From the UHGV virus genome UHGV-1773340: a stretch of DNA of 13,707 bases. The stretch is one strand, 5' to 3'. How positions within the stretch are numbered: the stretch's first letter is position 1; the number at the start of each line of letters is the position of its first letter. This DNA is from a virus. The position numbers were made by a program, and so were the translations under genes. The notes under the pieces were generated by a model. The model was not told the DNA's origin. It ran no database searches and saw only the letters and a program-made list of their open reading frames with translations. Shown here in pieces: positions 1-13,707 of this stretch.

Positions 1-114
1 GGGATGGCGGCGGCACAGGGGGCCAAGACGCTAAGCGAAGCTAAAACTTCGGATCCGAGTGTGTTGTCAGCTATGGCGAATGCAGTTAGTGGTCAGGGTG
101 GGCAATCACAATGA
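1..114 (+). CDS. 3' end of an upstream gene that runs off the window start; probably portal protein C-terminus (5'-truncated here)
   Basis: Frame 1 is open from position 1 to the TGA at 112..114 (…GMAAAQGAKTLSEAKTSDPSVLSAMANAVSGQGGQSQ*). The stop overlaps the ATG of the next gene (ATGA at 111..114). The portal call is inferred only from its position upstream of scaffold and capsid. Confidence 0.45.
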   Translation, partial: GMAAAQGAKTLSEAKTSDPSVLSAMANAVSGQGGQSQ

Positions 115-407
115 CAGATTACGAAGACGATCAACTGAAAGAAGAAAACGCCCGTAAGCAACGTGACATGGCGCAGCGTGAAATTGATGACATTCGCTTT
201 GTCATGAGCAGTGAACAGGGACGTCGCGTTGTCTGGTCGGTGCTGGAGAAAGGCCGTGTGTTTTCCGCTATCTCACCGATGGACGCTATGGCAATGGCAT
301 TTAATGAGGGGCAACGCAATCTGGCGCTGGAACTGTTTCAGCGCGTTATGGCGCATTGCCCTGAACAGTATTTGAAGATGGCCAAAGAGGCCAGTGAACA
401 GGAGTGA
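111..407 (+). CDS. small 98-aa phage protein of unknown function, between the upstream (portal?) gene and the scaffolding gene
   Basis: Complete ORF with an ATG start overlapping the upstream stop. Charged, helical-looking composition. From memory it resembles the small Bbp19-like proteins of BPP-1-type phages; this is unverified. Confidence 0.6.
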   Translation: MTDYEDDQLKEENARKQRDMAQREIDDIRFVMSSEQGRRVVWSVLEKGRVFSAISPMDAMAMAFNEGQRNLALELFQRVMAHCPEQYLKMAKEASEQE

Positions 408-409
408 TC

Positions 410-1105
410 ATGAATTTATTTGAGCGTTTGCTGTATCGCCGTCTTTGCAATGAGCAACAAGTCGATGGTGGGGCAGCTCCGGCTGCGTCAGAACCGTCAG
501 CGCATGCAGGTGATAACCCTGCTCCAGCTGGTGATCCATCACAACAGGAAGGTGATAAGCCACAACCTGTTGTTGATGTCGATAAACCTGATGATGAAAA
601 AAAATCTGAAAACGATAAACAGGGTGAAAAAAAGGACGGCGATAAACCAGATGGTGCGCCGGAGAAGTACGAATTTCATGCTGCCGAAGGCGTAGAGCTG
701 GATACAGAAGCGTTGAAGGAATTCGAGCCGGTGGCGCGAGAACTTAACCTGACCAACGAGCAAGCGCAAAAGCTGGTTGATGCTTATCCGAAGATTCTGG
801 CAGGTGTTCAGCAGCGCCAGGCAGAAGCCTGGCAGAAAACAACCGAGCAGTGGGCTGCGGATGTAAAAGCTGACAAAGAAATCGGTGGCGACAAGTTGAT
901 TTCTAACCTTAGCGTCGCACAGCGTGCGCTTGACCAGTTCGGGACACCTGAACTCAAAGAATATCTGAACACCACCGGGCTGGGTAATCACCCTGATCTG
1001 GTCAAAACGTTCGTGAAAATCGGAAAGGCGATGTCTGAAGATGGCATGGTCACCGGTGGTAATGAAGGCCAGCGTAGTGCGGCCGAAGTGCTCTATGGCA
1101 AATAA
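410..1105 (+). CDS. putative scaffolding protein (231 aa)
   Basis: Sits immediately upstream of the major capsid gene. AGGAG at 400..404 lies 5 nt before the ATG at 410; the track's GTG at 404 is less likely. The N-terminal third is acidic, Pro/Lys/Asp/Glu-rich and low-complexity, followed by helical Gln/Ala/Glu-rich segments, as is typical of scaffolding proteins. Confidence 0.6.
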   Translation: MNLFERLLYRRLCNEQQVDGGAAPAASEPSAHAGDNPAPAGDPSQQEGDKPQPVVDVDKPDDEKKSENDKQGEKKDGDKPDGAPEKYEFHAAEGVELDTEALKEFEPVARELNLTNEQAQKLVDAYPKILAGVQQRQAEAWQKTTEQWAADVKADKEIGGDKLISNLSVAQRALDQFGTPELKEYLNTTGLGNHPDLVKTFVKIGKAMSEDGMVTGGNEGQRSAAEVLYGK

Positions 1106-1119
1106 GAGAGGAAATGACA

Positions 1120-2106
1120 ATGGCTGTTAAAGGCTTAACTGCGCTAACGCTGGCTGACTGGGGTAAGCGCGTCGATCCAAACGGGAAAGTCGATAAGATT
1201 ATCGAGCTTCTCGGTCAAACAAACCCGATCCTTCAGGATATGCCTTTTGTCGAAGGGAACCTTCCTACCGGACACCGAACCACCATTCGTTCTGGTTTAC
1301 CTTCAGCTACCTGGCGTTTGCTGAACTATGGCGTACAGCCAAGCAAATCAACCACAGTGCAGGTCACCGATTCCGTTGGCATGTTGGAAACCTATGCTGA
1401 AGTCGATAAGTCACTGGCTGATCTGAACGGTAATACCGCCGAATTCCGCCTGTCTGAAGACCGCGCATTTATTGAAGCGATGAATCAGCAGATGGCGCAG
1501 ACGTTGTTTTATGGTGATTCCAGCGTTAACCCTCAGCAGTTTATGGGATTGTCCTCCCGCTATTCCAGCCTGTCTGCGGGTAATGCTCAGAACATTATTG
1601 ATGCTGGTGGCACGGGTACAGATAACACCTCAATCTGGTTAGTGGTGTGGGGCGAAAACACCGTGCATGGCATCTTCCCGAAAGGGCAGAAGGCTGGCAT
1701 CCAGATGGAAGATAAAGGCCAGGTGACACTGGAAGATGCGAATGGCGGCAAGTACGAAGGCTACCGTACCCATTACAAATGGGACAACGGACTTGCTCTG
1801 CGTGACTGGCGTTATGTTGTTCGCATTGCAAACATCGATGTCAGCAATCTTTCAGAACCTTCCTCTGCCGCAAATATTGCGAAGTTGATGGTTAAAGCAC
1901 TGCATCGCATTCCAAACCGTGGCATGGGCCGCCCGGTGTTCTACATGAACCGCACTGTAGGCCAGGCTCTTGATCTACAGTCTCTGGAGAAAACATCTCT
2001 GGCTATCAGCGTAAAAGAGACTGAAGGCGAGTGGTGGACTTCATTCCGTGGTGTACCAATCCGTGAAACTGACGCACTTCTGGAAACAGAAGCCCGCGTG
2101 GTGTAA
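1120..2106 (+). CDS. major capsid protein (HK97-fold type), about 328 aa
   Basis: About 330 aa, directly after the scaffold gene, with the size and composition of podovirus major capsid proteins. GAGAGGA at 1106..1112 is better spaced for the ATG at 1120 than for the track's ATG at 1114, which remains an alternative. A stem-loop follows the stop. Confidence 0.75.
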   Translation: MAVKGLTALTLADWGKRVDPNGKVDKIIELLGQTNPILQDMPFVEGNLPTGHRTTIRSGLPSATWRLLNYGVQPSKSTTVQVTDSVGMLETYAEVDKSLADLNGNTAEFRLSEDRAFIEAMNQQMAQTLFYGDSSVNPQQFMGLSSRYSSLSAGNAQNIIDAGGTGTDNTSIWLVVWGENTVHGIFPKGQKAGIQMEDKGQVTLEDANGGKYEGYRTHYKWDNGLALRDWRYVVRIANIDVSNLSEPSSAANIAKLMVKALHRIPNRGMGRPVFYMNRTVGQALDLQSLEKTSLAISVKETEGEWWTSFRGVPIRETDALLETEARVV

Positions 2107-2122
2107 CGCCTGTTATTAACCT

Positions 2123-2142
2123 GTGGGCCGCAACAGGCCCAC
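2123..2142 (+). promoter_or_regulatory. perfect 7-bp stem-loop (GTGGGCC-GCAACA-GGCCCAC) in the capsid/next-gene intergenic region; possible mRNA processing or stability element or attenuator
   Basis: Inverted repeat read directly: 2123..2129 pairs with 2136..2142 around a 6-nt loop. There is no U-tract after it, so it is not a canonical intrinsic terminator. Confidence 0.4.
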
Positions 2143-2157
2143 TAATGGAGAAAGAAG

Positions 2158-2595
2158 ATGATCACCGACAAACTGTTGATGTTCTCCGAAGCACAGGCGG
2201 TAACTGATACCGCGGCTTCTACTGACGTAATCGATCTCGGTCCAATTGACGGAAACCGTCGCGATATCGGTGTGGGTTACCCGCTTGAGTTTTGGGTGCT
2301 GGTTAACGAAGCCGCCACGGCAAGTGGTGAGGCAACTGTAAACATCCAGTTGCAGACGAGTGAGAATAACAGCTCATGGTCCACTATTTATGATAGTGGC
2401 GCACTGGCAAAGGCTACCCTGACAGCAGGTAAACGAGTTGTTTCTGCAAAGGTGCCTGCCGGTGTTCAGCGATATCTGCGTGTTAACTACTCCGTCGCAA
2501 CTGGCCCACTAACGGCCGGCAAATTCACTGCGGGTATCAGTCTGGATGTTGATGCCAATACGCCGTACCCGATCCGCTCAAAAGTAACTGGTTAA
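2158..2595 (+). CDS. 145-aa protein; candidate capsid decoration/cement protein
   Basis: GGAG at 2147..2150 lies 7 nt before the ATG at 2158. It is immediately downstream of the capsid gene and has a Thr/Ser/Ala/Gly/Val-rich, beta-type composition. The functional call is by position and size only. Confidence 0.65.
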   Translation: MITDKLLMFSEAQAVTDTAASTDVIDLGPIDGNRRDIGVGYPLEFWVLVNEAATASGEATVNIQLQTSENNSSWSTIYDSGALAKATLTAGKRVVSAKVPAGVQRYLRVNYSVATGPLTAGKFTAGISLDVDANTPYPIRSKVTG

Positions 2596-2605
2596 GGTGA
2601 TATCG

Positions 2606-2941
2606 ATGTCAGGTAAGAAACCAAGATACCGCGTTCTGCGCCTCTCTCATATCCATAACACACTGTGGCAGGAGGGGGCAGAAATCGAATACGAAGGTGA
2701 GCCTGGTAGCGCACTGGAACCTGTTAACGATGCAGCCAGACAGGCAAAAGCAAAGGTAGCAGGAAAGGTGTCTATGGCAGCAACCAGCACCAAAATCATC
2801 AACGATGTGTCAGATGATGGTGAACTGGATAAGCTCCGTGAAGAGTACGAATTGCTCTTTAACGAGAAGCCACACCATAACGCTAAAGCCGAAACGATCC
2901 GCGAGAAGATCGCAGATAAGCGTAAAGAACTGGGCGTGTAA
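2606..2941 (+). CDS. hypothetical highly charged small virion-module protein (111 aa)
   Basis: ATG at 2606 is preceded by AAGGTGA at 2594..2600; the track's GTG at 2597 is less likely. Lys/Glu/Arg-rich. Followed by a terminator-like hairpin. Confidence 0.55.
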   Translation: MSGKKPRYRVLRLSHIHNTLWQEGAEIEYEGEPGSALEPVNDAARQAKAKVAGKVSMAATSTKIINDVSDDGELDKLREEYELLFNEKPHHNAKAETIREKIADKRKELGV

Positions 2942-2957
2942 GCCTCGCGAATCCGAC

Positions 2958-2980
2958 AAGGGGCTTCGGCCCCTTTATTG
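2958..2980 (+). terminator. candidate rho-independent terminator or attenuator (AAGGGGC-TTCG-GCCCCTT followed by TATTG)
   Basis: A 7-bp stem with five G:C pairs and a TTCG tetraloop (2958..2975), followed by a T-rich tail to 2980. It starts 16 nt after the TAA at 2939..2941. Confidence 0.5.
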
Positions 2981-2991
2981 CAGGAGTGTAT

Positions 2992-3315
2992 ATGGAACTC
3001 GTAAACCTCAAAACCGGCACTGACAGCTACCAGGATGAGAGCGGAGAAACCAGAACTCGCGATGAATACCCGTGGGGGCTGTGCATCACTCTTAATAACG
3101 ACACATTGAATAAGCTGAAGGCGCAACCTCAGGGCGTCGGAACAGAAGTGATGATAACTGCAAAGGCTGTTATTCGAGGCCTGTCTGCCAGAGAAACTGA
3201 CGATGGTGTTAATCGCAGCGCCGATCTGCAGATCACTGATATGGCGATCGCTCCTGTTTCCGGGGATGTAGAAAAATCAGCGGCTGAAACTCTGTACGGT
3301 AACGGAGGTGAGTGA
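2992..3315 (+). CDS. hypothetical 107-aa protein; its C-terminus shares the SAAE-x-LYG motif with the scaffolding protein
   Basis: AGGAG at 2982..2986 lies 5 nt before the ATG at 2992; the track's GTG at 2986 is less likely. The stop TGA at 3313..3315 overlaps the next start. Confidence 0.6.
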   Translation: MELVNLKTGTDSYQDESGETRTRDEYPWGLCITLNNDTLNKLKAQPQGVGTEVMITAKAVIRGLSARETDDGVNRSADLQITDMAIAPVSGDVEKSAAETLYGNGGE

Positions 3316-3920
3316 TGGCCTCTGTAGTAGAGATCTGTAATCGTGCGCTGTCCAATATTGGCAATAGCCGCAGCATTAACAGCCTGACGGAAGCCAGCAA
3401 GGAAGCGGGGGAATGTTCGCTGCACTTTGAGGCCTGCCGTGATGCTGTGCTTTCTGATTTTGACTGGAACTTTGCTACCAAACGCGTGGCGCTTGCAGAT
3501 ACGAGCAATCCACCGCCTGACTGGGAATATGCGTACCAGTACCCGTCCGATTGTCTGCGCATTACTGAAATTATGCTTCCTGGTGTACGCAATCCAACAG
3601 CAGCAATGCGCGTTCAGTACGAAGTTGGTGCAGACACCAACGGAACAGGAAAATTGATCTATACAGACCAGCCGCAGGCATGGCTCAAGTATGTCTCTCG
3701 CGTTTCAGATGTGAACATGTTTGATGCCATTTTTATGGAGGCGCTGGCCTGGCGTCTTGCGGCAGCCATTAACATGGCGCTGACTGGGAATGCGGATCTC
3801 GGTACATTTGCTCTCAATATGTACAATCGCGTGATTCTTAGTGCTGGTTCGCATAGCCAGAATGAATCACAGGAACCACAGCCACCGGTTGACGAGTTTA
3901 CCATTGCGAGGTTGTCCTGA
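3315..3920 (+). CDS. tail tubular protein A-like (T7 gp11-like adaptor/gatekeeper), 201 aa
   Basis: About 200 aa, immediately upstream of an ~820-aa protein, matching the gp11/gp12 pairing. GGAGGTG at 3304..3310 precedes the ATG at 3315 (TGATG overlap). The N-terminal pattern recalls T7 gp11 from memory. Confidence 0.6.
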   Translation: MASVVEICNRALSNIGNSRSINSLTEASKEAGECSLHFEACRDAVLSDFDWNFATKRVALADTSNPPPDWEYAYQYPSDCLRITEIMLPGVRNPTAAMRVQYEVGADTNGTGKLIYTDQPQAWLKYVSRVSDVNMFDAIFMEALAWRLAAAINMALTGNADLGTFALNMYNRVILSAGSHSQNESQEPQPPVDEFTIARLS

Positions 3921-6391
3921 TGGCTATCAGTTGGATCCAGCCCAGCTTTGCTGGTGGTGAGATTGGACCGTCGTTGTACGGTCGTATCGACATGGCGAAG
4001 TACCAGGTGGCATTGCGCAAGTGCGATAACTTTATCGTGCGGCAGTATGGCGGCGTTGAGAATCGACCTGGTACGCGTTTTGTCGGTGCCGCCAAATACC
4101 CAAATCGGAAATGCCGCCTGATCCCGTTCCAGTTCTCGACGGTTCAGACTTATGCTCTGGAGTTCGGACACCAGTACATGCGCGTTATCAAAGATGGTGC
4201 GTTGGTGCTGAACAGCAGCAATGTTATTTATGAAATTGCCACGCCATATACTGAAGCCGATCTGTTCCGAATTAAATTCACGCAAAGCGCAGACGTGCTT
4301 ACGCTTGTTCATCCGGCATACCCGCCGAAAGAGTTGCGTCGCTATGCGCATGACAACTGGCAACTGGTTGATGTGGTAACGAAGAACGGACCATTTGAAG
4401 ATATCAATATTGACGAGTCAGTGACGGTTTATGCCAGCGCCAGCACCGGGACAATTACGTTAACGGCAAGCGCCTCTATTTTTGGCGCGGAGCAGGTAGG
4501 CAAATTGTTCTATCTGGAACAGCCTGCAGTGGATTCAGTGCCGGTATGGGAAACCAGTAAGAGTACGTCGATTGGCGATATTCGCCGTGCAGACAGTAAC
4601 TACTATCGCGCCGTTACAGCAGGCAAAACAGGTACTTTGCGCCCTTCGCATACAGAAGGCACATCATGGGATGGCTGGGGCGGATCCGGTGATGATGATA
4701 CTGGTATTGAGTGGGAATATCTGCACAGTGGTTTTGGCATTGCCCGTATCACTGCTGCAAATGGAACTACTGCAACTGCCGAGGTGATTTCCTATATCCC
4801 TTCGCAGGTCGTTGGCGAGGATAATGCCAGCTATAAATGGGCTAAATATGCCTGGAACAGTGTTAATGGTTATCCTGGCACTGTTGTTTATTATCAACAA
4901 CGTCTTTACTTCGCCGCATCGACTGCGTTCCCTCAGACTATCTGGGCCAGCCGTACCGGGGATTATAAGGATTTTGGCAAAAGCAATCCTACGCAGGATG
5001 ACGACAGAATTATCTACACCTATGCCGGGCGTCAGGTTAATGAGATCCGCCACCTGATTGATGTTGGTTCGCTGGTGGCGCTGACTTCCGGAGGTGAGTA
5101 CGTCATCACCGGCGACCAGAACAAAGTATTAACCCCATCATCATTTGCATTCAGCTCTCAGGGATCAAATGGCTCGAGCAATGTCCCACCAATTGCCGTG
5201 GCGAATATTGCTCTGTTCGTCCAGGAGAAAGGCAGTGTTGTCCGTGATCTGGCCTACTCATTCGATGTTGACGGCTATCAGGGGAACGACCTGACCATCC
5301 TTGCTAATCATCTTTTTCAGAAGCACAGCATCGTTGACTGGTGCTTCTCTATTGTCCCTTACTCCAGCGCCTTCTGCATTCGTGATGACGGTAAATTACT
5401 GGTGATGACCTATTTGCGTGATCAACAGGTTTTTGCATGGGCACCACAGTCCAGTACCGGAAAATATGAAAGCACATGCAGTATCAGCGAAGGAAATGAA
5501 GATGCGGTGTATTTCGTCGTTAACCGAACCGTTAACGGGCAAACAGTGAGATACATCGAGCGGCTGTCCAGCCGTTTATTTACCAGCGATGAAGATGCTT
5601 TCTTTGTTGATTCTGGCCTTAGCTATGATGGAAGAAATACGTCTGACAGAACGATGACCATCACTGGTGGTTCTGGTGAATGGGATTACCGTGCGGAATA
5701 TACAATCAGTGTTTCTGGTGGTGCGTACTTCACCAGTAGTGATGTCGGCGCGCAACTACAGTTCCCTTATACCGGAACTGTTCCTGATACTGGCGATGAA
5801 GTGTCAAAAGAATTACGTTGCGACATTATTTCTGTAACCAGCAATACCGCTGTAGTGGTTCGTGCTAACAGGAACGTCCCGCCATCCCTCAGGAGTGTGG
5901 CCACCACGAACTGGCAGATGGCGCGCCGGACATTTGGAGGCCTGTCTCATCTTGAAGGCCAGGCCGTAAACATTCTCTCTGATGCGAACGTGGAACCACA
6001 GAAAGTGGTTTCCGGAGGTGCCGTCACGCTGGAATCTCCGGGGGCTGTAGTGCACATCGGCCTGCCAATAACTGCTGAATTCGAAACACTGGATATCAAC
6101 ATTAACGGACAGGAAACGCTGCTGGATAAAAAACAGGTAACCCCCTCCGTTACTCTGGTTGTGAATGCCAGTCGCGGCATCTGGGCGACTACGCCCGGCG
6201 GTAAATGGTACGAATATCCACAGCGTGAATTCGAGTTCTACGATGATCCTGTTGATGATGCTACCGGAAAAGTAGAAGTGAAACTGGACAGTAACTGGGG
6301 CAAAAACGGACGTGTAAAAATCCGTCAGCTTGACCCGTTGCCGCTGTCTGTTCTTGCCGTTATTCCTCGCCTTACTGTTGGGGGATTCTGA
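3920..6391 (+). CDS. tail tubular protein B-like (T7 gp12-like nozzle), 823 aa
   Basis: 823 aa. The N-terminus (MAISWIQPSFAGGEIGPSLYGR…ENRPGTRF) resembles the remembered T7 gp12 N-terminus (…KNLKGGISQQP…LQKRPP…). Gene order and TGATG coupling to the previous gene support the call. Confidence 0.65.
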   Translation: MAISWIQPSFAGGEIGPSLYGRIDMAKYQVALRKCDNFIVRQYGGVENRPGTRFVGAAKYPNRKCRLIPFQFSTVQTYALEFGHQYMRVIKDGALVLNSSNVIYEIATPYTEADLFRIKFTQSADVLTLVHPAYPPKELRRYAHDNWQLVDVVTKNGPFEDINIDESVTVYASASTGTITLTASASIFGAEQVGKLFYLEQPAVDSVPVWETSKSTSIGDIRRADSNYYRAVTAGKTGTLRPSHTEGTSWDGWGGSGDDDTGIEWEYLHSGFGIARITAANGTTATAEVISYIPSQVVGEDNASYKWAKYAWNSVNGYPGTVVYYQQRLYFAASTAFPQTIWASRTGDYKDFGKSNPTQDDDRIIYTYAGRQVNEIRHLIDVGSLVALTSGGEYVITGDQNKVLTPSSFAFSSQGSNGSSNVPPIAVANIALFVQEKGSVVRDLAYSFDVDGYQGNDLTILANHLFQKHSIVDWCFSIVPYSSAFCIRDDGKLLVMTYLRDQQVFAWAPQSSTGKYESTCSISEGNEDAVYFVVNRTVNGQTVRYIERLSSRLFTSDEDAFFVDSGLSYDGRNTSDRTMTITGGSGEWDYRAEYTISVSGGAYFTSSDVGAQLQFPYTGTVPDTGDEVSKELRCDIISVTSNTAVVVRANRNVPPSLRSVATTNWQMARRTFGGLSHLEGQAVNILSDANVEPQKVVSGGAVTLESPGAVVHIGLPITAEFETLDININGQETLLDKKQVTPSVTLVVNASRGIWATTPGGKWYEYPQREFEFYDDPVDDATGKVEVKLDSNWGKNGRVKIRQLDPLPLSVLAVIPRLTVGGF

Positions 6392-6855
6392 TGATCGATG
6401 TTCGAATTATTCCCGCCACCGAAGAGCATCTTCAGATGATTTTGCCGGATGTTCGTCAGGCTGATATTGACGAACTGTATGCGGTATCACTGATGACTAC
6501 CGAAGATGCGCTGCGTGTTGGTCTGCGTACTGCGACTATGGCCTGGTCAGGATTTGCGAACGGAGAACTGGTAACCATGTTTGGCGTATCTCCGGCGTCA
6601 ATGATCGGTGGCAATGGTACGCCCTGGCTGGTCGGAACCAGCCGTATTGAAAAATATCAGAAGACATTTCTTCGCCACTGCCGCCCGGTATTGCAGCAGA
6701 TGCTGGCAGTTTATCCGCGCCTGGAAAACTATGTCGACGAGCGAAACCATGTTGCCAAAGCATGGCTGCACTGGCTTGGATTCAGGCTTGAAGAAGCCGC
6801 GCCTTATGGTGCTCTTGGTCTTAATTTCCACAGATTTCACATGGAGAGAAAATAA
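6391..6855 (+). CDS. internal virion protein at the gp13 position, 154 aa; possible GNAT-like fold
   Basis: TGATG overlap with the previous gene. The C-terminal segment …ERNHVAKAWLHWLGFRLEE resembles the N-x-x-A-x-x-L-x-x-x-GF motif of acetyltransferase-type folds. This is a weak, motif-level observation. Confidence 0.55.
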   Translation: MIDVRIIPATEEHLQMILPDVRQADIDELYAVSLMTTEDALRVGLRTATMAWSGFANGELVTMFGVSPASMIGGNGTPWLVGTSRIEKYQKTFLRHCRPVLQQMLAVYPRLENYVDERNHVAKAWLHWLGFRLEEAAPYGALGLNFHRFHMERK

Positions 6856-7400
6856 TGTGCGATCCGGTTATTGCTGGTGGCGCAATGCTCGCCATGAGTG
6901 GCATTCAGGCATACACCCAGTACCAACAGGGAAAGTATGCCTCGAAGGTTGCAGAAGCGAACGCAGATATAGCCACAGCTCAGGCAAATGATGCAATAAA
7001 CAGAGGTAACGCTGAAGCTGAGCAACGGCGCAGAGAGACCCGACAGCGGCTTGGTACACAGGCGGCGACAATGGGGGCTACCGGCGCTGATTTATCTACA
7101 GGTAACGCGCTGGATATATTTGGCGACACTGCCCAGTTTGGCGCTCTTGATTCTCTGACGACGGTGAATAACGCGCAACGCGAGGCTTACGGTTATCAGG
7201 TTCAGGCTGCCAACTATAAAGCAGAAGCCAGTTCAGTCCGTAAACAGGGGAATGTGGGAGCAGCAACAACATTGCTCACTGCGCCTCTGAAGGCATACGG
7301 TGCGTACCAGATGTTTGGTGGGACGTGGAGTCCGTTTACTCAAAGCACCCCTGCGCCAATCGGGGCAGCAGCAGGAACCAGATTACCCGGAGGATTATAA
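6855..7400 (+). CDS. internal virion protein B-like (T7 gp14-like), 181 aa
   Basis: The N-terminus [20 protein letters not shown]… recalls the T7 gp14 N-terminus (MC…I…SGAQA…). The protein is Ala/Gly/Gln-rich, about the same size as gp14, and in the gp14 position. GGAGAG at 6843..6848 precedes the start; TAATG overlap. Confidence 0.6.
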
Positions 7401-10216
7401 TGCCAGTCGTACCAACAGTATCCGGCCGTCAGGTTCAGAGCCGTGGAGTTCAGTCAGCAGGCTTGCAGACGTTTTCTCAGCCAGGTATTGGTGATGCTTT
7501 TGTTCGGGCAGGGACAGAGGCAATTGATGTTTTTGGTCAGGCAAAACAGCGTGCCAATATCGCTCTGGCTCAGGAGGCATCTCTTAACCTCAGTCAGATA
7601 AGCAGTGATCTGCTGAATAATCCTGAAACAGGATTGCTTAACCTGAAAGGGAAAAATGCTATTGGAAAAGGTCAGGAGTATACGCAGCAGTTTGATGCTC
7701 AGGTCGAACAACTGGCTATGTCGCTGCCGGATGAACAGGCTCGTAATGCTTTCATGCAGCAGGCGCAGCAGCAGCGCATTCAGTTCACTACGCAGGCAGG
7801 GCGGCACGAGATAGGGCAAATAAATGCCTACGAAGAAGGCCAGTTTCAGGCTACGCTGCTGAACAATGGTAAAAATTCCGCAGCATTGTATGGCGACAAC
7901 GCCGCATACGTATTGGCTAATAAGCAAACTTTCCAGCAAATTGAGGATTACGGCATTGCACATGGCTGGAGTGACGAGCAAATCCAGGCCAAGAAAATCG
8001 AGTTTAAAGAGAAGGTTGCTGATGCTGCATTGTCCCAGTGGTCAGCAAATAACGCGATCGGCTTCATTCAGAGCAACGGTGAGCTGAGCGACACGGTAGC
8101 CGGTTCACGGCGGGCTACTGTTAACCCTTATGGTGGTGAGCCATCATCTACGAAAGGAATGGTTACCCAGGGGAACATTAACTTATTCAACCGACCATCT
8201 GTAAAAAACGAAGATGGTACTATCAGCACGGTAAGAACTATTTCCATAGGCACTGATGCAGGTGAAGTCCTGATACCAACGGTCAGTGATGACGGTAAAT
8301 TACTTTCAGATGATGAAGCAATCGCGCTATATGAAAAAACAGGAAAGCACCTTGGAATATTTGATAATCCTGATGATGCGACTGCATATGCTGAAAAGTT
8401 GCACGAGCAGCAAGATCAGTATTATGTGAAAGGTGATAGCGGCGATGCCAGGGGTATCCGCAACAATAACCCAGGAAACCTTGAAGCCAGCTCATCAAAC
8501 CCATGGATTGGGCAGACTGGTAGTGATGGCCGGTTTGCAAAATTCGAGACTCCGGAGCATGGGATCCGCGCGCTGGGCCGCAACCTCATATCCTACCAGC
8601 GACAGGGGATTGATACCGTTGGCGAGATCATTAACCGTTGGGCGCCGCCGTCTGACAATAACGACACGGCTGCATACATCAAAGCAGTTTGCGCGCAGTT
8701 AGGCGTAACGGCAAACCAGCCTCTTGACGCTTCCAATCCTGACACGCTGCAGGCACTCTGTGCCGCCATCATTAAGCATGAAAACGGCAGTCAGCCATAC
8801 AGCCAGGATCAGTTGTCCACCGGCGTCAGCGCAGCTCTTGGGCTGTCACAGTTGCCAACCAGCAATAAACGCTACACCGGCAATGCAGCATTCGACGCCG
8901 CCACGCCGGAAGCGCAGGCCACTTTTCTGCGCCAGGCTGATCAGATCCGCCGGCAGCAGCAGGCCGAATACAGAACGGTTATCGATAGCCAGGTTCGCGA
9001 CGCCACCGCGGCTTACATGCGAGGTGTTGAGTTCCCAAACCCGCCAGGGGAAGCTGATTTTATGGCTGCCTACGGCGTGCGGGAGGGAAACCAGCGTTAC
9101 ACCGAATTCAGGAATACGCAGATTGCCGGGCAGTACATTGGCTCATTCCGCAACATGCCGACAAGCAGCATTACAGCATATGTTGAGCAATTACGCCCGG
9201 ATACTGGTGAGACAGGGGAGGGTTATGCGGCACGAGCCGCTCTTTATGACAACGTTGTGTCGGCTGCAAGTCAGGTGATAAAGCAGCGACAGGCTGATCC
9301 TGTACAGTTCTCTCTTGCCGCCGGACAGGCAAAGCCTATCGACATGAGCAATAAGGATAACTTTGGACAGAGCGTTGCCTTGCGTGCTGCTCAGGTCAGT
9401 GACCTTGCTAAGTCATATGGCACTCCACTGACGTTCTTTTCCAAAGACGAGGCCAATCAGATCGGTGTTTTCTTTCGTGATGCGCCCGTTTCCCAACAGG
9501 CAGCATATCTCGATACCATCAGGCAGAGCACTGGTGGTGGGCAGGTGTATATGTCAGCACTACAGCAGATCAGTGCCAACGCTCCATCTGCTGCCGTTGC
9601 CGGGATACTGATGGATAAGCCTGGTGGTATTTTGGCAGAAAAAAACTGGTTTAATCCGGATGTTTCCGTGTCTCCTGAAACCGCTGCGCAGACAATTCTT
9701 GCTGGCGCGGCGGCTCGTAAAGGTACTGATGATGCGAAAGGTATTCCGATGCCTAAAGATGCTGATCTTCGCCTTGAGTTTTCTGACATGGTGAAGGATG
9801 CATTTGCTGGTGACGCTCAGGGGGCATCAATGGCATACGAGATCGCAAAGGATTATTACGCTGGTGTGATGGCGAAAAAAGGCGTGGTATCAGGCGAAAT
9901 TGACAATGATGTCTGGAAACAGGCTGTTAACGTAGCTACAGGTGGCGTGCATGACTATAACGGAATGGGGAATGTCCTTTTGCCGTGGGGAATGTCTGCA
10001 GAGCAATTCGATAAGCAGGTTAATCAGGCTTGGAATGAACAAGTTGTCGGCTCCGGGATAAAAACACCGCCTGGTCAGTATGGTTTGCAAAGTTACGGCG
10101 ATAGTCAGTACCTGGTGAAACTTGGTACTGGTTATCTGCTGAAAGATGATGGTTCTCCCGTTGTTCTTAATCTGACACAGAAGCGTCAGAGATTCTCCGG
10201 AGATATTCCGCAATGA
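7400..10216 (+). CDS. large internal virion/ejection protein (938 aa) at the gp15 position, with a central conserved-looking module
   Basis: GGAGGA at 7389..7394 lies 5 nt before the ATG at 7400, which overlaps the upstream TAA. The track's start at 7325 would overlap the upstream gene by 75 nt and is rejected. A central segment (nt about 8440..8830: …[45 protein letters not shown]…[13 protein letters not shown]…) looks like a globular, possibly enzymatic domain. Confidence 0.7.
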
Positions 10217-12015
10217 GTTACTTTGGCCTTAATCCAGTAAACCAGAATCAGCAGCTTGACGAAGCAGCATCAAATCCAGCTGGCTTTAACAGCGATGTTG
10301 GTTTTTTCGACAATGCTGTAGGAGCGGCATTGTCTGGTTTGTACTCCGGGCTGGTGGCAAAGCCAGATCAGTTGCTATGGGCAGGGATGGATAAAATCGT
10401 ATCCCCGATCGCTCAGTTTGTTAACGAAAACACCTCGCTCAATGACACTTCAGTTTCATACATTGCTGAGCAGAGAAAACTAGCAGAGCAGCAGGTTAAG
10501 CGGCTGACGCCTGATGCCGCGACAACCGGAACCGCCGGGCAGGTTCTTTATGGGTTGTTCGATATGGGCGGGCAGGCTGTTGTCGGTACAACGCTCGGTG
10601 GTCCTGTCGGAGGTGCAGCGGCGGTAACTTCGCTACAGGGTTTTTCTGAGTTTGAACGGCTGACAGCACAGGGGGTTGATTTCAGGACGGCGCAGGAAGC
10701 GGGATTAGTGCAGGGCATTACTGCTGGTGCCGGAACACTGATCCCTATGAGCCTCGGGTTACGTGCTGGTGGTGCGCTGGCGGAAGGTGTGGCGGCTCAG
10801 CTTGCGCGGACGGGTGAGAGTTCAGTGCGACGCGCCGCAGCAACAGCAGTACGTGCAACGCCAGATATTGCCTATGCCGCAGGTACAAATATTGCGTTCG
10901 GTATGGCACAGCGTGGGCTTACTGCAAAAACGCTTCGTGATGGTGGCTATAGCGAAATGGCTAACCAGTATGATGTGTTGGATCGACAGGCAATTGCTAT
11001 TGATGCTGTTCTTGGGGTGGCGTTTGGTGGTGTCGGCAGATTTATTAACTCTCGCGGCGAGTCTACAAACGCACCAAATTTTTCACCAGTTGATATCGAT
11101 GCTGCACTGGCGGCGAATGCCGCTCATCATGCTGAAATTGATATTGCGCCCGGCGTGCCGATCAACGTGCTTTCGCGCAATTCTCACATTCAGGCTCTGC
11201 GAAAAGCTATGTCTGATGTTAGCCAGGGGAGATCTGTAGACGTTGCCAGCATTGTTGAGTCTGCATCTTTCAGTGAAATTCCTGGGCGCAAGAGTCTGCT
11301 GTCTCAGGCAGTTAATGAGGCTCTGTCATCTGTAGATGATGGAGTAACGGCGCGCGCTATAGAAAATCGGTTGCTTGAAGAACAGGCCGCGCAGCTTTTG
11401 CCGCGTGGAGATAGACAGGTTTACCAGTCTGAAATCGCTAATAGCCAACGAATTATTGAAAATCTCAATGAACAGCGTGCACAAATTCTTGCAGAAGATC
11501 CAACCGGTAGCGGTAAAGCTTTGTCTCGTGCTCGATCAGATAAACAGGCCAGACTTCGCGATATTGATCAACGAATCCGGCAGGCACAAGAACGCCTGGA
11601 ATTTTCCCGTAACGCGTTGGCACCGCACGAGCCTGGCGGTCAGTTTTTTGAAGCTCGAGCAGAACTGGCTCGGAGACAGCAGGCAGAAAGTGAACTTAAT
11701 GCTCAGGCTGTTTCATTCTATAAAACAGCAGAGGTCAGGACGCCAGACGAAGTAGCTCCTTTTGAGCTTGATAAAATATTGCAACAGGCAGAACAAAAAA
11801 TGATGGCGGATCAGGCGGGAGATATTGATCTGCGCATAGCTGAAGACTCGCTGCTTGAATCACCTGACATGATAATCACCGTGCTGGATGATGATGGTAA
11901 TCCACAATCGCGCAGCGCGCGTGAAGTACTGGATGAAGCGAACAGGGAAAGTGAGCAGGCAATACAGGATTCCAGCCTGTTTGATGTCGCTGTGGCGTGT
12001 TTCTTGAGAGGTTAA
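10213..12015 (+). CDS. internal virion/ejection protein (600 aa) with Gly/Ala-rich hydrophobic segments and a charged helical C-terminal half
   Basis: ATGA overlap with the previous gene. Residues about 105..280 contain several GxxxG/A-rich hydrophobic stretches (for example [19 protein letters not shown] and [31 protein letters not shown]). The C-terminal half is Arg/Glu/Gln-rich and coiled-coil-like. Confidence 0.7.
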
Positions 12016-12020
12016 ATTAA

Positions 12021-13707
12021 ATGAGACAGGAATGTATACAAGCGGTCCAGCAGGCGGCGCAGCGCACGTTAACGGCGCGAGAAATACAGAACATTGAAGA
12101 CCGCATTTATCGAAATATGCGCTCCATTGCTCGTGATGACCCGATGTCGTGGAGACAACTTTCCGAATCAGAGCGGCTATATCGTGCAGCACAATTGGCA
12201 TCTGAAGAATTACAGCGAGAAGCGACATTAAAGAAACGTCGTGTGGCCCTCACTATAGCCGCACGTCAGAGATTGGATAAATTTATCAATAGCTATCAAG
12301 GGGCTGATGGGAAACTTGGCGCTCTTAACCGTACTATTGCTTTTAATGCAGACGGTAAATCGAATTTCCTCTCTGTTGAATCCAGAACAAAAGCCACTCG
12401 TGATTATGCATTGAGTCAATTGCAGGAGGCATTTGAAGCAGTTGATCCTCGCTTTTTTGGCCTGTTTGAAGATGAATCGGGCGTGCGTGACTTGGTATAT
12501 GAAATGCGAGGGAAAAATACTGGCAATGCTAAAGCAAGAAAAGGTGCTAAGGCGTGGAGAGAAGTGACAGATCTACTGCGCCGCCGGTTTAATGATGCTG
12601 GTGGGGACATTGGCTATCTCGAAAACTGGGGGATCCCTCAACATCATTCTATGGAAAAGGTTGGGGCGGTATCAAAAGATAAATGGGTTAGCGATGTTAT
12701 AGGTAAGCTGGATCGCAAATATTATACCCGAGCCGATGGACAACTGATGAACGATGACGAGTTGTCTGCATTTCTTGGAGAGGCTTATAACACGATCGCT
12801 ACTGGTGGGCTGAATAAGCTTACTGATACCGGAATGCGAATTTCCGGCGCACGTGCTAACCGTGGTAATGCATCACGACAGATACATTTCAAAGATGCAG
12901 ATTCCTATCTGCAATATCAGCAACTTTATGGCGATCGCTCTCTATGGGAAATCATGGTCGGTCACCTGGAAGGTATCAGTAAAGATATTGCACTGGTGGA
13001 AACATATGGCCCAAACCCCGATCATGTTTTCCGCTCTCTTCTTGATCAGGTGAAGGCAGAAACGGCAACAGCTAACCCGAGTAAAACCGGTAAAGTCGAG
13101 CGGCTGGCGAACAACACAGAGAATCTGTACAACTTTATTTCCGGAAAGACACAGCCTGTAGCGAATCCGCACATCGCGCGATGGTCTGACAATATCCGCA
13201 ACTGGCTGGTTGCCAGCAGACTCGGATCCGCGTTGCTATCATCGTTCTCTGATCTTGGAACCATGTATCTGTCTGCGAAGGTTACCAACCTTCCAATGAA
13301 TCAGTTATTCCGCAACCAGCTTGAAGCTATGGACCCAACGAACCGTACAGAACTTGCGCGGGCGCGCCGCGCTGGTCTGGCGATGGAATCTTTACTTGGC
13401 AGCGTTAACCGCTGGGCGATGGATAATATGGGGCCGTCAGTGTCTCGTTGGGCGGCAACGGCGGTAATGCGTGCCAGTGGGCTTACAGCATGGTCAGATG
13501 CGCACAAGCGCGCCTATGGCGTAACCATGATGGGAAGCCTGGGAGAAGTAGTGTCACGGACAGCAGACCTTCGTAGCCTCGATGACTCTGATTTTCGTAT
13601 CCTGAAAAGCAAAGGGATTACTGACACAGACTGGAGAGTATGGAAGCTGGCGCAACAGGAGGACTGGGGGAACGGTAATAATACGATGCTGACACCGGAA
13701 AGCATTA
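12021..13707 (+). CDS. large internal virion protein, 3'-truncated (more than 562 aa within the window); gp16 position
   Basis: Not in the supplied ORF track because it has no stop in the window. I translated frame 3 from the ATG at 12021 to the window end and found no stop codon (MRQECIQAVQQAAQRTLTAREIQNIEDRIYRNMRSIARDDPMSWRQL…TMLTPESI). GAGAGG at 12006..12011 lies 9 nt upstream. Same strand and operon as the preceding genes. Confidence 0.7.
   Translation, partial: MRQECIQAVQQAAQRTLTAREIQNIEDRIYRNMRSIARDDPMSWRQLSESERLYRAAQLASEELQREATLKKRRVALTIAARQRLDKFINSYQGADGKLGALNRTIAFNADGKSNFLSVESRTKATRDYALSQLQEAFEAVDPRFFGLFEDESGVRDLVYEMRGKNTGNAKARKGAKAWREVTDLLRRRFNDAGGDIGYLENWGIPQHHSMEKVGAVSKDKWVSDVIGKLDRKYYTRADGQLMNDDELSAFLGEAYNTIATGGLNKLTDTGMRISGARANRGNASRQIHFKDADSYLQYQQLYGDRSLWEIMVGHLEGISKDIALVETYGPNPDHVFRSLLDQVKAETATANPSKTGKVERLANNTENLYNFISGKTQPVANPHIARWSDNIRNWLVASRLGSALLSSFSDLGTMYLSAKVTNLPMNQLFRNQLEAMDPTNRTELARARRAGLAMESLLGSVNRWAMDNMGPSVSRWAATAVMRASGLTAWSDAHKRAYGVTMMGSLGEVVSRTADLRSLDDSDFRILKSKGITDTDWRVWKLAQQEDWGNGNNTMLTPESI

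Follow-up and report, generated by a model that had tools for sequence, protein, structure and literature searches.

In herpesviruses (UL26/UL26.5) and in phage lambda (C/Nu3), pairs of head-assembly proteins carry one common C-terminal coat-binding tail; in pairs of this type the shared tail results from genes nested in one frame, and both products enter the procapsid. Encapsulin cargo-loading peptides and the capsid-targeting sequence of phage T4 are short terminal tags that direct passengers inside a shell of HK97 fold; the T4 sequence is N-terminal and is cleaved off, and encapsulins do without a scaffold. In a further system, the 80alpha scaffold and CpmB of SaPI1 share a C-terminal helix-and-hook (RIIK) that binds the same coat-protein site (PMC5644958). 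Both bind the N-arm of an HK97-fold coat protein inside the procapsid, CpmB being a satellite-encoded phage hijacker, an alpha-helical dimer that changes capsid size.

The stretch of DNA analyzed here, hereafter the window (13,707 nt), contains the head-to-tail structural module of an epsilon15-like podophage, of the epsilon15/BPP-1 type, and is 96–97% identical to the Escherichia phages phiV10, PAS61 and phiv142-3. One of its small proteins, of 107 amino acids, is a clear sequence homologue of epsilon15 gp10 (PDB 3J40; PF21628), the 'capsid staple' known to textbooks from the first phage structure that cryo-EM solved at near-atomic resolution. Epsilon15 gp10 was reportedly modelled in 2008 and again in 2013 as an external staple of the capsid. 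In a re-analysis by Hryc and Baker (2022), an AlphaFold2 model of the 111-aa gp10 misfitted the staple density, and an AlphaFold2 model of a 130-aa protein fitted it (PMC9207676). A staple function is thus unsupported for the 107-aa protein. This protein ends in the peptide that also ends the scaffolding protein of the same phage, and no paper mentioning a tail shared by the scaffold and gp10-like proteins was found in the literature.

Unlike the nested pairs, the scaffold and gp10-like genes are separate, unrelated and about 2 kb apart, and five of the seven residues that are identical in the two motifs are encoded by different codons. By analogy, the closest precedent would be the 80alpha scaffold and CpmB: as with CpmB, a small protein with a fold unrelated to that of the scaffold ends in the C-terminal motif of the resident scaffold. 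Unlike CpmB, the gp10-like protein is beta-rich, carries the motif A-A-x-x-L-Y-G/P and is encoded in the same phage genome as the scaffold, not by a satellite or other foreign element, and binding to the coat protein is here a prediction. Like the cargo tags, the motif is a short terminal peptide that follows a flexible linker and recurs on several unrelated proteins, tiny basic proteins of one clade among them; some members have it in duplicate. Its sequence differs from those of the encapsulin and T4 tags, and its loading function is putative. What is apparently new here is a tail common to two unrelated genes of one phage, in a family mislabelled 'capsid staple'.

Gene layout of the window

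The features of the window, all of them on the + strand, are collected in Table 1. The scaffold gene lies immediately 5' of the gene for the major capsid protein (MCP), an order kept in about 90 loci. The MCP was identified by matches to Pfam (E 2.1e-149) and to PDB chains 3J4U_A, 8CJZ_Y and 3J40_A. The gp10-like ORF starts with an ATG preceded, 6 nt upstream, by an AGGAG Shine-Dalgarno sequence, and its stop codon and the adaptor gene's ATG overlap (TGATG). A hairpin with a centroid fold energy of -12.7 kcal/mol separates the gp9-like from the gp10-like gene; at the corresponding site of epsilon15 a rho-independent terminator is annotated. The hairpin resembles a terminator or attenuator, and is called terminator-like only, since its fold z-score was unremarkable; a simple consensus terminator scan did not flag it.

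Table 1. Coordinates of the features of the window
Feature	Coordinates	Strand	Remarks
Bbp19-like protein	111-407	+	
Scaffold gene, 231 aa	410-1105	+	phrog_458; directly 5' of the MCP gene
Gly-rich flexible scaffold linker, GMVTGGNEGQR	1043-1075	+	residues 212-222; precedes the motif
Scaffold copy of the putative docking motif, SAAEVLYG	1076-1099	+	residues 223-230 of 231 (S223 at nt 1076); then K and stop codon
MCP gene, HK97 fold	1114-2106	+	PF20911 GP7; inferred receptor of the motif
Bbp16-like jellyroll cement protein	2158-2595	+	PF21190, E 9.4e-49
gp9-like small protein	2606-2941	+	phrog_590; inside the diverged cassette
GC-rich hairpin AAGGGGC-UUCG-GCCCCUU, then UAUU	2958-2975	+	between the gp9-like and gp10-like genes
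gp10-like gene, 107 aa	2992-3315	+	PF21628, Pfam E 1.1e-51
gp10-like folded core	2992-3255	+	residues 1-88; Pfam match, AF2 model
gp10-like variable disordered linker	3256-3276	+	residues 89-95; low pLDDT
gp10-like copy of the putative docking motif, SAAETLYG	3277-3300	+	residues 96-103 (S96 at nt 3277); then NGGE, stop 3313-3315
Adaptor ('tail tubular A')	3315-3920	+	
Nozzle	3920-6391	+	
Internal virion proteins	from 6391	+	
Mosaic cassette diverging from epsilon15 as a single block	1057-3330	+	drop in nucleotide identity

The shared C-terminal peptide

The scaffold ends in QRSAAEVLYGK and the 107-aa protein in EKSAAETLYGNGGE. The peptide SAAE[V/T]LYG, attributed to both C-termini in a preliminary description of this DNA, was found there with the sequence and coordinates exactly as described. 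Seven of its eight residues are identical in the two proteins, and five of these seven have different codons, as seen by comparing AGT GCG GCC GAA GTG CTC TAT GGC (nt 1076–1099) with TCA GCG GCT GAA ACT CTG TAC GGT (nt 3277–3300); the serine, for instance, is encoded by AGT in the scaffold and by TCA in the gp10-like gene. When the window's 12 proteins were compared over their 16 C-terminal residues, the best ungapped BLOSUM62 segment between these two tails scored 38, the next-best C-terminal pair scored 17, and no other similar C-terminal pair was observed among the 12 proteins. A chance null was generated by drawing one random internal 16-mer per protein and taking the maximum over the 66 pairs in 1500 trials. 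The null maxima had a mean of 21.3 (s.d. 2.7) and reached 34 at the highest, which gives p<=7e-4 for the tail pair within the window.

Weaker echoes of the peptide had also been pointed out inside the 938-aa and 600-aa proteins. Both are present; neither is terminal, nor do they behave like the C-terminal copies. The one in the 938-aa protein is conserved among enterobacterial relatives only (AA[L/M/A]YGD), and the one in the 600-aa protein, whose tyrosine is not conserved (VLYGL, VLHGL, VLNGL), was treated as chance.

Conservation of the peptide in the two families

About 100 loci were gathered from named phages, IMG/VR contigs and prophages, the scan of viral contigs being led by the BPP-1 sequence; the named phages include epsilon15, BPP-1, Tyrion, PAT1, BcepC6B, CP2, Usme, Jess A, DC33 and zth2-2. 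A loose motif, consisting of [LMFIV][YF] and a subsequent small or polar residue inside the last 16 residues, was counted in 94 of 102 gp10-like proteins. The scaffolds of these loci had it in 89 of 91 cases, a count that was unchanged when the scaffold was defined purely by its position upstream of the MCP gene. By comparison, the strict motif occurred in only 54 of 4788 other ORFs (1.1%). Among 136 complete gp10-like representatives, mutually no more than 50% identical, 131 (ca. 96%) carried the motif. The alignment of orthologues suggested in the preliminary description therefore found the motif conserved in both families (131/136 and 89/91).

In both families the consensus is [DS]-A-A-x-x-L-Y-[G/P] after a flexible linker. 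The tails of the 136 gp10-like representatives are built of LQITD, 8–25 variable residues, A-x-x-L-Y-[G/P/D/S] and a final 0–10 residues. Profiles anchored on the aromatic residue were alike, reading [D/S]-A-A-x-x-L-Y in scaffolds and gp10-like proteins. Out of 46 sequences of each kind, alanine occupied position -4 in 39 scaffolds and 37 gp10-likes, leucine position -1 in 38 and 35, and tyrosine the anchor in 40 and 44, respectively. The residue after the tyrosine is preferentially P, G or S in scaffolds and G in gp10-likes; as this position is frequently occupied by different residues in the two, their modes of binding may differ.

A motif as short as this one, and as rich in common residues, could in principle recur by chance, or the likeness could stem from a recent DNA duplication or gene conversion. 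Given the p value obtained within the window, the conservation of the motif in thousands of clusters and the different codons, such an origin has a negligible probability, and the orthologue data refute it.

Roughly half of the scaffold-query loci with ample flanks contained no gp10-like gene within 10 kb, and their scaffolds keep the motif. This indicates that the motif is first of all a feature of the scaffold and that its receptor cannot be the gp10-like protein, which is an accessory. No substitute motif-bearing protein was found in the phages devoid of a gp10-like gene. Some gp10-likes contain the motif in duplicate, the two copies being separated by about 14 residues. Beside the gp10-like gene, phages of a freshwater clade (DC33-like) encode one or two tiny basic proteins that end in ..SAAEKLYGKDKDKK or ..MADKMYPAKDKEKKKG, their C-termini reading SAAEKLYG/P. 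As read from these C-termini, the motif is portable, being found on the scaffold, on the gp10-like protein and on tiny basic proteins of some clades.

Co-variation of the two tails within genomes

The two tails of one genome resemble each other even where they depart from the sequence found in the window. In epsilon15 the scaffold ends in ..ISAFYPKK and the gp10-like protein in ..KDAFYPDGEDD, with AFYP in both. In BPP-1 the respective ends are ..ARRLYAASNMNP and ..AQRLYGASSMSA, containing the segments RRLYAASNMNP and QRLYGASSMSA. The BcepC6B scaffold, gp07, ends in ..ARAAKLYDKS and the neighbouring gp10-like protein in ..QRAAKFYANTPTT, with the segments RAAKLY and RAAKFY. Two further loci of the set have the scaffold and gp10-like ends ..DAKRFYPNSNMN and ..DARALYPNSSMN (L104), and ..GADAKRLYPNSNMN and ..GADPKSLYPNSGMT (L200).

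Co-variation was assessed by permutation, the score being that of the best ungapped segment shared by the 18 C-terminal residues of both proteins. The mean tail score was 24.0 within genomes versus 18.2 between genomes; z was 7.5 with 45 clusters and 4.9 with 17 clusters (at 60% identity), and p was <=5e-5 in each case. The effect persisted without the Leu-Tyr core, with 2.89 versus 1.90 identities (p=5e-5). In a blind scan, each of 4918 ORF C-termini was compared with the tail of the scaffold encoded at its locus, and gp10-like proteins accounted for 12 of the 18 anchored hits. Identical tail residues had the same codon in only 42% of cases, which indicates that the likeness is held at the protein level. 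The preliminary description had drawn this conclusion, as opposed to a DNA duplication, from the codons of the window, and it holds across the genomes compared here.

The scaffolding protein

The scaffold of the window is an orthologue of epsilon15 gp6 and BPP-1 Bbp18 (phrog_458 match, E 6.7e-109). In BcepC6B, gp07 was taken as the scaffold by position and composition, and was also recovered by a larger iterative search. The public annotation of this family is 'peptidase' or 'protease'. Searches for a Pfam or NCBIfam domain and for a PDB relative of the scaffold, protease relatives included, found none, and with zero domain or fold support the 'peptidase' label was rejected. In the AF2 model, a disordered, acidic, Pro-rich N-terminus (residues 1–81) is followed by an all-alpha body (99–211), a non-helical linker of low pLDDT (212–223) and a short terminal helix (224–229) that corresponds to the motif. 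The position next to the MCP gene, together with a disordered and all-helical architecture lacking an enzymatic domain, is that of a typical scaffolding protein.

These properties bear on the idea that the shared tail might be a processing or degradation signal for a protease or unfoldase of the host or the phage, by which both proteins would be removed after assembly. Both are acidic proteins of the assembly module with exposed, flexible C-termini, and scaffolds must leave the head. However, the module contains no protease gene, the 'peptidase' label being devoid of domain support, and the tail variants of phages of the near-identical hosts E. coli and Salmonella differ from each other and track the coat cassette, which is unexpected for a tag recognized by the host. 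We regard a degradation signal as highly improbable.

The 107-aa protein and the staple assignment

Membership of the 107-aa protein in the epsilon15 gp10 family was evidenced by the Pfam match, which covers residues 5–101, and by matches to the gp10 chain 3J40_N (E 2.1e-21; E 5.4e-39 in a PDB profile search). The family, publicly named 'capsid staple protein' (NCBI; PF21628), comprises 3479 clusters at 50% identity, and its core has the invariant elements YPWGL and LQITD. The AF2 model (pLDDT 77.9) shows a long beta-hairpin (53–69/72–88), a small N-terminal hairpin and one helix, then a disordered linker (89–96, with pLDDT <50 over 92–96) and a short helix at the motif (97–101). Both the scaffold and the gp10-like protein are thus predicted to present the peptide as a short helix at the end of a linker. 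Comparison of the gp10-like model with the PDB gave no fold match, cement proteins included, and matches in BFVD were family members only. Sequence and profile searches of the PDB likewise gave no solved relative besides the disputed 3J40 chain.

The 130-aa protein that fits the staple density is epsilon15 gp8, a homologue of the BPP-1 cement protein Bbp16. The shell is built of the MCP and a Bbp16-like jellyroll in BPP-1 (3J4U), in 8CJZ and in PhiXacm4-11, a CP2-like phage; in the capsid of PhiXacm4-11, solved at 3.16 A (preprint), the gp10-like gp18 is labelled 'hypothetical' and is absent from the model. The Bbp16-like protein of the window matches 3J4U_H (E 2.4e-29), which is named 'cementing protein', and 8CJZ_B (E 2.4e-23), named 'Capsid Decoration Protein'. 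Because of the refitted density (PMC9207676) and these three related capsid structures, the staple assignment of gp10 is no longer tenable, and the true external 'staple' in this lineage is the Bbp16-like protein.

It follows that the 107-aa protein is very unlikely to be an external staple or decoration whose scaffold-like tail has unrelated reasons. That assignment draws on PDB 3J40, which models epsilon15 gp10 as a staple and from which the Pfam and NCBI names derive, and on the report of gp10 in virions by proteomics (as cited in PMC9207676). Against it, gp10 does not fit the staple density that the 130-aa protein fits, the jellyroll protein acts as the cement in the three related capsids, the AF2 model is a beta-hairpin and not a jellyroll, and co-variation with the tail of the scaffold is not to be expected of a protein on the outside. 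A two-fold external staple of jellyroll or beta-sandwich fold was rejected for the 107-aa protein on the grounds of this model and of the separate Bbp16-like cement gene. The gene encoding the gp10-like protein was found inside the phage's own head module in all lineages examined; in Uetakeviruses it lies 3' of the terminator-like hairpin, and its translation is coupled to that of the tail adaptor gene.

Co-inheritance of the tails with the coat cassette

Comparison of the window with epsilon15 distinguished two groups of proteins. Identity was 80% for the portal, 75–80% for the scaffold body, 85% for the adaptor and 88% for the nozzle, and only 35–43% for the MCP, cement, gp9-like and gp10-like proteins. 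The scaffold is divided between both groups: over its last 16 alignment columns identity is 25%, the drop beginning at the linker. At the nucleotide level, identity to epsilon15 was 0.7–0.9 over positions 412–1056, 0.2–0.7 over 1057–3330 and about 0.8 from 3331 on. The diverged block hence spans from the scaffold tail to the gp10-like stop codon and contains the scaffold tail and the MCP, cement, gp9-like and gp10-like genes. A second exchange of this kind was observed between PAT1 and epsilon15, which have portals 99% identical, scaffold bodies 90% identical and MCPs 43% identical, and differ in the type of both tails. The sequences recombined within the final codons of the scaffold gene, at the same left breakpoint as in the comparison of the window with epsilon15. 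One portal therefore serves both tail types, and the tails are inherited with the coat cassette and not with the portal.

Partial Mantel tests were run on 47 dereplicated genomes, controlling for portal, scaffold body and gp10 core. Tail similarity followed the MCP and not the portal: the scaffold tail gave r=0.22 (p=0.0005) with MCP identity and r=0.01 with portal identity, and the gp10 tail gave r=0.29 (p=0.002) and r=-0.13, respectively. As partial Mantel tests are liberal and the correlations modest, these figures are taken as supporting evidence only.

Scaffolds are known to recruit portals, and the gp10-like gene adjoins the portal gene in most lineages (BPP-1, BcepC6B, JessA, zth2-2, DC33 and CP2), so both tails might dock on the portal or portal vertex, the small protein being a portal-associated assembly or head-completion factor. 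This is very unlikely in view of the 99% identical portals of PAT1 and epsilon15, which coexist with different tails on both proteins, of the position of the portal gene outside the diverged cassette, and of a partial correlation with portal identity that is nil or negative once the MCP is controlled for. Docking on the portal, one of the two sites considered in the preliminary description, is accordingly disfavoured.

Besides the MCP, the block inherited with the tails holds the cement and gp9-like genes as well as the gp10-like gene, and two surface motifs of the gp10-like core, YPWGL and LQITD, are strictly invariant. The tails could then bind the cement, the gp9-like protein, each other or the gp10-like core, for example in a tail-to-core polymerization into which the scaffold plugs. 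However, about half of the phages with a scaffold and motif have no gp10-like gene, the cement is located outside the mature shell, where the scaffold is absent, and the gp9-like protein is poorly conserved, with 17% identity to BPP-1 Bbp15; we consider a partner of this sort unlikely. The gp9-like protein of the window has no motif; a relative in two other loci (L117/L118) ends in ..DDVANVFGN. From the co-inheritance of the MCP with the tails, its presence in all these phages and its standing as the canonical partner of scaffold C-termini, we infer that the MCP is the receptor of the motif.

Discussion

Taken as a whole, our reading is that the scaffold peptide docks on the coat protein and that the gp10-like protein copies this peptide to enter the procapsid, which we hold to be probable, if by no large measure. 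The C-terminal peptide [D/S]-A-A-x-x-L-Y-[G/P] would be a short linear docking motif, folded as a short helix with a Leu-Tyr anchor. The flexible linker would present this short amphipathic helix to the HK97-fold coat protein, which would offer, on the inside of the procapsid, a pocket that accommodates Ala(-4), Leu(-1) and Tyr(0). By means of the peptide the scaffold would grip the coat protein and drive assembly. The gp10-like protein, because it carries its own copy of the peptide, would be recruited to the same site of the coat protein during procapsid assembly, where it would have the role of a co-scaffold or of a passenger inside the head, not that of an external staple. Since both tails must fit the same coat protein, they would co-evolve and would be swapped between phages together with the coat gene.

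The suggestion that the small protein may use the docking site of the scaffold is thus backed by a family-wide motif, by co-variation of the tails and by their inheritance with the cassette. Of the roles proposed for it in the preliminary description, that of a second scaffold is compatible with these observations, and nothing points to head completion or a plug. Three points sit uneasily with the docking model, namely the report of gp10 in virion proteomics, the location of its gene after the hairpin and its coupling to the adaptor gene, and the difference in the residue following the tyrosine. Given that gp10 is reported in virions and that scaffolds normally leave the head, the gp10-like protein must behave unlike the scaffold after assembly. 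No inner peptide density has been reported in the published capsid maps of relatives, which are maps of mature, scaffold-free heads.

A broader and more tentative possibility, to which we give somewhat less than even credence, is that the motif is a portable head-loading peptide, similar to those of encapsulins and copied from the scaffold tail, and that the 'staple' family and the tiny basic proteins are passengers or co-scaffolds. If true, such a peptide would be usable as a tag to load foreign proteins into phage heads.

For the biology of these phages, the finding defines the predicted coat-binding element of a very large scaffold family mis-annotated as 'peptidase', an element that appears to be exchanged between phages along with the coat gene. 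The name 'capsid staple protein', which databases still apply to thousands of gp10 homologues despite its withdrawal in 2022, is misleading, as the Bbp16-like protein appears to be the one with the staple function. The tail, shared and co-evolving, may provide the first concrete and testable clue to the location of epsilon15 gp10.

Additional occurrences of the C-terminal motif

The motif [DS]-A-A-x-x-L-Y-[G/P], which ends both the scaffold and the gp10-like protein, was found in tandem on some gp10-like proteins, with two copies as in ..RATALYGAGSEGSRINNLSNALYGGG, and a degenerate second copy (..LLGG) was observed in the gp10-like proteins of three other related loci (L115, L121 and L123). 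A motif-like C-terminus, ..AAASAPDDVANVFGN, was also present in a relative of the gp9-like protein (phrog_590) encoded in two loci; the window's own gp9-like protein ends ..KIADKRKELGV, devoid of the motif.

In a freshwater clade made up of Limnohabitans phage DC33 and its relatives, the gp10-like gene is directly followed by one or two genes whose products are tiny and strongly basic. One of these has about 55 amino acids and starts with MPGPGLWANIHAKRERIK; the other, starting with MPAKTEKQARFMRAV, is presumably DUF3008-like. Both carry at the C-terminus the same motif followed by a Lys-rich tail (..SAAEKLYGKDKDKK and ..MADKMYPAKDKEKKKG).

An internal element, NSAALYGDN, was located at about residues 157-165 of the 938-aa protein. 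Enterobacterial relatives retain it as AA[L/M/A]YGD, but it is not conserved in Stenotrophomonas, and the element might be no more than a segment of a folded domain. The 938-aa protein resides inside the virion and is ejected; it must also enter the head.

Coordinates of the features described (L, related loci; P, gp10-like family proteins)
Feature	Source	Coordinates
gp10-like, tandem motif	L085	9007-9375
gp10-like, tandem motif	L129
gp10-like, tandem motif	L162
gp10-like, tandem motif	L169
gp10-like, tandem motif	P0252
gp10-like, tandem motif	P0327
Tiny basic protein(s)	L087 (DC33)	9330-9497
Tiny basic protein(s)	L091	8565-8744
Tiny basic protein(s)	L167	9553-10052
Tiny basic protein(s)	L176
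Tiny basic protein(s)	L177
Tiny basic protein(s)	L180
Tiny basic protein(s)	L181
gp9-like relative, motif-like end	L117	5890-6081
gp9-like relative, motif-like end	L118	12834-13025
938-aa protein	window	7400-10216
Scaffold	window	410-1105
Head-shell cassette	window	1057-3330
Inverted repeat	window	2107-2150
Extra gene of PAT1	L084	3795-4340

Annotation of the scaffold and database records

Across the databases, the scaffold and its homologues bear the name 'peptidase', 'protease' or 'endoprotease' (2520 matches in one search). The family has neither a protease domain nor a PDB relative, and its predicted structure is all-helical; the protease-type name appears to trace back to an early match with a gene of a Salmonella prophage and to have spread from there. 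Two gp10-like family members from ENA contigs, P0021 and P0117, were reciprocal chimeras with a ClpP protease, and in both the junction falls precisely at QITDMAI. A similar stretch, GQ(A)TD(I), occurs in ClpP, and the chimeras are probably an artefact of assembly or gene calling. The GenBank taxonomy line of phage DC33 (PQ492659.1) reads Inoviridae, the filamentous ssDNA phages. Since its 39-kb genome codes for a podophage-type portal, a scaffold and a gp10-like protein, this record is probably misclassified.

Organization of the head genes

In Salmonella virus PAT1, an extra gene of 546 nt separates the gp5-like and scaffold genes; it is absent from epsilon15, where the flanks are 94-98% identical. 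Directly 3' of the stop codon of the major capsid protein gene, the window contains a second GC-rich inverted repeat (GTGGGCC..GGCCCAC) lacking a T-run, which may form an RNA-stabilising or attenuating hairpin. The head-shell cassette of the window is mosaic: its major capsid protein is 62% identical to that of Bordetella phage BPP-1 versus 43% to that of epsilon15, and its portal, its tail genes and the body of its scaffold resemble those of epsilon15 (75-88%).

Follow-up and report, generated by a model that had tools for sequence, protein, structure and literature searches.

A virion gene block of a phiV10-like Uetakevirus encoding a probable T7-like tail channel and internal ejection proteins

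The window, a 13,707-nucleotide stretch of the virus genome UHGV-1773340, places tail and internal-protein genes in a T7-like order behind head genes that resemble those of the short-tailed phage BPP-1, and the question that it raises is whether this combination marks a mosaic or distinct lineage, as an earlier note on the sequence had proposed, or an arrangement that is already known. We take the window, with high probability, to be the block of late (virion) genes of a phiV10-like Uetakevirus (epsilon15 group), with a T7-like tail channel and internal ejection proteins. The Uetakevirus phages (phiV10/epsilon15) are temperate short-tailed phages of Escherichia coli and Salmonella. Gene coordinates were taken from an open reading frame list with translations, families from Pfam and PHROG, and homologues from BLASTP searches (Table 1). 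The genes are real rather than chance open reading frames, because strong matches to families or homologues exist for every one of them.

Table 1. Features of the window, with coordinates, strand and the principal evidence for each.
Feature	Coordinates	Strand	Evidence
Portal gene, C-terminal end	1..111	+	36 visible residues 97% identical to phiV10 p07
98-aa Bbp19-like protein (extra small gene between portal and scaffold genes)	111..407	+	Pfam PF25181 Phage_Bbp19, 62.8 bits
233-aa protein in scaffold position	404..1105	+	phrog_458 "protease"; annotated "protease" in databases
Major capsid protein, 330 aa, epsilon15 gp7/BPP-1 Bbp17 type	1114..2106	+	Pfam PF20911 GP7, 497 bits
145-aa Bbp16-like capsid cement protein	2158..2595	+	Pfam PF21190 Bbp16, 165 bits; 46% identical to BPP-1 Bbp16
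114-aa epsilon15 gp9-like protein	2597..2941	+	phrog_590, function unknown
109-aa epsilon15 gp10-like capsid decoration ("staple") protein	2986..3315	+	Pfam PF21628 Gp10-like, 173.5 bits
Predicted tail adaptor (tail tubular protein A, T7 gp11-type)	3312..3920	+	PDB sequence and fold matches
Predicted tail nozzle (tail tubular protein B, T7 gp12-type), 823 aa	3920..6391	+	PDB matches
Predicted IVP-A, 154 aa, T7 gp13-like (acetyltransferase-like assembly factor)	6391..6855	+	phrog_308, E 1.8e-62
IVP-B, 181 aa, T7 gp14 family (predicted outer-membrane part of ejection channel)	6855..7400	+	Pfam PF24072 T7_gp14
First large internal/ejection protein, 938 aa, epsilon15 gp15-like, IVP-C position	7400..10216	+	phrog_992
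SPN1S-type recombinant patch (1.1 kb) inside the 938-aa gene	~8030..9160	+	Switch in nucleotide identity
107-aa insert (aa 243-349) with conserved ~85-aa module	8126..8446	+	Absent from phiV10 p18 and epsilon15 gp15
Second large internal protein, 600 aa, epsilon15 gp16-like	10213..12015	+	phrog_1145; 32% identical to epsilon15 gp16
Third large internal protein, epsilon15 gp17-like	12021..beyond 13707	+	phrog_684 "virion structural protein"

Nearest genomes and head genes

Together with the gene identities and homologies of Table 1, we observe near-identity of the window to known phages: phiV10, PAS61, ZX5, and phiv142-3 share 96–97% nucleotide identity with it across 97–100% of its 13.7-kb length, and Tyrion and SPN1S share 81% and 78%, respectively. 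Its 13 genes are colinear with those of recognised Uetakevirus members, a comparison that covers the window rather than the whole genome, and apart from the patched 938-aa gene the encoded proteins are 93.5–99.7% identical to their phiV10-type counterparts. The proposal of a mosaic or distinct, unrecognised lineage is thus refuted, because the window is nearly identical, gene for gene, to four named phages.

In the complete genomes of the nearest relatives, phiV10 and PAS61, lambda-P-like replication genes and RecT-type recombination genes accompany those for an integrase and a repressor, and both phages are temperate; an RNA polymerase gene was not found in the annotated complete genomes of these two 96–97% identical relatives. 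Membership of the Autographiviridae, the T7-like phages proper, is rejected because the close relatives are temperate and lack a single-subunit phage RNA polymerase. The most likely source of the window is a prophage within an enterobacterial genome: an identical 938-aa protein with the same flanking genes occurs on a 149-kb NCBI assembly contig, and a related region is present in 505 of 5426 complete E. coli genomes. A promoter and terminator scan of the window returned sites no more numerous than in shuffled controls, and NCBIfam gave zero matches among all proteins tested.

All four families that define a BPP-1/epsilon15-type head (GP7, Bbp16, Gp10-like, and Phage_Bbp19) are matched in the window, which bears out the BPP-1-like character that had been read from the gene arrangement; the extra small gene ahead of the scaffold and the three small genes between capsid and tail tubular A are likewise present, with the sizes given before. 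The Bbp19-like protein is 99% identical to phiV10 p08 and 38% to BPP-1 Bbp19; the major capsid protein is 99.7% identical to phiV10 p10, 62% to Bbp17, and 43% to epsilon15 gp7; the gp9-like protein is 97% identical to phiV10 p12 and 39% to epsilon15 gp9; and the gp10-like protein is 43% identical to epsilon15 gp10 and 49% to BPP-1 Bbp20. The 233-aa protein (93.5% identity to phiV10 p09, 46% to BPP-1 Bbp18) gave no domain in a Pfam search; a scaffold role is suggested by its place ahead of the capsid gene and by an N-terminal half that is acidic and of low complexity. The description of the head as non-T7 holds for the scaffold, capsid, and cement genes, but not for the portal, which belongs to the T7 gp8 family: Pfam PF12236 (Head-tail_con) is matched by full-length phiV10 p07, BPP-1 Bbp21, and T7 gp8 alike.

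These head families bear on the possibility of a recent mosaic, in which a T7-type tail and ejection module would have been recombined onto an unrelated BPP-1-type head in this phage or its immediate ancestors. The capsid, cement, and scaffold Pfam families do differ from those of T7, the capsid and terminase of epsilon15 group with those of siphoviruses, which has been ascribed to interfamily transfer (PMC4819975), and DNA similarity to epsilon15 and SPN1S is continuous from exactly 3304, the adaptor gene start. However, the 3304 junction is a swap between Uetakevirus alleles rather than between T7-like and BPP-1-like sequence, the portal, encoded upstream of the capsid genes, is itself of the T7 gp8 family, and the identical combination and order recur in epsilon15, SPN1S, Tyrion, TL-2011b, and the distant BPP-1. 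Any head–tail transfer would be ancient, because similarity to T7 is detectable by profiles or fold only; a recent event is therefore highly improbable. A local head–tail mosaic is also contradicted by the occurrence of the same combination throughout the epsilon15 homology group, BPP-1 included (PMC4819975), which makes it old and lineage-wide. The juxtaposition of T7-like tail and ejection genes with a BPP-1-like capsid is already described rather than new: T7-like synteny of tail and internal-protein genes in the epsilon15 group, including BPP-1, has been reported (Hardies et al., 2016, PMC4819975; Swanson et al., 2022, PMC8954989), and tubular tail protein A, tubular tail protein B, and IVP-A to IVP-D have been assigned across that group (PMC4819975).

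Tail channel and internal proteins

The order of T7 genes 11 to 16 that had been noticed from 3312/3315 onward on the + strand is confirmed (201/202, 823, 154, 181, 938, 600, and >562 aa), and from portal to IVP-D the gene order is colinear with T7 genes 8–16. BLASTP of all window proteins against T7 gp8–16 returned nothing at E < 0.3. Profiles of 2–5 sequences (window, epsilon15, BPP-1, and TL-2011b) were searched against nine T7 proteins; the best-ranked hit was the expected partner in the case of IVP-A, of the nozzle, and of the last large protein, with E-values that are non-significant at a realistic database size.

The adaptor gene encodes 202 aa from a GTG at 3312, or 201 aa from an ATG at 3315, the latter as annotated in phiV10. 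As modelled by AF2 (pLDDT 87), the 202-aa protein has a T7 gp11-type adaptor fold: Foldseek matches the model to the Carin-1 connector 8ck1_E (TM 0.84), the LME-1 adaptor (TM 0.66), and T7 gp11 (7box, 7ey7, and 6r21; E 4e-6 to 6e-5, TM 0.55–0.62, probability 1.0), as well as to KP32 tail tubular protein A (5mu4) and the PhiM1 and P-SCSP1u adaptors. By sequence, PDB searches match the protein to 8ck1_E at E 2.9e-26 and to 9efk, the LME-1 adaptor, at E 3.9e-5. Pfam PF17212 (Tube) has zero matches to the 202-aa protein up to E 10; T7 gp11 scores 231 bits. The adaptor model bears in addition on a P22-type organisation, whereby the ejection proteins would be packaged but dispersed rather than forming a T7-like core stack, and the large proteins would be "small" as in P22. 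The gp15-/gp16-like proteins of epsilon15 have been classed as "small", and epsilon15 clusters with P22 in gp14 and gp16 trees (Swanson et al., PMC8954989), yet the same review describes a T7-like core stack in epsilon15, and the adaptor model fits P22 gp4 far more poorly than T7 gp11 in Foldseek (E 1.1 vs. 4e-6); we regard a P22-type organisation as extremely improbable.

For the preferred T7-like channel, the next component is the 823-aa protein, which by sequence comparison is a close relative of the solved hexameric nozzle of Carin-1 (8ck1_A, E 1.5e-216, residues 2–822) and a predicted nozzle itself; it also matches the LME-1 nozzle 9efk_M (E 1.5e-15). It is unmatched by Pfam PF25675 (Phage_nozzle) up to E 10, and BLASTP to T7 gp12 is also empty; in a three-sequence nozzle profile, T7 gp12 residues 351–426 ranked top, non-significantly. 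Published HMM–HMM comparison of epsilon15 gp12 with T7 gp12 gives E < 1e-10 (PMC4819975), and the LME-1 adaptor and nozzle proteins structurally resemble the T7 tail complex according to the LME-1 authors (PMC12407071).

The 154-aa protein is assigned, from its family match and its syntenic slot between the nozzle and gp14 genes, to the T7 gp13 (IVP-A) family: phrog_308 is common to it and to T7 gp13 (E 1.1e-42 for the latter). It scores 13.6 bits against Pfam PF11090 (Phage_T7_Gp13), under the cut-off of 25; the epsilon15 database record labels gp13 as GNAT-like. The 181-aa protein matches PF24072 with 31.0 bits (cut-off 27) over residues 1–160 of 181, its copies in E. coli prophages are named "virion core protein, T7 gp14 family" in RefSeq, and both it and T7 gp14 begin with MC and a hydrophobic stretch. 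A Kyte–Doolittle membrane-segment scan was uninformative, with T7 gp14 showing no segment at the same threshold either, and PDB sequence searches were empty for the 154-, 181-, and 600-aa proteins and the visible 562 aa.

The 938-aa protein bears a predicted cell-wall hydrolase domain of lysozyme fold: residues 350–483 match the N-terminus of Gp29 (9vvp, E 1e-39) and the endolysin of phage Enc34 (7q47, E 1e-18), whose domain type is the PHA02564 lysozyme-fold family (PMC8943055). Similarity to T7 gp15 was not found in BLASTP, small-profile, or PDB searches with the 938- and 600-aa proteins, and the IVP-C (T7 gp15) assignment is made by position, as it is in PMC4819975 and PMC8954989. The N-terminal ~390 aa of the 600-aa protein are conserved across 1316 cluster representatives; a profile of its family (54 sequences) found no relative in the PDB. 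The third large protein, of which 562 aa are visible before the window ends (824–826 aa in relatives), is 98.6% identical to phiV10 p20 and 26% to epsilon15 gp17. We propose it as a candidate counterpart of IVP-D/T7 gp16. A four-sequence profile places T7 gp16 residues 1092–1133 top of the nine T7 proteins, a weak and non-significant match (E 2.5, Z=1e5), and epsilon15 gp17 has been linked to an extended IVP-D family by stepwise HMM–HMM matching (PMC4819975). The N-terminal SLT lytic transglycosylase domain of T7 gp16 is absent from the visible 562 aa, with zero Pfam or PDB matches; homologues are all at least 87% identical among the matches listed, too shallow a set for a deep profile.

By analogy with T7, the gp11-type adaptor would form a dodecameric ring beneath the portal, and the gp12-type nozzle, as a hexamer, would complete the short-tail channel. 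The large proteins and the gp14-like protein may form a core stacked on the portal inside the head, as in T7 and in published epsilon15 imaging, with the 154-aa gp13-like protein as a putative assembly factor; a review that notes the gene synteny calls the epsilon15 core stack "similar to phage T7" (PMC8954989). After tailspikes bind O-antigen, the core proteins would exit via the portal–adaptor–nozzle channel and form a temporary tube through the outer membrane, periplasm, and inner membrane, with the lysozyme-fold domain of the 938-aa protein cutting peptidoglycan locally. The stoichiometries, core stack, ejection order, and protein-to-layer assignment are what we infer from the T7 and epsilon15 analogies.

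A different location has been suggested for two of these proteins, since an epsilon15 genetic study assigned gp15 and gp17 to the external apparatus of the tail and not to the internal core; as cited in PMC12391199, Guichard et al. (2013) put gp4, gp20, gp15, and gp17/16 in a tail packaging/injection device. The 938- and ~824-aa proteins, as counterparts of epsilon15 gp15 and gp17, would then be parts of an external tail tube rather than capsid-internal. However, clear homologues of the adaptor and nozzle, from which the external tube is made in all solved T7-type tails, are already encoded, and the large genes come behind the gp13- and gp14-like genes, which is the position of IVPs; a virion-borne lysozyme domain suits an ejected protein, and an internal core stack is described in epsilon15 (PMC8954989). 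The large proteins would also lengthen the tube after ejection, which may account for the genetic data. We consider an external location very unlikely and retain that of internal ejection proteins.

A recombinant patch and an 85-residue module in the first large protein

One feature of the window is absent from the compared records, namely the SPN1S-type patch inside the 938-aa gene. Within it, nucleotide identity is 91–100% to SPN1S and 70–86% to phiV10 and PAS61; the flanks show the opposite. The 107-aa insert that it carries is 100% identical to SPN1S at the amino acid level, and the protein is a net 101 aa longer than phiV10 p18 (837 aa). The internal proteins were said to differ from those of T7 in number and size, which they do; remodelling of the ejection machinery is also real, but on a finer scale than had been suggested, involving domains within the first large ejection protein.

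The module in the insert adjoins the lysozyme-fold domain and is very strongly conserved (consensus GNIDLxxRPVVxNxDGSISTVRS...LIPTVSDDG...HLGIF...LHxQQ). Its 234 homologues are mostly stand-alone proteins of 100–130 aa, encoded beside portal genes, ahead of a giant polyvalent protein, or adjoining lysozyme or M15 peptidase genes; the module is also found fused with lysozyme or M15 peptidase genes, or inside ejection, tape-measure, and polyvalent proteins. Pfam, NCBIfam, and a PDB fold search are empty for it, and PHROG gives one weak match (phrog_19413, function unknown, E 2e-4). Tentatively, it might be an undescribed mobile accessory domain of virion-packaged, host-delivered phage proteins, possibly acting with cell-wall hydrolases at genome entry, a reading that we hold as possible and somewhat doubtful.

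Significance and comparison with named phages

The main picture is published: phages of the epsilon15 group share the T7 portal, adaptor, nozzle, and internal-protein ensemble (a temporary DNA-delivery tube) with a different capsid/cement set. For annotation there is a correction to make: the names adaptor, nozzle, IVP-A, IVP-B, and ejection protein suit window-type genes better than those in most near-identical records, where they appear as "hypothetical", "head protein", "capsid and scaffold", or "protease". Domain-level exchange in the first ejection protein (SLT vs. lysozyme-fold hydrolase; 85-aa module present or absent) marks where the ejection machine tolerates change, which is relevant to host-range engineering of O157/Salmonella typing and therapeutic phages, and may outweigh the main finding in usefulness.

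The type member epsilon15, for which cryo-EM data exist, and SPN1S have the same gene order as the window from gp4 to gp17. The adaptor and nozzle of epsilon15 are 85% and 88% identical to those of the window, and the gp13-, gp14-, and gp15-like proteins of epsilon15/SPN1S are 62%, 78%, and 53–76% identical; the epsilon15 capsid–cement block is far more divergent (43% for the major capsid protein, then 37%, 39%, and 43%), and the last two large proteins of epsilon15 are 32% and 26% identical to the window's. The epsilon15 record already lists a T7 tail tubular protein A (gp11), a GNAT (gp13), and a lytic enzyme (gp15).

In BPP-1 (Rauchvirus), a Bordetella phage, the order shared with the window runs from the portal through Bbp19, the gene in the scaffold position, the capsid gene (62% aa identity), and the Bbp16 cement gene to the adaptor, nozzle, and gp14-like genes; as in the window, a large protein with a muralytic domain and then a further large internal protein follow. 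BPP-1 differs in having two large internal proteins, of 720 and 2052 aa, and an SLT-type domain, in lacking a gp13-like gene between the nozzle and gp14-like genes, and in the placement of the gp10-like gene bbp20 upstream of bbp19, whereas that of the window sits before the adaptor gene. The closest experimentally solved adaptor and nozzle relatives are those of the Cobetia phage Carin-1 (8CK1) and the Legionella phage LME-1 (9EFK), which differ from the window phage in host and genome, and whose structures leave the internal proteins unresolved (PMC11440229).

T7 genes 8–16 present the portal, scaffold, capsid, adaptor, nozzle, IVP-A, IVP-B, and large internal proteins in the same order as the window; the portal and gp14 fall in the same Pfam families, gp13 in the same PHROG, and the adaptor in the same predicted fold. 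In contrast, capsid and scaffold fall in different Pfam families, the window adds cement genes, and it encodes three large internal proteins vs. two in T7. The wall hydrolase also differs: in the window it is a predicted lysozyme-fold domain of the PHA02564 family, placed midway along the first large protein, and in T7 it is the N-terminal SLT domain of gp16.

Phage identity and gene content

Megablast of the window against 50,697 phage records matched the Escherichia phages PAS61, phiv142-3, ZX5, phiV10, HEMP4, and O157 typing phages 9 and 10 at 96–97% identity over 97–100% of the window, with more distant matches to Enterobacter phage Tyrion (81%), the Salmonella SPN1S group (78%), and epsilon15 (about 75%). 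The matching phages are members of the genus Uetakevirus. In the phiV10 and PAS61 records, these 13 genes follow one another exactly as they do in the window, and the window proteins other than the 938-aa one are 93.5–99.7% identical to those of phiV10. Gene-for-gene near-identity to a well-characterized genus is the outcome that the earlier note had itself named as refuting its proposal of a mosaic or distinct lineage. Elsewhere in their genomes, phiV10 and PAS61 encode an integrase, a repressor, RecT-type recombination genes, and lambda-P-like replication genes; neither genome record contains an RNA polymerase gene.

An identical 938-aa protein is encoded, with the same neighbors, on a 149-kb NCBI assembly contig, and regions related to window 7300–10300 occur in 505 of 5426 complete Escherichia coli genomes, nearly all of them chromosomal. 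Thus, the window is most likely a prophage. RefSeq labels the gp14-like gene in the E. coli prophage copies as 'virion core protein, T7 gp14 family'. Every substantial open reading frame (ORF) with homologues lies on the + strand (ORF list and translations), and the gene coordinates and sizes in the earlier note were all correct.

Genes of the window
Gene	Coordinates	Strand	Size
Portal (last 36 codons)	1-111	+	
98-aa gene	111-407	+	98 aa
Gene in scaffold position	404-1105	+	233 aa
Capsid	1114-2106	+	330 aa
First of three small genes	2158-2595	+	
Second of three small genes	2597-2941	+	
Third of three small genes (gp10-like)	2986-3315	+	
Adaptor (tail tubular protein A)	3312/3315-3920	+	202/201 aa
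Nozzle (tail tubular protein B)	3920-6391	+	823 aa
gp13-like	6391-6855	+	154 aa
gp14-like	6855-7400	+	181 aa
First large protein	7400-10216	+	938 aa
Second large protein	10213-12015	+	600 aa
Third large protein	12021-window end	+	562 aa visible

Relationship to T7 and proposed virion roles

BLASTP of the window proteins against T7 gp8–16 found no similarity, so the relationship to T7 is remote. By sequence, the adaptor matches two solved structures, the Carin-1 connector and the LME-1 adaptor. Its AlphaFold model (pLDDT 87) resembles several T7 gp11 entries (E 4e-6 to 6e-5; TM about 0.6), as well as further T7-type adaptors, KP32 tail tubular protein A among them; P22 gp4 is a poor match. The nozzle matches those of Carin-1 (E 1.5e-216) and LME-1 (E 1.5e-15); according to the LME-1 authors, these proteins resemble those of the T7 tail in structure, with Carin-1 as the closest match (PMC12407071). 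The 154-aa protein shares phrog_308 with T7 gp13, and the 181-aa protein scores above the Pfam T7_gp14 threshold. For the three large proteins, no similarity to T7 gp15 could be demonstrated, and a targeted profile test gave only a weak top match to gp16. The adaptor, nozzle, gp13-like, and gp14-like matches bear out a T7-type order of tail and internal genes; with the portal included (PF12236 takes in the phiV10, BPP-1, and T7 portals), the block as a whole runs colinear with T7 genes 8 to 16. Membership of non-T7 families (GP7, Bbp16, Gp10-like, and Bbp19; Pfam) is confined to the scaffold, capsid, and cement genes, such that the head is non-T7, as had been claimed, in these components but not in its T7-like portal.

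The 233-aa protein is a candidate scaffold protein, judging from where its gene lies, ahead of the capsid gene, and from an N-terminal half that is acidic and of low complexity. Although PHROGs and numerous database records label it 'protease' or 'endoprotease', Pfam detected no protease domain in it. The window encodes two candidate capsid-decoration proteins, a gp10-like 'staple' protein and a Bbp16-like cement protein. The BPP-1 homologue of the former is bbp20 (49% amino acid identity; BPP-1 record 20751–21080), which sits between the portal gene and bbp19, whereas the gp10-like gene of the window precedes the adaptor gene.

By homology, the 202-aa protein would form a ring beneath the portal that bears the tailspikes, the 823-aa protein would be the nozzle, and the gp13-like protein would act as an assembly factor. 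The gp14-like and three large proteins would be packaged inside the head and, after adsorption, ejected to lengthen the channel across the envelope. At residues 350–483, the 938-aa protein contains a domain of the PHA02564 lysozyme-fold family, which matches the phage Enc34 endolysin (7q47) and the N-terminal part of Gp29 (9vvp) (PMC8943055) and would open the peptidoglycan. The matches above show the homologies; the stoichiometry, core stack, and membrane topology we infer by analogy with T7 and from reviews that cover epsilon15 imaging. A published model based on genetics instead assigns epsilon15 gp15 and gp17 to the external tail (PMC12391199); given the clear adaptor and nozzle genes of the window, that placement is less likely for the pre-infection virion.

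The N-terminal region (about 390 aa) of the 600-aa protein represents a large family (1316 cluster representatives), often N-terminal in proteins of 420–2125 aa; its profile found no solved relative. Homologues of epsilon15 gp16 in other podophage groups have already been noted (Hardies et al. 2016, PMC4819975).

Exchange points and an inserted module

Sliding identity plots of the window against its relatives revealed three exchange points. The capsid-to-gp10 block (about 1100–3300) is a different allele from those of epsilon15 and SPN1S, the capsid having 43% amino acid identity to epsilon15 gp7 and 62% to BPP-1 Bbp17. The capsid–cement block (1114–3315) is 37–43% identical to epsilon15 at the amino acid level, whereas the adjoining adaptor and nozzle (3312–6391) are 85–88% identical, and DNA similarity to epsilon15 and SPN1S is continuous from 3304 onward; this points to an exchange of alleles between members of the genus at the head–tail boundary. 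TL-2011b and EC.W1-9 are about 97% identical to the window only up to about 7340–7450, where the gp14-like gene ends, and diverge beyond it. Instead of three large internal proteins, TL-2011b (10111–15842 of its record) encodes only two, of 905 and 1004 aa, the 905-aa protein having an SLT-type motif where the window has the lysozyme-fold domain.

The third lies within the 938-aa gene, where a 1.1-kb recombinant patch (about 8030–9160) has 91–100% nucleotide identity to SPN1S and 70–86% to phiV10/PAS61, whereas its flanks are closer to phiV10/PAS61. Across the full length of the gene, exactly this combination was absent from the 5426 complete E. coli genomes (top full-length match 90%) and from the phages compared window by window (phiV10, PAS61, SPN1S, epsilon15, and TL-2011b).

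The patch contains a 107-aa segment (aa 243–349; 8126–8446) that is missing from phiV10 p18 and epsilon15 gp15. Its core of about 85 aa (consensus GNIDLxxRP...STVRS...IPTVSDDG...HLGIF...LHxQQ) is very conserved across 234 database proteins, mostly stand-alone and of 100–130 aa; it belongs to no Pfam or NCBIfam family and weakly matches one PHROG of unknown function. The AlphaFold model of the insert (pLDDT 80) found no fold match in the PDB; among predicted viral structures, it matched segments of polyvalent proteins, a tape-measure protein, an SLT-domain protein, and small stand-alone proteins. Stand-alone genes lie directly 3' of portal genes, in one example in a phage whose head genes are of the GP7/Bbp16 type; further copies are located upstream of a 5550-aa polyvalent protein, adjoining a lysozyme gene, or beside an M15 peptidase in an ejection-protein-like gene row, and two are fused to M15 peptidases. 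The module also occurs within ejection, tape-measure, and polyvalent proteins. Together, these findings suggest a possible accessory module of virion-delivered proteins.

Comparison with BPP-1 and published assignments

The earlier description of the gene order and its intuition of a BPP-1-like arrangement were right, and its interpretation is partly supported. The block is not a mosaic in the sense proposed: BPP-1 has the order of the window (portal, Bbp19, scaffold-position gene, capsid, Bbp16, adaptor, nozzle, and gp14-like protein), followed first by a large protein that carries a muralytic domain and then by a very large one. Epsilon15, BPP-1, BcepC6B, VP5, and SC1 constitute the 'epsilon15 homology group', for which tubular tail A and B, IVP-A (acetyltransferase-like), IVP-B, IVP-C candidates gp15/gp16, and IVP-D (gp17) were assigned, and the epsilon15 capsid and terminase cluster with those of siphoviruses (Hardies et al. 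2016, PMC4819975). HHpred notes in the epsilon15 GenBank record relate gp11 to T7 tail tubular protein A, gp13 to GNAT acetyltransferase, and gp15 to lytic transglycosylase. A review describes epsilon15 as displaying a T7-like core stack and counts it as one of the phages whose gp14-, gp15-, and gp16-like genes are syntenic (Swanson et al. 2022, PMC8954989). Only the SPN1S-type patch and its uncharacterized module, both outside the claim of the earlier note, go beyond published knowledge; T7-like tail and internal genes with a BPP-1-type head are the picture already published.

Follow-up and report, generated by a model that had tools for sequence, protein, structure and literature searches.

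A putative ejection protein of a phiV10-like phage with an Enc34-type lysozyme-like domain and an inserted, undescribed mobile module

The ejection-protein gene and its neighbours

The window, a stretch of 13,707 nucleotides of a virus genome (UHGV-1773340), carries the gene of a 938-residue putative ejection or virion protein between two genes of the same strand. The features considered here are the following:

6855..7400, + strand: upstream gene, virion core protein of the T7 gp14 family, 181 aa (PF24072, phrog_418, RefSeq name)
7400..10216, + strand: target gene, 938-aa ejection/virion protein (open reading frame and translation, phrog_992 match)
7400..8116, + strand: N-terminal domain, aa 1-239 (phrog_1044, 19141, 36437, 10475)
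8000..9050, + strand: recombinant central cassette of SPN1S type, aa ~200-550, with modules A and B (sliding 150-nt identity)
8117..8446, + strand: module A with linkers, aa 240-349, core aa ~255-345 (nt 8162-8434) (insertion relative to phiV10 and epsilon15)
8447..8854, + strand: module B, aa 350-485 (phmmer, AF2, Foldseek)
8639..8641, + strand: codon of W414, aligned with Enc34 Trp79, a substrate-positioning aromatic residue (alignment to 7q47; role from PMC8943055)
8675..8677, + strand: codon of Y426, aligned with Enc34 Tyr95 (alignment to 7q47; PMC8943055)
8780..8782, + strand: codon of E461, within KHENGS, aligned with Enc34 Glu131, the proposed catalytic residue (alignment to 7q47; PMC8943055)
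8855..10216, + strand: C-terminal domain, aa 486-938 (phrog_35810 on aa 738-938, phrog_992 over the full length)
10213..12015, + strand: downstream gene, 600 aa, ortholog of epsilon15 gp16 and phiV10 p19 (phrog_1145 over the full length, synteny)

The open reading frame at 7400-10216 is present as originally predicted, with its ribosome-binding site, start and stop, and specifies a product of 938 aa with a mass of 100.8 kDa and a pI of 4.9. The ATG at 7400 is preceded by a GGAGG ribosome-binding site and is joined to the upstream gene by a TAATG stop/start overlap, and the stop codon lies at 10214-10216. An alternative start, a GTG at 7325 (GVG-type), would give a longer frame but lies within the preceding gene, and the start equivalent to the ATG at 7400 is used throughout the RefSeq and phage records. 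Phrog_992 matches the protein over its full length (E=0), and orthologs of the gene are found in 25 phage records (84-92% nucleotide identity) and in prophages of 570 of the 5,426 complete E. coli genomes; the frame is therefore a real coding sequence and not a chance one. In alignments the protein shares 93% amino acid identity with phiV10 gp18 and 60% with epsilon15 gp15, and by this comparison the gene is the ortholog of those encoding epsilon15 gp15 (842 aa) and phiV10 gp18 (837 aa). Its source is an E. coli Uetakevirus phage or prophage, a phiV10-like podophage. Relatives of the protein are annotated as '(minor) structural protein' in phage records, and no transmembrane-like segment was found in it.

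The product of 6855..7400 matches the Pfam family T7_gp14 (PF24072) with E=2.9e-7, above the family cut-off, belongs to phrog_418 ('internal virion protein') and bears the RefSeq name 'virion core protein, T7 gp14 family'. With this gene directly upstream, the syntenic position of the 938-aa gene is fixed: it directly follows the gp14-family gene and precedes the tail-fibre or spike genes, in the same order as in phiV10 and epsilon15. The earlier placement of the protein at the position of T7 gp15 was thus correct, and so was the remark that it does not resemble gp15, as neither a Pfam family nor any PDB sequence, T7 gp15 included, matched the protein outside aa 350-483. Membership of the T7 gp15 family was rejected for want of Pfam or PDB support, only the gene position being equivalent. 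Structures of the T7 core and ejectosome have been solved (PMC8954989). The 600-aa product of the downstream gene is probably a further ejection or injection-apparatus protein. A gp17-like gene that had seemed to be missing from the window's right-hand end is explained by an open reading frame that runs off that end.

Two modules in the centre of the protein

The N-terminal domain is covered by four PHROG families (phrog_1044, 19141, 36437 and 10475), which extend over aa 1-~235 only. It is conserved in gp15 proteins of the epsilon15 type and in numerous further proteins that carry module A, its PHROGs recurring in 12-15 of 80 other carriers, and aa 1-239 have no match in Pfam or the PDB. The C-terminal domain (aa 486-938) was likewise without a Pfam or PDB match and belongs to no family beyond its orthologs, although it is also found in two carriers of module A (P0171 and P0247); it is presumably the structural or channel-forming portion of an ejection protein.

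Between these domains the original prediction had placed a single compact and uncharacterised block at nt about 8150..8830. This location is accurate, since the two peptides quoted for it exist and map to nt 8171-8284 (GNINLFNRP...IPTV, aa 258-295) and nt 8453-8707 (GIRNNNPGN...QLGV, aa 352-436). The block is not one domain, however, but consists of two separable modules, A (aa ~240-349) and B (aa ~350-485), because the first half is an insertion that the orthologs of phiV10 and epsilon15 lack, while B is common to all three proteins; the two modules also occur independently of each other. Profile and fold searches of the middle of the protein led from aa 350-485 to the catalytic domain of Enc34 (7Q47) and from aa 240-349 to no Pfam or NCBIfam family and no solved fold. 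The block can thus no longer be called undescribed in its GIRNNNPGN...HENGS half, which belongs to the PHA02564 family, and the description holds for the GNINLFNRP... half.

Module B is related in sequence to the Enc34 endolysin (7q47_A; phmmer E=7.7e-17 over aa 350-465, ~37% identity), and its best sequence match is Gp29 of 9vvp_L (phmmer E=5.5e-38, Gp29 residues 3-134). An AF2 model of the module alone reached a pLDDT of 90.6 and comprises five helices and a small hairpin. Foldseek aligned this model to chains A and B of 7q47 with E=1.8e-10 and TM scores of 0.79-0.80, and no other entry of the PDB copy searched, which lacked 9VVP, matched it below E=0.8. As in the Enc34 family, the fold is all-helical and resembles the alpha-lobe of lysozyme, the helix order being read from the alignment only. 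In the Enc34 domain the catalytic helix follows alpha4, a permuted arrangement relative to GH23 and GH73 (PMC8943055). The residues W414, Y426 and E461 were assigned by alignment to 7q47, in which the chain index equals the numbering of the paper plus 1, and are invariant in the phiV10 and epsilon15 orthologs. Among 47 homologs of module B, the corresponding W70 and E117 (alignment numbering of the triad) are nearly invariant and Y82 is invariant. The Trp/Tyr/Glu triad is likewise conserved in PM2 P5 (PMC9502842). The Enc34 catalytic domain (PDB 7Q47) is muralytic (Cernooka et al., 2022; PMC8943055), and the ORF39deltaC form lyses E. coli, P. aeruginosa and H. alvei with permeabilised outer membranes (PMC8943055). 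By sequence and model, module B is a muralytic-family domain of the PHA02564 or Enc34 type, and its activity in the present protein is predicted.

The expectation of a domain of wall-degrading type outside the canonical lytic transglycosylases was confirmed: PF01464 is not matched, the ES...GLMQ...AYN signature is lacking and the putative catalytic glutamate lies in KHENGS. An SLT or GH23 assignment was rejected, as Pfam gave no match for the protein as a whole at E<=0.1 or for aa 350-500 at E<=10 and the translated sequence lacks the motifs. The family of module B has already been described, and its novelty here is that of one more ejection-protein carrier. The epsilon15 ortholog is already annotated as 'putative lytic transglycosylase' (AAO06078.1), its record citing a remote HHpred link to SltB only, and the phiV10 annotation mentions a similarity to PM2 P5.

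Both modules lie in a stretch of the gene that differs in origin from its surroundings. In sliding 150-nt comparisons, nt 8000..9050 showed an identity of 91-100% with SPN1S and of 73-82% with PAS61 and phiV10. In the flanks the values were 96-100% with PAS61 and phiV10 and 65-85% with SPN1S. These identities indicate that an SPN1S-type cassette has been embedded in a gene of phiV10/PAS61 type by recombination.

Module A is an insertion of ~108 aa in the three-sequence alignment with the phiV10 and epsilon15 orthologs. Its core of ~85-90 residues, which is modelled as a beta+alpha structure, carries the motif GNIDLxxRPxVxNxDGSISTVRS...[11 protein letters not shown]...TGxHLGxF...LHxxQ. Across phages of very different diderm hosts, conservation reaches at least 85% at 44 of the ~88 core positions, many of them polar; unusually conserved polar residues are R265, N270, D272, S276, R279, E289, T294, D297, D298, H317, H335, Q338 and Y342. 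Neither Pfam (best E=0.06, at noise level) nor NCBIfam contains a family for it, PHROG returned one marginal match to a family of unknown function, and searches of PDB sequences and structures gave no relative, no structural neighbour and no known hydrolase fold. The Pfam models of LPD domains did not match even at E<=10, no similarity in sequence or fold was detected to LysM, SH3b, PG_binding_1, SPOR or OmpA-like domains, and a literature search with the motif strings returned nothing relevant. By these searches of domain libraries and structures, module A is set apart as a mobile domain family that appears to be undescribed.

Enzymes of the M15, M23 and M74 families share an H-x(3-6)-D...H pattern. 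A LAS-type metallopeptidase reading of module A (H317...[D/E]325...H335) was rejected, the spacing being H-x7-[DE] with the second histidine 10 residues further on, and a fold match being absent. The segment VKNxDGSISTVR is reminiscent of an EF-hand loop such as that of calmodulin, with which it agrees at loop positions 3, 5, 6, 8 and 9 and does not match at positions 1 and 12. With a pI of 4.4 in the present protein and a median of 5.5 in the family, module A is mildly acidic, and it is hardly ever found in tandem (3 of 364 carriers), unlike LysM, SH3b and choline-binding repeats; both properties speak against a binding role. The wall-binding domains known so far are for the most part basic.

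Distribution and possible role of module A

Module A was found in 5,352 cluster representatives and is placed N-terminally, centrally or C-terminally in proteins of 100-2,500 aa. Its carriers are ejection and polyvalent proteins and probably tape-measure proteins, and the prophage hosts of the carriers are nearly all diderms. It abuts at least eight unrelated families of peptidoglycan-acting domains. In 80 prophage carriers, 16 of the 17 Pfam matches within +-250 aa of the module act on peptidoglycan or polysaccharides (SLT 5, Phage_lysozyme2 4, Polysacc_deac_1 2, M15_3 2, M23 1, Lysozyme_like 1, Phage_lysozyme 1), and PHA02564 was found in six additional carriers. The spacing is tight: in all seven cases with an M15 peptidase the gap to module A is at most 7 aa, in all 11 with PHA02564 it is at most 33 aa, and both domains are found on either side of the module. 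Guilt by association with peptidoglycan hydrolases thus points to a probable role of module A as an accessory directed at peptidoglycan, with a substrate-binding function or a second activity. Part of this enrichment may reflect the base rate, since among the domains that Pfam recognises in ejection and tape-measure proteins those of peptidoglycan hydrolases are the most frequent.

Many carriers have no other recognisable hydrolase, which counts against the accessory reading: in about 70% of the 80 prophage carriers none could be recognised near module A, and in P22-like gp16 homologs and Klyazma IVP-C it is the sole recognisable module. Genes encoding module A alone are abundant (93-130 aa, typically ~110) and their products look soluble. 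Both observations would suit a small, so far unrecognised enzyme that cleaves or modifies peptidoglycan, in which case the 938-aa protein would be a bifunctional virion-associated lysin (glycosidase B and activity A), like many virion-associated hydrolases with two domains, and the solo proteins autonomous mini-lysins, either packaged beside the portal or produced together with an endolysin that has another bond specificity. The N-terminal position of the module in the P22-like gp16 homologs, which is that of SLT in T7 gp16 (PMC8954989), points in the same direction, as do its occurrence in single copy, the unusual conservation of polar residues (R265, N270, D272, H317, H335 and others) and its pairing with glycosidases and peptidases alike, as is usual for complementary activities. 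Such an enzyme would, however, have to be built on a very small core, with no known hydrolase fold or catalytic motif, without cysteine and without the H-x(3-6)-D...H spacing that is canonical for LAS-type enzymes, and the most conserved loop near the N-terminus (model residues 21-40; aa ~260-279) is modelled at a moderate pLDDT of 68-73 only. An enzymatic module A is accordingly rather unlikely, if worth keeping in mind.

The surroundings of the solo genes bear on a different explanation. Five of nine sampled solo genes adjoin a portal gene, which they follow directly or, in L006, directly precede, and the two are often translationally coupled; solo genes were found after portal genes of two unrelated families or before the gene of a 5,550-aa polyvalent protein. 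Such positions are typical of packaged and injected proteins (framework of PMC5512222). A 98-aa open reading frame at 111-407 of the window, after the portal stub, was considered as a solo module A and did not match the module A profile. In two further cases the solo gene belongs to a lysis cassette, where it has a stop/start overlap with an M15_3 endolysin gene (L093) or a GH24 lysozyme gene (L177); both cassettes encode holin-like transmembrane proteins and a lipoprotein with a lipobox, and L093 also an i-spanin-like gene.

The portal neighbourhood would be expected of a packaging or assembly adaptor that does not act on peptidoglycan and serves procapsid recruitment (by portal, scaffold or core) or ejectosome assembly, and ejection, polyvalent and tape-measure proteins must indeed all be loaded into the particle. 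The hydrolases around module A would then be simply what ejected proteins usually carry. Yet copies of the module from phages whose portals (P22_portal, Head-tail_con) and capsids are unrelated still share 55-75% identity, which counts against this explanation, because an adaptor that co-evolves with its phage partners should diverge alongside them. Capsid targeting would also make no sense for a separate gene beside soluble endolysins in two lysis cassettes, and the direct abutment of module A and hydrolase inside very long multi-domain proteins would be left unexplained. An adaptor function is therefore improbable.

Large polyvalent carriers of module A also contain LPD38, LPD23, InPase, ddrB-ParB, Zeta toxin, Acb1 and GNAT domains, a company that could indicate an injected effector (PMC5512222) directed at a conserved periplasmic or envelope protein or a lipid of the host, which might, for example, inhibit wall repair or a nuclease activity or bind the membrane. 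The very high conservation of the module would fit a conserved host target, and nearly all of the hosts are diderm. The non-peptidoglycan effector domains are located elsewhere in these long carriers, however, none of them within +-250 aa of module A, and the lysis cassettes place the module not only at the start of infection but also at its end. Of the explanations considered, that of an effector appears highly improbable.

The reading that we favour, and consider reasonably probable, is that of an injected wall-breaching protein in which B is the glycosidase and A a peptidoglycan-directed accessory. The virion location and the ejection of the protein are here inferred. Proteins encoded after a T7-gp14-like core gene would leave the particle before the DNA and build a conduit across the envelope. 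The two-module cassette would sit between the N-terminal and C-terminal structural domains, and module B, with E461 and W414/Y426 intact, would open the peptidoglycan locally in the periplasm after ejection, allowing the conduit to reach the inner membrane, a task that in T7 falls to the N-terminal SLT domain of gp16. Module A would most likely serve to position or hold on the diderm sacculus either the hydrolase beside it or the ejection protein as a whole; alternatively, it may add a second wall-modifying activity. For this half of the central block the original suggestion of a different or undescribed enzyme or envelope-binding domain is still a live description.

Gp15 of epsilon15 was reportedly placed in the central tail tube by Guichard in 2013. 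One review assigns the internal core of epsilon15 to gp17 alone (PMC5850374). In view of both placements, the 'internal' location of the virion protein is not secured. A passage of PMC12391199 that cites Guichard 2013 names gp4, gp20, gp15 and gp17/16 as the injection device of epsilon15. Peptidoglycan-hydrolase domains are known to have moved between ejection proteins like gp15 and those like gp16 (PMC8954989).

It is tentatively conceivable that module A represents a new minimal class (~90 aa) of peptidoglycan-active domains, with a novel type of catalysis or a novel, highly specific recognition of the diderm sacculus and a fold unlike those solved. If so, it would serve thousands of phages both at entry, as part of ejection, polyvalent and tape-measure proteins or as a solo protein packaged next to the portal, and at exit, as the partner of an endolysin, and within injection proteins that are otherwise hyper-variable no other element would be as strongly conserved. 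The module B part is ordinary, and gives a proper name to proteins labelled 'hypothetical protein' or 'head protein' in databases. The function of module A, once known, would annotate thousands of phage proteins and explain a recurrent component of the poorly understood DNA-ejection machinery. The module is possibly a new targeting or catalytic unit for engineered lysins against Gram-negative bacteria, and the small, soluble-looking solo proteins are easy experimental targets.

Comparison with known systems

The closest characterised relative of module B is the Enc34 ORF39 endolysin (7Q47; with the relatives M4Lys of Salmonella phage BSPM4 and PM2 P5), with which it shares sequence, fold and the Trp/Tyr/Glu residues. 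Enc34 combines an N-terminal endolysin domain with a C-terminal membrane anchor of two helices and acts at lysis, whereas module B is internal to a 938-aa protein without a transmembrane segment and presumably acts at entry. In the orthologs, epsilon15 gp15 (AAO06078.1) and phiV10 gp18 (YP_512272.1), the N-terminal domain, the module B triad and the genomic position are the same, and the ~108-aa module A is absent from both; the C-terminal half of the epsilon15 gene is only ~40% identical at the nucleotide level.

With the SLT domain of T7 gp16 and the lysozyme of K1E and K1-5 gp35, the protein would share a muralytic module in a post-gp14 protein that is expelled before the DNA (PMC8954989). 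As in K1E and K1-5, the hydrolase module belongs to the protein in the gp15 position and not to that in the gp16 position. The family is different, being PHA02564 rather than GH23 SLT or GH24, module A is additional, and the rest of the 938-aa protein has no detectable similarity to T7 gp15 or gp16. Chain L of 9VVP ('Gp29', 1,295 aa, four chains) carries its module-B domain N-terminally, like SLT in T7 gp16; judging from size and copy number, it may be a gp16-like core protein. It did not match module A, and a literature search on 9VVP returned nothing relevant.

Like the LPD domains (Iyer, Burroughs, Anand, de Souza and Aravind, 2017; PMC5512222), module A is mobile, occurs solo and next to portal genes, and is found in proteins of 1,000-5,000 aa. 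Unlike them, it is tied to peptidoglycan hydrolases and not to nucleic-acid- or nucleotide-directed domains.

A further resemblance is that to wall-binding modules such as LysM, SH3b, PG_binding_1 and SPOR and to PlyC, a two-component lysin whose catalytic and binding subunits are encoded by separate genes. Module A likewise flanks many unrelated muralytic domains or is encoded by a separate adjacent gene. It differs from these modules in being acidic and single-copy, and in being abundant both on its own and in carriers that have no recognisable hydrolase.

The structural gene block and its mosaic gene

The protein encoded at 7400-10216 is probably a virion-associated muralytic ejection protein with two adjoining central modules, of which module B (aa ~350-485) is already known and module A (aa ~240-349, conserved core aa ~255-345) holds the novelty. 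Both peptides that had drawn attention to this region were located in the product, at aa 258-295 and aa 352-436, and the observation was confirmed. The window covers the structural genes of a podophage of the epsilon15/phiV10 type (genus Uetakevirus), and related phiV10-like prophages are present in 570 of 5,426 complete E. coli genomes.

Genes of the window (strand where assigned)
First gene in the window: portal stub
404-1105: protease/scaffold
1114-2106: GP7-type major capsid protein
Between the 1114-2106 and 3312-6391 genes: Bbp16-type cement and gp10-type staple proteins
3312-6391: tail tubular A- and B-like proteins
6391-6855: gp13-like gene (sub-threshold Pfam match to T7 Gp13, E=0.088)
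6855-7400, + strand: T7-gp14-family core gene
7400-10216, + strand: the 938-aa protein studied here
10213-12015, + strand: 600-aa gene
Past 12015: gp17-like gene, start only, continuing beyond the window end

Translation starts at the ATG at 7400, which is served by a GGAGG ribosome binding site and overlaps the gp14-like gene in a TAATG. The product (938 aa, 100.8 kDa, pI 4.9) has no transmembrane-like segment. It is labeled 'hypothetical protein' in RefSeq and 'head protein' or 'capsid and scaffold' in phage records, all of which could be superseded by 'ejection protein with Enc34-type lysin domain'. The epsilon15 ortholog of the gp13-like gene is annotated 'acetyltransferase' from an HHpred match to GNAT, a domain that is also fused to module A in a few proteins.

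Alignment gave 93% identity to phiV10 gp18 and 60% to epsilon15 gp15. Module B is common to all three proteins, whereas module A is an insertion of ~108 residues that phiV10 and epsilon15 lack; it falls in the linker that joins the N-terminal domain to module B. Across larger samples, each module is also found without the other. In a sliding-window comparison, codons ~1-200 and ~570-938 share 96-100% of their nucleotides with phiV10 and PAS61, while over the central ~1 kb, where both modules lie, identity is 91-100% to Salmonella phage SPN1S and only 73-82% to PAS61 and phiV10. The recombination breakpoints lie near nt ~8000 and ~9050. Since the center is SPN1S-like and the flanks are phiV10/PAS61-like, the central cassette is an exchange unit. 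On this nucleotide evidence the gene is a clean recombinant, which implies that Uetakeviruses of E. coli and of Salmonella have exchanged cassettes.

An Enc34-type lysin domain

Pfam and NCBIfam contain no match for the protein. A sequence search of the PDB returned two: 'Gp29' (9VVP chain L) at E=5.5e-38 and, at E=7.7e-17, the endolysin of phage Enc34, whose catalytic domain is 7Q47. The AlphaFold2 model of aa 345-490 (pLDDT 90.6) superimposes on 7Q47 with a TM score of 0.79-0.80 (E=1.8e-10), and no other PDB entry came close in the structure search with this model. The Enc34 domain, which belongs to the PHA02564 family, lyses cells of E. coli, P. aeruginosa and H. alvei whose outer membrane has been permeabilised; its catalytic position is Glu131, Trp79 and Tyr95 are conserved, and a GH73-like N-acetylglucosaminidase mechanism has been argued (Cernooka et al., PMC8943055). 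In the alignment to 7Q47, these residues correspond to E461 (KHENGS), W414 (NRWAPP) and Y426 (AAYIKAV), which are invariant in phiV10 and epsilon15 and invariant or nearly so in 47 homologs. The family also includes PM2 protein P5 (PMC9502842), a similarity already noted by the phiV10 annotators in 2005, and extends to a T6SS effector through the N-terminal part of the latter (PMC13340143).

The original prediction had read the whole central block as an uncharacterised, possibly enzymatic module. Given the match to Enc34, whose family was described in 2022 (PMC8943055), and the existing record of epsilon15 gp15 as a 'putative lytic transglycosylase', module B is neither uncharacterised nor new. 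The interpretation is therefore supported in part, and an undescribed envelope-binding domain may still be a fitting description of module A.

Gp29 of 9VVP, for which no description or paper was found, has 1,295 aa and four chains per entry; among solved structures, its first 134 residues are the nearest to module B (aa 350-483), and its size and copy number would suit a T7-gp16-like core protein. Abundant 'hypothetical proteins' of ~265-385 aa (P0278-P0330) are encoded on enterobacterial chromosomes (Leclercia, Buttiauxella and others). Their C-terminal half is a PHA02564 domain that shares 48-60% identity with module B, and one cluster has 181 members. They may be lysins of prophages, secreted effectors or T6SS effectors.

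Module A as a domain family

The significance of the protein comes almost entirely from module A. Sequence searches retrieved hundreds of proteins at 50-75% identity, and the best-scoring relatives are mostly free-standing proteins of 93-190 aa without a Pfam domain. Among 119 sequences, 15 positions never vary and a further 25 are conserved at ≥90%; in the core, 44 of ~88 positions reach ≥85%, and the consensus spans 85 residues. The residues singled out as invariant are R265, N270, D272, S276, R279, E289, D297/D298, H317, H335, Q338 and Y342. Module A matched no family in Pfam or NCBIfam and a single PHROG, marginally and of unknown function, while its profile gave only noise against all PDB sequences. 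The AlphaFold2 model (pLDDT 81, pTM 0.68) comprises 3-4 beta-strands and two helices, a short one and a long one at the C-terminus, and its matches in a viral structure library are solely its own uncharacterised homologs. A literature search with its motif strings found no relevant context. Module A is thus a real domain family that has not been catalogued, and the functional neighbourhood it keeps is well supported.

The most conserved loop of module A covers 12 residues (aa 268-279, nt 8201-8236) and is modeled with moderate confidence (pLDDT ~70). We take it to resemble an EF-hand or DxDxDG-type calcium loop at positions 3, 5, 6, 8 and 9 (N-x-D-G-[ST]-I-S), but without the first Asp and the position-12 Glu.

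An HMM search of 1.84 billion cluster representatives identified 5,352 proteins at E≤1e-3, of which 2,159 also pass E≤1e-30; these carriers span 100-2,500 aa, with module A at the N-terminus, center or C-terminus. At least 572 IMG/VR contigs contain it, as do only 19 of 50,697 cultured-phage records: the SPN1S/PAS61 subset of Uetakevirus, the P22-like Bas106 and Aeromonas 4_4512 (near the N-terminus of a gp16-type 'DNA transfer protein'), the Zobellviridae phage Klyazma (at the C-terminus of an 'IVP-C-like protein'), CVT22, one Proteus phage and four Rhizobium phages. Prophage copies occur in Alpha-, Beta- and Gammaproteobacteria, Desulfobacterota, Planctomycetota, Verrucomicrobiota, Acidobacteriota, Gemmatimonadota, Bacteroidota and Cyanobacteria, with two in Actinomycetota MAGs and none in Firmicutes, in a scan biased to close relatives because it used short exact peptide patterns.

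Neighbourhood and possible role of module A

Whole-protein scans of carriers above 1,000 aa revealed the polyvalent domains LPD38, LPD23, InPase, ddrB-ParB, Zeta toxin, 2'-5' RNA ligase, Acb1, GNAT, C39 and M48, as well as SLT and VanY. Such domains are those of capsid-packaged, injected 'polyvalent proteins' (Iyer et al., PMC5512222). Close to module A the picture is different: within ±250 residues of it in 80 prophage carriers, 16 of 17 Pfam matches act on peptidoglycan or polysaccharide (SLT 5, Phage_lysozyme2 4, polysaccharide deacetylase 2, M15_3 2, and M23, Lysozyme_like and Phage_lysozyme 1 each), an enrichment partly due to hydrolases being the most recognisable domains in ejection proteins. 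Six more carriers have a PHA02564 domain. This domain abuts module A in 11/11 carriers (gaps of 0-33 residues) and M15 peptidases do so in 7/7 (gaps ≤7), both in either order, while SLT lies 0-78 residues away in 9 of 14. Minimal two-domain carriers combine module A with SLT, M15 or GNAT.

The fused pattern recurs in split form around genes that encode module A alone (nine contexts sampled). On a 60-kb metagenomic contig (L093), such a gene overlaps the stop codon of an M15_3 endolysin gene within a complete lysis cassette (5538-8234) that runs from an SLT-like 262-aa protein and a one-TM holin-like protein through the endolysin and module A to a two-TM protein, an i-spanin-like protein and a lipobox o-spanin-like protein; enzyme and module A may form a two-component endolysin. 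In L177, the solo gene overlaps the start of a GH24 lysozyme gene, 3' of a holin-like protein and a lipoprotein and 5' of the terminase genes. One further solo gene lies inside a tail module, and in L092 (7001-14387) another lies immediately 5' of the gene for a 5,550-aa polyvalent protein, which has ART-PolyVal and LAGLIDADG (intein-type) domains. Module A is thus tied to peptidoglycan degradation in two independent settings, entry proteins and lysis cassettes, and to diderm hosts, which argues for an accessory role directed at peptidoglycan; our first choice is that it binds or positions the substrate. A second, novel catalytic activity follows closely. It would fit the abundance of solo forms, the carriers of Bas106, 4_4512 and Klyazma, in which no other hydrolase is recognisable, the near absence of tandem copies (3/364 carriers), the many invariant polar residues and an acidic pI atypical among wall-binding modules, but the module is small and displays no known catalytic fold or motif.

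Five solo genes are portal-adjacent, four immediately after the portal gene and one (L006) between terminase and presumed portal. A capsid-loading or portal adaptor would account for them; it is nevertheless improbable, as it explains neither the high conservation of module A across portals of at least two unrelated families (P22_portal and Head-tail_con, one case in an epsilon15/BPP-1-like phage) nor the lysis-cassette contexts. An effector acting on host proteins is less probable still. In the metagenomic L006 phage (L006:10487-11107), an Acb2/Tad1-hairpin (anti-CBASS/Thoeris sponge-like) protein and a Cpn10 co-chaperonin are likewise encoded among the head genes.

As with every function assigned to it here, we infer that the 938-aa protein is best read as a part of the epsilon15-type apparatus for DNA delivery that is injected and breaches the wall. 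The domains at its N- and C-terminus would be structural, module B is predicted to cleave peptidoglycan locally, and module A would be an optional add-on recombined into some lineages. Published sources leave epsilon15-type gp15 between internal core and tail hub (PMC5850374; PMC12391199). T7 gp16 contains an SLT domain, whose mutant is impaired on stationary-phase, low-temperature or highly cross-linked cells (Moak & Molineux 2000, cited in PMC8954989). K1E/K1-5 gp35, the protein at the gp15 position, carries a lysozyme, and swaps of such hydrolase domains among ejection proteins are regarded as typical (PMC8954989). An ejection-protein architecture with a muralytic domain is thus known in principle.

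What the first reader, a model, noticed from the sequence alone, without database searches (positions are those of the whole stretch)
10213..12015. 600-aa protein with glycine-zipper-like hydrophobic helices; candidate membrane channel component of the ejectosome
Residues about 105..280 (nt about 10530..11045) contain repeated small-residue patterns of the GxxxG/A type, such as [50 protein letters not shown] and [17 protein letters not shown]. These are typical of membrane-inserting, oligomerising helices. The C-terminal half is a long charged, coiled-coil-like region. Together with its place in the internal-protein cassette, this suggests a protein that inserts into the host envelope to form the DNA conduit. 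It is not obviously similar to T7 gp15 or gp16.
Basis: partly seen in the sequence, partly recalled or inferred. Interest (0 to 1): 0.5.

Follow-up and report, generated by a model that had tools for sequence, protein, structure and literature searches.

The report
Cargo-slot ejection protein of an epsilon15-like phage
This gene is the phiV10/epsilon15 "gp16" internal virion protein, and its large family has conserved N- and C-terminal ends flanking a swappable middle that in other phages holds enzymes meant for the host, so it is probably injected with the DNA, although no channel role is shown.

Summary
The ORF at 10213-12015 (+, 600 aa) is real. It is 97.5% identical to phiV10 gp19 and homologous to epsilon15 gp16, and matches PHROG 1145 (unknown function) end to end. 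There is no Pfam, NCBIfam or PDB match.

The quoted Gly/Ala-rich stretches exist and are conserved across the family. They are only semi-hydrophobic (Kyte-Doolittle 1.2-1.7, estimated insertion energy above +5 kcal/mol). GxxxG spacing is no more frequent than the local composition predicts. T7 gp16's putative membrane segments are of the same class.

The family has 1316 representative clusters. Of 127 long representatives, 124 have a conserved N-terminal all-helical module (aa 1-357), a variable middle of 50-1692 aa, and a conserved 55-aa tail at the exact C-terminus. The other three include two sequence artefacts.

In longer members the middle holds polyvalent-protein enzymes: ADP-ribosyltransferase, ddrB-ParB, Zeta toxin, GGDEF, RelA/SpoT, an RNase and SLT. 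Three such members sit in the same gene slot.

In close relatives the middle changes about 10-20 times faster at nonsynonymous sites than the two ends.

Best reading: a packaged, ejected carrier protein. Membrane interaction of the N-module is plausible but inferred. A DNA-channel role is not shown. The downstream gp17-like protein is an equally good membrane candidate.

The parts
10213..12015 (+). Whole gene, 600 aa plus stop. Orthologue of phiV10 gp19 (PhiV10p19) and homologue of epsilon15 gp16. Member of PHROG 1145.
10213..11283 (+). N-module (aa 1-357). Conserved, all-helical and Gly/Ala-rich, always at the exact N-terminus of family members. Nearly invariant: G106, G154, D156, T159, A160, G174, P178, G230, R234, L241, G245, Y246, A250, Q252, Y253, D257, D264, G268, F271, D296, P313, G314, H325.
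10531..10668 (+). Predicted long helix, aa 107-152, with semi-hydrophobic Gly-rich core ([21 protein letters not shown] 1.23; Eisenberg <H> 0.57, muH 0.06).
10681..10740 (+). Predicted helix, aa 157-176. It overlaps the second semi-hydrophobic segment, aa 165-183 ([21 protein letters not shown] 1.32), which runs past the helix and across invariant P178.
10753..10872 (+). Lineage-specific insertion, aa 181-220, present in about one third of family members. Low AF2 confidence.
10951..11049 (+). Predicted helix, aa 247-279, holding the most hydrophobic segment ([21 protein letters not shown] 1.74). The nearly invariant D264 sits in its middle.
11284..11844 (+). Variable middle ('cargo slot'), aa 358-544. 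Here it is a charged helical domain with no recognised enzyme domain. It is fast-evolving and exchanged between lineages.
11845..12012 (+). Conserved C-tail, aa 545-600: beta-hairpin (554-568) plus terminal helix ending ...[10 protein letters not shown]. It lies at the exact C-terminus in 123 of 124 family representatives.
6391..6855 (+). Cassette partner: 154-aa protein, homologue of epsilon15 gp13 (IVP-A; GNAT-like per the epsilon15 record). PHROG 308.
6855..7400 (+). Cassette partner: 181-aa T7 gp14-family internal virion protein (PF24072).
7400..10216 (+). Cassette partner: 938-aa gp15-like internal protein with a transglycosylase region. The real start is ATG 7400. Its stop overlaps the target's ATG.
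12021..13707 (+). Cassette partner: 5' part of the gp17-like virion structural protein (PHROG 684; IVP-D candidate). It runs off the window.

Best explanation
The gene encodes the epsilon15-gp16-type internal virion (ejection) protein of a phiV10-like (Uetakevirus) E. coli phage or prophage.

The protein has three parts:
- A conserved, all-helical, Gly/Ala-rich N-module (aa 1-357).
- A variable middle (aa 358-544).
- A conserved tail of about 55 aa at the very C-terminus.

I propose the two conserved ends are the 'vehicle'. They would put the protein into the capsid core next to the gp15-like and gp17-like proteins, and take it out through the portal and tail into the cell envelope at infection. 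The semi-hydrophobic helices of the N-module would refold against or into a membrane, as is thought for T7 gp16. The middle is the 'passenger'. In other phages it is an enzyme that acts in the host cytoplasm. In this phage it is a fast-evolving charged helical domain of unknown activity.

Shown here: family membership, architecture, synteny, cargo content of relatives, and evolutionary rates.

Inferred: packaging, ejection, membrane interaction and the roles of the two ends.
For: Family and position:
- Full-length match to PHROG 1145. 97.5% identity to phiV10 gp19, and homology to epsilon15 gp16.
- Conserved slot: adaptor, nozzle, gp13-like, T7-gp14-like, transglycosylase protein, THIS protein, gp17-like, tail fibre or spike. 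The core of this order, transglycosylase/head protein - THIS - gp17-like, is seen in phiV10, epsilon15, Ralstonia RpY1, Pseudomonas YA3, Liberibacter SC1 and three metagenomic phage-sized contigs; the SC1 stretch examined does not show the upstream adaptor-to-gp14-like genes.

Architecture:
- 1316 representative clusters.
- 124 of 127 long representatives have both the N-module and the C-tail. The middle is 50-1692 aa. Of the three exceptions, one is a frameshifted allele, one ends in repeat junk, and the third (P0127, 426 aa) simply lacks a C-tail and was not examined further.

Cargo:
- Middles of long members hold ART-PolyVal, ddrB-ParB, Zeta toxin, GGDEF, RelA_SpoT, PBECR3, LPD3 and SLT.
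- This is the repertoire of 'polyvalent proteins', which are predicted to be injected with phage DNA (PMC5512222).

Evolution:
- Against Tyrion and SPN1S (gap-free 600 aa), dN is 0.02-0.12 in the N-module and C-tail and 0.48 in aa 358-450.
- Epsilon15 gp16 shares 64% identity in the middle but only 27-42% in the N-module.

Structure and hydrophobicity:
- AF2 gives an all-alpha model, pLDDT 81.
- The N-module segments have KD 1.23-1.74. The putative membrane regions of T7 gp16 have 1.29-1.44.

Parallel:
- N4 vRNAP has an N-terminal injection region, a middle enzyme and a C-terminal encapsidation region (PMC5512222).
Against: - I found no direct evidence that this protein or epsilon15 gp16 is in the virion. 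From memory, not verifiable here, mass spectrometry of epsilon15 virions reported gp4, 7, 10, 15, 17 and 20 but not gp16.
- GenBank annotators flagged transmembrane helices for other phiV10 and epsilon15 proteins but none for this one.
- The hydrophobic segments fail classical criteria.
- The target's own middle has no recognisable enzyme domain. It could be a spacer rather than an effector.
- There is no fold or sequence relative among solved ejection proteins.
- AF2 inter-domain geometry is uncertain (pTM 0.45).
Confidence: 0.6

Rival explanations
1. Non-packaged assembly factor. The protein acts only inside the infected cell as a chaperone or scaffold that loads the gp17-like protein (and perhaps others) into the procapsid, and is not itself ejected.
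For: - From memory (Guichard et al. 2013, World J Virol; not held), epsilon15 gene 16 mutants lack gp17 in particles.
- Also from memory, gp16 was not among the abundant virion proteins.
- T7 gp13 is a precedent for a cassette gene needed for assembly but not retained in the virion (PMC4819975).
- The gene is annotated only as 'hypothetical protein' in all records.
Against: - Relatives in the same slot carry ART, ddrB-ParB, Zeta-toxin, (p)ppGpp-synthetase-like and GGDEF domains between the same two conserved ends. A late-expressed, non-packaged chaperone has no obvious use for these.
- The strict N-terminal and C-terminal placement of the conserved modules fits a packaging or ejection vehicle better.
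Confidence: 0.15
2. Soluble periplasmic-tunnel subunit (functional analogue of T7 gp15 / IVP-C). It oligomerises into the tube across the periplasm without inserting in a membrane, and the Gly/Ala-rich helices are tight helix-helix packing surfaces.
For: - Position between the IVP-B and IVP-D homologues. Hardies et al. list epsilon15 gp15 and gp16 as positional IVP-C candidates (PMC4819975).
- All-alpha prediction.
- Fast divergence, as noted for IVP-C.
- Hydrophobicity is below classical transmembrane thresholds.
Against: - No homology to T7 gp15 or P22 gp20.
- T7 gp15 has no comparable hydrophobic segment (maximum KD 0.84, against 1.74 here).
- The upstream 938-aa transglycosylase protein is the better IVP-C-like candidate.
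- Cargo enzymes of relatives need cytoplasmic substrates, so at least the middle must pass the inner membrane.
Confidence: 0.15
3. One reading: the protein is the membrane channel itself. Oligomerised glycine-zipper helices would form the pore through which DNA crosses the inner (or outer) membrane.
For: - Three conserved low-charge Gly/Ala-rich helices.
- Eisenberg hydrophobicity of 0.57-0.62 with a low moment for two of them.
- Same class as the T7 gp16 putative transmembrane segments.
- A nearly invariant Asp (D264) in the most hydrophobic helix and a nearly invariant Arg (R234) in another N-module helix could line a pore.
Against: - No GxxxG periodicity beyond composition.
- Estimated insertion energy is at least +5.6 kcal/mol.
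- No similarity to any solved channel or ejectosome protein beyond generic helical hairpins.
- The gp17-like protein is the published IVP-D homologue and has its own hydrophobic segments.
- The T7-gp14-like protein is the expected outer-membrane component.
Confidence: 0.1

Closest known systems
Epsilon15 gp16 / phiV10 gp19 (PHROG 1145, 'unknown function')
   Same: - Orthologue: 97.5% identity to phiV10 gp19.
- 27-64% identity by region to epsilon15 gp16.
- Same length class and same gene slot.
   Different: Nothing essential differs. The family has no assigned function, no Pfam or NCBIfam model and no solved structure.
T7 gp16 (internal virion protein D, inner-membrane part of the ejectosome)
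   Same: - Encoded in the internal-protein cassette.
- Helical.
- Contains several Gly/Ala-rich, low-charge, borderline-hydrophobic segments (KD 1.3-1.4 in T7 gp16, 1.2-1.7 here).
- In T7 a central domain is thought to reach the cytoplasm (PMC8954989).
   Different: - No detectable homology (hhalign probability 0.15%).
- No transglycosylase domain. That sits in the upstream gene.
- Half the size.
- The epsilon15-group homologue of T7 gp16 is reported to be gp17, not gp16 (PMC4819975).
Polyvalent proteins of phages and conjugative elements (Iyer, Burroughs, Aravind 2017)
   Same: - Long members of this family carry the signature domains (ART-PolyVal, ddrB-ParB, Zeta toxin, PBECR3, LPD3, SLT).
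- They lie among virion genes.
- The logic of proteins injected with the DNA applies.
   Different: - The 600-aa protein here has no recognised enzymatic domain, so it is not itself polyvalent.
- The conserved N-module and C-tail are not Pfam families.
- I did not find epsilon15-type phages in that paper by term search.
Coliphage N4 virion RNA polymerase gp50
   Same: Same three-part logic: N-terminal helical region for injection, middle enzyme cargo, and C-terminal region needed for encapsidation (PMC5512222; PMC4819975).
   Different: - About 3500 aa against 600 aa.
- Different, unrelated end modules.
- In N4 the C-terminal part is the reported IVP-D homologue.
T7 gp15 / P22 gp20 (periplasmic tunnel, IVP-C)
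   Same: - Positional equivalence between the gp14-like and the IVP-D-like genes.
- All-alpha.
- Rapid divergence.
   Different: - No homology.
- T7 gp15 and P22 gp20 lack hydrophobic segments (maximum KD 0.84 and 0.79).

Membership tests
Epsilon15 gp16 family (PHROG 1145) | End-to-end sequence match to the family profile | tested here: met
   phrog_1145, E=0, 1076 bits, aa 1-600 against profile positions 1-594 of 594. 97.5% identity to phiV10 gp19.
Epsilon15 gp16 family (PHROG 1145) | Gene slot between the transglycosylase-bearing gp15-like gene and the gp17-like gene of the internal-protein cassette | tested here: met
   Window order. The same order is seen in phiV10, epsilon15, RpY1, YA3, SC1 and three metagenomic contigs.
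Epsilon15 gp16 family (PHROG 1145) | Conserved N-module at the N-terminus plus conserved tail at the exact C-terminus (defined in this work) | tested here: met
   Both are present in the target and in 124 of 127 representatives.
T7 gp16 (IVP-D) | Sequence or profile homology to T7 gp16 | tested here: not met
   hhalign of the 112-sequence profile against T7 gp16: probability 0.15%. No shared PHROG. The profile against PDB sequences, which include T7 core structures, finds nothing.
T7 gp16 (IVP-D) | N-terminal lytic transglycosylase domain | tested here: not met
   No SLT or lysozyme hit in the target. The muralytic region is in the upstream 938-aa protein.
T7 gp16 (IVP-D) | Borderline-hydrophobic Gly/Ala-rich putative membrane segments | tested here: met
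   Target KD19 is 1.23, 1.32 and 1.74. T7 gp16 has 1.29-1.44 in its two published TMH regions.
T7 gp16 (IVP-D) | Ejection into the host and insertion in the inner membrane | not testable with these tools
   Needs infection and fractionation experiments.
T7 gp15 / P22 gp20 (IVP-C, periplasmic tunnel) | Sequence or profile homology | tested here: not met
   hhalign probability 0.15% (T7 gp15) and 0.7% (P22 gp20).
T7 gp15 / P22 gp20 (IVP-C, periplasmic tunnel) | All-alpha protein encoded between the IVP-B and IVP-D genes | tested here: met
   AF2 all-helical. Position. The literature's positional assignment is in PMC4819975. This slot is shared with the upstream 938-aa protein.
P22 gp16 | Sequence or profile homology | tested here: not met
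   hhalign probability 0.12%.
Polyvalent proteins | Two or more domains of disparate biochemical activity in one polypeptide | tested here: not met
   The target has no recognised catalytic domain. Longer family members meet the criterion, for example P0247 with ddrB-ParB plus ART.
Polyvalent proteins | Encoded among virion or injection genes of a phage | tested here: met
Integral membrane protein with classical transmembrane helices | At least one ~19-residue segment with KD >= 1.6 and favourable predicted insertion energy | tested here: inconclusive
   One window at KD 1.74 (aa 260-278), but with summed Hessa dG of +5.6 kcal/mol and a conserved Asp in its centre. Family median is 1.3. TMHMM and DeepTMHMM were not available.
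Glycine-zipper (GxxxGxxxG) helices | i,i+4 small-residue periodicity beyond what composition gives | tested here: not met
   G...G: 7 observed against 4.8 +/- 1.8 in region shuffles (p=0.18). [GAS]xxx[GAS]: 21 against 28.

The most novel reading that the evidence does not exclude
The epsilon15-gp16 family may be a dedicated protein-delivery scaffold of epsilon15/BPP-1-type podophages. A conserved N-terminal translocation and membrane module and a conserved C-terminal docking tail would bracket a freely exchangeable passenger. Phages would use the passenger to inject anti-host enzymes (ADP-ribosyltransferases, ParB-like nucleases, Zeta kinases, nucleotide-signal synthetases). In phiV10-like phages the passenger would be a fast-evolving helical effector. 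If so, the slot at aa 358-544 could be re-engineered to deliver chosen proteins into E. coli or Salmonella with the phage genome.
Probability: 0.4. Interest if true: 0.65.

Novelty: new member of a known kind. Interest (0 to 1): 0.45.

Why it matters
- The proteins of the epsilon15 internal core, and of the tube it forms across the periplasm, have never been assigned (PMC5850374, PMC12391199). This gene family has no function, domain model or structure.
- The family is built as two conserved ends around a swappable, often enzymatic middle. That gives a concrete, testable role: a vehicle for injected proteins.
- It also points to where host-takeover or anti-defence effectors hide in a very common group of temperate podophages of Enterobacteria, Pseudomonas, Ralstonia and Liberibacter.
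- It suggests a natural insertion site for engineering phage-delivered proteins.
- For this particular window the gene is an ordinary orthologue of a known phiV10 gene.

Tried and rejected
**Database searches that found nothing**
- Pfam and NCBIfam on the target.
- PDB by sequence, with the single protein and with a 112-sequence profile.

**Homology hypotheses rejected**
- T7 gp15, T7 gp16, P22 gp16 and P22 gp20.

**Other ideas rejected**
- 'Possible endolysin', the annotation of the Liberibacter SC1 homologue. There is no lysozyme-like sequence or fold match.
- 'M3 family metallopeptidase', a UniRef name on one cluster. Nothing supports it.
- GxxxG periodicity. It is not above composition.
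- The three 'N-module only' representatives as a separate architecture. One (P0122) is a frameshifted allele whose tail is the other-frame ORF 11375-11755. One (P0123) ends in repeat junk. The third (P0127) was not examined further.

- The first protein search returned only near-identical E. coli prophage copies. Diversity came from the representative search.
- The search for related loci on the N-module alignment failed for lack of a conserved short stretch.
- Guichard 2013 and Kropinski 2007 are not held. What I say about them is from memory.
- Table 1 of review PMC8954989 gives 'Epsilon 15 gp11/12/13' sizes that do not fit the epsilon15 record. I did not use it.


Full report
**What the window is**

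The 13.7-kb window is the structural module of a phiV10-like phage or prophage of E. coli. This is genus Uetakevirus, the epsilon15 group.

- The target region is 97-99% identical in DNA to phages HEMP4, phiv142-3 and phiV10.
- Identical proteins occur on E. coli chromosomal contigs.
- The gene order on the + strand is:
  - scaffold/protease-like protein;
  - epsilon15-type major capsid protein (PF20911);
  - Bbp16-like protein;
  - gp10 staple;
  - adaptor-like tail protein;
  - 823-aa nozzle-like tail protein;
  - 154-aa internal virion protein;
  - 181-aa T7-gp14-family protein (PF24072);
  - 938-aa protein with a transglycosylase region;
  - the 600-aa target;
  - a gp17-like virion protein that runs off the window.
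- phiV10 and epsilon15 have the same order. There the target's counterparts are PhiV10p19 and gp16, both annotated 'hypothetical protein'.

**Check of the observation**

- The ORF and the three quoted peptides are there.
- Residues 101-290 are rich in Gly+Ala (34.7%). They contain three low-charge segments with Kyte-Doolittle 19-residue means of 1.23, 1.32 and 1.74.
- These features are conserved. In an alignment of 112 diverse homologues many of the glycines and prolines are invariant or nearly so. The three segments keep a low charge (4-10%) and about 50% small residues.
- Three parts of the description do not hold.
  - The i,i+4 'GxxxG' spacing is not more frequent than in shuffles of the same region (p=0.18). 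Small-xxx-small is depleted.
  - The segments are not classical transmembrane helices. Summed Hessa energies are at least +5.6 kcal/mol. The family median KD is about 1.3, and no member reaches 2.0.
  - Residues 181-220, inside the second quoted stretch, are an insertion found in only about a third of the family.
- The C-terminal half is charged and helical. It is predicted as several helices followed by a beta-hairpin and a terminal helix, not one long coiled coil.

**What the family looks like**

- An exhaustive search of 1.84 billion cluster representatives found 1316 relatives at E up to 1e-3 and 705 at E up to 1e-10. Lengths range from about 420 to 2125 aa.
- Alignment shows three parts:
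  - a conserved N-terminal module (query aa 1-357);
  - a middle that does not align across the family;
  - a conserved stretch of about 55 aa ending '...FxAAVxCFLR' at the C-terminus.
- I built HMMs of the two ends and ran them against the 127 representatives of 400 aa or more.
  - 124 have both ends.
  - The N-module always starts at residue 1.
  - The tail ends within 5 residues of the C-terminus in 123 of 124.
  - The middle ranges from 50 to 1692 aa, with a median of 253.
- Of the three exceptions, one is a frameshifted allele whose tail is the other-frame ORF 11375-11755 of this window, and one ends in repeat junk. The third (P0127, 426 aa) was not examined further.

**The middle is a cargo slot**

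- In the longer members Pfam finds, between the two conserved ends: ART-PolyVal, ddrB-ParB, Zeta toxin, GGDEF, RelA/SpoT, AAA_33, the RNase PBECR3, LPD3 and SLT.
- This is the repertoire of the 'polyvalent proteins'. Iyer, Burroughs and Aravind inferred these to be packaged and injected with phage or plasmid DNA (PMC5512222).
- Three such members were looked up on their contigs. These contigs are 33-44 kb, the size of a phage genome. The members were:
  - 1740 aa with ddrB-ParB plus ART;
  - 2125 aa with ART;
  - 1154 aa with ddrB-ParB plus Zeta.
- Each sits in exactly the target's slot: adaptor, nozzle, a ~130-140-aa protein, a ~170-200-aa protein (matching T7 gp14 weakly in one contig), a 674-912-aa protein (SLT hit in two of the three contigs), the family member, an ~840-aa protein, then a tail fibre or spike.
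- Ralstonia RpY1 and Pseudomonas YA3 show the same order with short members. In Liberibacter SC1 the stretch examined shows only the head protein, the family member, the gp17-like protein and the tail fibre.

**Evolution within close relatives**

- The target, Tyrion and SPN1S proteins are all 600 aa and align without gaps.
- Nonsynonymous divergence is 0.02-0.12 in the N-module and C-tail, with dN/dS about 0.03-0.05.
- It is 0.48 in aa 358-450 and 0.25 in aa 451-544.
- The DNA match to Tyrion stops abruptly at nt 1097, about aa 366.
- Epsilon15 gp16 shows the reverse pattern: only 27-42% identity in the N-module but 64% in aa 358-450.
- The middle therefore evolves, and is exchanged, independently of the ends.

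**Structure**

- AlphaFold2 on the 112-sequence alignment gives an all-alpha model with mean pLDDT 80.7 and pTM 0.45.
  - Long helices lie at 35-74, 80-98, 107-152, 157-176, 204-243 and 247-279.
  - The middle has helices at 398-427, 435-472 and 477-503.
  - The C-terminus has a hairpin plus a helix.
- The N-module alone gives pLDDT 76 and pTM 0.62.
- Profile comparisons with T7 gp15, T7 gp16, P22 gp16 and P22 gp20 are all negative.

**Calibration of the hydrophobic segments**

- The regions of T7 gp16 that the literature calls putative transmembrane regions (aa 243-410 and 1119-1290; PMC8954989) contain Gly/Ala-rich segments with KD 1.29-1.44. That is the same class as the target's 1.23-1.74.
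- T7 gp15, P22 gp20 and the window's 938-aa protein have none.
- On the Eisenberg scale, helices 107-152 and 247-279 reach mean hydrophobicity of 0.57 and 0.62 with low moments.
- Membrane interaction after ejection is therefore plausible by analogy, but it is not predicted by strict criteria.
- The gp17-like protein also has such segments (phiV10 gp20, aa 655-743). Hardies et al. link this protein to T7 gp16 by HMM-HMM matching (PMC4819975). The target is therefore not the only membrane candidate.
- Hardies et al. list epsilon15 gp15 and gp16 together as positional IVP-C candidates, without sequence support.

**Interpretation**

- The best-supported reading is an internal virion protein that is ejected into the host. 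Its conserved ends serve incorporation and translocation, and its middle is a passenger.
- The N4 virion RNA polymerase is a known protein with this logic. It has an N-terminal injection region, a middle enzyme and a C-terminal encapsidation region.
- Packaging and ejection are inferred from synteny and from the cargo of relatives. Membrane interaction of the N-module is inferred from composition and the T7 analogy. A pore or DNA-conduit role is not supported by anything specific.
- The main rival is a non-packaged assembly factor. It rests on my recollection that epsilon15 gene 16 mutants fail to incorporate gp17 and that gp16 was not among the abundant virion proteins. Those papers could not be read here.
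- The core of epsilon15 has been seen by cryo-EM, but its proteins have not been assigned.

**Novelty and score**

- The gene itself is an ordinary orthologue of a known, uncharacterised phage gene, so I file it as a new member of a known kind (internal or ejection proteins of podophages).
- I did not find the bookend-plus-cargo architecture of the whole family, or its link to polyvalent-protein effectors, described in the literature available here. It is the interesting part.
- Interest 0.45. The novel reading has probability about 0.4 and would deserve about 0.65.

Noticed in passing
window 7325-10216 (+), especially 8126-8443: The upstream internal protein really starts at ATG 7400, not at the GTG 7325 listed by the ORF finder. 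It is 938 aa against 837 aa in phiV10 gp18. The difference is an insertion of about 101 aa (aa 243-348) in an otherwise 93-94% identical protein. The insertion lies in the lowest-GC stretch of the first 11 kb of the window. A second internal protein therefore also shows modular insertion.
   Followed up: partly
window 11375-11755 (+, other frame): This 126-aa out-of-frame ORF is not a gene. Its translation is the C-terminal part of database protein P0122 (513 aa), which is a frameshifted allele or sequencing error of the target gene in some E. coli assemblies.
   Followed up: yes
L001 (phiV10) 13809-16283; window 12021-13707: The gp17-like protein downstream is cut by the window end. In phiV10 it has two Gly/Ala-rich semi-hydrophobic segments at aa 655-743, like the C-terminal putative membrane region of T7 gp16. 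It is an equally good or better inner-membrane candidate.
   Followed up: partly
L002 (epsilon15) 8989-10893 against window 11284-11844: Epsilon15 gp16 is mosaic relative to the target. It has 27-42% identity in the N-module but 64% in aa 358-450. This implies exchange of the middle segment between lineages.
   Followed up: yes
window 11002-11004 (codon of D264) and 10912-10914 (R234): A nearly invariant Asp sits in the centre of the most hydrophobic helix, and a nearly invariant Arg lies in another helix of the N-module. They could form a buried salt bridge in the packaged fold, or be functional residues after refolding. This is unexplained.
   Followed up: no
literature: PMC8954989 Table 1 against L002: The review's 'Epsilon 15' ejection proteins (gp11 229 aa, gp12 499 aa, gp13 708 aa) do not match the epsilon15 genome record (gp11 201-aa tail protein, gp12 825 aa, gp13 154 aa). 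They look like those of a P22-like phage. Its conclusions about epsilon15 clustering with P22 should not be relied on.
   Followed up: partly
L005 (Liberibacter phage SC1) 6464-7900: The SC1 homologue of this family is annotated 'possible endolysin' (and 'putative endolysin' in P-PA19-1). Nothing in sequence or predicted fold supports a lytic enzyme, so the annotation is probably wrong.
   Followed up: partly
window, minus strand (e.g. 539-1120, 2647-3126, 3659-4363, 11860-12228): All long minus-strand ORFs lie antisense to well-supported + strand structural genes. They have no family matches of their own in the records examined and look spurious.
   Followed up: no

Follow-up and report, generated by a model that had tools for sequence, protein, structure and literature searches.

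The open reading frame that starts at position 12021 of the window (the whole stretch of DNA analysed here, 13,707 nucleotides of the virus genome UHGV-1773340) and runs off its 3' end encodes, with a probability that we place at about 80%, the N-terminal 562 of the 826 residues of an internal virion (ejection) protein of the gp16 class, from a short-tailed temperate phage of the phiV10/epsilon15 type (Uetakevirus). The gene itself is not new: phiV10 and its relatives carry it in their annotations, and the assignment of its family to the gp16 class was published in 2016, when Hardies et al. [quoted passage not shown] The analysis presented here confirms this assignment independently with newer tools. 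The relevant features of the window are collected in Table 1.

Table 1. Position of the reading frame under study, of its parts and of the genes preceding it (window coordinates).
Feature	Position	Strand	Basis or remark
154-aa internal virion protein, ortholog of epsilon15 gp13 (T7 gp13 / IVP-A position)	6391..6855	+	PHROG 308; PMC4819975
181-aa internal virion protein of the T7 gp14 family	6855..7400	+	PF24072 T7_gp14, E 2.9e-7, 31 bits against a cut-off of 27; PHROG 418
938-aa epsilon15 gp15-like virion protein	7400..10216	+	Start at ATG 7400, not at GTG 7325 of the mechanical list
600-aa ortholog of epsilon15 gp16 / phiV10 p19	10213..12015	+	PHROG 1145; synteny
Shine-Dalgarno-like GAGAGG	12006..12011	+	9 nt before ATG 12021; direct sequence reading
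First 562 of the 826 codons of the phiV10 p20 / epsilon15 gp17 ortholog, probable gp16-class internal virion protein	12021..13707	+	Open frame; phiV10 identity; contigs L021 and L022; PHROG 684; purifying selection
N-terminal helical segment (predicted), residues 1-119	12021..12377	+	gp16 alignment begins only at residue 120
Cys5 codon	12033..12035	+	Sole cysteine of the 562-residue fragment; shared by all of 61 diverse sequences
Helical body (predicted), residues 120-562, aligned to T7 gp16 ~550-1050 within gp16-C	12378..13707	+	hhalign of profile A1 against A3 and A2

The identity of the gene is apparent from its closest relatives. The part contained in the window shows 98.8% nucleotide identity to phiV10 p20 (PhiV10p20, YP_512274.1, a "virion structural protein" of 824 residues), with 8 amino acid differences in 562 codons. 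In phiV10, too, 5 nt separate the gene from p19, and a 46-aa ORF with two TM segments and a terminator come next. The two phages differ in that p20 ends in VTPQ, while the window allele, of 826 residues, ends in VTVTPQ, and in that the gp15-like gene of the window phage is about 100 aa longer. In addition, the 562 residues show 98% identity to a full-length relative (P0001), and PHROG 684 ("virion structural protein") matches the ORF with an E-value of 5.3e-250, residues 1-562 aligning to positions 1-567 of the 840 in the profile. Synteny, a full-length alignment and the N-terminal Cys5 identify the epsilon15 protein gp17 (NP_848225.1, 918 aa) as an ortholog, although it is only 27.5% identical to the ORF protein and about 90 aa longer; it was reportedly recognized as a virion protein in the work of Jiang in 2006 and of Kropinski in 2007.

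The complete gene was read from two contigs, found by searching for sequences that encode the identical 600-aa upstream protein. Both of them, L021 (NCBI GCA_018186295.1) and L022 (Logan assembly), are identical to positions 4213-13707 of the window over all 9495 nt, and in both the gene comprises 826 uninterrupted codons, of which 264 fall past the window edge, and its stop would correspond to window coordinate 14501. Downstream come a 46-codon ORF, which has two hydrophobic stretches, and then a GC-rich terminator-like hairpin, so that the operon ends about 1 kb past the window, and there is no large unknown cassette downstream. The first-pass annotation had anticipated that the cassette continues beyond the window and had proposed extending the sequence to the true stop; the continuation is real, and it consists of these elements.

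The family to which the protein belongs is large. The nearest 90% cluster contains 3855 member sequences, and an exhaustive HMMER search gathered 5136 cluster representatives, with E-values below 1e-30 for 2488. Almost without exception these are collinear and about 810-860 aa long, and they derive from phages of Vibrio, Pelagibacter, Liberibacter, Burkholderia, Pseudomonas, Acinetobacter and others. Of 5426 complete E. coli genomes, 570 contain similar DNA, and PGAP labels most of the genes concerned "hypothetical protein". When the fragment and its full-length relatives were compared with Pfam and NCBIfam, neither collection gave any match, even at E-values up to 10, and PDB sequences gave none with the single protein as the query. 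The family profile returned from the PDB sequences one protein, Legionella LidA (E 0.004, residues 57-220), which was rejected as a coiled-coil compositional match, and nothing usable beyond it.

The link to T7 gp16 emerges when alignments, rather than single sequences, are compared. Sixty-one diverse members of the family were combined in a profile (A1), and its alignment by hhalign with gp16 profiles built from annotated Autographiviridae phage records yielded a probability of 89.9% (E 1.7e-6, 524 columns) for the full-length alignment of 8 sequences (A3) and of 90.3% (E 1.5e-6) for the C-halves (A2). In contrast to the 90% reached with gp16 alignments, the probability was 6% against the single T7 gp16 sequence, and the identity to gp16 across this remote alignment is about 15-18%. 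In the comparison of A1 with A3, residues 120-683 correspond to T7 gp16 550-1165, and an FKSF motif is common to both. On these grounds, the ORF protein is a remote but consistent homolog of the helical body of T7 gp16. The aligned region belongs to gp16-C, which in T7 has been proposed to form a DNA-binding cytoplasmic hub, with "clamp" mutations at 737-761 (PMC8954989).

Structure prediction points in the same direction. The AlphaFold2 model, calculated for 824 residues with the A1 alignment, consists entirely of helices (pLDDT 87.8, pTM 0.88) that form one continuous body, collinear with the family core. A Foldseek search of BFVD retrieved proteins named as internal virion or core proteins in Bordetella phage BB8, Ralstonia phage RSB3, Pseudomonas phage LKA1 and Xylella phage Cota, with E-values of 1e-7 to 1e-9 and a TMq of about 0.5, as well as a protein of Pseudomonas phage Ab05 (E 8e-6) and relatives annotated with an SLT domain or as "polyvalent protein". 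Against 350,542 PDB chains, the best match was chain L of 9vvp, from the core proteins of bacteriophage E1004, and it was a weak one (E 0.038, TM 0.18). This chain, Gp29 of 1295 aa, is nonetheless a full-length gp16 ortholog, as it matches the gp16 profile with an E-value of 0; a literature search found no paper on phage E1004. The T7 gp16 structure 7eyb was absent among the best 50 PDB matches listed. Since the solved gp16 structures match weakly and PDB sequences not significantly, the support that the fold provides is that of one prediction compared with another. Taken with the profile comparison and with the position of the gene after one of the T7_gp14 family, the matches to IVP-D proteins of Autographiviridae sustain the "gp16 position" that the first-pass annotation had given to the ORF, for which it had recommended HHpred or structure prediction on the full protein.

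The comparison with T7 gp16 (IVP-D, 1318 aa; PDB 7EYB and 7K5C) reveals both shared and divergent traits. In common are the helical body with its FKSF motif and the first helix of TMH II, as well as the position as the last large gene of an internal-protein cluster headed by a gp14-family gene. By analogy, the ORF protein probably works likewise as the end of the ejection channel that lies at the inner membrane and in the cytoplasm (PMC8954989). However, nothing in the ORF protein corresponds to residues 1-549 of T7 gp16, the part with the SLT lytic transglycosylase, the gp15-binding "tape" and TMH I. The ORF protein is also about 500 aa shorter and, unlike T7 gp16, begins with a 119-aa segment bearing an invariant Cys. 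In particular, the gp16 profile comparison gave no aligned counterpart for the gp16-N tape and TMH I (T7 ~157-410). Because residues 1-549 are missing, the membrane topology may differ from that of T7.

The candidate membrane region of the protein lies past the window edge. The sole strongly hydrophobic helices are at residues 655-679 and 722-746; in P0001 they are uncharged at 655-676 and 720-736, with moderate Kyte-Doolittle peaks of 1.37 and 1.36; for comparison, the peaks of T7 gp16 at 1132-1270 are 1.44, 1.32 and 1.29. The first of these helices aligns with T7 1135-1153, the start of TMH II, and the continuation of the gene in L021 retains both segments with few substitutions. The two helices thus parallel T7 TMH II (1119-1290) and are putatively membrane-inserting.

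The neighboring genes place the ORF in a recognizable setting. The window carries the structural module of a phiV10-type phage, including a protease, an epsilon15-type major capsid protein (Pfam GP7) and a tail gp12-like protein. From the latter gene onwards, the order is tail gp12-like, 154 aa, T7_gp14 family, 938 aa, 600 aa, ORF 12021, 46-aa ORF and terminator-like hairpin. Among the clustered genes for internal virion proteins, the ORF is the last large one, and both the nozzle gene and the gp14-family gene precede it. In comparison with T7, there is one gene more between the gp14-like gene and the ORF, as the 938-aa and 600-aa proteins stand in place of gp15. The start of the 938-aa gene at ATG 7400 is supported by a GGAGG and an overlapping TAATG at 7390-7402. 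The 600-aa protein has no significant Pfam or NCBIfam match; its epsilon15 ortholog, gp16, was proposed to be part of the IVP-C (T7 gp15-like) function (Hardies et al., PMC4819975). In the epsilon15 record, gp13 is annotated with an HHpred match to a GNAT acetyltransferase. A different assignment, listed under "Epsilon 15" in a 2022 review (gp11 of 229 aa, gp12 of 499 aa and gp13 of 708 aa), was discarded, as its sizes contradict the epsilon15 record.

A sequence of events can be envisaged on the model of T7, in which gp14 is a component of the outer-membrane pore. The protein would be packed in the capsid alongside those encoded by the four genes before it. At infection it would leave by way of the portal-tail channel, either behind the gp14-like protein and the two periplasmic-conduit proteins or at the same time as they do. 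The gp14-like protein would open the outer membrane, and the 938-aa gp15-like protein would cut the peptidoglycan by means of its muralytic domain and build the periplasmic conduit with the 600-aa protein. The C-terminal hydrophobic helices of the ORF protein (~651-752, beyond the window) would then insert into the inner membrane, while its helical body (~120-650, mostly in the window) would form a membrane-proximal or cytoplasmic hub through which DNA passes, the exit of the channel; the corresponding roles of T7 gp16-C and TMH II have been reviewed (PMC8954989). It is on this analogy that we infer where in the virion the protein lies, its ejection, its membrane topology and its handling of DNA. 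The protein would, in short, most likely help to build the channel that delivers the phage DNA into the bacterium.

A different placement has its roots in genetic work on epsilon15. The 2013 study of Guichard reportedly situated gp17 distal to gp15 in a "central tube" of the tail and not in an internal core. According to PMC12391199, Guichard et al. 2013 counted gp15 and gp17/16 as belonging to the packaging/injection device of epsilon15. The ORF product could then be a permanent part of the tail, either the distal section of the central tail tube or a plug that retains the DNA, instead of an ejected core protein. This is, in our opinion, unlikely. The positions of the tail tube are already taken by homologs of T7 gp11 and gp12, given that the epsilon15 record reports for gp11 an HHpred match to the T7 tubular protein A, and that epsilon15 gp12 is related to the tubular tail protein B (Hardies et al., PMC4819975). 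Furthermore, these homologs are beta-rich, whereas the ORF protein is predicted to be all-alpha, with hydrophobic C-terminal helices and homology to gp16. The genetic data, for their part, can be reconciled with an internal virion protein if such proteins sit in the portal-tail channel.

The lytic module that ORF 12021 lacks is found in the upstream 938-aa gene. Residues ~350-470 of its product (~8447-8806) constitute a muralytic domain, which matches the N-terminal domain of E1004 Gp29 with an E-value of 6.8e-39 and the endolysin 7q47 with one of 1.2e-18; the epsilon15 record likewise reports an HHpred match to SLT for gp15. E1004 Gp29, the gp16 ortholog mentioned above, differs from ORF 12021 in that its N-terminal muralytic domain is homologous to the 938-aa protein and not to the ORF product. 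A muralytic module that E1004 has at the N-terminus of its gp16 ortholog is thus borne by the gp15-like protein in the window phage. In ORF 12021, no SLT domain was detected by Pfam at E-values up to 10, and the gp16 alignment begins at T7 residue 550. The gp16-like proteins of P22 and Sf6 are also devoid of SLT (PMC8954989), so that this domain does not define the wider class.

These results bear as well on the notion that the ORF product carries a host-directed enzyme or toxin, as a cargo domain within a large terminal internal protein. The first-pass annotation had recognized no enzymatic motif, in agreement with the empty Pfam and NCBIfam scans, and it had nevertheless hinted at a transglycosylase or a toxin; in this respect, only the helical gp16-type body was found, the muralytic module being encoded upstream. 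The notion is not devoid of precedents. Our searches turned up distant giant relatives, of 1700-2900 aa, that have the family module as their C-terminal part; one of them (P0193) includes an ART-PolyVal ADP-ribosyltransferase domain. The BFVD matches comprise proteins with a "large polyvalent protein associated domain"; the giant proteins of the F116/H66 gp60 type and the C-terminal domain of N4 gp50 are also known to carry the IVP-D module (Hardies et al., PMC4819975). However, the protein of the window phage is the bare 826-aa module, without polymerase, methylase, ADP-ribosyltransferase or any other effector, and the 824-aa model leaves a single helical body where a cargo would be sought. 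Similarly, the non-phage PDB matches are weak ones to helical-repeat or transporter proteins, with probabilities not exceeding 0.2. The site at residues 570-582, the only one where insertions are common in the family, was evaluated as a possible location for a cargo enzyme and rejected: the inserts, which in some relatives span 200-310 aa, lack Pfam matches, are homologous to each other, rich in A/E/R/Q and coiled-coil-like rather than enzymatic, and the window allele has none. Altogether, a role as an enzyme or toxin carrier seems very improbable.

The reading frame itself is beyond dispute. It opens with the ATG at 12021-12023, 5 nt after the TAA (12013-12015) of the 600-codon gene, and proceeds on the plus strand for 562 codons without a stop up to the window end at 13707. 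Across the same interval, each of the other five frames contains 16-47 stops against none in the ORF frame, and a stop-free run of this length would be expected by chance with a probability of about 5e-13 at the local base composition. Its absence from the mechanical ORF list is due to the fact that the list omits ORFs running off an end. When the ORF was compared with its ortholog in the Salmonella phage SPN1S (79% nucleotide identity), 295 of the 356 base differences fell at third codon positions, and 273 codon differences were synonymous against 41 non-synonymous, a pattern that indicates purifying selection. An artefact, whether a chance ORF or a sequencing or assembly error fusing frames, is excluded by the chance estimate, by this substitution pattern, by the identity of the independent NCBI and Logan contigs and by the thousands of collinear family members. 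The first-pass annotation had described an un-called ORF at the 3' edge, the next operon member on the same strand, rich in Arg, Asn and Trp, and all of this was corroborated: the gene is the last large structural one of the series, and the three residues are enriched 1.65-fold (Arg), 1.51-fold (Asn) and 1.54-fold (Trp) over rough E. coli background frequencies. Of the outcomes that it had named as refuting, assembly error is contradicted by L021 and L022, which carry the same frame to its stop, and an immediate stop beyond the window combined with poor conservation by the 264 further codons and the breadth of the family. Promoter and terminator scans of positions 11500-13707 gave no more matches than shuffled controls.

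Two regions of the protein deserve separate mention. The N-terminal segment is predicted by AlphaFold2 to contain long helices at residues 19-39 and 49-91, and its cysteine is among the conserved residues of the family, which include Cys5, His315 and Asp411. A Cys within residues 3-9 is present in 118 of 120 full-length representatives, including an N-terminal one in epsilon15 gp17 (MKQAC). The other region is the insertion site at 570-582. It is conceivable that these 119 residues with Cys5, together with the insertion slot, are parts peculiar to this lineage of a "split" ejectosome in which, for instance, a disulfide formed by Cys5 in the oxidizing periplasm would lock an oligomer and the insert would serve as a spacer that adjusts length. 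We regard this idea as a long shot. If it were true, the epsilon15-type gp17 would represent a minimal, DNA-conducting gp16 hub, and the other functions of gp16 would be spread over the two upstream genes.

ORF 12021 does not open a long-standing question, and its practical value is one of annotation, as a very common prophage gene is still "hypothetical" in PGAP and belongs to no Pfam or NCBIfam family. What is added here is the independent confirmation of its class, the exact length of this allele (826 codons) and the location of the muralytic module. A possible label for the product would be gp16-class ejection protein without a lytic domain: in the Uetakevirus-type lineage the muralytic module belongs to the gp15-like protein, while in T7-like phages it is gp16 that has one.

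The analysis located a muralytic domain on the gp15-like protein, the 938-residue product of a gene lying upstream of the terminal ORF (the phiV10 p20 / epsilon15 gp17 ortholog, of which the window holds the first 562 of 826 codons). It shares homology both with endolysin 7q47 (E 1.2e-18) and with the domain at the N-terminus of the gp16 ortholog in phage E1004 (PDB 9vvp_L, E 6.8e-39); Pfam did not detect it in the gp15-like protein. In phage E1004 the homologous lytic module is N-terminal on the gp16 ortholog and in the window phage it resides on the gp15-like protein, so different podophages carry the same lytic module on different ejection proteins.

The gp15-like protein is longer than its phiV10 counterpart (938 vs 837 residues), with an extra segment whose flanking blocks are 93-94% identical to phiV10. 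The long form is also found in SPN1S (937 residues) and in L021 (938 residues), a contig (GCA_018186295.1) that is identical to part of the window and extends beyond it. The mechanical ORF list begins a 963-codon ORF at GTG 7325, within the preceding gene; the true start of the 938-residue gene is not this GTG but ATG 7400, which has GGAGG a short way upstream (7390-7394) and shares bases with the stop of the preceding gene (TAATG).

Coordinates of the features in the window, in contigs that match it and in relatives of the terminal ORF
Feature	Location	Strand	Remarks
Muralytic domain of the gp15-like protein	window 8447-8806		inside gene 7400-10216; homology to E1004 gp16 ortholog and endolysin 7q47
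Extra segment of the gp15-like protein relative to phiV10, ~100 aa	window ~8126-8446		residues 243-349
Cys5 codon of the terminal ORF	window 12033-12035	+	sole Cys among 562 residues
Insertion loop in relatives of the terminal ORF (cluster representatives P0124, P0125, P0129, P0143, P0153, P0170, P0184 and others)	corresponds to residues 570-582		just past the window edge
824-aa allele of the ORF's gene	L020/L023		C-terminus VTPQ; 553/562 identical to window
826-aa allele of the ORF's gene	L021/L022		C-terminus VTVTPQ; 562/562 identical to window
46-codon ORF and hairpin region, downstream of the window	L021 10299-10475		starts 10 nt after the ORF's gene

In the terminal ORF, Cys5 does not vary across the 61 diverse sequences of the family alignment. 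Of 120 full-length family representatives, 118 have a Cys at residues 3-9, as does epsilon15 gp17; T7 lacks a counterpart. The gene itself occurs as two alleles (824 vs 826 residues) adjoining an identical upstream protein. Further downstream, the conserved 46-codon ORF encodes two hydrophobic stretches, MIAFILVVFVLVALGV...VAVVLILSGVAGYIGLS, and is followed on its 3' side by a GC-rich hairpin, GGCCGCTTTCGCGGCC. The annotations of phiV10 (p21) and SPN1S include this ORF as well; in epsilon15 this position is occupied by a gp18 ORF.

As for epsilon15, Table 1 of a 2022 review (PMC8954989) gives the ejection proteins of 'Epsilon 15' as gp11 (229 residues), gp12 (499) and gp13 (708); in the epsilon15 record, the products so named have 201, 825 and 154 residues, respectively. 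The entry seems to describe another, P22-like phage, and the clustering of Epsilon15 with P22 in the same review should be treated with caution.

Of 5426 complete E. coli genomes, 570 contain DNA similar to the phiV10-type structural module of the window, nearly all copies being chromosomal, and in 289 of these 570 at least 80% of the window is covered.

Among the 150 best representatives of the ORF's family, 14 carry an insertion of 200-310 residues, always in the same loop. These inserts are mutually homologous, rich in A, E, R and Q and coiled-coil-like, and they have no Pfam match; a possible role is that of a spacer that adjusts length. The family module also forms the C-terminal part of giant relatives of 1700-2900 residues (P0141, P0142, P0147, P0193 and P0238), one of which, P0193, bears an additional ART-PolyVal ADP-ribosyltransferase domain (residues 1823-1909), thus tying the family to the 'polyvalent' virion proteins.
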